Assembly: GCF_006345805.1 (NCBI RefSeq)
Contig: NW_021836129.1
Coordinates: forward strand, 310,001-374,000
From: Octopus sinensis
Taxonomy: Eukaryota
Length of the DNA: 64,000 nt
Direction: 5' to 3'
This document shows, one piece after another, positions 1 through 64,000 of this stretch. The notes under the pieces were generated by a model. That model was given only the letters and a program-made list of their open reading frames with translations. It was not told where the DNA came from and searched no databases. Positions within the stretch are counted from its first letter, which is position 1. Each line of letters begins with the position of its first letter. Position numbers and translations under genes: made by a program.

Positions 1-472
1 TGACATAAAAAATGAGGACTACAATGAAGGGACACAGTCCTATCTGAGTAATCCACCATTTGTGGTTGAGGAATGGAAGGAAGGACTTGGAGATGCCTTG
101 TCTGAAGGACCCGACCAAAGACACTCTCGTTTTCATTTTACTGAGAGTCGAGCCTGCCTCCAATGGGGAACCAAACCTGTGATCAAGTCAATGTCTATCA
201 TCTGTCTCTGAATTGAATTCTTAATAATATCATCGACTATTCTCTTTGAGTTTAAATTGTTTATTTTCTAAGTATAACAAGTAATGATACTACATCGTTA
301 ATTCTCTTCTCTACAGTGTGTTCCCACAGTTGTTTGTCGTAGCCTTTAAGCTAAGTATTATTAGAATGTGGGAATAAGTATAAGTGCACTCAATCATTAC
401 TTCTTTGTCGAACCATTCCTGAGTCTTCTGGACGAATGAGGAGTACAACTTCTTTAGTTCATCAATTGGCAT
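1..472 (-). CDS. PHTF: PHTF-like gene, second copy (5' exons only; runs off the window start)
   Basis: Near-identical to 47436-47907, which holds the ATG and first exons of the complete PHTF gene (MPIDELKK...LKGYDKQLWEHTVE...IDIDLITGSTLSK). Confidence 0.75.
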
Positions 473-715
473 ATTGAAGAATGACTACGTCAGCGAACAT
501 GCATTATTTAACCTATTAATCTGCCGTATACTGTCGTAGTATTACATGGTTTTTAATTTTGTTTTTTTATTAAATATCTACTCATTTTGAGGCTATGTAG
601 TCAATTATATGTTCACAGATATCAGCATTGGTTGATTCTAATCGTGCGAACTGGAATATTTGGGAATATTTATTTTCTTAGTTCTTTCATTGGGTTAGAT
701 AGAACAGTTTTATTA

Positions 716-848
716 CCAAAAGTGTGATTTGTCATTACGTCATGTATTGATGAATTTTTTTTAATTCAATTGGGAATTTAAATGTCATAATCAATTTAGA
801 TCATTTTTTTATCTGTGTAATCTATTAAAATCGTTAATTGATCAACTA
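716..848 (+). repeat. ~135-bp dispersed repeat (also 3482-3613, 48167-48299, partial 51376-51428)
   Basis: Shared text ccaaaagtgtgatttgtcattacgtcatgtattgatg...atctgtgtaatctattaaa(a)tcgttaattgatcaacta. Confidence 0.85.
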
Positions 849-2669
849 GTGAGATTCTTTTATCAGTCGGGATTAACCACAACACTGAGTTGAAGCCACT
901 TGTCGGTTTTTGAATATTGTACTTAAAATTAAATCAAAGTAATTCTAATTATTAAATCGATTAGAAAAATCGGCCACGAATACCACAAATTCGTGCTTAC
1001 TGATACAACAGCGAGGACTATCCAAACAGAACATCTCCTAGAACGATAATCCTTTGACTCCTTCCTTCCAAGGATGGTAAGGATCACCTGATTAATTTAA
1101 ATTGCTGTTTCTGGGTAATTAATAATTCTCAGTTTATGCCACTGCGTTCAATAAAATCTATATTTGTCGAGGTATTTGGCTTACTTTTGTGAAAATTAGT
1201 TAGTAATGCTTGCCTATCCGATTTTGAGTCGGGCGATCGCTAGAATTGCGAAAAATTGTCTGATAGGAGGGTTCTGCTATGGAATGAAAATGAAGACTCT
1301 CTGTAATGCCAATATATTGCTTAGATATGATAATGTTTTAATTGTATTTGCAAAAAGACCTGATTGTCAGGTTGAGGTTAAAGGAGCTATGTGGGTATAT
1401 CGAGAGTTGTCCTTGCTTCCAAAGACTATTGGTCATGAAAATGAGATAAACACTACTCCCTGCAATTGCATTTATTCCAGCTATCTTAATTGAATACTTA
1501 CTTTACATTTGTATTTTCATCGTAAGCTCATTAATGGCTATTCTCAGTAGATTATGAACTCAATAGGACTAAGATTATGATGAACACATTACTGGACTCA
1601 CTAATGGCTAAAGTCTATTGCATGGCTTTGATAAATCTTTCTAGATATGATTAAAAAGGTCTCCAGGACCTAATAACTTCCCATTAAAAAATTTACCTCA
1701 ATTTACAACTGCTTCTGCAAGAAAATTTGACGTGACCTATTTTATCCCAAATAATGAAATATCATTATGATTTGATACCAATAAAATGTATTTCCAATAT
1801 ATTCATATACATAACTTAGCGATAATCGGATAGGATCCTTAAATAAGATTCTGATCTTTATTTGATTATTCTACTTGATGATTTTTAGACCCCCTTAAGT
1901 GAGGAGGTCCAGTTAAGGCGATGATCATTTCATGAAAATTGATTGGTGTTTGGTTTAGTTTGGTATGACTTTCAAGCACAACTCGAGAACTGAAAATATA
2001 TGGTCTCACAATGAAATACAGTAATATGACTTATAATTAATTATTGCCAATAAGATGATTTATGAAAACATGTCTATAAGCAAGAGCTGTTGTTTTGTAA
2101 ATTATCCTACATCAAACAAGATTAAATCGCTAACTTTTGTTAATTGTTTGATTAACTTTTTTATATTTTTATCTGGAGAAATGAAAACAATCATATCGAC
2201 AAACAATCTGCTAAGAGTTTGGAAACACTTTTTTGCACTAAAATAAAGATGAATAGATCTATGTTACATAACGTTGTAATGAAACAGGAACATTTATTAA
2301 GTTTTGAACTAGTTCTACTTGTCTTAATACAATAGTGGAAAAACTTGATTTTTGTTAATTTTGGATCATATGGTTGAAAAACAAATCAAGTTGAAATAGA
2401 ATACCATCACTACACTGAAAAGTCAAAATCAGGCAAGATGACCATCGACTATTCGTCAGTCTCTTTAAAACTACTCAAAATCTTCCAAGAATGCTAACAC
2501 AAACCACGTGAAGAGAAACCCAAGCATTAGCAACCTTTTCACACTTTGAAGTTTAATTCCTAAAAATTCCGCAAATATGGTAAGTGCATACAACGAAAGG
2601 TTGTGATCGATAGTTAATCAACGCCCTAATACTGAACTAATAACTCATCCAAAATGGCCCCTTAGGCCA

Positions 2670-2752
2670 GATGCCTGGGTCGGTGTTTTGGGGATCCCCG
2701 AATCAACCAGTTTGTCTAATAGTTCATAGATCAAAAGGCAGTTATCAATTTC
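2670..2752 (-). pseudogene. 83-bp fragment of the AP-1 mu coding sequence (second copy 50122-50205)
   Basis: Matches 39996-40079 (EIDNCPLIYELLDELVDWGIPQTTDPGI exon) with few mismatches; the flanks are unrelated to the gene. Confidence 0.85.
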
Positions 2753-2809
2753 AAGCTAGTGAGAAGATTCAAAGTTTTTAGACTTTGGAGTCCATTTTCG
2801 TGTAATCTG

Positions 2810-3040
2810 AAAATTATGTTAGATAACCATGAACTCAAAGAAGATCTGATCGATCTTAGAACAAGCAATGAAGTTAAAATAGAGTTTCACAACTGAACAT
2901 TGGAGTAGTATAAGTTAAATTTCACATTTTCTTAGTGAGGACAGAAAAATGTGAATATTGTTAATATCAATCAAGTTGCTGCTGTTCACTGAAATGTGCA
3001 ATGAGGCACCTGATTTAGCATTGGAAATTGACTTGATGTC
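2810..3040 (+). mobile_element. Possible degenerate hAT transposase C-terminal remnant (copy at ~50270-50470)
   Basis: Broken translation ELKEDLIDLRTSNEVKIEF resembles the Buster/ZBED5-type C-terminus; stops present. Confidence 0.3.
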
Positions 3041-3162
3041 TCCTTGGTAAGTTCGTTTGGGTCTTTCGCTGTTTCTGCGTTGAATTGTTTGTTGATCGAA
3101 AAAAACTGATATGGGAGCCGAAAATTTGAATTTTTATTTCTCAATAATAATTTTTTCAAAAG

Positions 3163-3480
3163 TGGAGCTAACTCGATGAAGAAGAGACATGATGAGGTGA
3201 CAGAATACTCTTTGGCCTTGTCTTGTTGGTAAGGCTTTCAAATGTGCACTGTCCTGCATAGATAATATCGGTAATATCGTTGATATTCAAATTTGACAGG
3301 GGACCAATATATTGTTTGATTGATGCGTCGATTCCATTTAAAATGTCCTTTTTCAACAGTTGTCTTGGAATTCTCCTGGTTGGGACACGGAGCTTTTTTC
3401 CGGTTGTACGTATTTGCACAATTTGCGAACAAAATTCTTCAAAACATTTTCCAAAAATGGAGATTTCAGCCTTCTGGGAT
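3163..3480. mobile_element. R4/Dong-like non-LTR remnant (3' end on +, N-terminal part on -); fuller copy at 50605-51300
   Basis: ggagctaactcgatgaag...gacaga is shared with the R4-like 3' end at 16750. The minus ORF (TRRIPRQLLKKDILNGID...IIYAGQCTF...KTRPKS) resembles the pre-RT region of such elements. Confidence 0.45.
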
Positions 3481-5822
3481 CCCAAAAGTGTGATTTGTCA
3501 TTACGTCATGTATTGATGGATATTTTTAAATTCAATTGGGCATTCAAATGTCATGATCAATTTAGATTATTTTTTATCTGTGTAATCTATTAAATTCGTT
3601 AATTGATCAACTAATCATATTCACTTCTAACTGGCTAACAATAACTTTTATTTAAAAAATAAATTCGGAAGAGGCCAGAAGTCACTTAGTTTTAAAAAGA
3701 AAAAAGTGTCCATTCATTTTTAGTGACTTTGAAACATAAAGCAAATTTTGTCTAAAAAAGGAGGAATTCTGCCACTCATTTATTTAAAGAAATGTGTCAT
3801 CACCACCGAGAATTCACAAAGTTCAGACAAATGTTTGTTAGTATTAAATAATTCTTTACTCAGTAATTCAGCCTTTCCCGTATTTTTTGAATGTTTAAAT
3901 TTAATAATAAAAAATTTTTTATGAGAAAATGTTTCATAGCGATGACATTTTCTCAAAAATTAGAATTGTTTTAATCTTAAATTAAGAATCAGTTACGATC
4001 TATATAAATTTACTTAATTGTTTTGGACTATTCAAGAACGATTGTTTTTGTAACACCTCTTTCTCGCTTTACAGCTTCATGGTTACTAACTAGTCTTGCC
4101 AGGGAAATCAATTGGACGGGCGGTACAATTATAAAATCAATCTTAGAGGTGTCACTATTTACAATCGCGAGGATTCCAATATTGCATAGTTGTGTCATCA
4201 CGTATTGTTTTGTCTTTAATGTGGTTAAAAATGTAAATTTTAATTCATATCGCTTATCCAATTTCATAATTAAAAGTTGCGTTTAATGGTGTAAAAGTAT
4301 CAAATCACAAATGTCCCTATCAGTTTGCAGAGGAAATAATGTGATTGTATTTTTATTACAACAAATAGAGAATGAACAAAAAAATCCCCGTCTCTACAAA
4401 ATATAAAAAATCACTGACAGCACAGACTTTCTCCTCTGACCGATGATCTACACATGCAAACACATTTTAAATATTGCCATAAATAGAGAAAAACAAATTA
4501 TAAAAGTAGAAATTAAGGGTATTTCGAAATTGTGAATAATTCTAATTTTTAACAAATATCCTCTTTCCTATGCAGTTATGAAGAGTAAGGGTGTTAGTAC
4601 TGACTGCACCCAGATGTTGCCCAGCTGATGAATTCAAACAAATTATTGTAGAGACTTATTTTCCGTTTGTATTCTGTCATTGTTTGACTTGAACATAATA
4701 ATTTGTTCCTCCCGAGGGTATGACTTGTTTATCAATGGGCTGAACATTATGAAATATCAACAGTTAATTTCATTTAATCGCGGAAAGGAAATTTTCTCAA
4801 GGAGGATTTATTTTGTCAGTTCATATGTGAACGTTTACTATTAGTTCGATTAAACGTTGTATTATCCTTCAATAAAAATGATTATAATCTATCAATGAAT
4901 GCTCAATGACTGAGTTCATTTATAATAGTAAACGTTGTATTATCGAACTGATTTCATATGTGAACGTTTACTACTCAGTCATTGAGCATTCAGAGTATTT
5001 TTCGCTCTTGGTAAGATTGAGAGTACCCGTGATCTTTTCATAAAACGAATGGGTCCATTAGACGTTGACGGGGAGATTATCTCTGCCTGGCGTCTATCGA
5101 ATGCTGGGTTCACCCGTAAACGTGAACTTCTGACGATGCTAGGCTCGTTAGAGGGTATGGTCTTCAAAAATCAGTTGCAGATGCACCAATCGTAGATAAA
5201 TCAAAATTAAGATGGTTTAAAAAAATTCAAAAGGTATACAAAAACGAATATGAAAATGTCAAAATAATAAAAAAGATTGACTTTGAAGGAATAAAATAAA
5301 AATAAATCATACAAATGATAAAATTTCAAATTCTGAATTCAGGAAGTGAAAGTTTATAATGATTTATTCCTTACAAATCAAATTAAATAAATATGTAGCA
5401 AAGTACACATAAAATACCAACAAACTATGCCAACCATGCGTATCAGCGTGTTATAATTTATTGGCCTTACCTTTAAAAATAGATTAACCATAGTGTAATA
5501 ATTTTAATAAATATGAATTTTATTTATATTTTCAAAAAGATTCTCATGCCAATTCGCTAATCTAACATTCTATTATATAGAGCTCTTTTAGTCATTCCGG
5601 CACTGGCCACACGAGCAGGCAGTGCAATAGATCATCCTCTTTCTTTTGTTCATCGTTTTGCATTTTCTGCAGATCTCATCTTCTCTTGCAGTTTCTTGGA
5701 TGTCCTTTTCAGATTTTTCCTTTCTTTTTTCTTTTCTTTTTTCCTTCTTCTTAGACACAATAAATGGAACACACCATTACAACGTCACAGTGAAAGATCC
5801 ATATTTTCACGAATTCTTTTCT

Positions 5823-6437
5823 TTACTTTAGCTTTGAATGAACAATAGACAGACATCCAATTTTTGAACGTCCTTCTTTACGACGACAAAATAAATTAAA
5901 ATTTGACTCATCTATCCAAATTATAGTTCTTCCTTTAGATCTCGCATTCAAAAGACGTGTTAAATAATCCATTCTTTTTATTTTATTTTCCTCTGTATTC
6001 ATGTTTATTGTGATTGGCCGAATTGATTTCAATGAAATTAATTGTCCATCAAGCCAATTTTTACTGTATTTACACAAACAGTAACATTGAATTGAGCTTG
6101 AATTTTTTCAGTACATTCGACCAGTGAGATCTGGCAATCACATTCAATCCAAGTTAATAGAGCAGATATAATTTCTTCACTTTTTTTACTCCAAATCTTT
6201 CCTCCTTTAGGAAGTAATTCAATTTTTTTATTTTTAATCCAATAATATGCGGTCCTTTCTTTCACTCCAAAGACCTGCATAAAGAGCGCCAATCTCCATC
6301 TCTATCGTATGTGTCTATGATCAATTTCCGTTTTTCCATTGAATATTTTCCGTAATGTCCTCTTCCTTGTCTGTTTATGCAAATGTCTTCTGTACCATTT
6401 TCTTGTGAATTTCGGAGGCTTCTGGATTTTGTGCCAT
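5823..6437 (-). mobile_element. IS630/Tc1-mariner transposase, N-terminal half, frameshifted
   Basis: HTH-like region followed by IIWIDESNFNLFCRRKEGRSKIG (first catalytic Asp), across ORFs 6038-6292 and 5823-6077. Confidence 0.8.
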
Positions 6438-8495
6438 TTTTAATTTAATTTTAAACGCAAAAATACTTTATATATATTGTTTAAACGCATTAATGTTGCG
6501 TCAAGGTTATACAAATGAATTTGTAAATTGAATTGTAAAATTGGAGGAGAACGGTGAATTCATTCTCTGGAACCTAACAGACTGACTGTAGACAGAAAGA
6601 ATATAAACATGTTGAAATACCAAAAGATTTGGTGAATCCGTATTTCACATATGAATCATCCCAATTACCTACTTTCTCCTTTAATATCGTTATTTTTCTG
6701 CACCACAGAAAACACAATTATTATAGCATGCTATCTAATTAATATATGGAATCAAGGAGCAAGACTTTAATTCTACCCTCTGCGCGAGCGGTTTTCTTTG
6801 AGTGTGCATCCACCTCTGCAGACGAATACCCACTGCACAGATTATTAGAGACGGGACTGTAACGGGTGGTGTGGATGAGATTAAGTGAACAGCAGCCGAG
6901 ATATCTCCCTGCATTATTACATTTTCTAATTGGAAATATTTTCGATTTTGACTATTTTTGACTAATTAATGTAGTAAAATGTGAATACAAAGGGTTTTCA
7001 TATCTAAGCGGTTTAAAATTAAAGTGCAATCTGAATAAATACATTTTTTGTCCTAAAATATTAATAATCAGTTAACAAGTAGGTATTTAAATTAATCACT
7101 GTTTGGTATACTTGAACACTACACAATATTTATATTAACCAATGGGTTTATAGAAACAATTATTCTTGCAACTAACTTTATATGTTAACAGAAATGTGCA
7201 AATAGCTTTAAATTTAGATCAAAATGTATTGAAATTAAAAAATAGTGAACATATGGTAAGTTAGTTTACATAAAAAATTATAGCCTATATCGGTATTAGA
7301 TATCAAGAAATGTGTTATCGAGAGAGCATTTTCCTAATCAAATATTCGGATGCCACTATTTAACTAACACGGATGTCGCGGTGACCACATCCTGAAGTTG
7401 TTCACGTTGCCTGGCGCTTTATCTAATTTCTATCTATCTTACGCGTGTCCCTCAAATCTTTTATTTTGAAAAATTTGTTAATCTCAGCGTCCGTGGTAAT
7501 GAAGATGTCACCCTGAATGGTTCATTTAAATTCAGACGTAACAATGTTGTTGATGTTATTTCAGGCTTTGGCCAAATCGGTTATCCATTTAATGGTTCCA
7601 GGTTGAATTTCATTCTGCTATCTCCGACTATTCTATATTTGATCACACCATCGCAACCCCTTTCTGAAAAGGTTTTCAGGCTAAGATCGATAGATCCGAA
7701 AGATCTGCTTGTGCTTGGAACGCCAATCTCCAGTCGAAGGATATCTATTGTTATCCCGATAAGAAAAGCGACCGCACAAATACTTGTAGGAACTTGTCCA
7801 TATGAATTTTGAAGAACTTTGAAATAAGACGATGCCATGTCAAGACTACCTGAATAATTTTACTTTTGCTTTAATTTATTTGCAAGCATACAGTATTTTG
7901 CAATTTTCCACTTGAACTGCCTTTAAACGGTTTGTTGGTTTTTTCATAAACAAAAATGTCAGGTTTATTGTATTAAACTATCGTTTCTGTCATCAATTAA
8001 CACTGATTTCGACATTTTGGGTGATATTATTGACGCATCCGAATCCACCTTCATGTTTGAAAAAAACAAATTCCAATCCTCCAAAAGAATGTAAAATGCT
8101 TAGATTATGGGCTATAATTCCCTTAGGATAACAATGCGGGACGTAGATAGGTAGACATTTGATTCTTACATTTAAAATAACCAAATGTAGTGATCTACAA
8201 ATGATTCGGTTAACCAAATGTTTCCTCTTAGTATCTTTAAATGATTTAATGTACGGGTTTTCCCGACAGTTGCATATTTGGAGATAAGAAATCCTGCGAT
8301 TGTTTATAAGTGCTATTTTTTACTCGCAGAATATCTGAACTCCTTTTTTCGTATAATTATTATTTGTCTTTCCTCAAATAATATTATAGTAAAATCTCTT
8401 GAATCCGCCGATTTTTTGGCCGGTCCCAAAATCTATTATTTCGTTTATTTTCAAACCTGTAAACTCAGCTTTAAAACTTTTTATTAGTATGTTAC

Positions 8496-8961
8496 TCATT
8501 TCAGTATGTTACTCATTTTATCTTCGAGCACTCCCAGGTATCGGTAGCTATCAAGTCCATCAAGTAGTTTTGCCTCGGAAGCCAAGCACTGCACGTTAGT
8601 AGCTGTTACTTCACATTTAATAATCTGCTTAACGGATCCATCAATAGCACAAAGATCTGAGGGATAACGAGTCTCCTTGTAGGATTCCCTTTCGAAATTT
8701 AAGTTCTTCAATTTCTTTTTTGTCAAATATCAATTTAATTTTCCATCTTTTCACCAAATTTTTGATGAAATCTTTAATCCAATTTGGAAGGCCAGAAGAG
8801 TCAAGAATCTTAAAGAGAAAGTCCACTGTGTCAAAAGCTTTTCTAACATCGATCCAAGCAGAGGCCAAATTATTTCCGTTTTGTTGATTGACAGACTGAT
8901 TAATTATTGCTTGCTCTTTGGCTCCTTGACATAATTTCCGAATTGTAATGTCAAACGTCAT
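8496..8961 (-). mobile_element. R4/Dong-like non-LTR reverse transcriptase fragment
   Basis: AWIDVRKAFDTV, RKGILQGDSLS and YRYLGVLED RT motifs; frameshifted and internally deleted. Confidence 0.85.
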
Positions 8962-9075
8962 TATTGTGGTTTCAAATATCCGAATTGTGATCTCAACAGT
9001 CGAAAATATAAATATCCTTTAATTTTTTCTGCACATTACTGAAAAATATTTATTAATGAAATTAATGTTAAGTTT

Positions 9076-9430
9076 CTAAATATTGTCATCGGGAGTTAAA
9101 TCGTTCATCTCCATAATACTTGGAAAATGTTTCTGAACATGATTGCATGTTAGTGAGCAAATTCTTGGTGTTATTGCAGAAATACAAGTGTCTATGCAAC
9201 TTTCTAAAATTCGTAGTCTGGTTTCTTTTTGGGTGAGTCCATTTTCTGTAATTAACAAATCAGTTGTAGCCATTTTTCTGTTTAGTTCACTCTTAAGCAT
9301 GCTCCAGCATTCCTCTATTAGATTCAATGGTGCACTGTAAGGTCCCAATCTTATAATTTTAATATCTCGAAATTCTCCTCCAATCATTTTCTTTAATTGT
9401 GAAGGTGCCGGTGCTTTGTCTATCACAATT
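9076..9430 (-). mobile_element. IS630/Tc1 transposase C-terminal DDE fragment
   Basis: D(K)AP...RLGPYSAPLNLIEECWSMLK, equivalent to LPPYSP.LNPIE.CWS. Confidence 0.8.
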
Positions 9431-9559
9431 CAAATTTCTGAATATTTTTCAATTTGAAATTATGGTCGTTCAAATCTTGGATCCAAGATTCACTTTTCAT
9501 CTGGTCTGTGTTTTGACTTTTCATTTCCATAAATAAAATTATTTCCTGTTCTAACAGAT

Positions 9560-9900
9560 AAAATCTTTTGACAACTTTATGAATCGATAAAGATATCTTT
9601 GTAAAACTACAACAAATTTACTTTAACTATGAAGTTGCTGGTAAATTGCGAATTGAAATAGAAAAATTAAATCCTGGCTTATTATTTGCAAATTTTTATT
9701 GTATTCATCAGCAAAATGTGTCCTCAAAAATTTTACAAATAGAAAATACTATTACTTTGGTCACAAAATAATAAACTATATTAAAGATGATGCACTTAAT
9801 TACCACCAATTCAGCAAAATGTTGATAGATATGGATAATCAGTTTAGCAACCTTTTTTATGCTAGTACTGTTGTAGTTTTACAAAGATATCTTTACTTTC
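9560..9900 (+). mobile_element. hAT (SPIN/Buster-like) transposase internal fragment
   Basis: YCIHQQN motif, then KIINYIKDDALNYHQFSKMLIDMDNQFSNLFY, resembling KIVNFIRSRALNHRQF...YGDLLY. Confidence 0.65.
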
Positions 9901-10092
9901 ATTAGTATGGTGCATAATACCAATTTGAGAAATTCTTCATAAATTTTAAAATCTGGGTTACAAGCCCGAAAAAAGATTGCTGATTGTGCAATTTCAATAC
10001 GTCGGCTGTTTCCTCGATCGAAGTTGAAAAATATTCAAATTTCAAAAATCATATTTTAATCGCTCATTTAAATGCGAAGACATTTTATTTAT

Positions 10093-10329
10093 TTAACCCC
10101 ATTCCCCTTCCCCTGAAATTAAGTTAAGGATAGAGTGAATCTTATATGATTTTCTTATACCGGTGAAGTTTTTGCAATCCAGGAGGACATGTGTTACTGT
10201 ATGTCGTCCGTCATGGCAGATTAGACAGGACGGATCGACTTCCTTATCGACTTTGTTTTGATAGTAGAGGTGTAAAGAGTGATGCCCACAGCGAAATCTT
10301 ACGAGTTCTACCCGATCTTTACGAAACAT
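10093..10329 (-). mobile_element. LINE (I/Jockey-group) C-terminal CCHC knuckle fragment
   Basis: LVRFRCGHHSL...PSCLICHDGRHTVTHVLLDC matches the R.R.GH...C..C....TV.H.L..C signature. Confidence 0.7.
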
Positions 10330-10360
10330 TTCTTTGATATGTTCAGCAACTGTATTTTAG

Positions 10361-10893
10361 TCAAATAAATCTCTTTAAACAAATACGCATTATCAGGTCA
10401 AATAATTTGGATGTTTTCACGAGACATTGTTTGATGAGATCACCATCACAAGATGATTTCATTGCAAGCATTCTGCTGATTTCATAACTGATGCAGTACT
10501 TCGATTGTAATTTTTGTGAAATGAGCCCGTCACGAGTCAAATTATTTTGTAATTCATCAAGCTGTAAAACACGCATTGTACTTTTTAGTTAATAAACAAC
10601 TTAGTATCTTGAAAATAATCGTAATGATTAGAAATGTAATGCCTTTTTAAGTTGTATTCCTTCGGTATAGCGATTAACTGGTTACACACCAAAGAATGTA
10701 TTTTTGCATCAATAGTTATAGATAAGTTCCCATTTTTTGAAACACAATTGTCATCTTTCAAACACTGTTTTTAGTTCAAGAAGAAACACGTGACATTGTC
10801 AAACAAGATTTATTAAAAAATAATTAAAATTAAAAATATTTTCTATTTGAAAGGCTCGCGGCCGCACCTATACATGCATGTTTGACAACCCTG
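10361..10893 (-). mobile_element. hAT (SPIN/Charlie-like) 5' end with terminal repeat and degenerate N-terminus
   Basis: Minus strand begins CAGGGTTGTCAAAC (hAT-type TIR); encodes LVCNQLIAIPKEYNLKRHY and SYEISRMLAMKS.CDGDLIKQCL. Confidence 0.7.
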
Positions 10894-12767
10894 CTATAGA
10901 TCCTGAACTTCTATTTGTGAAGAATTGATTAGTATTGACACGGGTCTCTATCTTGCTGAAGATTTTGTCAACAAAGGGAAGGATACAAATATCTTGATGC
11001 AATTTGCTTTATTTCATACTAGTTGTTAGATTTCTTTGCGTCTTTGTGGGATTTCCAACTGCTGGATTTTCAATTCCTACTGTATTTTATATGTTTGATG
11101 GGCTTACCTCATGTTTTCTATCAGAGAAATGATTTTGTTGATCGAATTTTACTAATTACTCTTTTATTAACCTAATAGCTTTAGGAGTGCCTGTTTCGTA
11201 ATTGATTTAATTTTTAAGCTATTCTGATAGGGTTTTTACTGATTCCCATTTATTACACATAAGAGGCATATTTATATACCAGTGAAAAGATGTAGGTCAC
11301 CGCGTCACAATACCGAACCTCGAATGACTGGAACCTTCCTCGTCCAGTAGTAATCTTGTGCTGCAAATAGGATGTGCTTTGAGTCAGTCTCATGTATGTG
11401 GCTAGAAGCTTAGTTTAGTAAAGACAGCTGAAGTTGGCCCGACTTTGAGCGAGATTTGCGTAATGTATTTAAGTAAAAAATTCCGGCCTATCCCTTTTGG
11501 ACTGGTTTGAATAATGTAAATAACATATTAACTATTGACATTTGAAGTTTGTAATTGACAAATTGTCTTGAAAATTATCTACGCGAAGCAATTGTTCGTC
11601 CGAGGTTATCTATAAAGTAGTAGATTTTCTTTGATCTCACAGGTTTGAATGCCATGGGGATAAAAATGTTCCAAAAAGTTTATTATTTATTTTTGTACAT
11701 TAGCCTTGTTCCCTGCGTGGCCATGAAATATGGCCGACGACCTAGAAAAACACGGAAAATAACTTTTTTTTGAAGGACTAATCGGTTATTGAATTAAAAG
11801 AATGGCATTAGAAATAATATTAGACTGAAAAATTATACAGTTTCTAATCCTATTAGATAGTGGGCCTTCCTCCGAGAAATCGAAAACAAAGCAGATATAC
11901 GACCATGTCTCCACCAAGGCTATTCGAAAACTTGCCTGGAATAAACTGCTAGACGACTCTCCTCCGGTAGGCATTATGGACTTATGGAAGCGCCCAGCAC
12001 TCGCTGCTGAGCCCCTGAGGACAGCCGGCCTTCTGCAAGCTAGAGAGGTCGGGGTAACTAACTAACTATTAGATCGTGGAAGATGTCAAACCTGACATTC
12101 AAAATTCATATCTGTATTTAGAAATCTCACCAGACCTTCCTAGATAGAGTTCTAAGATCAGTCCTAGACATCTTTAGGAAGGTCCAAGGAAAAAACTGAC
12201 ACAATTTTCAAACTCAGGGGCTAATTTTTGTTAATTTGGTTATAAATTATTATGTTATAAATTATTATTTAATTATAAATTATTGTTTTAATTTTTTCTA
12301 GTGGCTCCACGTGCTAAGGGCTTGAGGATCAATTTCGGATCCACTTGAGTCCCCTACTGTAATACATCAAACCGCAAGTATCCTACTAAATTTGACGAAA
12401 TACATCAAAAAAACAAACCGCAGTGGCGATTAACATACTCAATCAATTCTGTAAATAAAAGTGTTCATATTCAAGTCTAAAAATGCACTTTTATTTCAAC
12501 GAAAAAAAACGCGAGTTCTCTGCTTGTGTGCAACCAATCAGCCTAATTTTTTCAGGAAAGCTGCATCCCATGATGATTGACTATATTAACTAGTTCGGCC
12601 TCCTCTGTATTTTTCGTTCACCTCAAACTAAGGAATCGTGTGATGTGGGTCTTATGACGGGAGACCAGCTGTGAAAATGAGAAAATAAATTAATTAAAAA
12701 ATGAATCTATATCAATTTTGACGTTTTTTGACCGTTTTTGAATATATTTATAGCTACTACAATAAAA

Positions 12768-12848
12768 GCTAAGGCACTGACATCTATCCGTAATTAACTT
12801 TCAAAGGCTAAGGCACTGACGTCTATCCGTAATTAACTTTCAAAGGCT
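12768..12848 (+). repeat. 39-bp tandem duplication
   Basis: gctaaggcactgac(a/g)tctatccgtaattaactttcaaag occurs twice in tandem. Confidence 0.95.
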
Positions 12849-14364
12849 GAAGTTAGAACTGGGTAAGCATAATAGTCAATATTTTCCATATTTTCATCGA
12901 GGTAATGCGTAATTTTTGTTTCTTGTATGCATCCAATAGAAACTTTAAATCTTTCTAGGTCGTCACAAAGAATATTTCTTGACTTAGATATTCAGCATGC
13001 ATTGAACGAAAGAATCTTTAGGGCAAGCATATTCTCTGTATCTTCTGCTTTTTACAAATGTTTCTTAACCGTTGTACGGAAAAGAGACGATGCATGTGAC
13101 CACCTCACCAAAACTATTAAATAAAATCTTAGTAGGATTTTGAAATAAATAATTTATATTTTAAATATAATATACATTTTTAATTTGTTAACCTTCACAG
13201 AAATAGTATTAAAAAGGAAGTTCAATATAATTTATTGATGTACGTTTCTGTCTCTTGGAAATTCGTGGAGGTATATCCAAAGAAATCTGCACTAGGTATC
13301 TCTTTTTTGTTGAAATATATTTTAGCGTACTGTCTTATTGTCGATCATGATTTAAATATTCTTTTCGAAAGCTTTTCGAAATTATCCATTTTTTCTTTCT
13401 TTTCCATGCAACTGGATTCTCACAGCAAATTTTGCGTTGTTGAGTCAAGGAACATTCTCCTCCCAATGATAGACGACAGGAAGTGGTCCAAAATCTCTGT
13501 TAATGATATCAGGTGTCGGACCACTACACACGCAGGTTTCACAAGAGCTCCAGAGGAGTACTTGTACTTAGAAGGCCATGTGAGTGACATGTACACACAT
13601 GGTCATCTTGTCATGAAGTATCAAACTTCTACATCTTGCAACATGAGGATCTGGTTTTGGCAGACATACACTTGCGCGCAATCGGGCTTCAGTTAGCCCC
13701 TACCAAGGAAGAGGCACTACACGCTGTTGACCAGTACACAGCCGGAAATGTAGAGAAATATAAGAGTGAGCTTGATTGAAAACAGTATTCAACTGATTCA
13801 GCGACTCTCTCGATCCTTGGACATCCGCGTCTCGATCCAGGACATCTCAGACAAAGCAGGCAGCTTCGCTCAGTACTGGGCAAGTATGCACACGACTGTG
13901 GAGCCCCTGCTGGAGTTAGAGAGTGACCCCTGGCAGATGTTTCTCGCTTCCCAGGGCTCTGGTACAAAGGTGCTCAGGGTGAATACGTGACTAGAGAGGT
14001 GGGTATGCGAGATTTGGTGATGGCTGTGACCAGTGTACTGCAGGATGGGAAGGGTTATTCACGGCACCCTCCTGGCTGCTTTCGGTCGGCAAAGAAATAA
14101 TGCTAGTAGTACGCTACTACATTATGGCGGACGATCAGAAGACCCCCTCGCCAATGAGCTCCAGAAGCACAGTGACTCTGCCTCCATCAGGCTCCCACAT
14201 GGGAACATCGGGGTGAATGCTTTAAAGAATTACTTTTGGTTATCTGGGAACCAAAGATTTATGTGCAATAGACATGAGTTCGGGGGGAAAAATTTATATA
14301 ATAAAAAAGTATCATTCCGAAATTTTATTGAGTAATCCAAAAAGTATCATGCCGAAATTTTTGA

Positions 14365-14490
14365 GGTTGACGGGATGACCCTTTTCCCATTTGAGAGCGG
14401 AAAAGTCCTCGTATGGGATGCAACCTGCTGGGATACATTCTCTGCTTCACATCTAACATCGTGTGCTCTGCAGGCTAAATCAGTTCGACT
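14365..14490 (+). mobile_element. Old CRE-clade retrotransposon endonuclease fragment
   Basis: GMTLFPFESGKVLVWDATCWDTFS parallels DGMTIFPYSSEKALVWDVTVVDTFS of the element at 55582. Confidence 0.7.
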
Positions 14491-15249
14491 CCCTCGAGCA
14501 ACCATCTTGTTGTATAGGCATCAAAAATATTTCTGTACCAGTCTCTTGTTCTTTACAATAAAAAATATTTGTCATATTATATATATTTATCTTGACAAAA
14601 AAGATTTTGAAATAGAGTTCAAATATTTTTTTTGAATTTTTTTCGAAAGTATAACCACCTAGGCTCGGTACACCAAGGCTTGTGACATAATAATTTATAA
14701 AAATAATATAACAATAATTAAATTCGTGTTCTGTTTAAAAAAAAGTCTAAAAAAATATAACAATAATGATTAAAATTTGGTAGAAATTTATCATTTTAGA
14801 TTTTAGGGCGCTAAAATACCAGATCGCCAAATCCGGGAACAAATAAATAAAAGTTTGCCATAAGAATATACAAAATAAAACTTTCTATCAAAAAATAAGG
14901 TAAAATTCAATGAATAAAGATAAATGAAAAGATTTCAAATAAGCGATATAAACAGATTGAAAGAATGAACTCGCAATATTACAAAATGATGAAATTTCAG
15001 ATAATTTATTAATTAAAAGAAACTACATGGCAAAATATTCCTTCTAATCCAATTAAATAAAAAAATAAAGATTGACCAAATAATGCAACAGGACAACAAG
15101 GTATGTCAAAAGAGTGCTCACACGTGTCACAATTTATTATGTTTTCTATTAATAATTGGGTAACTAAAAATTAAGATAATTTTAATTAAAACACAATTCT
15201 ACCTAGTAGCTTATAAACAGTGTAAATACCAGAGGGGATATCTCAATGA

Positions 15250-15346
15250 TGGCAACTTGCGAGCAGATTTTGCAGATTCGAGCAGTTTGTTTCCTTGGAA
15301 CTTTTGCTCCAGTAGATTTTCGAGCAGCTTGTTTAGTTATAGCCAT
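15250..15346 (-). pseudogene. Histone H3 N-terminal tail fragment
   Basis: MAITKQAARKSTGAKVPRKQ then (after a frameshift) AKSARK, vs canonical [28 protein letters not shown]; no histone-fold sequence follows. Confidence 0.75.
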
Positions 15347-15609
15347 ATTTTTTTATTTCAGTTAGAACCGATTCAGGGGAGTTATTTTTGTTTTATATAG
15401 TTAAACAACATTATTCCGAATTTTTTCGAGTAATGCAAAAAAGTATCATTCCGAAAATTTTTTGGTTAAATCACTCACCATTTTTAAAAATAAAAAATTA
15501 AATATTTTTAAAATAATATTTTATCATCACCATCAAATAATTGTAACTATTGCTTAAATTGATGAATTTTGCGAGATTACAGACTAAATTACTAGTGTAC
15601 TAATTAAAG

Positions 15610-16150
15610 AAAAAACAGATAACGATCCGAGTTTTTTCTTTCAATATGGTAATTTCGTAAGCAATCATCAATTGTTTGACAAATTGAACTTGCATCACAC
15701 GTCTCAACATAAATACAGTCAATCAAATATATATTGGTTGGGTTGTCAATCTTTTCAGCAATAATGTTCACATATTTTTTTTAAAGAATGTTGGGTTTCG
15801 TCTATTACTAAAAATATTTGACTCCCTTTGAAATATTCTTTAAGTTTTTCAACCTGTTTCACAAAAATAGTGGAAACAAGATTTCTGGAATGTGTCTCAC
15901 TAGGCAGTTTAAATCCCAAAGTTTCAAAAAAAGTTTGAAAATGGACATCCCTTAATTTGAACAGCGGAATATTTGTTTGGTCATCATTTCGACTAAACTA
16001 ATCGCAAAAGACTCTTCGAAAATCACATCTTTCGCAATTAACTTCATTTGGACATTAGATTTTCCTGATTCTAATCTCTTTTTGTGTTTCAATGTTTGGC
16101 GATGTTGTTCAACGTTGAAACTTTTTCCATATTTAACAGGAACACAACAT
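15610..16150 (-). mobile_element. Degenerate CGGBP1-like/hAT transposase remnant
   Basis: HRQTLKHK, DETQ..KKYVNIIA and CDASSICQTI pieces in the expected order; many stops. Confidence 0.4.
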
Positions 16151-16289
16151 TTTGAATAATAAAGTCTCCCGTGATCATCCTCTTCGAATTCGTTAGGAAA
16201 TTTGTTAATTATATTTTTTTTTTTTATTTGATTTTTTGAATTTATATATTTAAGCGTGCTTAATTATTAATTTATAAATTTAACAAAGC

Positions 16290-16900
16290 GTAATTACCAA
16301 TGATCGTGCTGAATTACGAGTTGACACTACTATCCCTACCGAATCAAAAATTTAATATAACAAGCCGGACATTTTCCTATACGACAAAAAATTAAACCAC
16401 ATATGGCTAATAGAGATTGAGTGACGTGTGTGTGGATAATTTAAAAGCAGTTGAAGTTGAAAAACTTCATAAATATGATATCCTGGCAAGTGAATTAGAA
16501 ATCATTTACAAAGCCAAAGTCAAAATACTTCCGATTGTCATTACCTGGGATGCGATCACCTCCAAGTATTTTAAAATATACATGGATTTGATTGGCATTA
16601 AAGACAGTGTTCTGGCATACATCCAAACGACTGCATTAAAGAAGACGTTGGAAGGAATGTTCGTAGAATATAAACATGGTTTCGAAGACGTAATGACTAA
16701 AGCATTGATTCTCAACAAAGATTATGCAGTGTGGAACACTCACCAAAGGGGAGCTAACTCGATGAAGAGGAGACATGATGAGGTGACAGAAAACGAATAC
16801 TCTGAGGAAGGACAAATTAATAGCAAGAGGATCACGAAGATGATGGTGCTGTTCAGGGAGGCACAAGACCAGTAAATTGAAAAATTTAATTAATCTAATT
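16290..16900 (+). mobile_element. R4/Dong-like non-LTR 3' end with restriction-like endonuclease
   Basis: NKPDIFLYDKK...LIEI*VTCVDNLKAVEVEKLHKYD...PIVITWD (PD-(D/E)xK type); one in-frame stop. Confidence 0.8.
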
Positions 16901-18191
16901 TTTAATTTACTAAATTAACATATTTAAAATTATTATTCATTCTGAAAAGTGCGAGAAAGATGTTTTACGTTTTCATTTTATTTCTATATGATTCATATCA
17001 TTTTTAAGATCTTGTATAACAATTCCTTCCGTGGCCACTATATTCGACTTAATTTTAAAGAAATAACTGAATTATTAATTATACGGACGATAATGATGAC
17101 ATTATGTGCCAGCGATTAACTAATAAATTTTCAGGCATATTCCGACGGCGTAATTCCGCCTCTTACCTGTGACAGACATAAAAAATATAAATAATCCTTT
17201 AGTGAAGAAGAACGCTATTTTATATAATTAAAAAAATTAATTTTCTTTTAAAACTGGGCATAAACCGATGATCCCAAAGCTTGGAAAGAAGTTGATTAAA
17301 TGGACGGAGGTAATAGAATCTAAAAATACTTTCTCAAAAATCATTTATAAATGGTTTTGTGACTGATTCTTTAATATCAACTAAGGTAGCATTTTTAGTG
17401 GATGAGTTATAACTCAGTAATTTAAAAATTCTAATGAATTTTTAGATAAATTCAAAAAGAGACGTGGATTCAGATTGCGTAAATTACACAGGAATATGCA
17501 AACAAATAAATATGTCGACGTTGAATCCTTTTTTGCAGAATTTAACGAATTTTCAAATGCATAAAAACCTGACAAAATCTATAATCTGGATAAACTCGTT
17601 GTTTTCAAAATCATTGATTTTATTTATTCAAATTGCTCATTTTTTACATTTGTAACAAAATTCTGAAAAACCAAAACTGGACGACGGTAAAGTCGTGCAA
17701 TTTTAATTCATTAAAAAATAAGCTCTTCTAAGTTGTTTTGGACGGAAAATGATAAATACAAGGATAAATCATCGTTTTTAGATCTTCTGAATTAGAGAAA
17801 AGATTATTTTTAATCAAACTACATAAATTTCACACAGCAAGTGTTTTCCAAATTCTCAAATGGATCTTCCCTGGAGCTTGGAAAATATTTTAAGTGGGGT
17901 TGTCTATTGACGTCGATTATTTGAAACCTCACTATACAAATAGTAATCACATTTTCAAATTTCGATTGGAAATGATTTGTTTAAACGTCTGTAACTAAAA
18001 TAAAGAAGCCTCTCCTCTTAACAAGTGATGTTTCCTTGATTTGATACAGCTAGAGAAATCACGATTACTACTAAAAAGAGTTGCTATCCAACAGAGAAAA
18101 AAGACAGAAAATATTGACTAGATATTACCCTTATAATACTTTGGTGAATTAATAAGAAACAGAAAATTAAGAAAGCATAAAAATAAATAAA

Positions 18192-19368
18192 TCAAACGCC
18201 AGACACAACAGACTGAATACGTCCACCCTCATCATCAGTCCCCACATCATCCACCACAGACTTCCCCAACACATCTAACAATACATCCAACAATCCTACC
18301 ATTAATAACCCTCTCCTTATATCTCCTACTCAAACTATCCGCCTCCTTCCAATGCGGAGGGGTGGGCGGACTCCTTCCTCTCCCAGGCGATCGGTACCTC
18401 TAAAATAACCCCTCCAAACAACCTCAGCCCCCCTCCCTTTAATAACACGACCAGAACGATCAACTCTATTCTCCCCGTAGTTATACTTTTTGACCACAAC
18501 AGGCCCATTCCGATTCCGTTTTAAGAAATTGACGGGGGTTTGGGGGATTTCGTCAGGATCGATGACAATTGAGCCATATTCCTCAGCATTGACATTTCCT
18601 CCCATTCCCTTCTCGGCTGCCCTGGCCATTTTCTCCTTAAACAATCTCCTTTCTTCTTTCCTCTTCAATTTAGCCTCTCTTCTTGCATTTCTTTCTTCTT
18701 TCCGCTTTATTTGGCTTCTTTCTCAGCCTTCCGTGCTTTCTTTCTCACATTGGTCTGCCACACCATTTCTCCACACCCCTCAATCGTAACACTCGTCAAC
18801 GGACGGTTGTGTTTGTCCGTCTCCAACGACTCAATTCGCCTAATCACGGAATCTCCTGAAATCACTTGTCCAAAAACCACGTGCTTTCTTAAAATACACA
18901 AAAATATTTCAAAACCCGTCCAAATGAGGGCAGGGGACTGTCGTTATGAAAAATTGTGAGGCGTTTGTGTTGGGGCCCTTGTTGGCCATGGAAAGCAGGA
19001 AAGGACGGTCGTGTTTTACTAAAAAATTCTCGTCTAATAAATTCAGGTTTTTTTAGACTGACCGTCGAATTTCTTTCCGTAAATACTTTCTCCGTTGGTT
19101 CCGTTTCCCGTGATTATGTCGCCGCCTTGGATCATGAAGTTTGGGATCACTCTGTGGAATTGATTCCCTTCGTAGTGGAGGTTAACTCCTGTGGATTTGC
19201 TGTCTCCCAATTCGCCTGTGCAGAGAGCTCGGAAATTTTCGGCGGTTTTGGGGACAATTGATTTAAAAAGTTCAAATATTACTCTTCCGGCTAATATTTT
19301 TAATATTTATATTGAATTTAACCTTCTTGGTCACCAATATTTATATCAAAATAGCATCTCGGCTCCAT
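18192..19368 (-). CDS. PPIG: PPIG/SR-cyclophilin-like peptidyl-prolyl isomerase (spliced; C-terminus approximate)
   Basis: [68 protein letters not shown]; PPIG-type [11 protein letters not shown]...YRSP...TPPHW; GT-AG introns of about 23-32 nt; at least one frameshift in the Lys-rich linker. Confidence 0.85.
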
Positions 19369-19703
19369 GCTCCACAACGACAGGAATGAAATAATTTTAT
19401 TAATTAAAATATTAATTATAAATATGTTATTTTTAATAAAAGAATTTAAAAATCTCCAAAGATATTAAATAATATACAAAAACTGTTGTACTTTAAAACT
19501 GTTAGATTTAAACCAGAAAAAATTATTTATAATTCAATAAAAAATGATTATATATTTCTAAAATAAAAATTAATTTAAATTTATTTAATTAATGTTAACA
19601 AATAAATTATTAATAAAATAATAAAGACAAAAAATTCTTTGTTGGACAACTTGTGAGGCCACCCAGGACGACCCAATTTATTATTAATTAAACAAAAATC
19701 AAC

Positions 19704-20169
19704 TCACAACCGACCCATTTTGGCAAACGCAAAAATCTTAAGAGATACATAGGACAGGAAGGCAGCAAGTAATCCGAAAGTAGCGAGAATCGCCTTTCTC
19801 TGTGAACTATACATGCCACTATAAGCAGTATTCAATGAAAGGAATCCAACTGCCCCGAATACGACCATGAATGAGGAGGCTAACCCTTCAATTACATATT
19901 GATGTTGTATTCCATTGGCTGTGCTGAATGTCTCCATCACTCTCCGTCCATTCTTGTCCTGTCTGACTCCCATAGCTGGGGGATCATTGGCTATGATGAA
20001 GAATAGGCCTGTTTAGTTAGATTGGGGGACTCACCTCCGATTATGAGGGCATATATGGCCACCACTAGACCAAACACGTGGTAGTATTTCAAATTTTCCA
20101 GAGGTCTTGGTTGGTGGAGTCGTAGGGGGGTATGTTGAGTAAGGAGGGTAGAATGGAGTATGGCCACAT
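19704..20169 (-). CDS. OSTC: Oligosaccharyltransferase subunit OSTC/DC2
   Basis: YALIIGG|LFFIIANDPPAMG...QYVIEGLASSFM matches DC2; one 26-nt intron; apparent 1-nt deficit in a C run near the start. Confidence 0.85.
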
Positions 20170-20319
20170 CACCACAAAGAACGATTGTTTAGTTTATTCG
20201 TCACTTAAATTTATTTGTTATTATTTAAATTAATTTTAAACTAAACCAAATTAAACTAAATTTACATTATTTTATTAATAATTTTCTTATTGTTCAATTA
20301 TTTTGTTAATGCTTTATGC

Positions 20320-20770
20320 TGCGACATATACTGGCATGAGAGCAAACTAAACTTTTTGTGCGATTAGCTTATTTGTGTCTGGTCTAGTTGGAAGGTGATT
20401 TCACTGTCAAGAATGAGATTATCCAAAAAGTCATTCGAAATTGTGAAGTTCGCAAATTTTCGCGTCCTTTAAAATTTCGAGATTTTTTTAACTGTAGATT
20501 GGAGATATAAATCTTCATATGTTTGCTTCTTGTCCAAATGAACGTTTTCAAATAGACATGATAGATCTGAAAAGATTTTCAAAACGGTCATTTGACAATT
20601 ATATTAGGTTGGTTTTTTTAATTTTTTATAGATTTGCATTTGCACGGCCACTCTATAATAAGTCTGGTAAAGAAGTGTGTCGAAACTTAAGATATTTGAT
20701 TCGCCTAACTTAATTATGCAAATTTCTTCAGTCAAACAAAAGGTCCGAATGTAAAAATAAAGAAATAACA
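20320..20770 (+). mobile_element. Degenerate DDE integrase (Ginger/KRBA2-like)
   Basis: KVIRNCEV, PNERFQIDMIDL, FAFARPLYNKSGKEV and LQSNKRSE.KN follow integrase-core order; stops and frameshifts. Confidence 0.6.
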
Positions 20771-23700
20771 CATAGATTAAAAAAATAGTTAGCCAAATTT
20801 TTTTCTTTGTGGTTTTAATAAAATGAAATATATTGAAATTATTCCTAGTTCAAAGTTAATGTAACAGGCTGCCCATATGTATCGCATGGCCCATGATAAA
20901 ATACACTTGCACTGCAGTGGTATGCATATAGTAGAAGTTCCAACCATCGGACAGTGACAGGAATTCATTCTTATACTTGAATACTGCTGGGAGAGGAGAC
21001 ACGAGTCGTCCTCACAATTTTAATACAATACTTGCGTGACTTCCCGACTAATTGCTGTGTCGTTATTTCAACAATAATTGAATAGGTATACTGAATGGAA
21101 TAATGACCTAAGATAGCGTCAACAAATAGTCTTGCAATGAACGAGTTAAACAGAAAATTGGCTGATAATGTGACAATTTTGACTATAAAAAGCTTATTTG
21201 GTGTCATAGCACGTCGATCACCATTTCCAGTACGTTGCACACATGTCAACCATTAGTCTCTATGTGACTTTCCAAAATAGCATGAATATTTAATTGATGT
21301 ACCAGACCAGAAGAGATAGGAACTCTCGCCAGAGTCTAGCTATGACTTTTACCTCAATTTAGTTTTGGGATCTTTTCGCTGTGTTCTTCTAGACTCTAAA
21401 AAATAATCTTCATTTTGTTTAGTGGAGTATTCACGAATAATGTTTCATTTAATTTTATTGATGACTAATAACAATTTTTATTGATGCATTCAATTCTTGA
21501 GATAATTTTTATACAATTAAATGATGCCGATGTAAAATACAATGAATTGAAGTGGATATTGGTGATTTTTGTTACAAAAAAACTAAAAAAACCACTATAT
21601 TTTCCAACCTAAATAAGATTTAAACATTTTGAATATTGACAATCCTGTAGTATCCCTGACTAAAGATTTTGTAAAAAATAACTTTTCTTGCAAAATAGAA
21701 TCATCATCGAAATATCTATAAAAAATTAATACCTCACGAATAAACAAAAATAAAAACTGAACAAGCATTTTCTCACGAATTTATTATGAAACAATATCTA
21801 AAAATAACTTCTATTGATTTAAAACATTAAATAAAGTATTGTTAATTTTTTAGTTTTTCTAAAAAATATTATATTTATACGGTTTTTCATTCATTGATTA
21901 TATTTATACATTTAAAACTGACGACAACTGATTCGTCAAGTTGGATTGAAAACTGAGAAATAAATCAAGGATTGTTCAATTTCATCAATTCTTCTTATAG
22001 TGTCGTTGCTTAATGAAATAGTCTTCAAAAATCTTTTTGTAAGATGTCGTTTATAAATAAAATACAGGACGAGGATGCCTGCTTTCAGCGTAGTGTCCCA
22101 ACTAATGTTCAGTCACGAATTCCGTTTCCTACAAAATGCGGTTTTTGGTGAAGGATGCGGAGAAGGAGACCGATTGTGGGAGATGCAGTAGACTTAGGAT
22201 GGAGTTTGATCAACTACGTGCGGAAATGACTTGATCAAGACCCAACTCAAGTCACGTACGTCCAACGGGAGTAGAAAGGCTGATGTGAGGATTGGTTTGT
22301 ATGGACTGAGTAGAAACAATTGACTGAAATGGTCGTTTGGACGAAAATGAACGATTGACAGCAGAGAATGACAGATTGTGTTCAATGCTTTTTCAGAGTC
22401 AGTAGTTTATTTAATTATCCTTTTTTTGAATAGTGGATACTTTATTTTTATGCTGTTTCTGGTTATTTTCACATTTCTCAATTAAGTTGGGTTAAATAGA
22501 CAAAATTTGATGTTTTAATTGAAATCCATAAATCATCACTTTTTTGTTCCTCTGTTTGATCTTAAAGTGGTTAGCTGTCTCATGAATAGACCATATTGTT
22601 TACAAAATCGATTAGAATCAAATAAAAGGTTAAGTATTGACCATTTTTCACTTTAATCTACAACAGGCAGTTCACAATTGTTTTTCCAATAATTATTTAT
22701 ACCAGGCATCCACCAATTAGACTGGTTCTTAGAGGGACAAAGTAATAATTTAACTTTTCGCAGTACACTACGATTGGTCAGACTCTCGAAGCAGCGTTTC
22801 ACTAAAGAATGGCCAGAGAAATCACAACGTTTCCGAGAACCTTTTCTTCTTAACTCTTAGTTTTGATTAAATTTCAGTAAATCATGGTTAATAAGTTGAA
22901 CTTACCTTTCAAAATCAGCTGTCCACAAAAACAGCCAGTGACGAGTTTGAGTTGGACCGGAGCGTTTGTTATCGTGCGACCAATGTTCGGTTAATCTGTG
23001 TGCCTTTTTTCCCAATTCAATTATGATGTTTTCGCTTTTAAATGTTCAATCAAACGAAACAATTTCATTGCCTTCATTCGAAAATATTTTACCACATTGA
23101 AGACAAAGTGGTTTTTTTTCTTTATTTTTTCAAAGACTATCGACCTCTAACTTGAGATTTTAATTTTTCAAATATTAAGAATCAACCATCGCCAACCTGT
23201 CTGAATAAATCGCCACCTATCAACACAGTCACTGATTATTATTATTATTATTTAAAGACCAAACACGGGCAAAGCCAGTTAATTATAGTTATTCCCGTGA
23301 TCGCCGATCCAAACGAGGGAGATCCTTCTGAAAGGTTCAATCCTTCCCGCAAGATCGGCCTGAGACGACAATGTCCCAGGGTCTGGGAAGCTAAGAGTCT
23401 ATTTTCGGTGTGCATTAAGTGCCTCCTGAGCGTTGCCATATCCGGAGGAATTTCCAACTGACATGGTGGACCCCGTAACGCCACGCTAAGCCCGGAAGGT
23501 AAGAGATCCCCATTTCCAACTGTGTCGTGCCAGAAGTACTCGTTGCCTCACGGGCAGGGAAACGATAACGAGAATTTGCCCCAGGATGAAAACTGGCCTC
23601 CTTCGGAATCGAACTCACGACCGTCCAAATCCATTATCCATAGCTTAGTCTTCAGCCAAGGGGACTGATGGAATGAATGGTCTTTGTTTTTACTTACATT

Positions 23701-24299
23701 TCCCACAAAGAGCTCAAAGATTTTTAAAATAGGCTTTTCTTTAATCTACCAGTTGACCGAAACTGGAAATTTTGTTTCTGTCTTTGTTCTTAAATCTCCG
23801 TTGGGTCCAATCTTAATTAGTTGGCAAAATCCGAGTTGACGGTCACCTTGAAGATGAAATATATTTTTCATTTAGCACTCTTCTCCGGTCTTCGGAATGC
23901 TTTGATATTTTCACAATTCATTTTTTCAAGATTTATATGACTCAATCAGCGAGGTCCTTGATGTATGTTTATTTGTAGAATGGCATCCAGTCCATTAGGA
24001 GCAACTGTTCAGAGATTTGTGTAGCACTCAAATCAATTGGAGAAAGTCCCAGAATGACAAAGTAATTGGAAAATGTTCACAGTGGATACAATGTATTAAG
24101 AAGCAGATTCGTTTTGAATTTTTTGTACATTTGCTTCCATCCTGTCCATCTTACTATAAAACTCAGGAACATAAAGAATGAATCAGAAATGTGTAGAAAT
24201 ACTTAGCGCTTTTCACAGGAAACAACTCAGGTCATTACTATCAAATGAATACCAAGAACCAAGACTTATACTCAGTTTCTAGTGCAGAAAACCTAGAGA

Positions 24300-24530
24300 C
24301 ATTTATTACTACGGCCTGATGAGGACTCGTCGGCCACATTCTACGGATGGATCCCTCTCTTCCCGCTAATGACATTATGGAAACATACTTTCAATGTTCA
24401 GACCATTGTCGTGGGAAGCCAGGAACGACACTACCACTGGTCATAAGTAGCGACCTAAAGCATGGCGGATTGTCACTAGAAGAGGCAGACGATCTAGACA
24501 GCCGTCAAAATCGCAATTTTGAGAAAAGCC
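24300..24530 (+). mobile_element. RTE-like LINE 3' fragment
   Basis: GHILRMDPSLPANDIMETYF...RGKPGTTLP; same family as 58030-58373. Confidence 0.6.
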
Positions 24531-25451
24531 TGGAGGTGTCTAACACAAAATTGTCCAGGGTGTGGCACAAGCGACGAGAAAATTATGACATTGCTTTTCA
24601 ATGGAAGCAGATTACCGTCGAATAATATTCGATATTTCTCCACAAATTGTGTAGTTAATCATAAATATAGACAGAAGAAAATAAGTTAGTTATTTTATGT
24701 CAAATGGATTTCCATGATTATAAACATTTGACAACAAACTCAGAGAACGAACAACTTATGCACGAAGAGTATAATGGATGACAGATTCTTCATGTTCTGT
24801 TATTTGCACGTGGTTTATTTAAGACAATTAATAATCAGACATCAGAGATTGTTCAATCATGTGATTGGATGACTGTTTTCTTGCTTTGTTGGCGTGATTT
24901 CTAATATCGGAACCTCTGAGAATGTTTTTGTGTGCCTAATTAACTGATAGATGTCAATGGAGCACAGGAAACTGGCGATGGACCTCATTGAAATGATCAT
25001 AAAGTGGATTCGGGATGATTCCATTCAGGTCCTCTCTTCCTGTCATTTCTTGTAATCGACTCCGCGAAATATTCCCAAACATAATTAAAACGAAATTCTA
25101 AAGTATATGATTCGTTTTTCCTACCCTTTTGAGAATTCGGGTTTATTTTGGTTATATTTTGCAGATTTGATGTCTGGATTCTCTCAAGGTGTACTTAGAA
25201 CCAAAGATGGCACCAATTTCTTCTGAAATATGCGTTTAGTGGAAAGGATTTTAGAAGTTTCTATCCAAAACCAAGTTTACTTAATCGAGAACAATTTCAA
25301 CTTGAAAGTGTTTTAATTAAAATGACAGTCAACTTAATAAAAAGACAACTCAATACAAAAAACCGACAAAATTTTTAACGTCCCTATAAGAATAAATATT
25401 GTCTTTGATCAATAAAATGATTGTTTATAACAAATGAAAGTAAAGAAACAA

Positions 25452-26166
25452 CTAAAGAGTAAGTTTGCAGAGTTTGGCACTGGACGTTCTCTGAAGTGCA
25501 TCCTCATTGGGCTAACCATAACCACAGAATCATACCTCGTAGGATATCTTAATCTCTGGTGGAATGCCAAGCATTTCCTTAAGCTGCAGACTAAACATAA
25601 ATTAGATAAAAAACCCGATATTTTTGACAATTTCTACCGACTTTTGGCAGTTTGTCCACAAAGTCAATTTGTTGGCATGACGTCGGACATTTATGGTGAT
25701 TCCGTTAATGCTGTCCGTCAGTTCGTCAAACGAGTCCCGAATAAGTTCCATCGTCTTAAATCACACCGTAAAATCACCAGCAATTCCCAGAGCTTGTCAC
25801 TCTTTGTATTGTCGGTGTCCTTACTGACGATTATACTCCAGAAGCCCCCCTTTGAGTTGGCGCTGTGTTCCCACATTGGAGGAATCCCCGTCTAATCCAG
25901 TCAGAGTGGTAAGATTGCCTTAAAGAGACAAATATCACTTCCCACTGTCATTTCCGACACCAGTTTTAAATTGTTAAATGCCCTAACAGGTCATCAGGTT
26001 AGCCAACATCCAATATTCCTCGACTGATTCAAAAGTGCAGAGGATTTTCATTCGGTCTTTGTAGTCCATGCGGCGATCTGCGTCTATTAACCAGAATGTC
26101 CAGCTCGTGTTAAGTGGGTGGTAGTCTTCAGAATCAGACTAGCATTTAGCGACCACAACACACCAT
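25452..26166 (-). CDS. EIF4E: Cap-binding translation initiation factor eIF4E (six introns of 23-27 nt; absent from the ORF track)
   Basis: Spliced product M|SDSEDYHPLNTSWTFW...TFESVEEYW|MAFNNL...LFK|TGIPPMWE...GGFW...KLWELL|TMELIRDSFD...NVRRHANKLTLW...IG|LQLKEMLGIPP...SYE|PNED...TL* aligns colinearly with eIF4E. Confidence 0.92.
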
Positions 26167-26949
26167 TCAAAAACAGCAATCAAAATTCAAATTTTTTGAA
26201 ATAAAATAAGCCAGAATACAACAAAGTTTTAATCATAATTTTAAGCTAAAAAGTGAAAGAACTGCTAAAACGAGAAATAATGAATTATTATTAACACGAA
26301 ATTGAATAGGTTCTATCTTCGTCGACTTGGACCTGACCACCCACCATAACCACCTGCAGAGTCACTTCTATATAAAAAAAACTTTAAAAAAATATTAAAA
26401 ACAACTTTTCTAATTGTTAGATCTTTGTTTTCCAAATGAAGGGTCTCGCGGATCTTCAGAATTATCAGAATTACGGTTCCTAGAAGGCCATAAGTTAGCA
26501 TAAATTGGTTCCCGGCTCTGGAAATTAAGAAATTGTTGCTGATAATATTCTTGTTGATATCTCCTTTGGGGATGCCCGTGATCTTCTCTTTTATATTGAT
26601 TTATTGGTTCCTTAAGCTGATTTTGCTGTTGAGAAAAAGTCTCAGGGGTTACTCTGTCCACCCCAGAACTGACCCTTTCATAAACCAATAACTCTAAAAA
26701 CAACGTGATTAGTCTACTTTTTGTTGATGAAAGTAAAACTGGAATTCCAATTTTAGAATTATAACATTTTTCTTCCACAAGAGTCCTTAGTGGCTCAACA
26801 AAAGCATCAATTTCGTTATTTTTTCAAGTCTAATTTTAAACAAAGTAATAACTTTTATACTTGGAGATCAACATGGATCTATAGTGAAGTCCAGTCTTCT
26901 AAGAAGCAGTTCTTTTTTATGCTGATAGTCCATTTGAAAAAGTTTAGTC

Positions 26950-29052
26950 AATCTTCTTAATGTCTTTCATTGTTTTTGTTCATGTTGCTCCGAGCTAACA
27001 TTTCATTCACAAATGGATTTGATTCGGATATATTCAGGATAATTTTAAACTTGAAATTAAAACAAATTAAAAATCTTTTCAGTAAAAACTAAAAAAAACT
27101 TTTCGGTGGGGAGTTTTAGGGGTGAAATCATTAAATTGGTAAACAATATTTAGAATGTTTAAAATCGAGATCATGATTTGTTGATAAATTTTCGACATCA
27201 TCAACAAAAGCCGAAGTCTGCTTATTTGAAATCGCCTGATCTTTTGATGGATGCAATTGTCAGAATAAGGACACAATACTGCACTGTCTTCATTCCCTCT
27301 GTCAGAGTCGGCTTGATTGTTTTGTGTTTTGATTATCTTGCACGAGGGAATTATTTTCTTTCTCCCCAGAATTATCATTTTACTTTTCGTTGGAAAGCCA
27401 TTGGAAATTTGTCGAGCTGGTTATTACCGTTTTGGGAGATCGCGAAGAACACCTAACTCATTCAAATAAATGAAAGAATAAATCGAATGTCTCAAATCTC
27501 TTTTGAGTAGTGATTAAGTAACAGTCAACAGGATTTCTCTCTCCCCTAAGCAATGCCGAATTTTACAAGCACAGGACTTTTGGACTTAGAATGTGCCGAG
27601 AATGTGCCTTTTATTGTATTTCAAAGGTATATTCATTAATCATTTTTAGTATCTAGAGATTTTTAGCTACGACCATAAAATGGTGGAAAACATGATAAAC
27701 GAGCAGTATTCAAAGATGAGCAATGTCTTTACCACCAAGGCCGACAGCTTTGAAGTTTTCACCAACCTTGCCCATCTTTTCTTTTCTTTCATAACAGAGG
27801 CGATGATTAAGCACTTTATAGTTTAATTGTAATGTTTACTGCCAAGATAACTCTAGAAAAGGGGTTAGACTATATTGTTAATCAGAGGGGTAGTGTGTTC
27901 TACTTTTTCGAAACAGAGGTTCCTGTTTTTTAACATTCAAAGAATTTTGCTCTGTGTCTTGAACAGTTTAGATTCTCAAAAGAGGTCTGGTCGTGAGTAG
28001 TCTTCATTATTTCCAGTTAAAATATATTGATTCTACGCTATGATTTCCGGGGTCTTTTCAATCTAGCTAATTTGCTGCTGTGATAAAAATATTCCAATTG
28101 TTCTATTAAAATTTCTATTCCATTAATTTCGCATTTTTTACCAAAATTTTTCGATGATATGATAACCTAAAAAATCTTGCCCGAACCGGATAATTAATGA
28201 AAATTAAACAAGAAAATTATTATTAAACCAGGAAAGTGAACCCAAATAGTAATTCATTAATTATTATCTAATTACATTACACAGAATATTGGTAGGTTCC
28301 GTACAATATATACGGCACATTTGATTTACAGTATCATCTTTAAAGTGCAAGTATACGTCTTGAGCAAACTTTATTACAGAAAAATTTCTAGAACATTTTC
28401 AAAAATAATACTGGCTGACACTTGTAAAAAAATCATCTGATTCTGGGATCAAACTATAATAAGTCAACACACGCAATACGCTTTATGCTTCGCGATGGTG
28501 TGTGCACAAAATGTATTTGATGTTTGAAATCTAAGAGATTCAAATGTAACTAGAAAAACAACATAACATTAATTGATTCTGGACTATATGAGAATGGAAC
28601 GAAGTATTTCTCCTTTGGCATAGTTCTATTTGAGATAAATGTGTCATCATACACGGTTGTCAACGATGCAAGATTTCCCAAAGTGTTCACGTGGATGTAG
28701 GTGAGACTACTGCAGTCTTTCAAATTTCTACCATAATTATAGTCATTTACTCACAAAGTCTCTAGTGGGATAAAGTTACCGTTATTCCCAAAACTGGCAT
28801 CTCCAAGTTGAAACAAATTTGAAGTTGCACAAGTTCTAGAAACAATAAACAGATTATCTACAAATCTGTGAGACTTTTGTGCATATCAAATTTGGTAAAA
28901 GAGTCTTCAAAAGATCTCATGCCCTTTAGAATCATAGTTGTAAGTGTCGAAGAAAAAGAATTTTCATAATCACAGTTAGTCACCTCCGAGGTCGAGAAAT
29001 CGCAAATATCTCCCGAAATGACTGAAAAGACAAAGAAAATATAGGCCAGCAT
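26950..29052 (-). CDS. Candidate lineage-specific secreted or membrane protein gene with micro-introns (copy ~32090-34151)
   Basis: Hydrophobic N-terminus MLAYIFFVFSVISG; open stretches separated by short GT...AG segments; no family recognised; several frame breaks. Confidence 0.3.
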
Positions 29053-29984
29053 TTGAAGGAATTACTTATAAGTTTATTGCCATTTCAATGTTAGCCACTC
29101 AAAATAAGACAAATAATACAACTAAACTTTACTAGAATTTTTAGATATAAACTCACGATAATAAATTTATTGAGAAAATTTATGAAGAACCATCGACGAG
29201 AATTAAAAACTTGACGAATCTGAATTAAACTTAGTCAACCTGTTCAAGACTATAAACAAACATGCAGCCTTCATTTATAACCATCACATTTACTGAATGG
29301 CATTAAGACCTGAGAGTTTGAAAAATTGCTAAAAATATTCGCCGATCTTTAATGGCAATCACTTCTTTATTTTTTTAATTTCAAGAAATAAATTCGGAAG
29401 AGACCCGGAGTCACTTAATAATAAAGAGAAAAAAGTGCCCAATCATTTTTTAGCGAATTTGAAACACAAAGCAAATTTTATCTACACCCTTTTAAAAGAA
29501 TAGTACTTTTCATTAATTATCACTTTTAAATAGTCATTTATTTGAATGCGTCGATCGTCTCATTTCCAACTCTCCTCTTTTGGTATTCCACAATAAAAAT
29601 GACTTTATTTAGTCGTTTTGTGACGACTTTGTCTTCAACTCCTAGGGGGCAAATCGTCGTTCTAGAGAGTTGACTTACTCTTTGCTGACCAAAATAGCCA
29701 CGACGCTCTCCAATTTAAGTAGGAAATGTTGAGTCGGCTACACCACTACATCCCAGATATGATGTGTTTGTCTTTGACATTTATGCACATAATATTTCTC
29801 CAAGTCATCGCCTTGTGTAATTATTGGTCTTAGTTGGACTGAGTATGTTATTTATATTCCTTATTTCATTCATTTTGAATATGACAGTGGGTGACAGTTC
29901 TGTGATGACTCAGAAAGAATTGATTAAACGCAATTTGTCGGAAAATAACAAAATACAAAATATAATCGGATCATCACAAATAAA

Positions 29985-30677
29985 CTAGACTTGTCCCCTG
30001 AACTTATGAAACTGAACAAAATCCGAATGAATAGCCTTAAGAAGAAACTGCTCTCCACTAATAATCCGCATATACTTGGATCCTGCAATCTGCATTAATT
30101 GATATACCACTCCCACCAGGATATCCTTTAATAACACACACTCAAACACCTTTATAACACTCGGAATATTCCTACAACTCGCCATTTCCACATATTTCCC
30201 CACCAACACTGCACTCTCTATCCCAATCTACCACGGAAACTCTCCACAAGTGACACCACTCGCACAAATTTCTCGGCAGGTCCAACCAAAAGGTCACTTT
30301 CACTACAATTCGACGACCTTTCAACAAGACACTCCAGCAAATCTATAAGTTAGCCAAATTTATACTAACTGTTCATTATGAGGAATATTGACCCTTTAAA
30401 CTTATCGAATTGAGCATGTTGTTTTACTATAATAGCACTCAGCAGACTGCAGTGTCCATTAAATAGACAAAACTGGTCACTCCTTTCCCCAATAAGCATT
30501 AATAACAATTCTACCAAAGAAGGAGACAACAACCGAGTCTAAATATATTAAATAATCAACAATTCACATATTTTAGCCCCAATAAGTAAGACAGGAAATC
30601 CAAATGTATTAACCACAGAGAACCAAGTTTGACGACCCTCTCAATTATCTAAGGAATATAAAAAGGTGTTTTACTGA
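29985..30677 (-). pseudogene. Duplicated 3' end of the URB2-like gene, cut off at the LINE junction
   Basis: Same terminal exons as 35046-35736 (…KAIHSDFVQFHKFRGQV*); the upstream part of the gene is absent. Confidence 0.8.
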
Positions 30678-32070
30678 CGTTATTTATAAACATATTCGTG
30701 GTCAACGAAACAAAGTTAAAGCAGGATCGGTACGTAGTTGATGGCTACAACTGCTGTCACATACCCTGGAAAACAGGGGTCAACATGTGGCACTGGAACT
30801 AGCCTCTTCTACAAGCCGTACCTTGCTCTCCGAAGCTCAGGTTTATGTTCTTGTAGCCTATGTGAATATTGTTAATCAGAGGGGTAGTGGGCTATGGGAA
30901 GCTCATGATGGCTATGGGAAGCCTCATGATGTCCCGGGGGATACAGGCCCATTTCCTTGCTTCCCGCTATATCTAAAATCCTAGAAAGGATCATGCACCG
31001 AAGGCTCCTGGAGGAGCTGACGGTGGTTGACGCCCTCCCGGAGTTCCAATGGGGATTCAGGCAGGGTCGTTCATGTGGAGATGCTTGTGGAAGGTGTCTT
31101 CCGAATGAAGAACGCCTCCAGAAAAGGGAGTGTGGTATGTTAGTTAGTCTTGACATAGAAAAGGCCTTCGACTCGGTGTGGCACGACGGCCTGCGAAGTT
31201 CCCTCGCCACGTGTGGGGTTCTCCGTGTCTAAGGCGCTGGCTGTCGGGGTCCTCGAATCTCGCGGTCAGGTCGTGCGACCCAGGGGGTCTTTTCTAAAGT
31301 CGCACAGTCCTTCGCGGGGTCCCTCAGGGTTCTGTGTGAGTCCCACACTGTTTAATATCTTTATGGCCTCTGCACCTATGCAGTCAATGCTCGTACTGGA
31401 ATGGTGATCTATGCAGACGACATTATCCTCTGGGATCAGTCGATTGTGAAACAGAGTGTGCGTGTCGTAGGCTACAGGTTGCTGTGGATGAACTTGTAAA
31501 CTGGTGTGGGAGTAGGGTCTAAAGATGTGTGCGGGACAAGTGCAGGTCCTTAAAGTCTGTAAAGGACGAGGGGTTACACTAATTTTATCCCTAGGTTATC
31601 GCTGGACGGGTCAGCGATCGCTGTAGTTGATCGGACAACTTACTTGGGCGTGGTCTTCAAGCAGTCAGGTAAGTTCGATGATCACATTGCACGTACTAAA
31701 ATGCGTGCAATGCAGCGATTAGGCGCGTTGCGTGCTTTCCACTTGAGGAGAGGTGCCTGGTCCGGTGTTCAACGCCATGGTGTTACCCGTGTTAACCTAT
31801 GGCGTGCACGCTTGGACCTTCTGCGAGGACAGGGAGAAAGTACGTTGACGCGCTAAGGAAAGAAAGAAGTAAGAAGACGAGCCATCCGGAGCCTATGGCT
31901 TAGGATGGCGTGATGAGCTCTCCAACGCCCAGGAATTGTCCCTCAAAGGGCTCTCTGAGGTCCTAGGAAGATAATGACTGGGTGGCAGGTAAGACGGTAA
32001 GTCCTAACCTGTGGTTGTGTAGAGAGGCGAGCGTTGTGTGTGCTGGACCGAAAAGGCAAGAATGCCGAAG
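30678..32070 (+). mobile_element. Degenerate, internally deleted Jockey/I-group LINE
   Basis: YRPISLLPAISKILERI, QWGFRQGRS, SLDIEKAFDSVWHDGL, GVPQGS.SPTLFNIF, YADDI and YLGVVF; many frameshifts. Confidence 0.9.
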
Positions 32071-35000
32071 AGTCCATTTGAAAAAGTTTAGTCAATCTTC
32101 TTAATGTCTTTCATTGTTTTTGTTCATGTTGCTCCGAGCTAACATTTCATTCACAAATGGATTTGATTCGGATATATTCAGGATAATTTTAAACTTGAAA
32201 TTAAAACAAATTAAAAATCTTTTCAGTAAAAACTAAAAAAAAACTTTTCGGTGGGGAGTTTTAGGGGTGAAATCATTAAATTGGTAAACAATATTTAGAA
32301 TGTTTAAAATCGAGATCATGATTTGTTGATAAATTTTCGACATCATCAACAAAAGCCGAAGTCTGCTTATTTGAAATCGCCTGATCTTTTGATGGATGCA
32401 ATTGTCAGAATAAGGACACAATACTGCACTGTCTTCATTCCTCTGTCAGAGTCGGCTGATTGTTTTGTGTTTTGATTATCTTGCACGAGGGAATTATTTT
32501 CTTTCTCCCCAGAATTATCATTTTACTTTTCGTTGGAAAGCCATTGGAAATTTGTCGAGCTGGTTATTACCGTTTTGGGAGATCGCGAAGAACACCTAAC
32601 TCATTCAAATAAATGAAAGAATAAATCGAATGTCTCAAATCTCTTTGAGTAGTGATTAAGTAACAGTCAACAGGATTTCTCTCTCCCCTAAGCAATGCCG
32701 AATTTTACAAGCACAGGACTTTGGACTTAGAATGTGCCGAGAATGTGCCTTTTATTGTATTTCAAAGGTATATTCATTAATCATTTTAGTATCTAGAGAT
32801 TTTAGCTACGACCATAAAATGGTGGAAAACATGATAAACGAGCAGTATTCAAAGATGAGCAATGTCTTTACCACCAAGGCCGACAGCTTTGAAGTTTCAC
32901 CAACCTTGCCCATCTTTCTTTTCTTTCATAACAGAGGCGATGATTAAGCACTTTATAGTTTAATTGTAATGTTTACTGCCAAGATAACTCTAGAAAAGGG
33001 TTAGACTATATTGTTAATCAGAGGGGTAGTGTGTTCTACTTTTTCGAAACAGAGGTTCCTGTTTTTTAACATTCAAAGAATTTGCTCTGTGTCTTGAACA
33101 GTTTAGATTCTCAAAAGAGGTCTGGTCGTGAGTAGTCTTCATTATTTCCAGTTAAAATATATTGATTTTGCTGCGTGTGATAAAAATATCCAATTGTTCT
33201 ATTAAAATTTCTATTCCATTAATTTCGCATTTTTTTACCAAAAATTTTCGATGATATGATAACCTAAAAAATCTTGCCCGAACCGGATAATTAATGAAAA
33301 TTAAACAAGAAAATTATTATTAAACCAGGAAAGTGAACCCAAATAGTAATTCATTAATTATTATCTAATTACATTACACAGAATATTGGTAGGTTCCGTA
33401 CAATATATACGGCACATTTGATTTACAGTATCATCTTTAAAGTGCAAGTATACGTCTTGAGCAAACTTATTACAGAAAAATTTCTAGAACATTTTCAAAA
33501 ATAATACTGGCTGACACTTGTAAAAAAATCATCTGATTCTGGGATCAAACTATAATAAGTCAACACACGCAATACGCTTTATGCTTCGCGATGGTGTGTG
33601 CACAAAATGTATTTGATGTTTGAAATCTAAGAGATTCAAATGTAACTAGAAAAACAACATAACATTAATTGATTCTGGACTATATGAGAATGGAACGAAG
33701 TATTTCTCCTTTGGCATAGTTCTATTTGAGATAAATGTGTCATCATACACGGTTGTCAACGATGCAAGATTTCCCAAAGTGTTCACGTGGATGTAGGTGA
33801 GACTACTGCAGTCTTTCAAATTTCTACCATAATTATAGTCATTTACTCACAAAGTCTCTAGTGGGATAAAGTTACCGTTATTCCCAAAACTGGCATCTCC
33901 AAGTTGAAACAAATTTGAAGTTGCACAAGTTCTAGAAACAATAAACAGATTATCTACAAATCTGTGAGACTTTTGTGCATATCAAATTGGTAAAAGAGTC
34001 TTCAAAAGATGTCATGCCCTTTAGAATCATAGTTGTAAGTGTCGAAGAAAAAGAATTTTCATAATCACAGTTAGTCACCTCCGAGGTCGAGAAATCGCAA
34101 ATATCTCCCGAAATGACTGAAAAGAAAAGACAAGAAAATATAGGCCAGCATTTGAAGGAATTACTTATAAGTTTATTGCCATTTCAATGTTAGCCACTCA
34201 AAATAAGACAAATAATACAACTAAACTTTACTAGAATTTTAGATATAAACTCACGATAATAAATTTATTGAGAAAATTTATGAAGAACCATCGACGAGAA
34301 TAACCTGACAGTTCAAACTTAGTCAACCTGTTCAAACTATAAACAAATATCAATCTTCCTTTATAACTATCACATTTGATGAATGGCATTAAGACCTGAG
34401 AGTTTAAAAATTGCTAAAAATATCCGCCGATCTTTAAAGGACAATACTTCTTTATTTTTTAATTTCAAGAAATAAATTCGGAAGAGACCCGGAGTCACTT
34501 AATAATAAAGAGAAAAAAGTGCCCAATTATTTTTTAGCGAATTTTAAACACAAAGCAAATTTTGTCTACACCCTTTTAAAAGAATAGTACTTTTCATTAA
34601 TTATCACTTTTAAATGGTCATTTATTTGAATGCGTCGATCGTCTCATTTCCAACTCTCCTTTTTTGCTACTACACAATAAAAATGACTTTATTTAGTCGT
34701 TTTGTGACGACTTTGTCTTCAACTCCTAGGGGGCAAATCGTCGTTCTAGAGAGTTGACTTACTCTTTGCTGACCAAAATAGCCACGACGCTCTCCAATTT
34801 AAGTAGGAAATGTTGAGTCAGCTACGTCCCAGATATGATGTGTTTGTCATTGACATTCTGCAAGTCACCGCCATATGTAATCTAATGGTCTTAGTTCGCT
34901 GAGTATGTTATTTATATTCCTTATTTCATTCATTTTGAATATGACAGTGGGTGACAGTGCTGTGATGACTCAGAAAGAATTGATTAAACGCAATTTGTCG

Positions 35001-35736
35001 GAAAATAACAAAAGTACAAAATATAATCGGATCTTCACAAATAAACTAGACTTGTCCCCTGAACTTATGAAACTGAACAAAATCCGAATGAATAGCCTTA
35101 AGAAGACACTGCTCTCCACTAATAATCTGCATATACTTGGATCCTGCAATCTGCATTAATTGATATACCACTCCCACCAGGATATCCTTTAATAACACAC
35201 ACTCAAACACCTTTATAACACTCGGAATATTCCTACAACTCGCCATTTCCACATATTTCCCCACCAACACTGCACTCTCTATCCCAATTCTACCACGGAA
35301 ACTCTCCACAAGTGACACCACTCGCACAAATTTCTCGGCAGGTCCAACCAAAAGGTCACTTTCACTACAATTCGACGACCTTTCAACAAGACACTCCAGC
35401 AAATCTATAAGTTAGCCAATTTTATACTAACTGTTCATTATGAGGAATATTGACCCTTTAAACTTATCGAATTGAGCATGTTGTTTTACTATAATAGCAC
35501 TCAGCAGACTGCAGTGTCCATTAAATAGACAAAACTGGTCACTCCTTTCCCCAATAAGCATTAATAACAATTCTACCAAAGAAGGAGACAACAACCGAGT
35601 CTAAAATATTAAATAATCAATAATTCCATATTTTAGCCCAATAAGTAAGACAGGAAATCCAAATTTATTAACCACAGAGAGCCAAGTTTGACGACCCTCT
35701 CAATTATCTAAGGAATATAAAAACGTGTTTTACTGA
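32071..35736 (+). repeat. 3.7-kb direct duplication, copy 2
   Basis: Matches 26927-30677; its right end runs into the URB2-like coding sequence. Confidence 0.95.
34905..35159 (+). CDS. 84-aa ORF with signal-peptide-like N-terminus, antisense to the URB2-like last exon
   Basis: ATG start, MLFIFLISFILNMTVGDS; the copy-1 counterpart near 29846 is frameshifted; no homology recognised. Confidence 0.25.
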   Translation: MLFIFLISFILNMTVGDSAVMTQKELIKRNLSENNKSTKYNRIFTNKLDLSPELMKLNKIRMNSLKKTLLSTNNLHILGSCNLH

Positions 35737-38510
35737 AGGAATCTCTGCTATTAGTTTCCTGTGGACAGTCTTGGGAAGATTACACTCAAACAGAGCAGCC
35801 AGAACAACACAGGCACCATTACTATGATTCTACAGGATGAATATAACAGCAAACCATAGAATTGATTGCCAAGGACACAACATAATGTATGCATATTATT
35901 TTCTGAACTCGAATAAATGCCACCAACACATCACAGAGGGACTTGGAACATTTCTGTGAGAATGACTGCTCATGTCTCATAAGGGGAAAGAGCATTGAGA
36001 GACATATAAAGGCCAGTTTTCATCAGAGATACAACAACTCTCATTTATCAGTTCTAACCACTCCCCACAGACAAAAGCCAAGAAAGGAGACCCTCGATTG
36101 TAGAAATATTCATTTCCTGTGACAGAATGCTCACGTTAGAAATTAAATGTTGTTTGAATGCCTTGTAGTACAAAGATATTATAGCTTTTGCTATCGAGGA
36201 CAACTTTCCCCTGGCAATCTCAGTGTTTATAATTGCGACTGCGACAGAGAGCAAATCAACATGCGTAAATAAATCATTCATAGACATACAATCCATTAAA
36301 CCATATACTTTTCTAACAATGTTTTTCTATCACAATTCATTCAATACAAATCAACCGATTTAGACACTCTGAATATAAAACAAGTCAACTGTAACATCAT
36401 TCTTTGATCAACACAAACATCCAATTGATGACATAACTACTATTTAAACATATAAAGTACTGTCTCTGTTAAATTCACAGTCCAATCACAGCATAAGTTG
36501 AGTTTGCTGAGAGATTTAGGCAATAAAGGCCATTTTTTAGCATATTTGTAAAAAACTGATTTGGGGCTGATGAAATGAGAGCCTCAACACAGTCTGAGTG
36601 AGTAATGAGCTGACTGAGCAGAGAGTCAATCAACTCTTCAGACTGTTTAACCGAACTCCCCCCACAACTCACAACCCAAAAAATGACCTCACTGACCTTC
36701 CTCTTTTCCACATGACTCAATAACTCAATCCTCAGACAAGACACAATCTAAATAATCAAAATAAATACATAAATAAATATTTCATAATCCACAACAGTCC
36801 CCTCTATCCCCTCTACAGTCTTGATAAGGTCAGCCGAGGATATGAGGAGATTGGTGTAGAGGGGGGACAGTTCAAGCAAGTTGGGGGACTTGAGAAAGTT
36901 ATCAATATCGGGGATGATATTTGGAAGGGTTAAAGAAGAGATTATTAATTTAGCAAACGAGGAGACCATCTGTTGGTTCATAATGGGGATGAGGATACTA
37001 CTATTCGATAGTATAAACACAACATAGTCAGCCAACTCCATCTTTATCATTAATATGATTAAATACATGTTTTTCCAGATATTCCAGACATTCAAAAACA
37101 GCATGGCGGAGTTCTCTGTCATCCCCAATTCCACTTTGTCGTCTTTTCCATGCACCACCAGCACCCACTCGACACTGCCCGACAGGGGAGAGGACAGTGG
37201 TGGCCAGTACTTTAGTCTTTACTCTAATAAGACAAGACTAGTGAGAATAAACAGCACAAATACACCATATTGTGAGTAGATTTACAATTGTCGATAAATT
37301 GATTGACAATTGCACTCATTTCCTCATCAAAGAAGACAGACATGTCAAACAGTGACTGAGTGGATGTACAAACACACTCAAAAAAGGGGAGAAACACACT
37401 CCAACAGGGATAGAAAGACAGTATATCCACCCACATCAACCTACACTCACAAATACCCTCAATACATATTTAAACAGACCAATACAGCTCACACACAACG
37501 ATTGACTGCCCTGTCCATGTTTTTTGAACAATTCACACAAAAACTCAACCAATCCCACACACTTCTCCAGCCGAATACGTATATATTCGACCACCCTCAC
37601 AGCAGTGGGGACAAATGAAGGGTAGGGCACACAACACGACACAATTCTCACATTTTATCAGAATATTCTACTTTGCAGGAGAAGGCACACTCAGTCCTGT
37701 CTTGTAGAGCACGTCGATCAGTCTTTCTATGAATTTGGGACTTGTTCTGAGTTGGCCAGCCAAATCTGCCAGCCTGTCCAAAAGGACTGAGTTCTGGTGG
37801 AGGAGACACTGCCGGAGAATGACACTCAGATATGGCTCGATGATAGCCCAGTCAATATTACTTAAATACTCGAATAGTATTAATGTATTTGGACTATGTG
37901 AGTATAACTTTGTACTTTTCTATGTTCTTTACTGCTTGTTTTACTATATTTATCAAGTCCTTTCGAAAGGGCTCGTCTTTTGGTAAGAAATCGGGGTTTA
38001 GAGAAGACAGAGTCCTCAAATAGCAGGCCAAATCATCCACCAATTCGGTAAAGTTTGACTGTACGTGAGAAAAGTAGATTATTGATAATTCTTTAATTAA
38101 ATTGTAACATAAATCTCCATAGTTATATCTAAAATAAATATTAATAATAAACTTTTGTGTATGTTGATGTGTGTGCAATGTAGTGACAACAAAAACACAC
38201 AAATCACTGAACAAATGGAAGTTTAGTGAGGCAAGACAGGCCATATTCTGCACAATCTGCTGTTCTGTGTCGTCAATGGGGGAATTAGGACAGCCGAGAG
38301 TATTTCATTAAGGAAGGACTCAACCTCGTCTTTGTAGCAAAGATGAGTACACCTCACATCATAAAGAATGGAATACAGTCTGAACAATTCGTTAATAATC
38401 TGGAAATGAGTTCACAGGCAGGCCTACGAGGGTGTGTCCCACCAGATTATTCCACTGAATGACGACTATTTGTGTCAGTAATTGGGCGAGGGAAAAATGG
38501 ACTGGTTGGA
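35046..38510 (-). CDS. Large alpha-helical protein, probably nucleolar pre-ribosome factor URB2/Npa2 (5' end uncertain, possibly ATG at 38802)
   Basis: Many exons split by 22-70 nt introns; C-terminus LLKAIHSDFVQFHKFRGQV* resembles the Urb2 domain end; IINELFRLYSILYDV.SFLNEIL resembles the central URB2 motif. Assignment from memory only. Confidence 0.5.
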
Positions 38511-38877
38511 GCACGTGTTTTGGAATGAGCGCGAAATTTTGGAGGAATTTAAACTGATGTGGTGTGATATGAAATTACTATATTTTTTTGGTTCAATGTT
38601 AGAATGATTTCCAAGTCTTTTTGTGATACATTTTTAATTATTGTTAAATGTGATATTTCATCTTGTAAATATGAACATATTTTAGTTTTTAGATTCTTTA
38701 ATAAATTTGAATATTAAATACATTTAGTTTTATTATTTTCTTTGATGGTATTTGTCCATTGCAATTTTGAAAGGATTCCGATTCCGGCATCACAAGAGAC
38801 ATTATTAAACACGTTAATTTATTACTTAATTAATTAAAATATAAATAATTAAAAATATCCTTAAATATAATAAATAA

Positions 38878-40422
38878 TCATGATTTAAGACGTATGTGAT
38901 ACTCCCCATTAAGTGCACTATATCGAACCCATGAAGATGACTTGTAGAATGCCTTATCAGTAATCGACAACGACCTGATCTATTACACCCACGACTACCT
39001 CACATTGATCCCCGACAGTGTAAAGTTGACCAACTCAAACTCGACAATGATTGGTATAGACAGATAGGTAGTGCTACTGTTCACTAGTGTTGTGGGTAAT
39101 GTGACTTGTGCACTGAGAGTACATGTCCGTTCTTTCTATATAAACATCATAATCACACAAAAATAAAATTATTTGATAATTAATTAAATATAAAATAATT
39201 TAATTAATTATATGGTTAATCAAAAATATAATAAAGAAGGTAACCGAAAGTCCGCGAATAGTCCACACAAGGCAGTTCTGGTTGGGATCGTACTGACACG
39301 TCCCTCTACTGACCTTAATCTGAGGCATAAAAATATCAGAAGGCACAGGAAGAAGTATTTTAACCATTTTTGCAGCAATATTAATCCTACTACTAACCTA
39401 TCCACTACAACAACACAACAACCCTGCCCTGAATCACAAATTGTGACTCATTTCTCTCATATTTGGCACTCACATCGAAAGGAGGCTCATTCTAGGCCAG
39501 TAGTGACACATATAACTGAGAGGGTGATTCGATAGGTCATTAACTCAAACTCTCCATCAGGGGGGATAAACTGGATCACATTCTGCCTCTCAAAATCAGC
39601 CAAGGAGACACACTGGTGGAACTTGACGTCCTCCAACATGACTGATTAGGCACACAATCTACCAGAATGAGGCCTCTGTTCTCCATATTTGGGCAAAATG
39701 ACTCGATCAGCGAACAGTAGCCTCAGTTCAGGCATTCCACTAAGTCTGGTTTTGAGTTTAAGCAGTCCTGTGACGTAGTTATGGACAACATTCCCATTTG
39801 AGTGGATAAGGACATTACTCTTCTCCACCACGTCCAAATAGCACGTGTTGTTGGAGTACTGTAGGCCTGGTGTCCTCCAAGACACAGAATCCGTCACGGA
39901 AGTGGGTGGTTTGGTGATGCGAGGTTTGCGGACAATGAAGGACTTGGAGATTGGTTTTATATATCTGTGGGTGTTGGAGGGGAGTACTCTCGAAGGATGC
40001 CTGGGTCGGTGGTTTGGGGGATCCCCCAGTCGACCAGTTCGTCTAATAGTTCATAGATCAAAGGGCAGTTATCAATTTCCGCAATGTCGGTAAAATCACG
40101 GAAATAGTGTTGGAATACACATATTAGTTGATGTAGGAATTCAAAGCACATTGCTGTATTTGTGTTGGTGTGGGTGAGAACGACGACTAGGGTTATATTG
40201 GCACAATACAGTAATAATTATTGTTTTTTATATATAAGTAATATGTGTCCTCGTCTATCAAGATGGGAGAATTGTGTCCTTCCTCCACTAAAAGGGGGAA
40301 TGATTTGATGCACTGTCCAGATATGTTGGGCATGTATTGACGACATATTAATGGCTATAATAGGTTAGGTTGTTTATTACTTCTGCTGAGTTGTCCAGAA
40401 TATAAATAGCAGATATTGTCAT
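38878..40422 (-). CDS. AP1M1: Clathrin adaptor medium subunit, AP-1 mu type (spliced)
   Basis: MTISAIYILD, IYELLDELVDWGIPQTTD, VTDSVSWR, YLDVVE, LSGMPELRL, DVKFHQCV, FIPPDGEFELMTYR, SGINVR, WVRY..NGEYHIR*. Confidence 0.88.
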
Positions 40423-40511
40423 CTGTTTGACTATCACAACAATACACTTTATTTTTATATTCAATATGTTATTAAACATTATTTATATTAAGGTTTTCTA
40501 AATCAAAAAAA

Positions 40512-40580
40512 TGTGCCTTTGTGGATTCGAACCCAGGACCTCTGAGAACTGTCCTCGTTGTCCGAATGATTGACAGTGCC
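40512..40580 (-). pseudogene. tRNA-like Pol III relic (B box plus T-run), not a foldable tRNA
   Basis: GGTTCGAATCC followed by a T7 run, but the T-stem, anticodon stem and acceptor stem do not pair. Confidence 0.3.
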
Positions 40581-40713
40581 ATAAAATTGATACAACAGAT
40601 CTACATTTAAAGTAATATTTAACATTAAAAAATATTAGCAATAACTTTAATCATAAACTAATAAAGTAAAAGCTTGATTCTAAATGAATAATAAAGCAAT
40701 TAACAGTCAATAA

Positions 40714-42504
40714 ATGCACGCTATTGATGATGGGTCCACAGCGGATAAAATATTTTCATCAGTGTACAGCCTGTCCTACAAGTAGAGAACTAACCTAATG
40801 AGTAGTGACTTGATCATCCTCCCCGGCTACATCGACTTTGCGGCAGACCAAGTGGTATGTCTAAAGTGTCATTTCAGAACTTGAAAACCAATTTAACCAA
40901 AAAAATAGTCCTGAATTGCCCATTCGTATCATCCCCCATGGACACGGTGACAGAGTTCCGAATGGCAATCGCCATGGCGGTATTGACTGACCGACATTGG
41001 TAGTTGGAGGGGGGCATAGGCATAATCCACAACAACTGTCTCCCGAGGAACAAGCCAGTCATGTCCGACTAGTCAAATCCTCCAAACAGGGCTTCATTAT
41101 GAACCCAGTTGTCGTCTCCCCCAGCACTACTGTGGCAGAATACAAAATCCTGGTCAATAAACATGGCTTTTCTGGCTTCCCGGTGACACTAATGGACGGT
41201 TGTTGGGCCTGGTGACTCAACGGGACATTGACTTGTGCTGTGTGTCCGACCAGACGAGGATGGAAGTGGTTGCCCTCGACTTGTCACTGCAGGTGATGAC
41301 CCCCAGAGAGTCATTGGTCACTTCTAACGACGGGATCAACCTCCAAGACGCCTACAAGACTCTCCGAAATGTAAAGAAAGGAAAACTGCCAATCGTGGAC
41401 AAAGAGGACTGTCTGGTTGCACTGGTCACCAGAAAAGACATAATAAAAAACTGTGAATTCCCCAACTCAGTGGTGGACCAAAGGTAGTCTGAATATGACT
41501 AATAGAAATCAATTGATGTGTGGAGCCGCCGTGAGCACTCGTGAGTGTGACCGTGAAAGAGTGGGTCTGCTAGTGGAGGCACAAGTGGATGTAATTGTGG
41601 TGGTATGTGGGACTACTTGACCAATGAAGGACTCCTCCCAAGGCAACTCGGTCTTTCAATTAGAAATGGTCAAGTTCATTAAGCAGAACTACCCGCAAGT
41701 GGAGGTAATTGGAGGAAATGGTAAAACATTGTGGCAATAGAACAGTGGTGACTGCCTCCCAGGCCATCAACCTCATCAATGCAGGCGTGGATGGTCTGCG
41801 AGTAGGAATGGGGTCGGGATCTATTTGTATCACCCAGGAAGGTCAGTCACCCACTAATCCCCCAGTCATGGCTGTTGGTCGAGGACAGGCCAGTGCTGTG
41901 TACCACGTCAGTCAGTTGGCCAGACAATTCGGAGTGCCAGTCATTGCCGATGGGGGAGTCCAGTCCCCGGGACACATCGCCAAGGCAATTGCCCTGGGAG
42001 CCTCCACAGGTACCCATTCAGCCACATCCACTAGTCATGATGGGATCCATGTTTGCTGCCACCTCCGAATCCCCCGTGGAGTCCTCCCTCATCAACGACG
42101 TCAAAGTGAGGCCTTATCGCGGAATGGGGTCACTCGATGCCATGGAGTTGACCAAGGATGTCCAGGCTCGATATTTATGGTTGGGGTATTACTCATCGTA
42201 GCCACGGGTCCTCCATTCAAGTGGCTCAGGGGGTGTCCGGCACAGTCGTCGACAAGGGATCCGCCCATATCTTCCTCAAATATCTTTCACAGAGTTTAAA
42301 GCAGAGTCTTCAAGACATGGGAGGACTGTCCATTCCAGTTATACAGTTTGTGATGTCTTTATATTCCAAGTAATGCACTCGCCAGTGGGGATTTACTGTT
42401 TGAAGTGAGGACAATGTCTGCTCAATGTGAGGGCTCTGTCCACGGTCTCTACTCGTATGCTCCCCTCTCTAATCCCCTTTAGATTTGATAAGAAGTTGTA
42501 CTAG
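40714..42504 (+). CDS. IMPDH: Inosine-5'-monophosphate dehydrogenase with CBS subdomain
   Basis: SYN|[22 protein letters not shown]|[28 protein letters not shown] (catalytic Cys), IADGG, YRGMGS, VAQGVSG; at least 10 introns of 22-27 nt; apparent 1-nt errors. Confidence 0.95.
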
Positions 42505-42621
42505 TTGGTCAACTAACGCACTAATAGTCATTAAATGAATAAATTAAGATTATTTATTAGTTAATTTATATATGGTTAAATATAGCATATTTAATAAAAT
42601 AAATAATTGTCTGTGGGCTTG

Positions 42622-45600
42622 ATGGGTGTTGCATTCATCAGGTCATTCCTCGATGATGGAGATATACAAAAATATGGTGTGATTCCCTTATTCCCAATCG
42701 TAGAGTCACTGCCTTATATACTAAGAGTAGTACTGGAGTCGTGCTGTCGAAACTACGATTCAAAACAGATTAAAAGAAATGAAATATTAAAAATAATAAA
42801 TTGGAAGCAAACTCTCCAGTCTTGTCCTACCATTTTGTTTAAGCCTGCCCGAGTAATGCTGAAGGGCTTCACGTAATGAATTATCTAATGAGTGTAGAGC
42901 CATTCCTATAGTGTGTGACATGGCCACTATTCGTGAGTCACTCCACACTCCACTTGTCACACATGTTAAACCACAATGCCAATTAGACATGTTTATTGAC
43001 CATTCAATCCAATCAGAAGTGTATTAATTAATATAATTAAGTAGTGGAGGGAGCCACCTCAAACTGTTTGGAGAGACGTGTCCATTCCACAAGAAGGAAT
43101 GCTTATTGTTTGAGAGTATTTATAACCCCAGGTCAAACCATGCCAGCCAAGAGAACGAATTCAGAAAGCACTACGAGCAATATAGAATTCTCAAAGTAAT
43201 CAATTAGTTAATTAATATTGCTCTTTGTGGGTCATTGATTAGTGGGCGGGTGAGACGTTTGATGACATTGCTGTGGTCCCTCCTGGTCTGGGAGTGCCCC
43301 ACCACTTTAATGTCGAGTTAATGGCCCGTTTTATAATGGAGAAGGACAGCCAGGTGTACCCCGACAGTGTGATTGGGACTGATAGTAACATCTCCATTCT
43401 CAATGGACTGGGAATACTGAGTATTGGTTGGTGGTAGTCTCACTAACTCAGCCACTTGCTCTGCCCAGTCGGAGTGTGCTATATTAGGGCTGGCAATCCA
43501 CATGAGTCTCCTCCAAGTGGTGGGTTGTCGTGTTTACGGACGACTCAGCCCCCACGTCACCTCCACTGACATTGTGTTGGGAATAATTCGAGTCATTAAT
43601 CACTCATTCATTCACAGGCTCTCAAAGATGAACTCAAATCGGACAATTTTGTCGAGTTCTTTGGTCCTGGGGTTTGTCTTCTCTCTGTTAATGAACGAAT
43701 GACTATTGCCAACATGAGCAATGAATTTGCCGCCATTGCTGCCTTTTTCCCGCCAGATGACATACTAATTAAACACGTGGAATCAATTAGTTAATTATTT
43801 ATTTAATTTGCAGAGGGAGGTCATGTGGGTAATAAAATAAAGCAGTACTTCCAATCAGCAGGGTTATTTAGAAGTGAGTGTTGTGGAGATGAAAGATTGG
43901 AATATTCTAAGGTAATTTTAATATACATATGTAGATTATAAATATTAATCTTGGTTTAATTGAACCAATTTGTACTTTCAGAGGGGAGAGGTGTCTTGTC
44001 CCTGAACTGCCCTCATTTATTAAGCAGAAAATAACGAGTACAGACATATCATCTGCCTCCATAATCCACTACACCAATCATACTGTTTCTTCGGTCATCC
44101 TGGCTGCTGGTTTTGTCCTATAAATAATTTGTATAGGGATTATGGCCAGAAATGCAGTCGAAGCTGGTCTTGCTGTAAAACCCAATGTGAAGTGCAGTCT
44201 CCTACCAGGGAACTCAATGAGTGTGTCCTACTTACTTCTGAGTGGCACATATCACTACCTTTGCTCTCTCGGGTTTGTTTATGGTGATATATGCAGGTTT
44301 GTGCTGGTGGGGTACGGATGTAGTGATTGTGTGAGTAATTATGAGTCACTCAACTCGACTGATAATGTGTGGTAGTTTCTAGAACATTCTAGAAGGGTCT
44401 GCTAACATTGGCGGTCACATCAAAGAGTTGTGAGTATTTGAAGCATCAGGATATTTTGCTGGTGTCTCCTTTGTTTGTGGTTGCATATGCTCTCGTGGGG
44501 GATGTCTCGTTTGACTTTTCCTCACAGTCAATTGGTTAGTGTTTAGTATTATGCAAGGTCGACATTGGAAGAGTGGTAGACAATTATTTCTATCAGATAT
44601 ATGGCCTACCAGACAACAGATACAAGTTAATTAATTAGTGTTGATTGCCAATTAGACGAGTATTATTAATGATATCAACCCCACTCTATATCAACAGACT
44701 AAAAAGAAGATACAAGTAATCTCATTGCTGATTGGTAGACTGGCTCAGTCGAGTGGAATAAAATAGACTCAGTGGGACATGCCCTCTTCCAGTGGAATCC
44801 CAGCTCCCCCTCAGTCCTTCCATCCTATATTGTGCTTATATATAATCCTCACTATTAGGACTACACCAGTAATAATAGAATTAAGTCATTATTCAATTCT
44901 CGGGCAATATTGATTGTTGGTGATGATGTCACGTCTGGTTATATTGCACCTGCTGGGAGTATTCCGAGGAATAGTCCTGTCTCACACTTTTTACTTTCTA
45001 CTGGGTTGGGTTATTGTTGTGTATTCAGGCTTGTCCCCCGTGATTTTGGGTCGTATGGGTCACATCGAGGGTCCCACCAAGTTATGGTGAGAGGGATGTT
45101 CTGCAATCCAAAGCTGGAGAGATTATTGAAAGGGAAATGCCAGTTTATTAGCACTGCGGACTACTGTGGGTGTCAAGTAGTGCACTACCCCTCCCTCGAG
45201 TGCCTTCCACTCTGGTCTGCCTGTGCCCGGTATAGCCAGGAGGGAGTGCCACTCATACTCATTGCTGGGCATAATTTCGGGAGTGGCCCACCGAGGGATT
45301 GGACAGCCAGAGGACTAGGAGTGATGGTATAGAGTGAGTACAAGTGTAGGGGATTAAATGTGTCATTGCTGTTCCATGTCCGAATGGGTGAGGTTTGATT
45401 TGATTAGTACTGGGATTGTGCCCCTGTGCTTTGCTGCAGGAACCACATCTGACACTCTGGGGTTGGTTGGGAATGAGTTGTATGAGATTGACTTTCCCTT
45501 TGTGGTTGAGCCTAATTGTATGGTTCGATTGAAAGTAATGGGTGGCCTATTCATTTTAGGTGGACTGTGAAATGGAGTGTTATGTCACACTTGAATGCAG

Positions 45601-45676
45601 AACTGATTTTGAAATAGCAATGTTGAACAATGGAGGGGCATTTCAATATTGCTATCGACAAATTTGTTCTCGATAA
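42622..45676 (+). CDS. ACO1: Cytosolic aconitase/iron regulatory protein homologue, strongly diverged
   Basis: [81 protein letters not shown] and [10 protein letters not shown] colinear with ACO1/IRP1. Confidence 0.9.
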
Positions 45677-45707
45677 TCATCAATATATTATTTACTAATA
45701 TGGGCGT

Positions 45708-47907
45708 TTAAATTTTTATTTTAAAGAATTTGAGTTTAAATCCCAACATTTCATTAAGGAGAGCAGTGAGAGTGGAGAATATGAGGACGTGGAGGACACT
45801 AAAGAGAATGGGATTGCCAAACACTGCAGATATTTTGAAGGACTTTTCCACATTCTACCTCATAATGCCTCCACTACTTTAATAATCTGGAATGCAATGT
45901 CAAGAGCTTAACTGTGAGCAAATACATTTCCTTCTTGTTAGGTTTCTGTTCGATGGATTGGTAGAGGTTGAACTGTCATGTTATATCAACTGAGGACCTT
46001 TTCCGTTAACAGAGCACTCCCATTCTTGGCAGAGTTGTTGTAGTGTGTCTGGTCAGTGATGAACCTCAGCAAATATATGCCCAGGACGAATATCCAACAA
46101 CACACTTCCCAGCTATATTTCGAGTAGAAAAAGTCATCTTTCAGTCGGTAGATCTACACCTGATTACATATTACATACTTGTAGTCCTAATGCACAAAAA
46201 AGTCCCAAAAACGTGTAGAATGAAAAACTTATGATTATCTGGATTGATCTCACCGGTCCACACTTCTACACACTCCCACTCCACACACAACCTTCACATA
46301 CGACCTCAGGGACAGCCACAACTTGACTTTCCTTAGAGAGTTCAGTCGGAAGTAGGGCACTCCGTTCTTCTGAGATCTCCTTAGGGATGTGACCATATCA
46401 AAGTATTTGTAGTATTTCAGTCTCTGCTAATATATGGAGACAGGAGACCTTTCTGCCTGATCTCTCAGCAATTGTCAGCAGGAAGGTAACACAGAGACTC
46501 AGCAAAAACTTTTGTAGCACAAAATATAGCAAACACAACTTATCCCTACGAGTAAAATAAAGATATCACATCAAAGTGACATGAAAGGAGCCGACAGACT
46601 CGCCGATGACTGAGTAGATTGGGCACATTGTGGCCAGGATAAGAGAGGAGATCAAAGCAATGAAAAAGTAGGTCATGTCCTCGGGACTACTGTTGGCCCT
46701 GAGGACGATGATACTCCCAATCTCATTGGCAGTCAAATATTCCTTAGTACTAATACCATTCTCCTTGATGATACATCCGACTATAATAACACACAACTAT
46801 CACCTCTCTCTAATACGGGCTATAAATAGATTAGTTATACTACTCAACCAAGTCTTCCTTCTTTGGAGGAGGAGTTCTGTCTTCCTGGACTGACTCCTCT
46901 GAGGGACTTCCTGACTCGGATTCCCCTGTTTCTATCTCCGAGACCATCAATTCGTTGGTTAAGGTCCCTGATTTGGTCTAATGATACAAGTCAACTTAGT
47001 TTCTCACTTTTTTGGGGACAGAAAGGGAATTCCTTGCATGGATATCAGGAGTTAGATTATCCCTGACCTTGGGGGATTCAAGCTCATCGTCAGTTAGCCT
47101 AAAAAACTCATAAAATTAAAACTCGAATGAATTTTTATCAAACATTCTTAAAAATGACTGATTTCTATTTTTAGTTCGATTTGGAGTTATTCGAGTACTG
47201 CCAGTTGGTTTGGTCTCTTCTGAATTCCTGGGCTTGTCTTTCTTCAATGCCCTGCAACGTTGAGTACCACCAGTCACTTTTGGTCAAAGATCTGCGAGAG
47301 AATTGTCGAGAAAATAGTAAAAATTGAGAAAAGTAGAATAATTGTTTCAAATTTCCAATTCTGAGTTCATAAAAATGCCAACCTCAATAAATTCGTCCTC
47401 CTGGAAAGTAGTTGTGAAGACTATGAGCCAGTTGATGACATAAAAAATGAGGACTACAATGAAGGGACACAGTCCTATCTGAGTAATCCACCATTTGTGG
47501 TTGAGGAATGGAAGGAAGGACTTGGAGATGCCTTGTCTGAAGGACCCGACCAAAGACACTCTCGTTTTCATTTTACTGAGAGTCGAGCCTGCCTTCAATG
47601 GGGAACCAAACCTGTGATCAAGTCAATGTCTATCATCTGTCTCTGAATTGAATTCTTAATAATATCATCGACTATTCTCTTTGAGTTTAAATTGTTTATT
47701 TTCTAAGTATAACAAGTAATGATACTACATCGTTAATTCTCTTCTCTACAGTGTGTTCCCACAGTTGTTTGTCGTAGCCTTTAAGCTAAGTATTATTAGA
47801 ATGTGGGAATAAGTATAAGTGCACTCAATCATTACTTCTTTGTCGAACCATTCCTGAGTCTTCTGGACGAATGAGGAGTACAACTTCTTTAGTTCATCAA
47901 TTGGCAT
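45708..47907 (-). CDS. PHTF: Putative homeodomain transcription factor (PHTF) family membrane protein
   Basis: GYDKQLWE, IDIDLITGST, AERSGRK|RLKYYKYF, VPYFRL..VKLWLSLRSYVK|KCGPVRS, LLTEK|FNLY...KPNKKE, LGFKLKFFKIKI*. Confidence 0.88.
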
Positions 47908-50900
47908 ATTGAAGAATGACTACGTCAGCGAACATGCATTATTTAACCTATTAATCTGCCGTATACTGTCGTAGTATTACATGGTTTTTAATTTTGTTTT
48001 TTATTTAAATATCTACTCATTTTGAGGCTATGTAGTCAATTATATATGTTCACAGATATCAGCATTGGTTGATTCTAATCGTGAGAAATTGAATTAGTTT
48101 ATAGGGATATTCGGGAATATTTATTTTCTTAGTTCTTTCATTGGGTTAGGTAGAACAGTTATATTACCAAAAGTGTGATTTTTATTACGTCATGTATTGA
48201 TGGATGTTTTTTAAATTCAATTGGGCATTTAAATGTAATGATCAATTTAGATTAATTTTTTATCTGTGTAATCTATTAAAATCGTTAATTGATCAACTAA
48301 TGAGATTCTTTTATAGTCTGGATTAACCACAACACTGAGTTGAAGCCACTTGTCGGTTTTTGAATATTGTACTTAAAATTAAATCAAAGTAATTCTAATT
48401 ATTAAATCGATTAGAAAAATCGGCCACGAATACCACAAATTCGTGCTTACTGATACAACAGCGAGGACTATTTAAACAGAACATCTCCTAGAACGATAAT
48501 CCTTTGACTCCTTCCTTTCAAGGATGGTAAGGATCACCTGATTAATTTAAATTGCTGTTTCTGGGTAATTAATAATTCTCAGTTTATGCCACTGCGTTCA
48601 ATAAAATCTATATTTGTCGAGGTATTTGGCTTACTTTTGTGAAAATTAGTTAGTAATGCTTGCCTATCAGATTTTGAGTCGGGCGATCGCTAGAATTGCG
48701 AAAAATTGTCTGATAGGAGGGTTCTGCTATGGAATGAAAATGAAGACTCTCTGTAATGCCAATATATTGCTTAGATATGATAATGTTTTAATTGTATTTG
48801 CAAAAAGACCTGATTGTCAGGTTGAGGTTAAAGGAGCTATGTGGGTATATCGAGAGTTGTCCTTGCTTCCAAAGACTATTGGTCATGAAAATGAGATAAA
48901 ACACTACTCCCTGCAATTGCATTTATTCCAGCTATCTTAATTGAATACTTATTTTACATTTGTATTTTCATCGTAAGCTCATTAATGGCTATTCTCAGTA
49001 GATTATGAACTCAATAGGACTAAGATTATGATGAACACATTACTGGACTCACTAATGGCTAAAGTCTATTGCATGGCTTTGATAAATCTTTCTAGATATG
49101 ATTAAAAAGGTCTCCAGGACCTAATAACTTCCCATTAAAAAATTTACCTCAATTTACAACTGCTTCTGCAAGAAAATTTGACGTGACCTATTTTATCCCA
49201 AATAATGAAATATCATTATGATTTGATACCAATAAGATGTATTTCCAATATATTCATATACATAACTTAGCGATAATCGGTTAGGATCCTTAAATAAGAT
49301 TCTGATCTTTATTTGATTATTCTACTTGGATGATTTTTAGACCCCCTTAAGTGAGGAGGTCCAGTTAAGGCGGTAATCATTTCATGAAAATTGATCGATG
49401 TTTGGTTTAGTTTGGTATGACTTTCAAGCACAACTCGAGAACTGAAAATATATGGTCTCACAATGAAATACAGTAATATGACTTATAATTAATTATTGCC
49501 AATAAGATGATTTATGAAAACATGTCTATTAGCAAGAGCTGTTGTTTTGTAAATTATCCTACATCAAACAAGATTAAATCGCTAACTTTTGTTAATTGTT
49601 TGGTTAACTTTTTTATATTTTTATCTGGAGAAATGAAAACAATCATATCGACAAACAATCTGCTAAGAGTTTGGAAACACTTTTTTTGCACTAAAATAAA
49701 GATGAATAGATCTATGTTACATAATGTTGTAATGAAACAGGAGCATTTATTAAGTTTTGAACTAGTTCTACTTGTCTTTATACAATAGTGGAAAAACTTG
49801 ATTTTTGTTAATTTTGGATCATATGGTTAAAAACCAAATCAAGTTGAAATAAAATACCATCACTACACTGAAAAGTCAAAATCAGGCAAGATGACCATCG
49901 ACTATTCGTCAGTCTTTTTAAAACTACTCAAAATCTTCCAAGAATGCAAACACAAACCACGTGAAAAGAAATCCAAGCATTAGCGACCTTTTCACACTTT
50001 GAAGTTTAATTCCTATAAATTCCGCAAATATGCTAAGTGCAAACAACGAAAGAATGAGATCAATAGTTAATCAACCCCCTAATACTGAACCAATAACTCA
50101 TTAAAATGGCCCCCTAGGCCAGATGCCTGGGTCGGTGGTTTGGGAAATCCCCAGGTCAACCAGTTTGTTTAATAGTTCATAGATCAAAGGGCAGTTATCA
50201 ATTTCAAGCTAGTGAGAAGATTCAAAGTTTTTAGAATTTGGAGTCCATTTTCGTGTAATCTGAAAATTATGTCAGATAACCATGAACTCAAAGAAGATCT
50301 TAGAACAAGCAATGAAGTTAAAATAGAGTTTCACAACTGAACATTGGAGTAGTATGAGTTAAATTTGACACCTTTTTAGTGAGGAAAGAAAAAATGTGAA
50401 TATTGTTAATATCAATCAAGTTGCTGTTCATTGAAATGTGCGATGAGACACCTTATTTAGCATTGAAAATTGACTTGATGTCTCCTTGGTAAGTTCGTTT
50501 GGGTCTTTCGTTGTTTCTGTGTTGAATTGTTTGTTGGATGCAGAAAAAATGATATGGGAGCCGAAAATTTGAATTTTTATTTCTTAATAATAATTTTTTC
50601 AAAAGTGGAGCTAACTCGATGAAGAGGAGACATGATGAGGTGACAGAAAACGAATACTCTGAGGAAGAGGAAAATAATAGCAAGAGGATCACAAAAGGTG
50701 ACCCTGTTCAGGAAGGCCCAGGAACAGTAAATTGAAAATTTTAATTAATCTAACTTTTAATTCCTTGTTTTAATAATATAATTTTATTAGTTAAAAAATT
50801 GACCAATTTGATTTACGGAAACCCGATTGCGAAAAACTAAAGAAGGAATCCTCTCGATATCTTTTTTTTTGATTTTTTAAAGCCATATGAGCACAAGGTG

Positions 50901-51793
50901 GCACAATGTTCGTCAGTGAGATTCTTCTTCATTATCATTTCGTTAGCAGTTAGGACTTGCTCAAGCTGTAGGTTAAATTTGGCGATTTTCCCTTTCATTG
51001 ATTCTTCTCAGTTACTATTTGGCCTTGTCTTGTTGGTAAGGCTTTCAAATGTGCACTGTTCTGCATTGATAATATCATTAATATCGTTGATATTCAGATT
51101 TGGCAGGGACCAATATATTGTTTGATTGATGCGTTGATTCCATTTAAAATGTCCTTTTTCAACAGTTGTCTTGGAATTCTCCTGGTTGGGACTGGAGGTT
51201 CCTTCCGGTTGTACGTATTCGCCCAATTTGGGAACAAAATTTTTCAAAACATTTTCCAAAAATGGAGATTTCAGCCTTCTGGGACTTTTCAGGTAACAGG
51301 CCACATACTAGGCTTCCAGCACCTCTAGTTGAAAGAAAGAATAAAAACCCTTAGGTTGGTATAACAGTTATATTCCCAAAAGTGTGATTTTTCATTACGT
51401 CATGTATTAATGGATATTTTTAAATTCACCTGGGAATCCACGTTGATTCATTTGGTTTAATGCATACCCTTTTAGAACAATAGTACTTTTCCTATTTCCT
51501 TTCCGCAATTAAAAGAAATTAACTGTTCATATTTGGCTGTATAAATATTTAACCAAAAAAGAAAAACTAAAAATCCATTTATTGATTTAAACACAAGAAA
51601 AAAATATGAGCAAAGTTTATTTCTATGAAGGTCATCAAATCAGTTTCACGCTAATTATGAACATTGTAAATATTGCCATAAATAGAGAAAAACCAATTAT
51701 AAAAGTGGAAATTAGAAATTAGTCTCTACATTAATATATTTACTCGAGGAGGATTTATTTTGTCAGTTCATATGTGAAGGGAAATATGAAGGA

Positions 51794-54700
51794 ATGTTCA
51801 GCCCATGGATAAACAAATCATACCCTCGGGAGGACACACATTTACAAAAGGAGACCATGAATTCATTAATTATAAAACAGCCGGAATAAAAAAAATTTCA
51901 TTTTCATGATGTTCAGCCCATGGATAAACAAATCATACCCTCGGGAGGACACACATTTACAAAAGGAGCCCATGAATTCATTAATTATAAAACAGCCGGA
52001 ATAAAAAAAATTTTCATTTTCATGATGTTCAGCCCATGGATAAACAAATCATACCCTCGGGAGGACACACATTTACAAAAGGAGCCCATGAATTCATTAA
52101 TTATAAAACAGCCGGAATAAAAAAGATTTTCATTTTCATGATGTTCAGCCCAAGATAAACAAATCATACCCTCGGGAGGACACACATTTACAAAAGGAGC
52201 CCATGAATTCATTAATTATAAACAGCCGGAATAAAAAAAAATTTTCATTTTCATGATGTTCAGCCCATGGATAAACAAATCATACCCTCGGGAGGACACA
52301 CATTTACAAAAGCAGCCCATGAATTCATTAATTATAAAACAGCCGGAATAAAAAAAAATTTTCATTTTCATGATGTTCAGCCCATGGATAATCAAATCAT
52401 ACCCTCGGGAGGACACACATTTACAAAAGGAGACCATGAATTCATTAATTATAAAACAGCCGGAATAAAAAAAATTTTCATTTTCATGATGTTCAGCCCA
52501 TGGATAAACAAATCATACCCTCGGGAGGACACACATTTACAAAAGGAGCCCATGAATTCATTAATTATAAAACAGCCGGAATAAAAAAAATTTTCATTTT
52601 CATGATGTTCAGCCCATGGATAAACAAATCATACCCTCGGGAGGACACACATTTACAAAAGGAGCCCATGAATTCATTAATTATAAAACAGCCGGAATAA
52701 AAAAAAATTTCATTTTCATGATGTTCAGCCCATGGATAAACAAATCATACCCTCGGGAGGACACACATTTACAAAAGGAGCCCATGAATTCATTAATTAT
52801 AAAACAGCCGGAATAAAAAAAAATTTTCATTTTCATGATGTTCAGCCCATGGATAAACAAATCATACCCTCGGGAGGACACACATTTACAAAAGGAGCCC
52901 ATGAATTCATTAATTATAAAACAGCCGGAATAAAAAAATTTTCATTTTCATGATGTTCAGCCCATGGATAAACAAATCATACCCTCGGGAGGACACACAT
53001 TTACAAAAGGAGCCCATGAATTCATTAATTATAAAACAGCCGGAATAAAAAAAAAATTTCATTTTCATGATGTTCAGCCCATGGATAAACAAATCATACC
53101 CTCGGGAGGACACACATTTACAAAAGGAGCCCATGAATTCATTAATTATAAAACAGCCGGAATAAAAAAGATTTTCATTTTCATGATGTTCAGCCCAAGA
53201 TAAACAAATCATACCCTCGGGAGGACACACATTTACAAAAGGAGCCCATGAATTCATTAATTATAAAACAGCCGGAATAAAAAAAAATTTTCATTTTCAT
53301 GATGTTCAGCCCATGGATAAACAAATCATACCCTCGGGAGGACACACATTTACAAAAGCAGCCCATGAATTCATTAATTATAAAACAGCCGGAATAAAAA
53401 AAAATTTTCATTTTCATGATGTTCAGCCCATGGATAATCAAATCATACCCTCGGGAGGACACACATTTACAAAAGGAGACCATGAATTCATTAATTATAA
53501 AACAGCCGGAATAAAAAAATTTTCATTTTCATGATGTTCAGCCCATGGATAAACAAATCATACCCTCGGGAGGACACACATTTACAAAAGGAGCCCATGA
53601 ATTCATTAATTATAAAACAGCCGGAATAAAAAAAATTTTCATTTTCATGATGTTCAGCCCATGGATAAACAAATCATACCCTCGGGAGGACACACATTTA
53701 CAAAAGGAGCCCATGAATTCATTAATTATAAAACAGCCGGAATAAAAAAAATTTCATTTTCATGATGTTCAGCCCATGGATAAACAAATCATACCCTCGG
53801 GAGGACACACATTTACAAAAGGAGCCCATGAATTCATTAATTATAAAACAGCCGGAATAAAAAAAAATTTTCATTTTCATGATGTTCAGCCCATGGATAA
53901 ACAAATCATACCCTCGGGAGGACACACATTTACAAAAGGAGCCCATGAATTCATTAATTATAAAACAGCCGGAATAAAAAAAATTTTCATTTTCATGATG
54001 TTCAGCCCAAGATAAACAAATCATACCCTCGGGAGGACACACATTTACAAAAGGAGACCATGAATTCATTAATTATAAAACAGCCGGAATAAAAAAAATT
54101 TTCATTTTCATGATGTTCAGCCCATGGATAAACAAATCATACCCTCGGGAGGACACACATTTACAAAAGGAGCCCATGAATTCATTAATTATAAAACAGC
54201 CGGAATAAAAAAAATTTTCATTTTCATGATGTTCAGCCCATGGATAAACAAATCATACCCTCGGGAGGACACACATTTACAAAAGGAACCCATGAATTCA
54301 TTAATTATAAAACAGCCGGAATAAAAAAAAATTTTCATTTTCATGATGTTCAGCCCATGGATAAACAAATCATACCCTCGGGAGGACACACATTTACAAA
54401 AGGAGCCCATGAATTCATTAATTATAAAACAGCCGGAATAAAAAAGATTTTCATTTTCATGATGTTCAGCCCATGGATAAACAAATCATACCCTCGGGAG
54501 GACACACATTTACAAAAGGAGCCCATGAATTCATTAATTATAAAACAGCCGGAATAAAAAAAATTTTCATTTTCATGATGTTCAGCCCATGGATAAACAA
54601 ATCATACCCTCGGGAGGACACACATTTACAAAAGCAGCCCATGAATTCATTAATTATAAAACAGCCGGAATAAAAAAAAATTTTCATTTTCATGATGTTC

Positions 54701-55331
54701 AGCCCATGGATAAACAAATCATACCCTCGGGAGGACACACATTTACAAAAGGAGCCCATGAATTCATTAATTATAAAACAGCCGGAATAAAAAAAAATTC
54801 CATTTTCATGATGTTCAGCCCATGGATAAACAAATCATACCCTCGGGAGGACACACATTTACAAAAGCAGCCCATGAATTCATTAATTATAAAACAGCCG
54901 GAATAAAAAAAAAATTTCATTTTCATGATGTTCAGCCCATGAATAAACAAATCATACCCTCGGGAGGACACACATTTACAAAAGCAGCCCATGAATTCAT
55001 TAATTATAAAACAGCCGGAATAAAAAAAAATTTTCATTTTCATGATGTTCAGCCCATGGATAAACAAATCATACCCTCGGGAGGACACACATTTACAAAA
55101 GGAGCCCATGAATTCATTAATTATAAAACAGCCGGAATAAAAAAAAAATTTCATTTTCATGATGTTCAGCCCATGGATAAACAAATCATACCCTCGGGAG
55201 GACACACATTTACAAAAGCAGCCCATGAATTCATTAATTACAAAACAGCCGGAATAAAAAAAAATTTCATTTTCATGATGTTCAGCCCATGGATAAACAA
55301 ATCATACCCTCGGGAGGACACATATTTACAA
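51794..55331 (+). repeat. Tandem satellite, 116-bp monomer, ~30.5 copies
   Basis: Monomer atgttcagcccatggataaacaaatcataccctcgggaggacacacatttacaaaaggagcccatgaattcattaattataaaacagccggaataaaaaaaattttcattttcatg; variation mostly in the A/T run. Confidence 0.98.
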
Positions 55332-55581
55332 CCGTGATCTTTTCATAAAACGAATGGGTCCATTAGACGTTGACGGGGAGATTATCTCTGCCTGGCGTCG
55401 ATCGAATGCTGGGTTCACCCGTAAACGTGAACTTCTGACGATGCTAGCCTCGTTAGAGGGTCTGGCCTTCAAAAATCAGTTGCAGATGCACCAATCGTAG
55501 ATGAATCAAAATTAAGATGGTTTAAAAAATACAAAAGGTATACAAAAACGAATATGAAAATGTCAAAATAATAAAAAAGAT

Positions 55582-56959
55582 CAGAGCAACCCTGCCTTGT
55601 GCGAACGTTACCCCAATCGATGATGTCACCTTTCTCGGTGGATCCCTGTCCTACACGAAGCTCCAATCCATGCTTTCCGCCAAAGCTGAACACTTCCAAA
55701 GACTTTCTACAAATCTCTCTATCTTGTCCTCGCACACTGCCTTTTTCCTCTTGAAGAACAGCATTCACATGCCGAAACTCATTTTCACCCTCAGGAGCAA
55801 TCCCTGCTTCCTGCATATGGACCTACTCGCCGCATACGACGTAATCCTGAAAAAGACTGCCGAATCCGTCCTCAATGTACACCTCGATGGTCCTGGATGG
55901 GCCCAATGCTCGCTCCCATTGAGATTCGGAGGTGCGGGAATCCGCACTGCATCCGATGTGGCACTTCCGGCATATCTATCCTCCCTTTCGATGTGCAACA
56001 ACCTGGCCTCTGAGATCCTACTCAACTCTTTCGGATCATGCCTGGATGGTGCTTTTTCGGATGGGCTCACTACCTGGGATCGCTCCTTTTCTGAGAGGCC
56101 CGAAGATTTCTCCTCCCAACGTGCCTGGGACTCTATCGCATGCCGAGCGCGTGTGTCTGTGCTCTCGGCAACCCTTGATCAACACCGCCTGGCATGCCTT
56201 CGTGCGGCATCCGCCCCTCACTCTGGTAGCTGGCTGAATGCTCTTCCTCTCTCCAGCATCGGGACGTGGCTAGACGATGCTGCCATACGCATCGGAGTGG
56301 CTCACCGTCTCGGGCTGGATGTTTGTGCAAAACACCGCTGCAGATGCGGTGAGGTCGTTGACGAAAAGGGACTGCACCCACTTTCCTGCAAGAGGAGCGC
56401 AGGCAGGGAACACAGACACAAGGCCCTCAATGAAATCGTGAAGGCCGGTCTCGAAATGGCGGGCCATTCGTGCCTCCTCGAACCGGTCGGACTCGATCGG
56501 GGAGATGGCAAAAGGCCTGACGGGATGACAATATTCCCGTACTCGTCGGAGAAGGCCCTTGTATGGGATGTCACCGTTGTGGATACCTTTTCGAAATCGA
56601 GGATCCATTCTTCTGCGGCAAACCCTTGTTCGGCTGCAAACCACGCCGAAAAGATCAAAATACATAAATATTCTTCGCTCGCGGACCGCTACCGCGTTAC
56701 GGCAATCGCTCTGGAGACCGCTGGAGTTGCAGGAAAGGAGACTGACTCGTTCCTCAAAGAGGTCGGGCAGTCCATCGGGAGAAGGCTCAAGGACTCGAGA
56801 GAGAGCCTCTGGTTCCGCCAGCGCATCGGCCTGGCCATTGTTCGGGGCAACGCACACTGCGTCCTCGCCGCTGGAACTTAACTATTTTCGGTGTTAATTT
56901 TCCAAAAAAAAAAAAATAATTGATTGAAAAAAAAAATAAAAAAAAAAAATAAAAAAAAA
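55582..56959 (+). mobile_element. 5'-truncated CRE-clade non-LTR retrotransposon with poly(A) tail and 12-bp TSD
   Basis: Uninterrupted frame from 55583 to 56881: RT end (TFLGGSL, LPLRFGGAGIR), C-x-C...H...C knuckle, RH motif and GKRPDG...WDVTVVDT endonuclease; TSD aataaaaaagat at 55570-55581 and 56960-56971; empty site at 5266-5277. Confidence 0.93.
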
Positions 56960-58029
56960 AATAAAAAAGATTGACTTTGAAGGAATAAAATCAAAATAAA
57001 TGATACAAATGATAAAATTTCAAATTCTGAAATCAGGAAGTGAAAGTTTATAATGATTTATTCCTTACCAATCAAATTAAATAAGTATGTAGCAAAGTAC
57101 ACATAAAATACCAACAAACTATGCCAACCATGCGTATCAGTGTGTTATAATTTATTGGCCTTACCTTTAAAAATAGATTAACCATAGTGTAATAATTTTA
57201 ATAAATATGAATTTTATTTATATGTTTGAAAAGATTCTCATGTCAATTCGCTAATCTAACATTCTATTATATCGAGCTCTTTTAGTCATTCCGGCACTGG
57301 ACATGTGCAAGCCACACGAGCAGGCCGTGCAATTGATCATCCTCTTTCTTTTGTTCATCGTGTGGCATTTTCTGCAGATCTCATCTTCTCTTGCAGTTTC
57401 CTGGATGTTCTTTTCATATGTTTTTAGTGAAATTGAATCAAGGAACTTTTCAATCGAAAAACTTTGCAATTTTTTTGCAATTTTCGTTTTTTCGACATAG
57501 AATCTATTCATGACGACTCTTTATTTTGTTAGGAATTAACTGCGAGATCAACGGCTAGTGATATTTTTGATTTTTCTGGCTTTTTACGTGACAATCGTAT
57601 TCACTGGGATAAAGTTGGATCTATTTGTAGATATTAAACGTCAGCTAAATAAAACAACGTTCTAGTTTTGTCAGATTGGTGAAAGAAATAGCAATTATTC
57701 TTCCCCAATTGTATGGGGTTTACCAGAATTATCGATGAGTAAAGCAATATCATATGATGCAATAAGACCATCATACCTTTTATAATCAGCAGTAAATATA
57801 TTTGCCATTTCTGTTGATTTTTATCTTTTTGATCATATTCTGTCTCTATTGCATGTAGATAATGTTTAATAGAATGTGAAGAGAATAATCGCTCAATTAA
57901 ATATTGCACTTTGTGCGCCTCTACAATGCATTTATTTGTGAAACCTGTCTTACTATACAACTCGTTCTGTTGGGGGATTTCCCCTTCAAAAACTAAAAAA
58001 CTTAAATCCTTTCACCAAAAGCAACTGCG

Positions 58030-58373
58030 TATACTATGTGGGGTACAATGGCCCACACGGATCAACAATGGTATACTTTACTGAGAATATTCAGTGCACA
58101 TTGGAGGCCCGTTGGAGACTGTTTGAGCATGTCCTATGTATAAACCCGACGTCACCCGCAAATCTGAGTATGGAAGAATACTTTACTGCAAGTGGAAAGA
58201 AATTTCGGGGGCGTTCGCGTACTAGAGATGTTGAACGCAGACCTCAACTCAATCAACTGCAAGCTCAAAAATGGGGACAATCTGAACATAATGAAGAGTT
58301 TAGCATGCAACAGGGAAGGGTGGACAAGGATTATGAAAAAATCGTTTAAGTGCCGCACGTGTGGAAACATAAC
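58030..58373 (+). mobile_element. RTE-like LINE 3' fragment adjacent to the pogo insertion
   Basis: RWRLFEHVL...PANLSMEEYF...FRGRSRT...ACNREGW. Confidence 0.6.
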
Positions 58374-58375
58374 TA

Positions 58376-60120
58376 CAGTCCGACCCCCAAATGGGGCACC
58401 AAGTGCCCCAAAATGCGGGGGTGCCCCAAAAACAGGGGTTTGTTATTTTTTTAAAAATTAAACCATTAATAAACATCAAAAAACATTTTTACTAAAATAT
58501 TCAGTTATTTTCTTTTTATTTGTAGAGTTTTGTCTGATATTGTTCGTCAATTTCAGCCGAAAATCAAAAAAATCTCGGAGCATACTTGGTGCAACATTAG
58601 AAATTTTTTCTTCTAAATTGTTAAGCAGATCTTTTGTTTTTGCTACGACATTTTCACTATTTTCGGTTTCTGAATATGTATCATAAACATTATTGTTCAT
58701 GTCTTCGCATTCTCCATCAATTGTTTCGTTAACAACTTGATCTAAATGTTCATCTGTTAGACAGTTTTTTGTTGCATAAGAATCACGGTTCCTGTCGATT
58801 TTCTTCCAACAATTAACAATACTTTTAGCATCTATTTTCTCCCATCCTTTTGAAATTAGCATCATAACCTGACGCAAATTTAATTTACCAATAGAATGTG
58901 TAAAATCGTTTTCGAAATCTTGAAAACATAAAAATTCCATTAAGAAAGAGGAATAATAATCTTTAAAAATCTTGATTATTCCCATATCCAAAGGTTGTAA
59001 ATAGGGCGTTGTATTTTTCGGCAAAAATAAAAATTCGATGTTCGAACATTCGGCAGTTTTATGGCATCCCGCATTGTCAAGTATTAATAATATTTTTCTG
59101 TTGTTTTTGCAAAACGATTCATTTATAAGTGTAAGCCAACTCATAAAAGTCTTTCCAGTCATCCATGCATTTTGAGAAGATGAATACAATAACCCAAAAT
59201 CTTGAACATCAAAATTTTTTAGACACCGAGGTTTTTTATATTTTCCAATAATCAATGGATTAAGTTTTTCCCCGATTAAACTGCAGCATAGAAGAACAGT
59301 GAGTCTTTCTTTCCCTTGTTTATAACCAAAACACGGTTCGCCTTGTTCAACAAATGATTTTTGAGGAGTTCTTTTTATAAAAAGCGCAGTTTCATCACAA
59401 TTAAATATATTCTCAGGTCCATATTTTAATACTTTCTGGTCATATTTTTCAAAATAATTTTTCACATAAGATAAATCACATGAAGCTTTTTCACCACATA
59501 TTGACTTGAATTGAAGTTCATGCCGCAATTTAAATCTATCAAGCCACCCATTGGAAGCTTTAAAAGAAGTAAATCCAATTTTTGAAGCTGTAACTAAGGC
59601 AATTTTTTTCAAAATAGGGCCTGAAATCGGAATTTTATCTACGCGTAGTCTTTGAAATATTTCAAAGACTTGATCATCAAATTTATCTTTATCGGCTTTA
59701 AATGTGTCATATTCCTCAGAAATAGTATTGCCGTGTTGCAAGAAAGGTACAATATTTCGTTTTATTCTTGATATTGTTCCTTTACTTGTGTTGTACTTTT
59801 TCATTAGTTGCCTCTCAGATAAATTTTTCTTCAAAATTTCTTTAGCAATCTTCAATTTAGTTTCGTAATCCATAACCACAACAATAAAAATATAAATTGA
59901 AAATAAAACAAAAAATAATTAATTTATTATAATTTTATTTTATTTTTAATTCCTTATAAATGATTTTATGGTGCCCCAAAAATTCCATAATTTTTTTATC
60001 GATTTTTATTTTTTTTCTGCCAAAATGTACTTTTGGAATAAAGTGCCCCAAATTGCGGGGGTGCCCCAAAATCCGAGGGTGCCCCACCCCTGGGGTCTGC
60101 CCCATTTTGGGGTCGGACTG
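58376..60120 (-). mobile_element. Intact pogo/Tigger DNA transposon
   Basis: 23-bp TIRs (cagtccgacc(c/-)caaa(a)tggggca, one difference), TA on both sides, subterminal gtgccccaaa repeats, full transposase ORF. Confidence 0.95.
58476..59879 (-). CDS. pogo/Tigger transposase, 467 aa (CENP-B HTH plus DDE_1; DD29D)
   Basis: ASNGWLDRFKLRH, NCDETALF, KERLTVLLCC, LILDNAGCH, LQPLDMGII; 29 residues between the second and third Asp. Confidence 0.95.
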   Translation of the reverse strand: MVMDYETKLKIAKEILKKNLSERQLMKKYNTSKGTISRIKRNIVPFLQHGNTISEEYDTFKADKDKFDDQVFEIFQRLRVDKIPISGPILKKIALVTASKIGFTSFKASNGWLDRFKLRHELQFKSICGEKASCDLSYVKNYFEKYDQKVLKYGPENIFNCDETALFIKRTPQKSFVEQGEPCFGYKQGKERLTVLLCCSLIGEKLNPLIIGKYKKPRCLKNFDVQDFGLLYSSSQNAWMTGKTFMSWLTLINESFCKNNRKILLILDNAGCHKTAECSNIEFLFLPKNTTPYLQPLDMGIIKIFKDYYSSFLMEFLCFQDFENDFTHSIGKLNLRQVMMLISKGWEKIDAKSIVNCWKKIDRNRDSYATKNCLTDEHLDQVVNETIDGECEDMNNNVYDTYSETENSENVVAKTKDLLNNLEEKISNVAPSMLRDFFDFRLKLTNNIRQNSTNKKKITEYFSKNVF

Positions 60121-60578
60121 TAGTATGTTCTACGGCAGTTGCAATTAATAATAATACATAAACCAATGAATGCACATTTTCAACAAGTAAAAGAACAGGA
60201 ATCAACTGATTGTTATTTCTTCTGTATAGTTCTAGTTTTTTCAACCTGAGACATGAGACAGTCACACTATAGTGATTTATTTATTAAATAATAGTTATTT
60301 TGGTAACAGGAGAATTGCAGTGGCAATGATTACATATTCCATCAGTTGAAAAGACATAAGGCGATTCGTCCACGCCTGTTATAAGGAAACATTTCTTAGC
60401 TTTCATGTGGGAATATGCAAACAAACTTAAAACAATTTTAGAACTAAATTATTTCCCCATAAATGAAAAGAAATATATCATTCTGTGTTAATTAAACTAA
60501 TCTCTACAAATTATTAAAATTATTAATTAATAATAAATAAATAATAAATATAACCACAAATAGTGAACACAACCCACA

Positions 60579-61946
60579 ATGAAGGACGACGCGGACAGTG
60601 CCCTCAACAAGTTCTCAGTTGGGCCACGCTACGTGGACGTGAGGCTAATAGGGCGAGGAGCCTACGGAGTGGTGGTGTTGGTAGAATAGTGAGTAATCCC
60701 AGTTCTGCCCTGGACACCCTCACAAACGAGCAGGTGGCAATAAAGAAGATCAGTCCTTTCCAACACAGAGTGTTCTGTCAACGGACATTGAGGGAAATCA
60801 AGATCCTCAAACGACTGAGGCACAGAAACGTGTGTGGGTTGTTATATTGCTAGATTATTCGAATGTTGGACATTATCAGACCCCACAACAGCCACCACTT
60901 TAGCATGTCATTCACATTTCTCATTTCTTTAGATATATTGTTCAGGAATTGATGGAAATTGACTTAAGTAAGCTGATTAAGTCAAACAAACTTAATCCTG
61001 ATCATATTAAATACTTTCTTTATCAAATTTTGTGTGGATTGAAATATATTCATTCGCAAATGTCATCCACAGGGATTTAAAGCCATCAAACATTATTATT
61101 AACTCAGATTGTGAACTCAAGGTACTACACCACATCGTCTTTGTAAATTAAATATTTTATTTACATTTAAATTATTATTAAATATGTGTTATTAATTTAA
61201 TAGATATGTGATTTTGGACTTTCTCGAGTGGCCAGTCCGGATAAGGACTATTCGGGGTCTCTCACTGAATATGTGGCCACCCGTTGGTACAGAGCCCCTG
61301 AAATCATGCTAAACTCCCGGACATATTCCAAATCAAGTATATACTATTATATACTATTAAAGTCGACTTGTGGTCCGTCGGGTGTATATTTGCAGAGATG
61401 TTGATAGGCCGGGCACTCTTCCCTGGTCGTGACTGTACTGCTGGTTGTGTCATTGTAGATCTCGACCAGCTGAGTCTCATTTTTAAAGTCATTGGGACTC
61501 CTACTGTCGACGAACTGAGCTATATTGGAAATAAAATGGTTTATTTATTTAAATTAATTATAATAAAACATATTTATTTAATTAATGATAATAGGCTAAA
61601 AAATTTGTACTAAATCTCCCGCCATACCCACGTGTTGTGTTTGGAGAATATTTCATGTTGGAGGACGAGGAGGGTATTTCTTAATGTTTACTGGAGGGGT
61701 TGAAATGTTGCGTAATCTCCTCCTCTTTAACCCAGATGAACGAATTAAGGTCGGGGAGGCTCTGTCTCTTCCCTATCTGTCATTTTATCACGACGAGACG
61801 TTGGAGGTTGTATATTCTGGTCAATTTAGCCTGTGGCTGACAGTCCCTTCACTTTTGATACTGACCCTGACATTATGGATAGGCACGAACTGAAAAGAAT
61901 GCTTTATGAGGAAGCCCTTAATTTTCCGAATATTAGAGCAGATTAA
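60579..61946 (+). CDS. MAPK1: ERK1/2-type MAP kinase (spliced)
   Basis: [61 protein letters not shown] (TEY loop). Confidence 0.95.
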
Positions 61947-62045
61947 ATTTAATTTAATAAAATTATAAATTAATTATAAAATAAATACTTAATTGGTAAA
62001 GCAATTAAGGAATAGATATGAATTTCCAAATAAGATTATAATAAA

Positions 62046-63381
62046 ATGAGTGTTTCAGTGGTGTGTGACAATGGAACTGGGGTATAGAATGATATATATA
62101 AAAGTATGTAAAATGTGGGTACAACACGGAGAACATCCCTCGACACGTATTCCCAGCAGTAGTAGGATTCCCAGTAATCCGAGCAGACGTGAAGCAGGAC
62201 AGTAGAGTGCGAATAAAAGTAAGAGTGTGTGTGAGTGAAGGACGTGATGGTGGGGTGGGAGGCAGCGGACAACCGTGCATACCTGTCTCTGAAGTACCCA
62301 ATGGAGAACGGGATAATCCGTGACTGGGAGTGCATGACCCACCTGTATGACTACACATTCGGAGTGGACTGCCTCAACCTGGAGTGCAAGGACACACGGA
62401 TAATGCTGACGGAACCCCCCAGCAACCCCCTGAAGAACAGAGAGAAGATGGCGGAGGTACTCCCCGCTGACCACCCCAGCTCATGTTCGACAAGTACAAC
62501 TTCCACAGTATATATGTGGCCATTCAGGCAGTGCTCACTTTGTACGCGCAGGGTAAGGAGGTGTGTGATTGCAGGACTGTTTACTGGGATTGTGTTGGAC
62601 GCAGGTGATGGAGTGAGTCACGTCTGTCCTGTCTATGAAGGGTGTTCTATTCCCAGTGCCATTATGAGACTCAACCTGGCTGGGAGGGATGTCAGTTCTC
62701 GTCTCCTCAAGGTTGGGGGGTCCCCTCACTCTAGCTCGTCCAACTCAGAGGATACAACCTCAACAGTCATGCCGACTTGCAGACTGTTGGAGAAATGAAG
62801 GAACAGTTGTGCTACGTCGCCTATGACATTGCCAAAGAACAGAAACTGGCCACCGACACTACTTTTGTCAGAGATAGCTACACGGTTGGCCTCTCTCCTC
62901 ACTCACAGTTGCCTGATGGAAGGACTATCTCCATCGAGGAGGAACGCTTTATGGCTCCTGAGATCCTCTTCCATCCTCAACTCGTCGATATTGAACAGGG
63001 CGGAGTCCATTCCTTATGCTTCCAGTCCATCAATGTACAGAATGTTCTCGAATGTTCTAGAAATGTGACATCGACGTCAGGACCAGTCTTCTTAAGGAAA
63101 TCAACCTATCCGGAGGCACTACCATGCTCCCCGGATTCCCCTCTCGCCTAGAAAGGGAAATTAAACGTCTCCACTCTGAGAAAGTGGGCACTGCCAATGT
63201 TGAGTTGTCTTGTCATTGGCAGAAGACCCCCATTAACATTAAGGACCCCCCTTATAGGAAGAACTTGGTCTTCCAGGGGGCCGCAGTCCTGGCCGGGGTC
63301 ATTCAGAACAATGACTCCGCCTGGGTCACCCAACAGGAGTATAGAGAGCAGGGAGTCAGGTGTATGGCTAAACTTAAATAA
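62046..63381 (+). CDS. ACTR2: Actin-related protein 2 (spliced)
   Basis: VVCDNGTG|[42 protein letters not shown]|[36 protein letters not shown]. Confidence 0.95.
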
Positions 63382-63429
63382 GATTAATTTAATTTAAATC
63401 AGGAATATTTTAATTGGTTTTAATATAAT

Positions 63430-64000
63430 AAAATAATTAAATATTCTGGTGATGTTAGACGAGTCTTTTACTATTGGTGAACAGGCCAGCAGAACGCACT
63501 AGCATCCATCAAAAACCTGTTTCAAGTACAACTAGTGAGTCATGTCACAGGACCCCAAACAATTAGACCGACTGGACCAAATAAAACTAAGAAATTCACA
63601 AAATCTTGTATTTATATAAATAATGCAGAAAAATGCGGAATCAAACCTAAGAAAGTTTATTGAATGTTATGTCAGTGATATTCGAACTGCCATTGATTTG
63701 TTAGAGACATCAAAGTCCAGTTATAACCAAGTCCTCGACTGGTTGTCCTCCCTTCCCTAAAGACCAGCATGAACTCCATTGGGGAACAAGTCAAGGATTC
63801 TGTCCTCACATCCCCCGCCTTTGATAAACTTGCCCAGGAGAACATTGAGTATGAAAAGGTCACTTTTCGCCACAACGACCTCCTAGTTAAAGTCAGCACT
63901 GTCCAATGCAGAAATCATCAACAAGGCCTCCTCCATGTTTGAAAATGCCCGCCAATTTATTAAAGCAGAGAACTTTCTGAGCGCACACGCAATGTAATTA
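63430..64000 (-). CDS. 3' part of an unidentified gene converging on ARP2 (continues beyond the window)
   Basis: Gene-like GC content and open stretches on the minus strand (EVVVAKSDLFILNVLLGKFIKGG); no family confidently recognised. Confidence 0.35.

Follow-up and report, generated by a model that had tools for sequence, protein, structure and literature searches.

A divergent ACO1/IRP1 gene with ultra-short introns

The window, meaning the whole 64-kb stretch of DNA analysed, carries an IRP1/ACO1-like gene on its forward strand. This gene runs from an ATG at 42622 to a TAA stop that ends at 45676, exactly the span given in the preliminary description (42622-45676), and comprises 20 exons separated by 19 GT-AG introns of 20-47 nt each. 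Splicing yields an uninterrupted coding sequence of 2559 nt that encodes 852 amino acids. GC content is 31% in the introns and 40-48% at the exon codon positions, and the coding frame is free of internal stops, of which the two remaining frames contain 41 and 75. The gene model is as follows:

42622-42676, 42704-42872, 42898-43020, 43042-43195, 43243-43420, 43452-43591, 43618-43789, 43814-43911, 43935-44109, 44137-44272, + strand: exons 1-10
44297-44366, 44393-44534, 44558-44625, 44656-44715, 44739-44831, 44859-45004, 45029-45326, 45350-45387, 45408-45534, 45560-45676, + strand: exons 11-20
43421-43451, + strand: intron 5, 31 nt, 45% GC, CTAAC close to the 3' end; its phase-1 position is conserved
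44626-44655, + strand: intron 13, 30 nt, AT-rich, containing in-frame stops; a lineage-specific intron that fugu and Danaus IRP1 lack

Pfam recognises both domains of the family (Aconitase, PF00330, 230 bits, 6.9e-68, cut-off 28.7; Aconitase_C, PF00694, 44 bits, 2.8e-11, cut-off 22.8). Animal IRP1 and IRP2 are the best matches in protein searches, with IRP2 (6vcd) and IRP1 (3sn2/2b3x) as the top PDB matches at E-values of 1e-154 to 1e-160. The gene shares its family, its domain order (Aconitase and Aconitase_C) and its exon-intron architecture with animal ACO1/IRP1. Thirteen of the 19 introns occupy the same alignment column and phase as in Takifugu IRP1, and 3-4 others match in phase while lying 2-3 columns off or across an insert, giving 16-17 of 19; nine match Danaus IRP1 exactly. 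When exon blocks are compared with fugu IRP1, six are of equal length and 11 differ by multiples of three, with one exception. These shared positions and phases identify the locus as an ACO1 ortholog and a genuine gene, in which ultra-short introns (20-31 nt) sit at positions conserved with vertebrates. Intron 5, which can also be read through as LVGG, was considered as a disguised frameshift and rejected because of its conserved phase-1 position.

The protein itself is highly divergent. Identity to animal IRP1 and IRP2 is about 37%, whereas values between phyla are 58-72% and sponge and vertebrate ACO1/IRP1 are 69% identical. Its branch length is about 0.79, against 0.40 for a neighbouring IMPDH gene whose catalytic loop is kept, which suggests fast yet not neutral evolution. 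Compared with animal ACO1/IRP1 it lacks 34 aa in domain 3 and 18 aa at the N-terminus, has gained about 28 and 9 aa in two insertions, and contains 35 cysteines, a three-fold excess over the usual number. No second aconitase copy was found elsewhere in the 64-kb window, and the canonical motifs SCTN, SSRDW, NRNFEG, GTDSH, QDFTG, DHISP and GPKRPQ are absent from every frame of it. A word-indexed full-protein search returned no relative above 35% overall, a phmmer search of exon 17 against 1.84 billion representatives found nothing closer than 53% over that exon, and the IMPDH query likewise recovered no close relative. Exact look-ups of two transposon ORFs also gave no match, and the protein and contig collections yielded no transcript or ortholog from the source organism.

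The source of this DNA is an animal parasite with ultra-short introns, probably a dicyemid such as Dicyema japonicum. Both intron sizes and GC content fit that species (36.2% in the window; 36.7% in D. japonicum, PMC6736024). A myxobolid myxozoan (cf. PMC13644364) is an alternative, not favoured over a dicyemid. Intron length classes of 20-27 nt are frequent in genomes of this kind (PMC13644364), and the unambiguous junctions of the neighbouring IMPDH gene give introns of about 22-31 nt. Our literature search found no description of an aconitase or IRP from dicyemids, orthonectids or myxozoans.

Loss of cluster, catalytic and substrate-binding residues

The window protein was aligned with 120 animal IRP1/IRP2 sequences. 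Residues are numbered after an 889-aa bird IRP1 (P0024), in which C437, C503, C506, S778 and R780 agree with the human numbering in PMC4184891. The alignment places the family motifs as follows:

42859-42901, split by intron 2, + strand: LKGFTA in place of LQDFTG; Q86K and D87G
43375-43392, + strand: GTDSNI in place of GTDSHT; H207N, with D205 and S206 kept
44061-44078, + strand: IIHYTN in place of ITSCTN; S436H and C437Y (first Fe-S ligand gone), with T438 and N439 kept
44310-44339, + strand: segment of 10 residues in which C503 and C506 are retained
44417-44449, + strand: TSKSCEYLK, answering to family SGNRNFEGR, within an 11-residue stretch in place of canonical SGNRNFEGRVHP; N535S, R536C and R541H, about 5 aa shorter
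44931-44960, + strand: TSGYIA in place of TTDHIS, within canonical TTDHISPAGN; D to G, H to Y and S681A, with P682 kept
44997-45032, + strand: R699 replaced by Thr in STGL, upstream of YGSHRG
45054-45071, + strand: YGSHRG; R712H, with R713 kept
45279-45302, + strand: GSGPPRDW in place of GSGSSRDW; S778P and S779P, with R780, D781 and W782 kept

The altered columns are invariant or nearly so across all 120 references, and a phmmer comparison with pig mitochondrial aconitase gives the same equivalences (C358 to Y; N446, R447 and R452 to S, C and H). All six motif changes named in the preliminary description are thus present. The replacement of R699 is a loss additional to that list. Its statement that only the CxxC pair and IDHS survive was too sweeping: besides C503 and C506, which lie in a well-conserved GYGCSDC motif, the protein keeps D125, H126, D205, S206, N298, E302, T438, N439, R713 and R780-D781-W782.

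Two of the three cysteine ligands that hold the cluster of an active aconitase are left (C503 and C506). The catalytic serine (S778; S642 in the mitochondrial enzyme) is lost through S778P, alongside S779P and H207N. Gln86, Asn535, Arg536, Arg541 and Arg699 read K, S, C, H and T, so that R780 alone is kept of six substrate-binding residues. With a cluster cysteine, the catalytic serine, His207, Gln86 and three substrate arginines all exchanged at columns that are invariant elsewhere, the protein is predicted to be neither a normal aconitase nor an Fe-S-switchable IRP1. We infer that it can neither isomerise citrate nor act as an Fe-S iron switch, and the earlier term "catalytically dead" stands as a prediction from these replacements. 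Catalytic residues were lost at a rate (9 of 19) similar to that of other invariant residues (87 of 225; p=0.47), indicating that their special protection is gone.

Fate of the RNA contacts

Several sets of residues connect IRPs to their RNA targets. The C8 pocket is formed by S681, P682, R713, R780, D781 and W782 (PMC4184891), and the terminal loop is contacted by R269 (U17), S371 (A15) and K/R379 (G16) (PMC8466369). As summarised in PMC4693282, citing Selezneva 2013, mutating R269, S371, K379 and S681 lowers affinity 8- to >100-fold with catalysis unaffected. Two RNA-contact segments, 436-442 and 534-544, have also been described, the latter being one of two called "crucial" (PMC3048577).

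Five of the six C8 pocket residues are kept in the window protein, the exception being S681A. The retained P682, R713, R780, D781 and W782, as well as T438 and N439, are invariant in 120 of 120 references, and are conserved too in aconitases of bacteria and plants that are not known to bind IREs. For this reason, their retention gives no clear pointer to RNA binding.

The IRE-specific contacts, by comparison, are altered: R269K, S681A and a rewritten S371-K379 loop.

43962-44012, + strand: 17-residue stretch, ambiguously aligned, in place of the SGPKRPQD(K/R) loop that carries S371 and K379

This invariant loop reads TFRGERC; T377 and R382 take the place of the lost residues in some alignments but not in others. 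The 34 residues absent between P368 and C437 leave a region of the same length as in mitochondrial aconitase, without the IRP/AcnA-specific segment (phmmer alignment). The terminal-loop contacts of an IRE-binding IRP are not preserved, and neither are the contact segments. SCTNTSN has become HYTNHTV, with T438 and N439 kept, and GNRNFEGRVHP has become KSCEYLKH, about 5 aa shorter; the latter stretch (44417-44449) spans substrate-binding residues and RNA-contact segment 534-544 alike. The preliminary description had the RNA-binding pocket as kept. This is true of P682, R713, R780, D781 and W782, but not of R269, S681, the 371-379 loop or segment 534-544, and the (S)PAG it counted as kept has Ala in place of Ser. 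That the protein keeps an RNA-binding pocket is accordingly at best weakly suggested by its sequence. No IRE and no other credible RNA came up in the 64-kb window when it was compared with Rfam at the gathering threshold and more permissively, a result that is uninformative for the whole genome.

Insertions and comparison with IRP2

Two in-frame insertions distinguish the protein from its relatives:

43043-43135, + strand: insert, about 28-31 aa long, that immediately follows intron 3, with CPFH at 43079-43090; lineage-specific, making exon 4 84 nt longer than the fugu exon
45138-45164, + strand: 27-nt in-frame insert (CQFISTADY) with no usable GT-AG, placed by MAFFT immediately before the column of a phase-0 fugu IRP1 intron

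The first of these shares its exon junction with the 73-aa exon of vertebrate IRP2, and HMMER aligns its CPFH to the CPFH of IRP2, although GG and CPFH are all that the two inserts have in common. A further in-frame intron of 54 nt is a candidate at about 43078-43131, and its splicing would remove CPFH.

The HMMER score is slightly higher to IRP2 (537 bits) than to IRP1 (529/519 bits). IRP2-derived states are shared in 11 of 22 cases, against 10 of 37 in control lineages, which is not significant (one-sided p=0.07). Set against the range of substitutions in the protein itself, IRP2 affinity looked highly significant (13 observed where about 3.7 were expected), but this was rejected as too strict a test, since control lineages share 27% versus 50% for IRP2 at that p value.

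Likening the outcome to IRP2 (IREB2 of vertebrates) is thus an analogy. IRP2 is a non-catalytic family member, as the window protein is predicted to be; in both the catalytic Ser778 is replaced, and both carry extra sequence with CPFH at the same exon junction, although this is 73 aa long in IRP2 and about 28-31 aa in the window protein. Unlike the window protein, IRP2 keeps the three cysteines, R269, S371, K/R379, S681 and segment 534-544 (R536K being the only change). IRP2 binds IREs, whereas RNA binding by the window protein is putative, and IRP2 is a vertebrate paralog while the window gene is an invertebrate ACO1 ortholog with ultra-short introns.

Reading frame and constraint

One site raises a question about the integrity of the gene:

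45388-45407, + strand: either a 20-nt lineage-specific GT-AG intron with no counterpart in fugu and Danaus or a 1-nt frameshift site

The block 45350-45534 measures 185 nt versus 186 nt in fugu, and is in frame only with 45388-45407 spliced out or with an assumed 1-nt indel. Without splicing, frame A ends at a TGA at 45389-45391. Read in the other frame, the 20 nt give VRFDLIS, resembling HRSNLVG, and tblastn homology continues through them. The full-length frame reported in the preliminary description is otherwise borne out by the absence of stops, conserved introns, in-frame indels and a gradient of retention, but the frame problem at 45386-45407 had been missed.

This gradient follows conservation within the family. 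Of the family-invariant columns, 148 of 244 (61%) are kept, and with a sponge outgroup as reference, retention is 0.65 at invariant columns and declines to 0.46 and 0.36 as family conservation decreases, a pattern that speaks for constraint on the fold. Together with conserved intron positions, in-frame indels and the contrast of 0 versus 41 and 75 stops, this site-specific retention argues against a decayed pseudogene: there are no stops, all 19 GT-AG pairs are intact and the one possible lesion is a 1-nt frameshift at 45386-45391. Nevertheless, the rewritten invariant loops, the N-terminal truncation and the three-fold cysteine excess could reflect relaxed selection, and the out-of-frame block with its formerly coding look could be incipient decay.

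A putative cluster-free pseudoenzyme

We consider it probable that this ACO1/IRP1 ortholog in a parasite genome encodes a pseudoenzyme permanently locked in its cluster-free form, with a function that is putative. Its four-domain fold would have been kept by selection for most of the gene's history, and a fold under selection implies that the protein probably still has some non-catalytic job. More tentatively, it may bind a ligand, most plausibly RNA, in the open cleft through the domain-4 pocket, which for RNA would consist of R713, R780, D781 and W782. Since the loop-recognition residues have changed, any such specificity would no longer be that of the canonical ferritin-type IRE. Regulation would come from outside the cluster, for instance through protein turnover or the CPFH-bearing insert. 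IRP1 C437S binds IRE constitutively (PMC3048577), and loss of C437 alone is therefore compatible with an RNA-binding form.

A different reading is that of a unitary pseudogene in early decay, drifting under relaxed selection in a lineage that no longer needs cytosolic aconitase/IRP1, with a 1-nt deletion near 45386-45388 as the first lesion, bringing the TGA at 45389-45391 into frame. The 45350-45534 block is indeed exactly 1 nt below the 186-nt fugu exon, and the putative 20-nt intron lies at a non-conserved position and still aligns to HRSNLVG in the other frame. High divergence, rewritten invariant loops and loss of catalytic residues at the background rate would also be expected. However, this would be the sole lesion in 2.5 kb, in a gene where 11 other length changes are in frame, 852 codons contain no stop (41 and 75 off-frame), every GT-AG pair is intact and the frame beyond the lesion stays open up to the ancestral stop. 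GTGAGG...TTAG is acceptable as an intron given the lengths of 21-47 nt found here and those in IMPDH and in such genomes; another new intron was gained at 44626; and an assembly error in the GGG homopolymer would look identical. Early decay is thus rather unlikely. That the altered motifs are a gene-model or assembly artefact hiding the mRNA of a normal aconitase is hardly credible. Nothing points to it except the general fallibility of manually built models when introns are this short. Conserved introns border the exons that contain the changed motifs, and the sequence on either side of these motifs is conserved and in the same frame; alternative splicing cannot restore the canonical forms, which are missing from every frame of the window.

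A constitutive canonical IRE binder, an independent analogue of IRP2 controlling ferritin or transporter mRNAs, would fit the loss of C437 as in the constitutive C437S mutant (PMC3048577), the retention of T438, N439, P682, R713, R780, D781 and W782, the conservative R269K and possibly S371T, the CPFH insert at the IRP2 insert position and IRP2 as top PDB match. We regard it as distinctly unlikely. The kept residues are conserved in AcnA-type aconitases with or without RNA binding, while S681 is now Ala, the 371-379 loop is rewritten and shortened, and 534-544 is rewritten with R536C and R541H; IRP2-type residues do not significantly exceed their level in controls, and the 64-kb window, though uninformative genome-wide, holds no IRE. 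It is more specific, and improbable, that the single IRP1 gene of a mesozoan (or myxozoan) independently became an IRP2-type, permanently cluster-free RNA-binding regulator controlled via the CPFH insert. CPFH would then be of heme-regulatory type and would replace the Fe-S switch as control; if this were true, it would mean either convergence or a cassette exon at this junction older than vertebrates. Finally, a metalloprotein or enzyme with altered chemistry could use C503, C506 and a new His408 (S436H) or new cysteines to ligate another cluster or metal. The well-conserved GYGCSDC, a potential ligand adjoining the lost cysteine and the 35 cysteines are consistent with this, but it draws purely on residue identity, the catalytic base and five substrate-binding residues are lost, and we found no precedent, making it very improbable.

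Significance and related proteins

Textbooks use IRP1 to illustrate how an Fe-S cluster can switch one protein from enzyme to RNA regulator and back, and to our knowledge IRP2 is the only well-studied relative to have given up catalysis. With the gene described here, the ACO1 lineage would have lost catalysis a second time, independently and more radically than in IRP2 because a cluster ligand is removed too. Retention of its frame and ancestral introns in a genome stripped to essentials argues that the aconitase fold can be kept for purposes other than catalysis. This would make the gene a natural test of what individual residues contribute after the loss of catalysis and iron sensing or, if it is untranscribed or frame-broken, simply a record of a reduced parasite in the course of losing a gene.

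Comparable proteins share parts of this pattern. The laboratory mutant IRP1 C437S has lost the same cluster ligand, which leaves no Fe-S switch possible, but unlike the window protein it keeps every RNA contact and the other active-site residues. Four AcnA/IRP proteins in public data (P0361, P0378, P0315 and P0384) all have the catalytic serine replaced (GAARDW, GAVRDW; S778N/S779T in P0384). P0384 is the only one also without D125/H126, and most of the four keep the other residues. Unlike the window protein, P0361, P0378 and P0384 keep the cysteine ligands, while the P0315 fragment does not include position 437. All four are 31-37% identical to the window protein, no closer than ordinary IRP1.

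Gene structure and homology

The IRP1-like gene lies in eukaryotic DNA of 36% GC. At intervals of 40-300 nt, coding stretches give way to AT-rich pieces, each 20-47 nt long and bounded by GT and AG. Removal of 19 such pieces between the ATG at 42622 and the end of the stop codon at 45676, exactly the limits given in the preliminary description, leaves an open coding sequence of 2559 nt (852 aa). The opposite strand of the gene holds no ORF of at least 80 aa. The protein carries the Pfam domains Aconitase and Aconitase_C and best matches animal IRP1 and IRP2 (34-35% identity by BLASTP, ~37% over aligned columns), with IRP2 (6vcd), rabbit IRP1 (3sn2/3snp) and human IRP1 (2b3x) as the top matches in the PDB. 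Introns of the same kind are found in the upstream neighbour, separated from the IRP1-like start codon by 117 nt:

40726-42504, + strand: intact IMPDH gene with ~13 introns (22-28 nt where the junctions are unambiguous)

Among animals, such introns are known only in dicyemids and myxobolid myxozoans (PMC13644364), and the GC and repeat content of the window fit Dicyema japonicum (PMC6736024). Literature searches on dicyemids and myxobolid myxozoans yielded no paper about either aconitase or IRP.

As very short introns allow stops and frameshifts to be explained away, the gene model was tested against independent data, the 19 exactly mapped coding introns of the Takifugu (fugu) IRP1 locus. Thirteen of the 19 IRP1-like introns share both alignment column and phase with fugu. 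Three others (43790, 44535 and 44832) have the fugu phase and lie 2-3 columns off, in gapped regions, while intron 3 (43021) matches a fugu intron in phase across a lineage-specific insert. Intron 5 (43421-43451; 31 nt, 45% GC), of the least trusted sort, also agrees with fugu, which ruled out its reading as a frameshift (apparent GWGVGG). The Danaus IRP1 locus has the same basic intron set. Two introns are lineage-specific:

44626-44655, + strand: 30 nt, AT-rich with many stops; cleanly inserted into what is a continuous exon in fugu
45388-45407, + strand: 20 nt

Conversely, two fugu introns are missing, one of which falls inside a deleted region. Directly before the column of the other (phase 0), the MAFFT alignment places an in-frame 27-nt insert (45138-45164, CQFISTADY) without a usable GT-AG, which may be a former intron turned coding sequence.

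Loss of catalytic and cluster residues

The protein had been described as an apparently catalytically dead aconitase, and the observation was confirmed: all six motif changes on which the description relied are present, at columns invariant or nearly so in 120 animal IRP1/IRP2 references from sponge to vertebrates.

Residues of IRP1 replaced in the IRP1-like protein (IRP1 numbering)
Q86, D87: K, G
H207: N
S436, C437: H, Y
G534, N535, R536, R541: K, S, C, H, with a ~5-aa deletion
TTDHIS: TSGYIA
R699: T
R712: H
S778, S779: P, P

Retained are D125, H126, S127, D205, S206, N298, E302, T438, N439, C503, C506, P682, R713, R780, D781 and W782. A direct check against mitochondrial aconitase gave C358 replaced by Y, C421 and C424 kept, and N446, R447 and R452 replaced by S, C and H. 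In established aconitase enzymology, residues of this set act as cluster ligands, as the catalytic Ser642 and as substrate arginines. It can be safely inferred that both aconitase activity and the Fe-S switch are gone (IRP1 cysteine numbering follows PMC4184891). The motifs cannot be restored by an alternative exon, since each sits within a conserved exon and the canonical versions are absent from all frames of the window. The loss of catalytic and cluster residues (9/19) keeps pace with that of the other invariant residues (87/225), as would be expected once catalysis is no longer selected. The protein is also rich in cysteine (35 residues, 4.1%, versus a median of 11, 1.4%, in the references), many of them at conserved columns in place of Ala, Val, Thr or Tyr; in the neighbouring IMPDH the enrichment is only mild (2.1% versus 1.26%).

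Other family members without the catalytic serine were found among 1.84 billion representative proteins, for example P0361, P0378, P0315 and P0384 (GAARDW, GAVRDW), the last of which also lacks D125, H126 and N298. Those that cover position 437 all keep the cysteine ligands, in contrast to the C437Y found here, and no serine-less member is closer to the IRP1-like protein than ordinary IRP1 is. Dead aconitases may extend beyond IRP2, the known precedent for a non-catalytic member, and the present gene would be a further such variant.

Maintenance of the reading frame

Several features speak to the history of the gene. Six of 18 homologous exon blocks equal those of fugu in length (e.g. 169, 140, 172, 136 and 117 nt), and in a further 11 the difference is a multiple of three. 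The coding frame has no internal stop, versus 41 and 75 in the other two frames, and GC content is 31% in introns versus 40-48% at the three codon positions. The protein retains 148 of the 244 columns invariant in the 120 references; measured against a sponge outgroup, its agreement with the family consensus falls from 0.65 at invariant columns to 0.46 at those 90-99% conserved and 0.36 at those 70-90% conserved. Between P368 and C437, 34 residues are absent, which brings this region to the length of pig mitochondrial aconitase, to which it aligns nearly gap-free with phmmer; the pattern resembles the excision of a surface segment specific to the family more than random damage. Together, intron agreement, frame, retention gradient and deletion pattern show that purifying selection acted on reading frame and fold for most of a long divergence.

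The gene is divergent. Animal IRP1 proteins of different phyla are 58-72% identical, versus ~37% to all of them here. The IMPDH in the window, which keeps its catalytic Cys loop, is 58% identical to bilaterian IMPDH, versus 75% between phyla. By simple Poisson distances, the lineage branch is ~0.40 for IMPDH and ~0.79 for the IRP1-like gene. As the two genes evolve at similar rates in other animals, the latter is accelerated by a factor of roughly 1.5 to 2 over and above the lineage effect, which is far from neutral decay.

One block complicates this picture. The conserved introns at 45327 and 45535 enclose 185 nt, versus 186 nt in the fugu exon, and unspliced reading meets a TGA at 45389-45391. 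Splicing of GTGAGGTTTGATTTGATTAG (45388-45407) restores the frame at the cost of seven residues. In the other frame, this 20-mer reads VRFDLIS, still alignable to IRP1 HRSNLVG, and tblastn homology continues through it. These observations fit a 1-nt deletion followed by conversion of an exonic stretch to an intron, a miscounted G run in the assembly (GGG at 45386-45388), or a fresh frameshift marking the onset of decay. In the two animal groups known for such introns, lengths of 20-27 nt form regular classes (PMC13644364), a 21-nt intron occupies a conserved site in the same gene, and the frame 3' of the 20-mer is open as far as the ancestral stop. That the gene is an early-stage pseudogene is considered unlikely. 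It is probably a genuine ortholog of ACO1 that is catalytically dead and was kept by selection through most of its history; with current functionality included, this explanation is still favoured, with less confidence.

RNA binding

The preliminary description had also proposed that the protein was retained for RNA binding or scaffolding, noting that its pocket residues are largely kept. Retention for RNA binding is a less safe conclusion than the loss of activity. The retained P682, R713, R780, D781, W782, T438 and N439 are invariant in all 120 references. The same residues are conserved in aconitases of bacteria and plants that are not known to bind IREs, and are thus no argument for RNA binding. 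Residues that serve IRE binding only are R269 (contacting U17), S371 (A15), K379 (G16) and S681 (PMC4693282; PMC8466369); their mutation lowers affinity 8- to >100-fold and leaves aconitase activity untouched (PMC4693282, citing Selezneva 2013). Here, R269 is Lys, S681 is Ala, and the invariant SGPKRPQD(K/R) loop has become TFRGERC, whose placement differs between two MAFFT runs (gaps at both positions, or T and R). Segments 436-442 and 534-544 have also been called crucial for the IRE interaction (PMC3048577), and the latter is rewritten and shorter. Canonical IRE binding is very improbable. Loss of C437 alone is compatible with an RNA-binding conformation, as IRP1 C437S binds IREs constitutively (PMC3048577). 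Given this precedent, RNA binding with altered specificity is conceivable, if doubtful.

Likeness to IRP2

The HMMER score is slightly higher to IRP2 than to IRP1, and many residues look IRP2-like. IRP2-derived states are shared at 11 of 22 columns, mostly V/I-type swaps, versus 10 of 37 private derived states of four control lineages, an excess that is not significant (one-sided p=0.07).

A second resemblance lies in exon 4, which is 84 nt longer than in fugu. Directly after intron 3, a lineage-specific insert (43043-43135) adds 28-31 residues, including CPFH (43079-43090), the tetrapeptide of IRP2 C201-H204 and the proposed heme-regulatory motif of IRP2. By chance, exactly CPFH would occur in the insert with a probability of roughly 1e-5 to 1e-4, and any 4-mer shared with the 73-aa IRP2 domain with one of ~0.03 (a rough estimate). 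In vertebrate IRP2, this domain is a separate exon at the junction matching intron 3 (PMC3048577). An Artemia isoform also has an insert there, although of unrelated sequence, and the fugu and Danaus IRP1 loci encode no CPxH. The CPFH insert is a lead that could reflect chance, convergence or an old cassette exon.

Other elements in the window

A satellite array at 51794-55331 (116-bp unit, 30.5 copies, 97% matches, higher-order period 349 bp) gives spurious repeat ORFs on both strands. An unbroken 467-aa ORF at 58476-59879 (- strand) encodes a pogo/Tc5-type transposase (DDE_1 and HTH_Tnp_Tc5), and this exact protein is not in the public contig index. On the + strand, a GC-rich 403-aa ORF without a Pfam match (55670-56881) may be a piece of a retroelement; an antisense ORF of 195 aa overlaps it. 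An actin-family exon lies at 62235-62798 (+ strand; Pfam Actin, 5.6e-26), and the antisense ORF that overlaps it is probably spurious.
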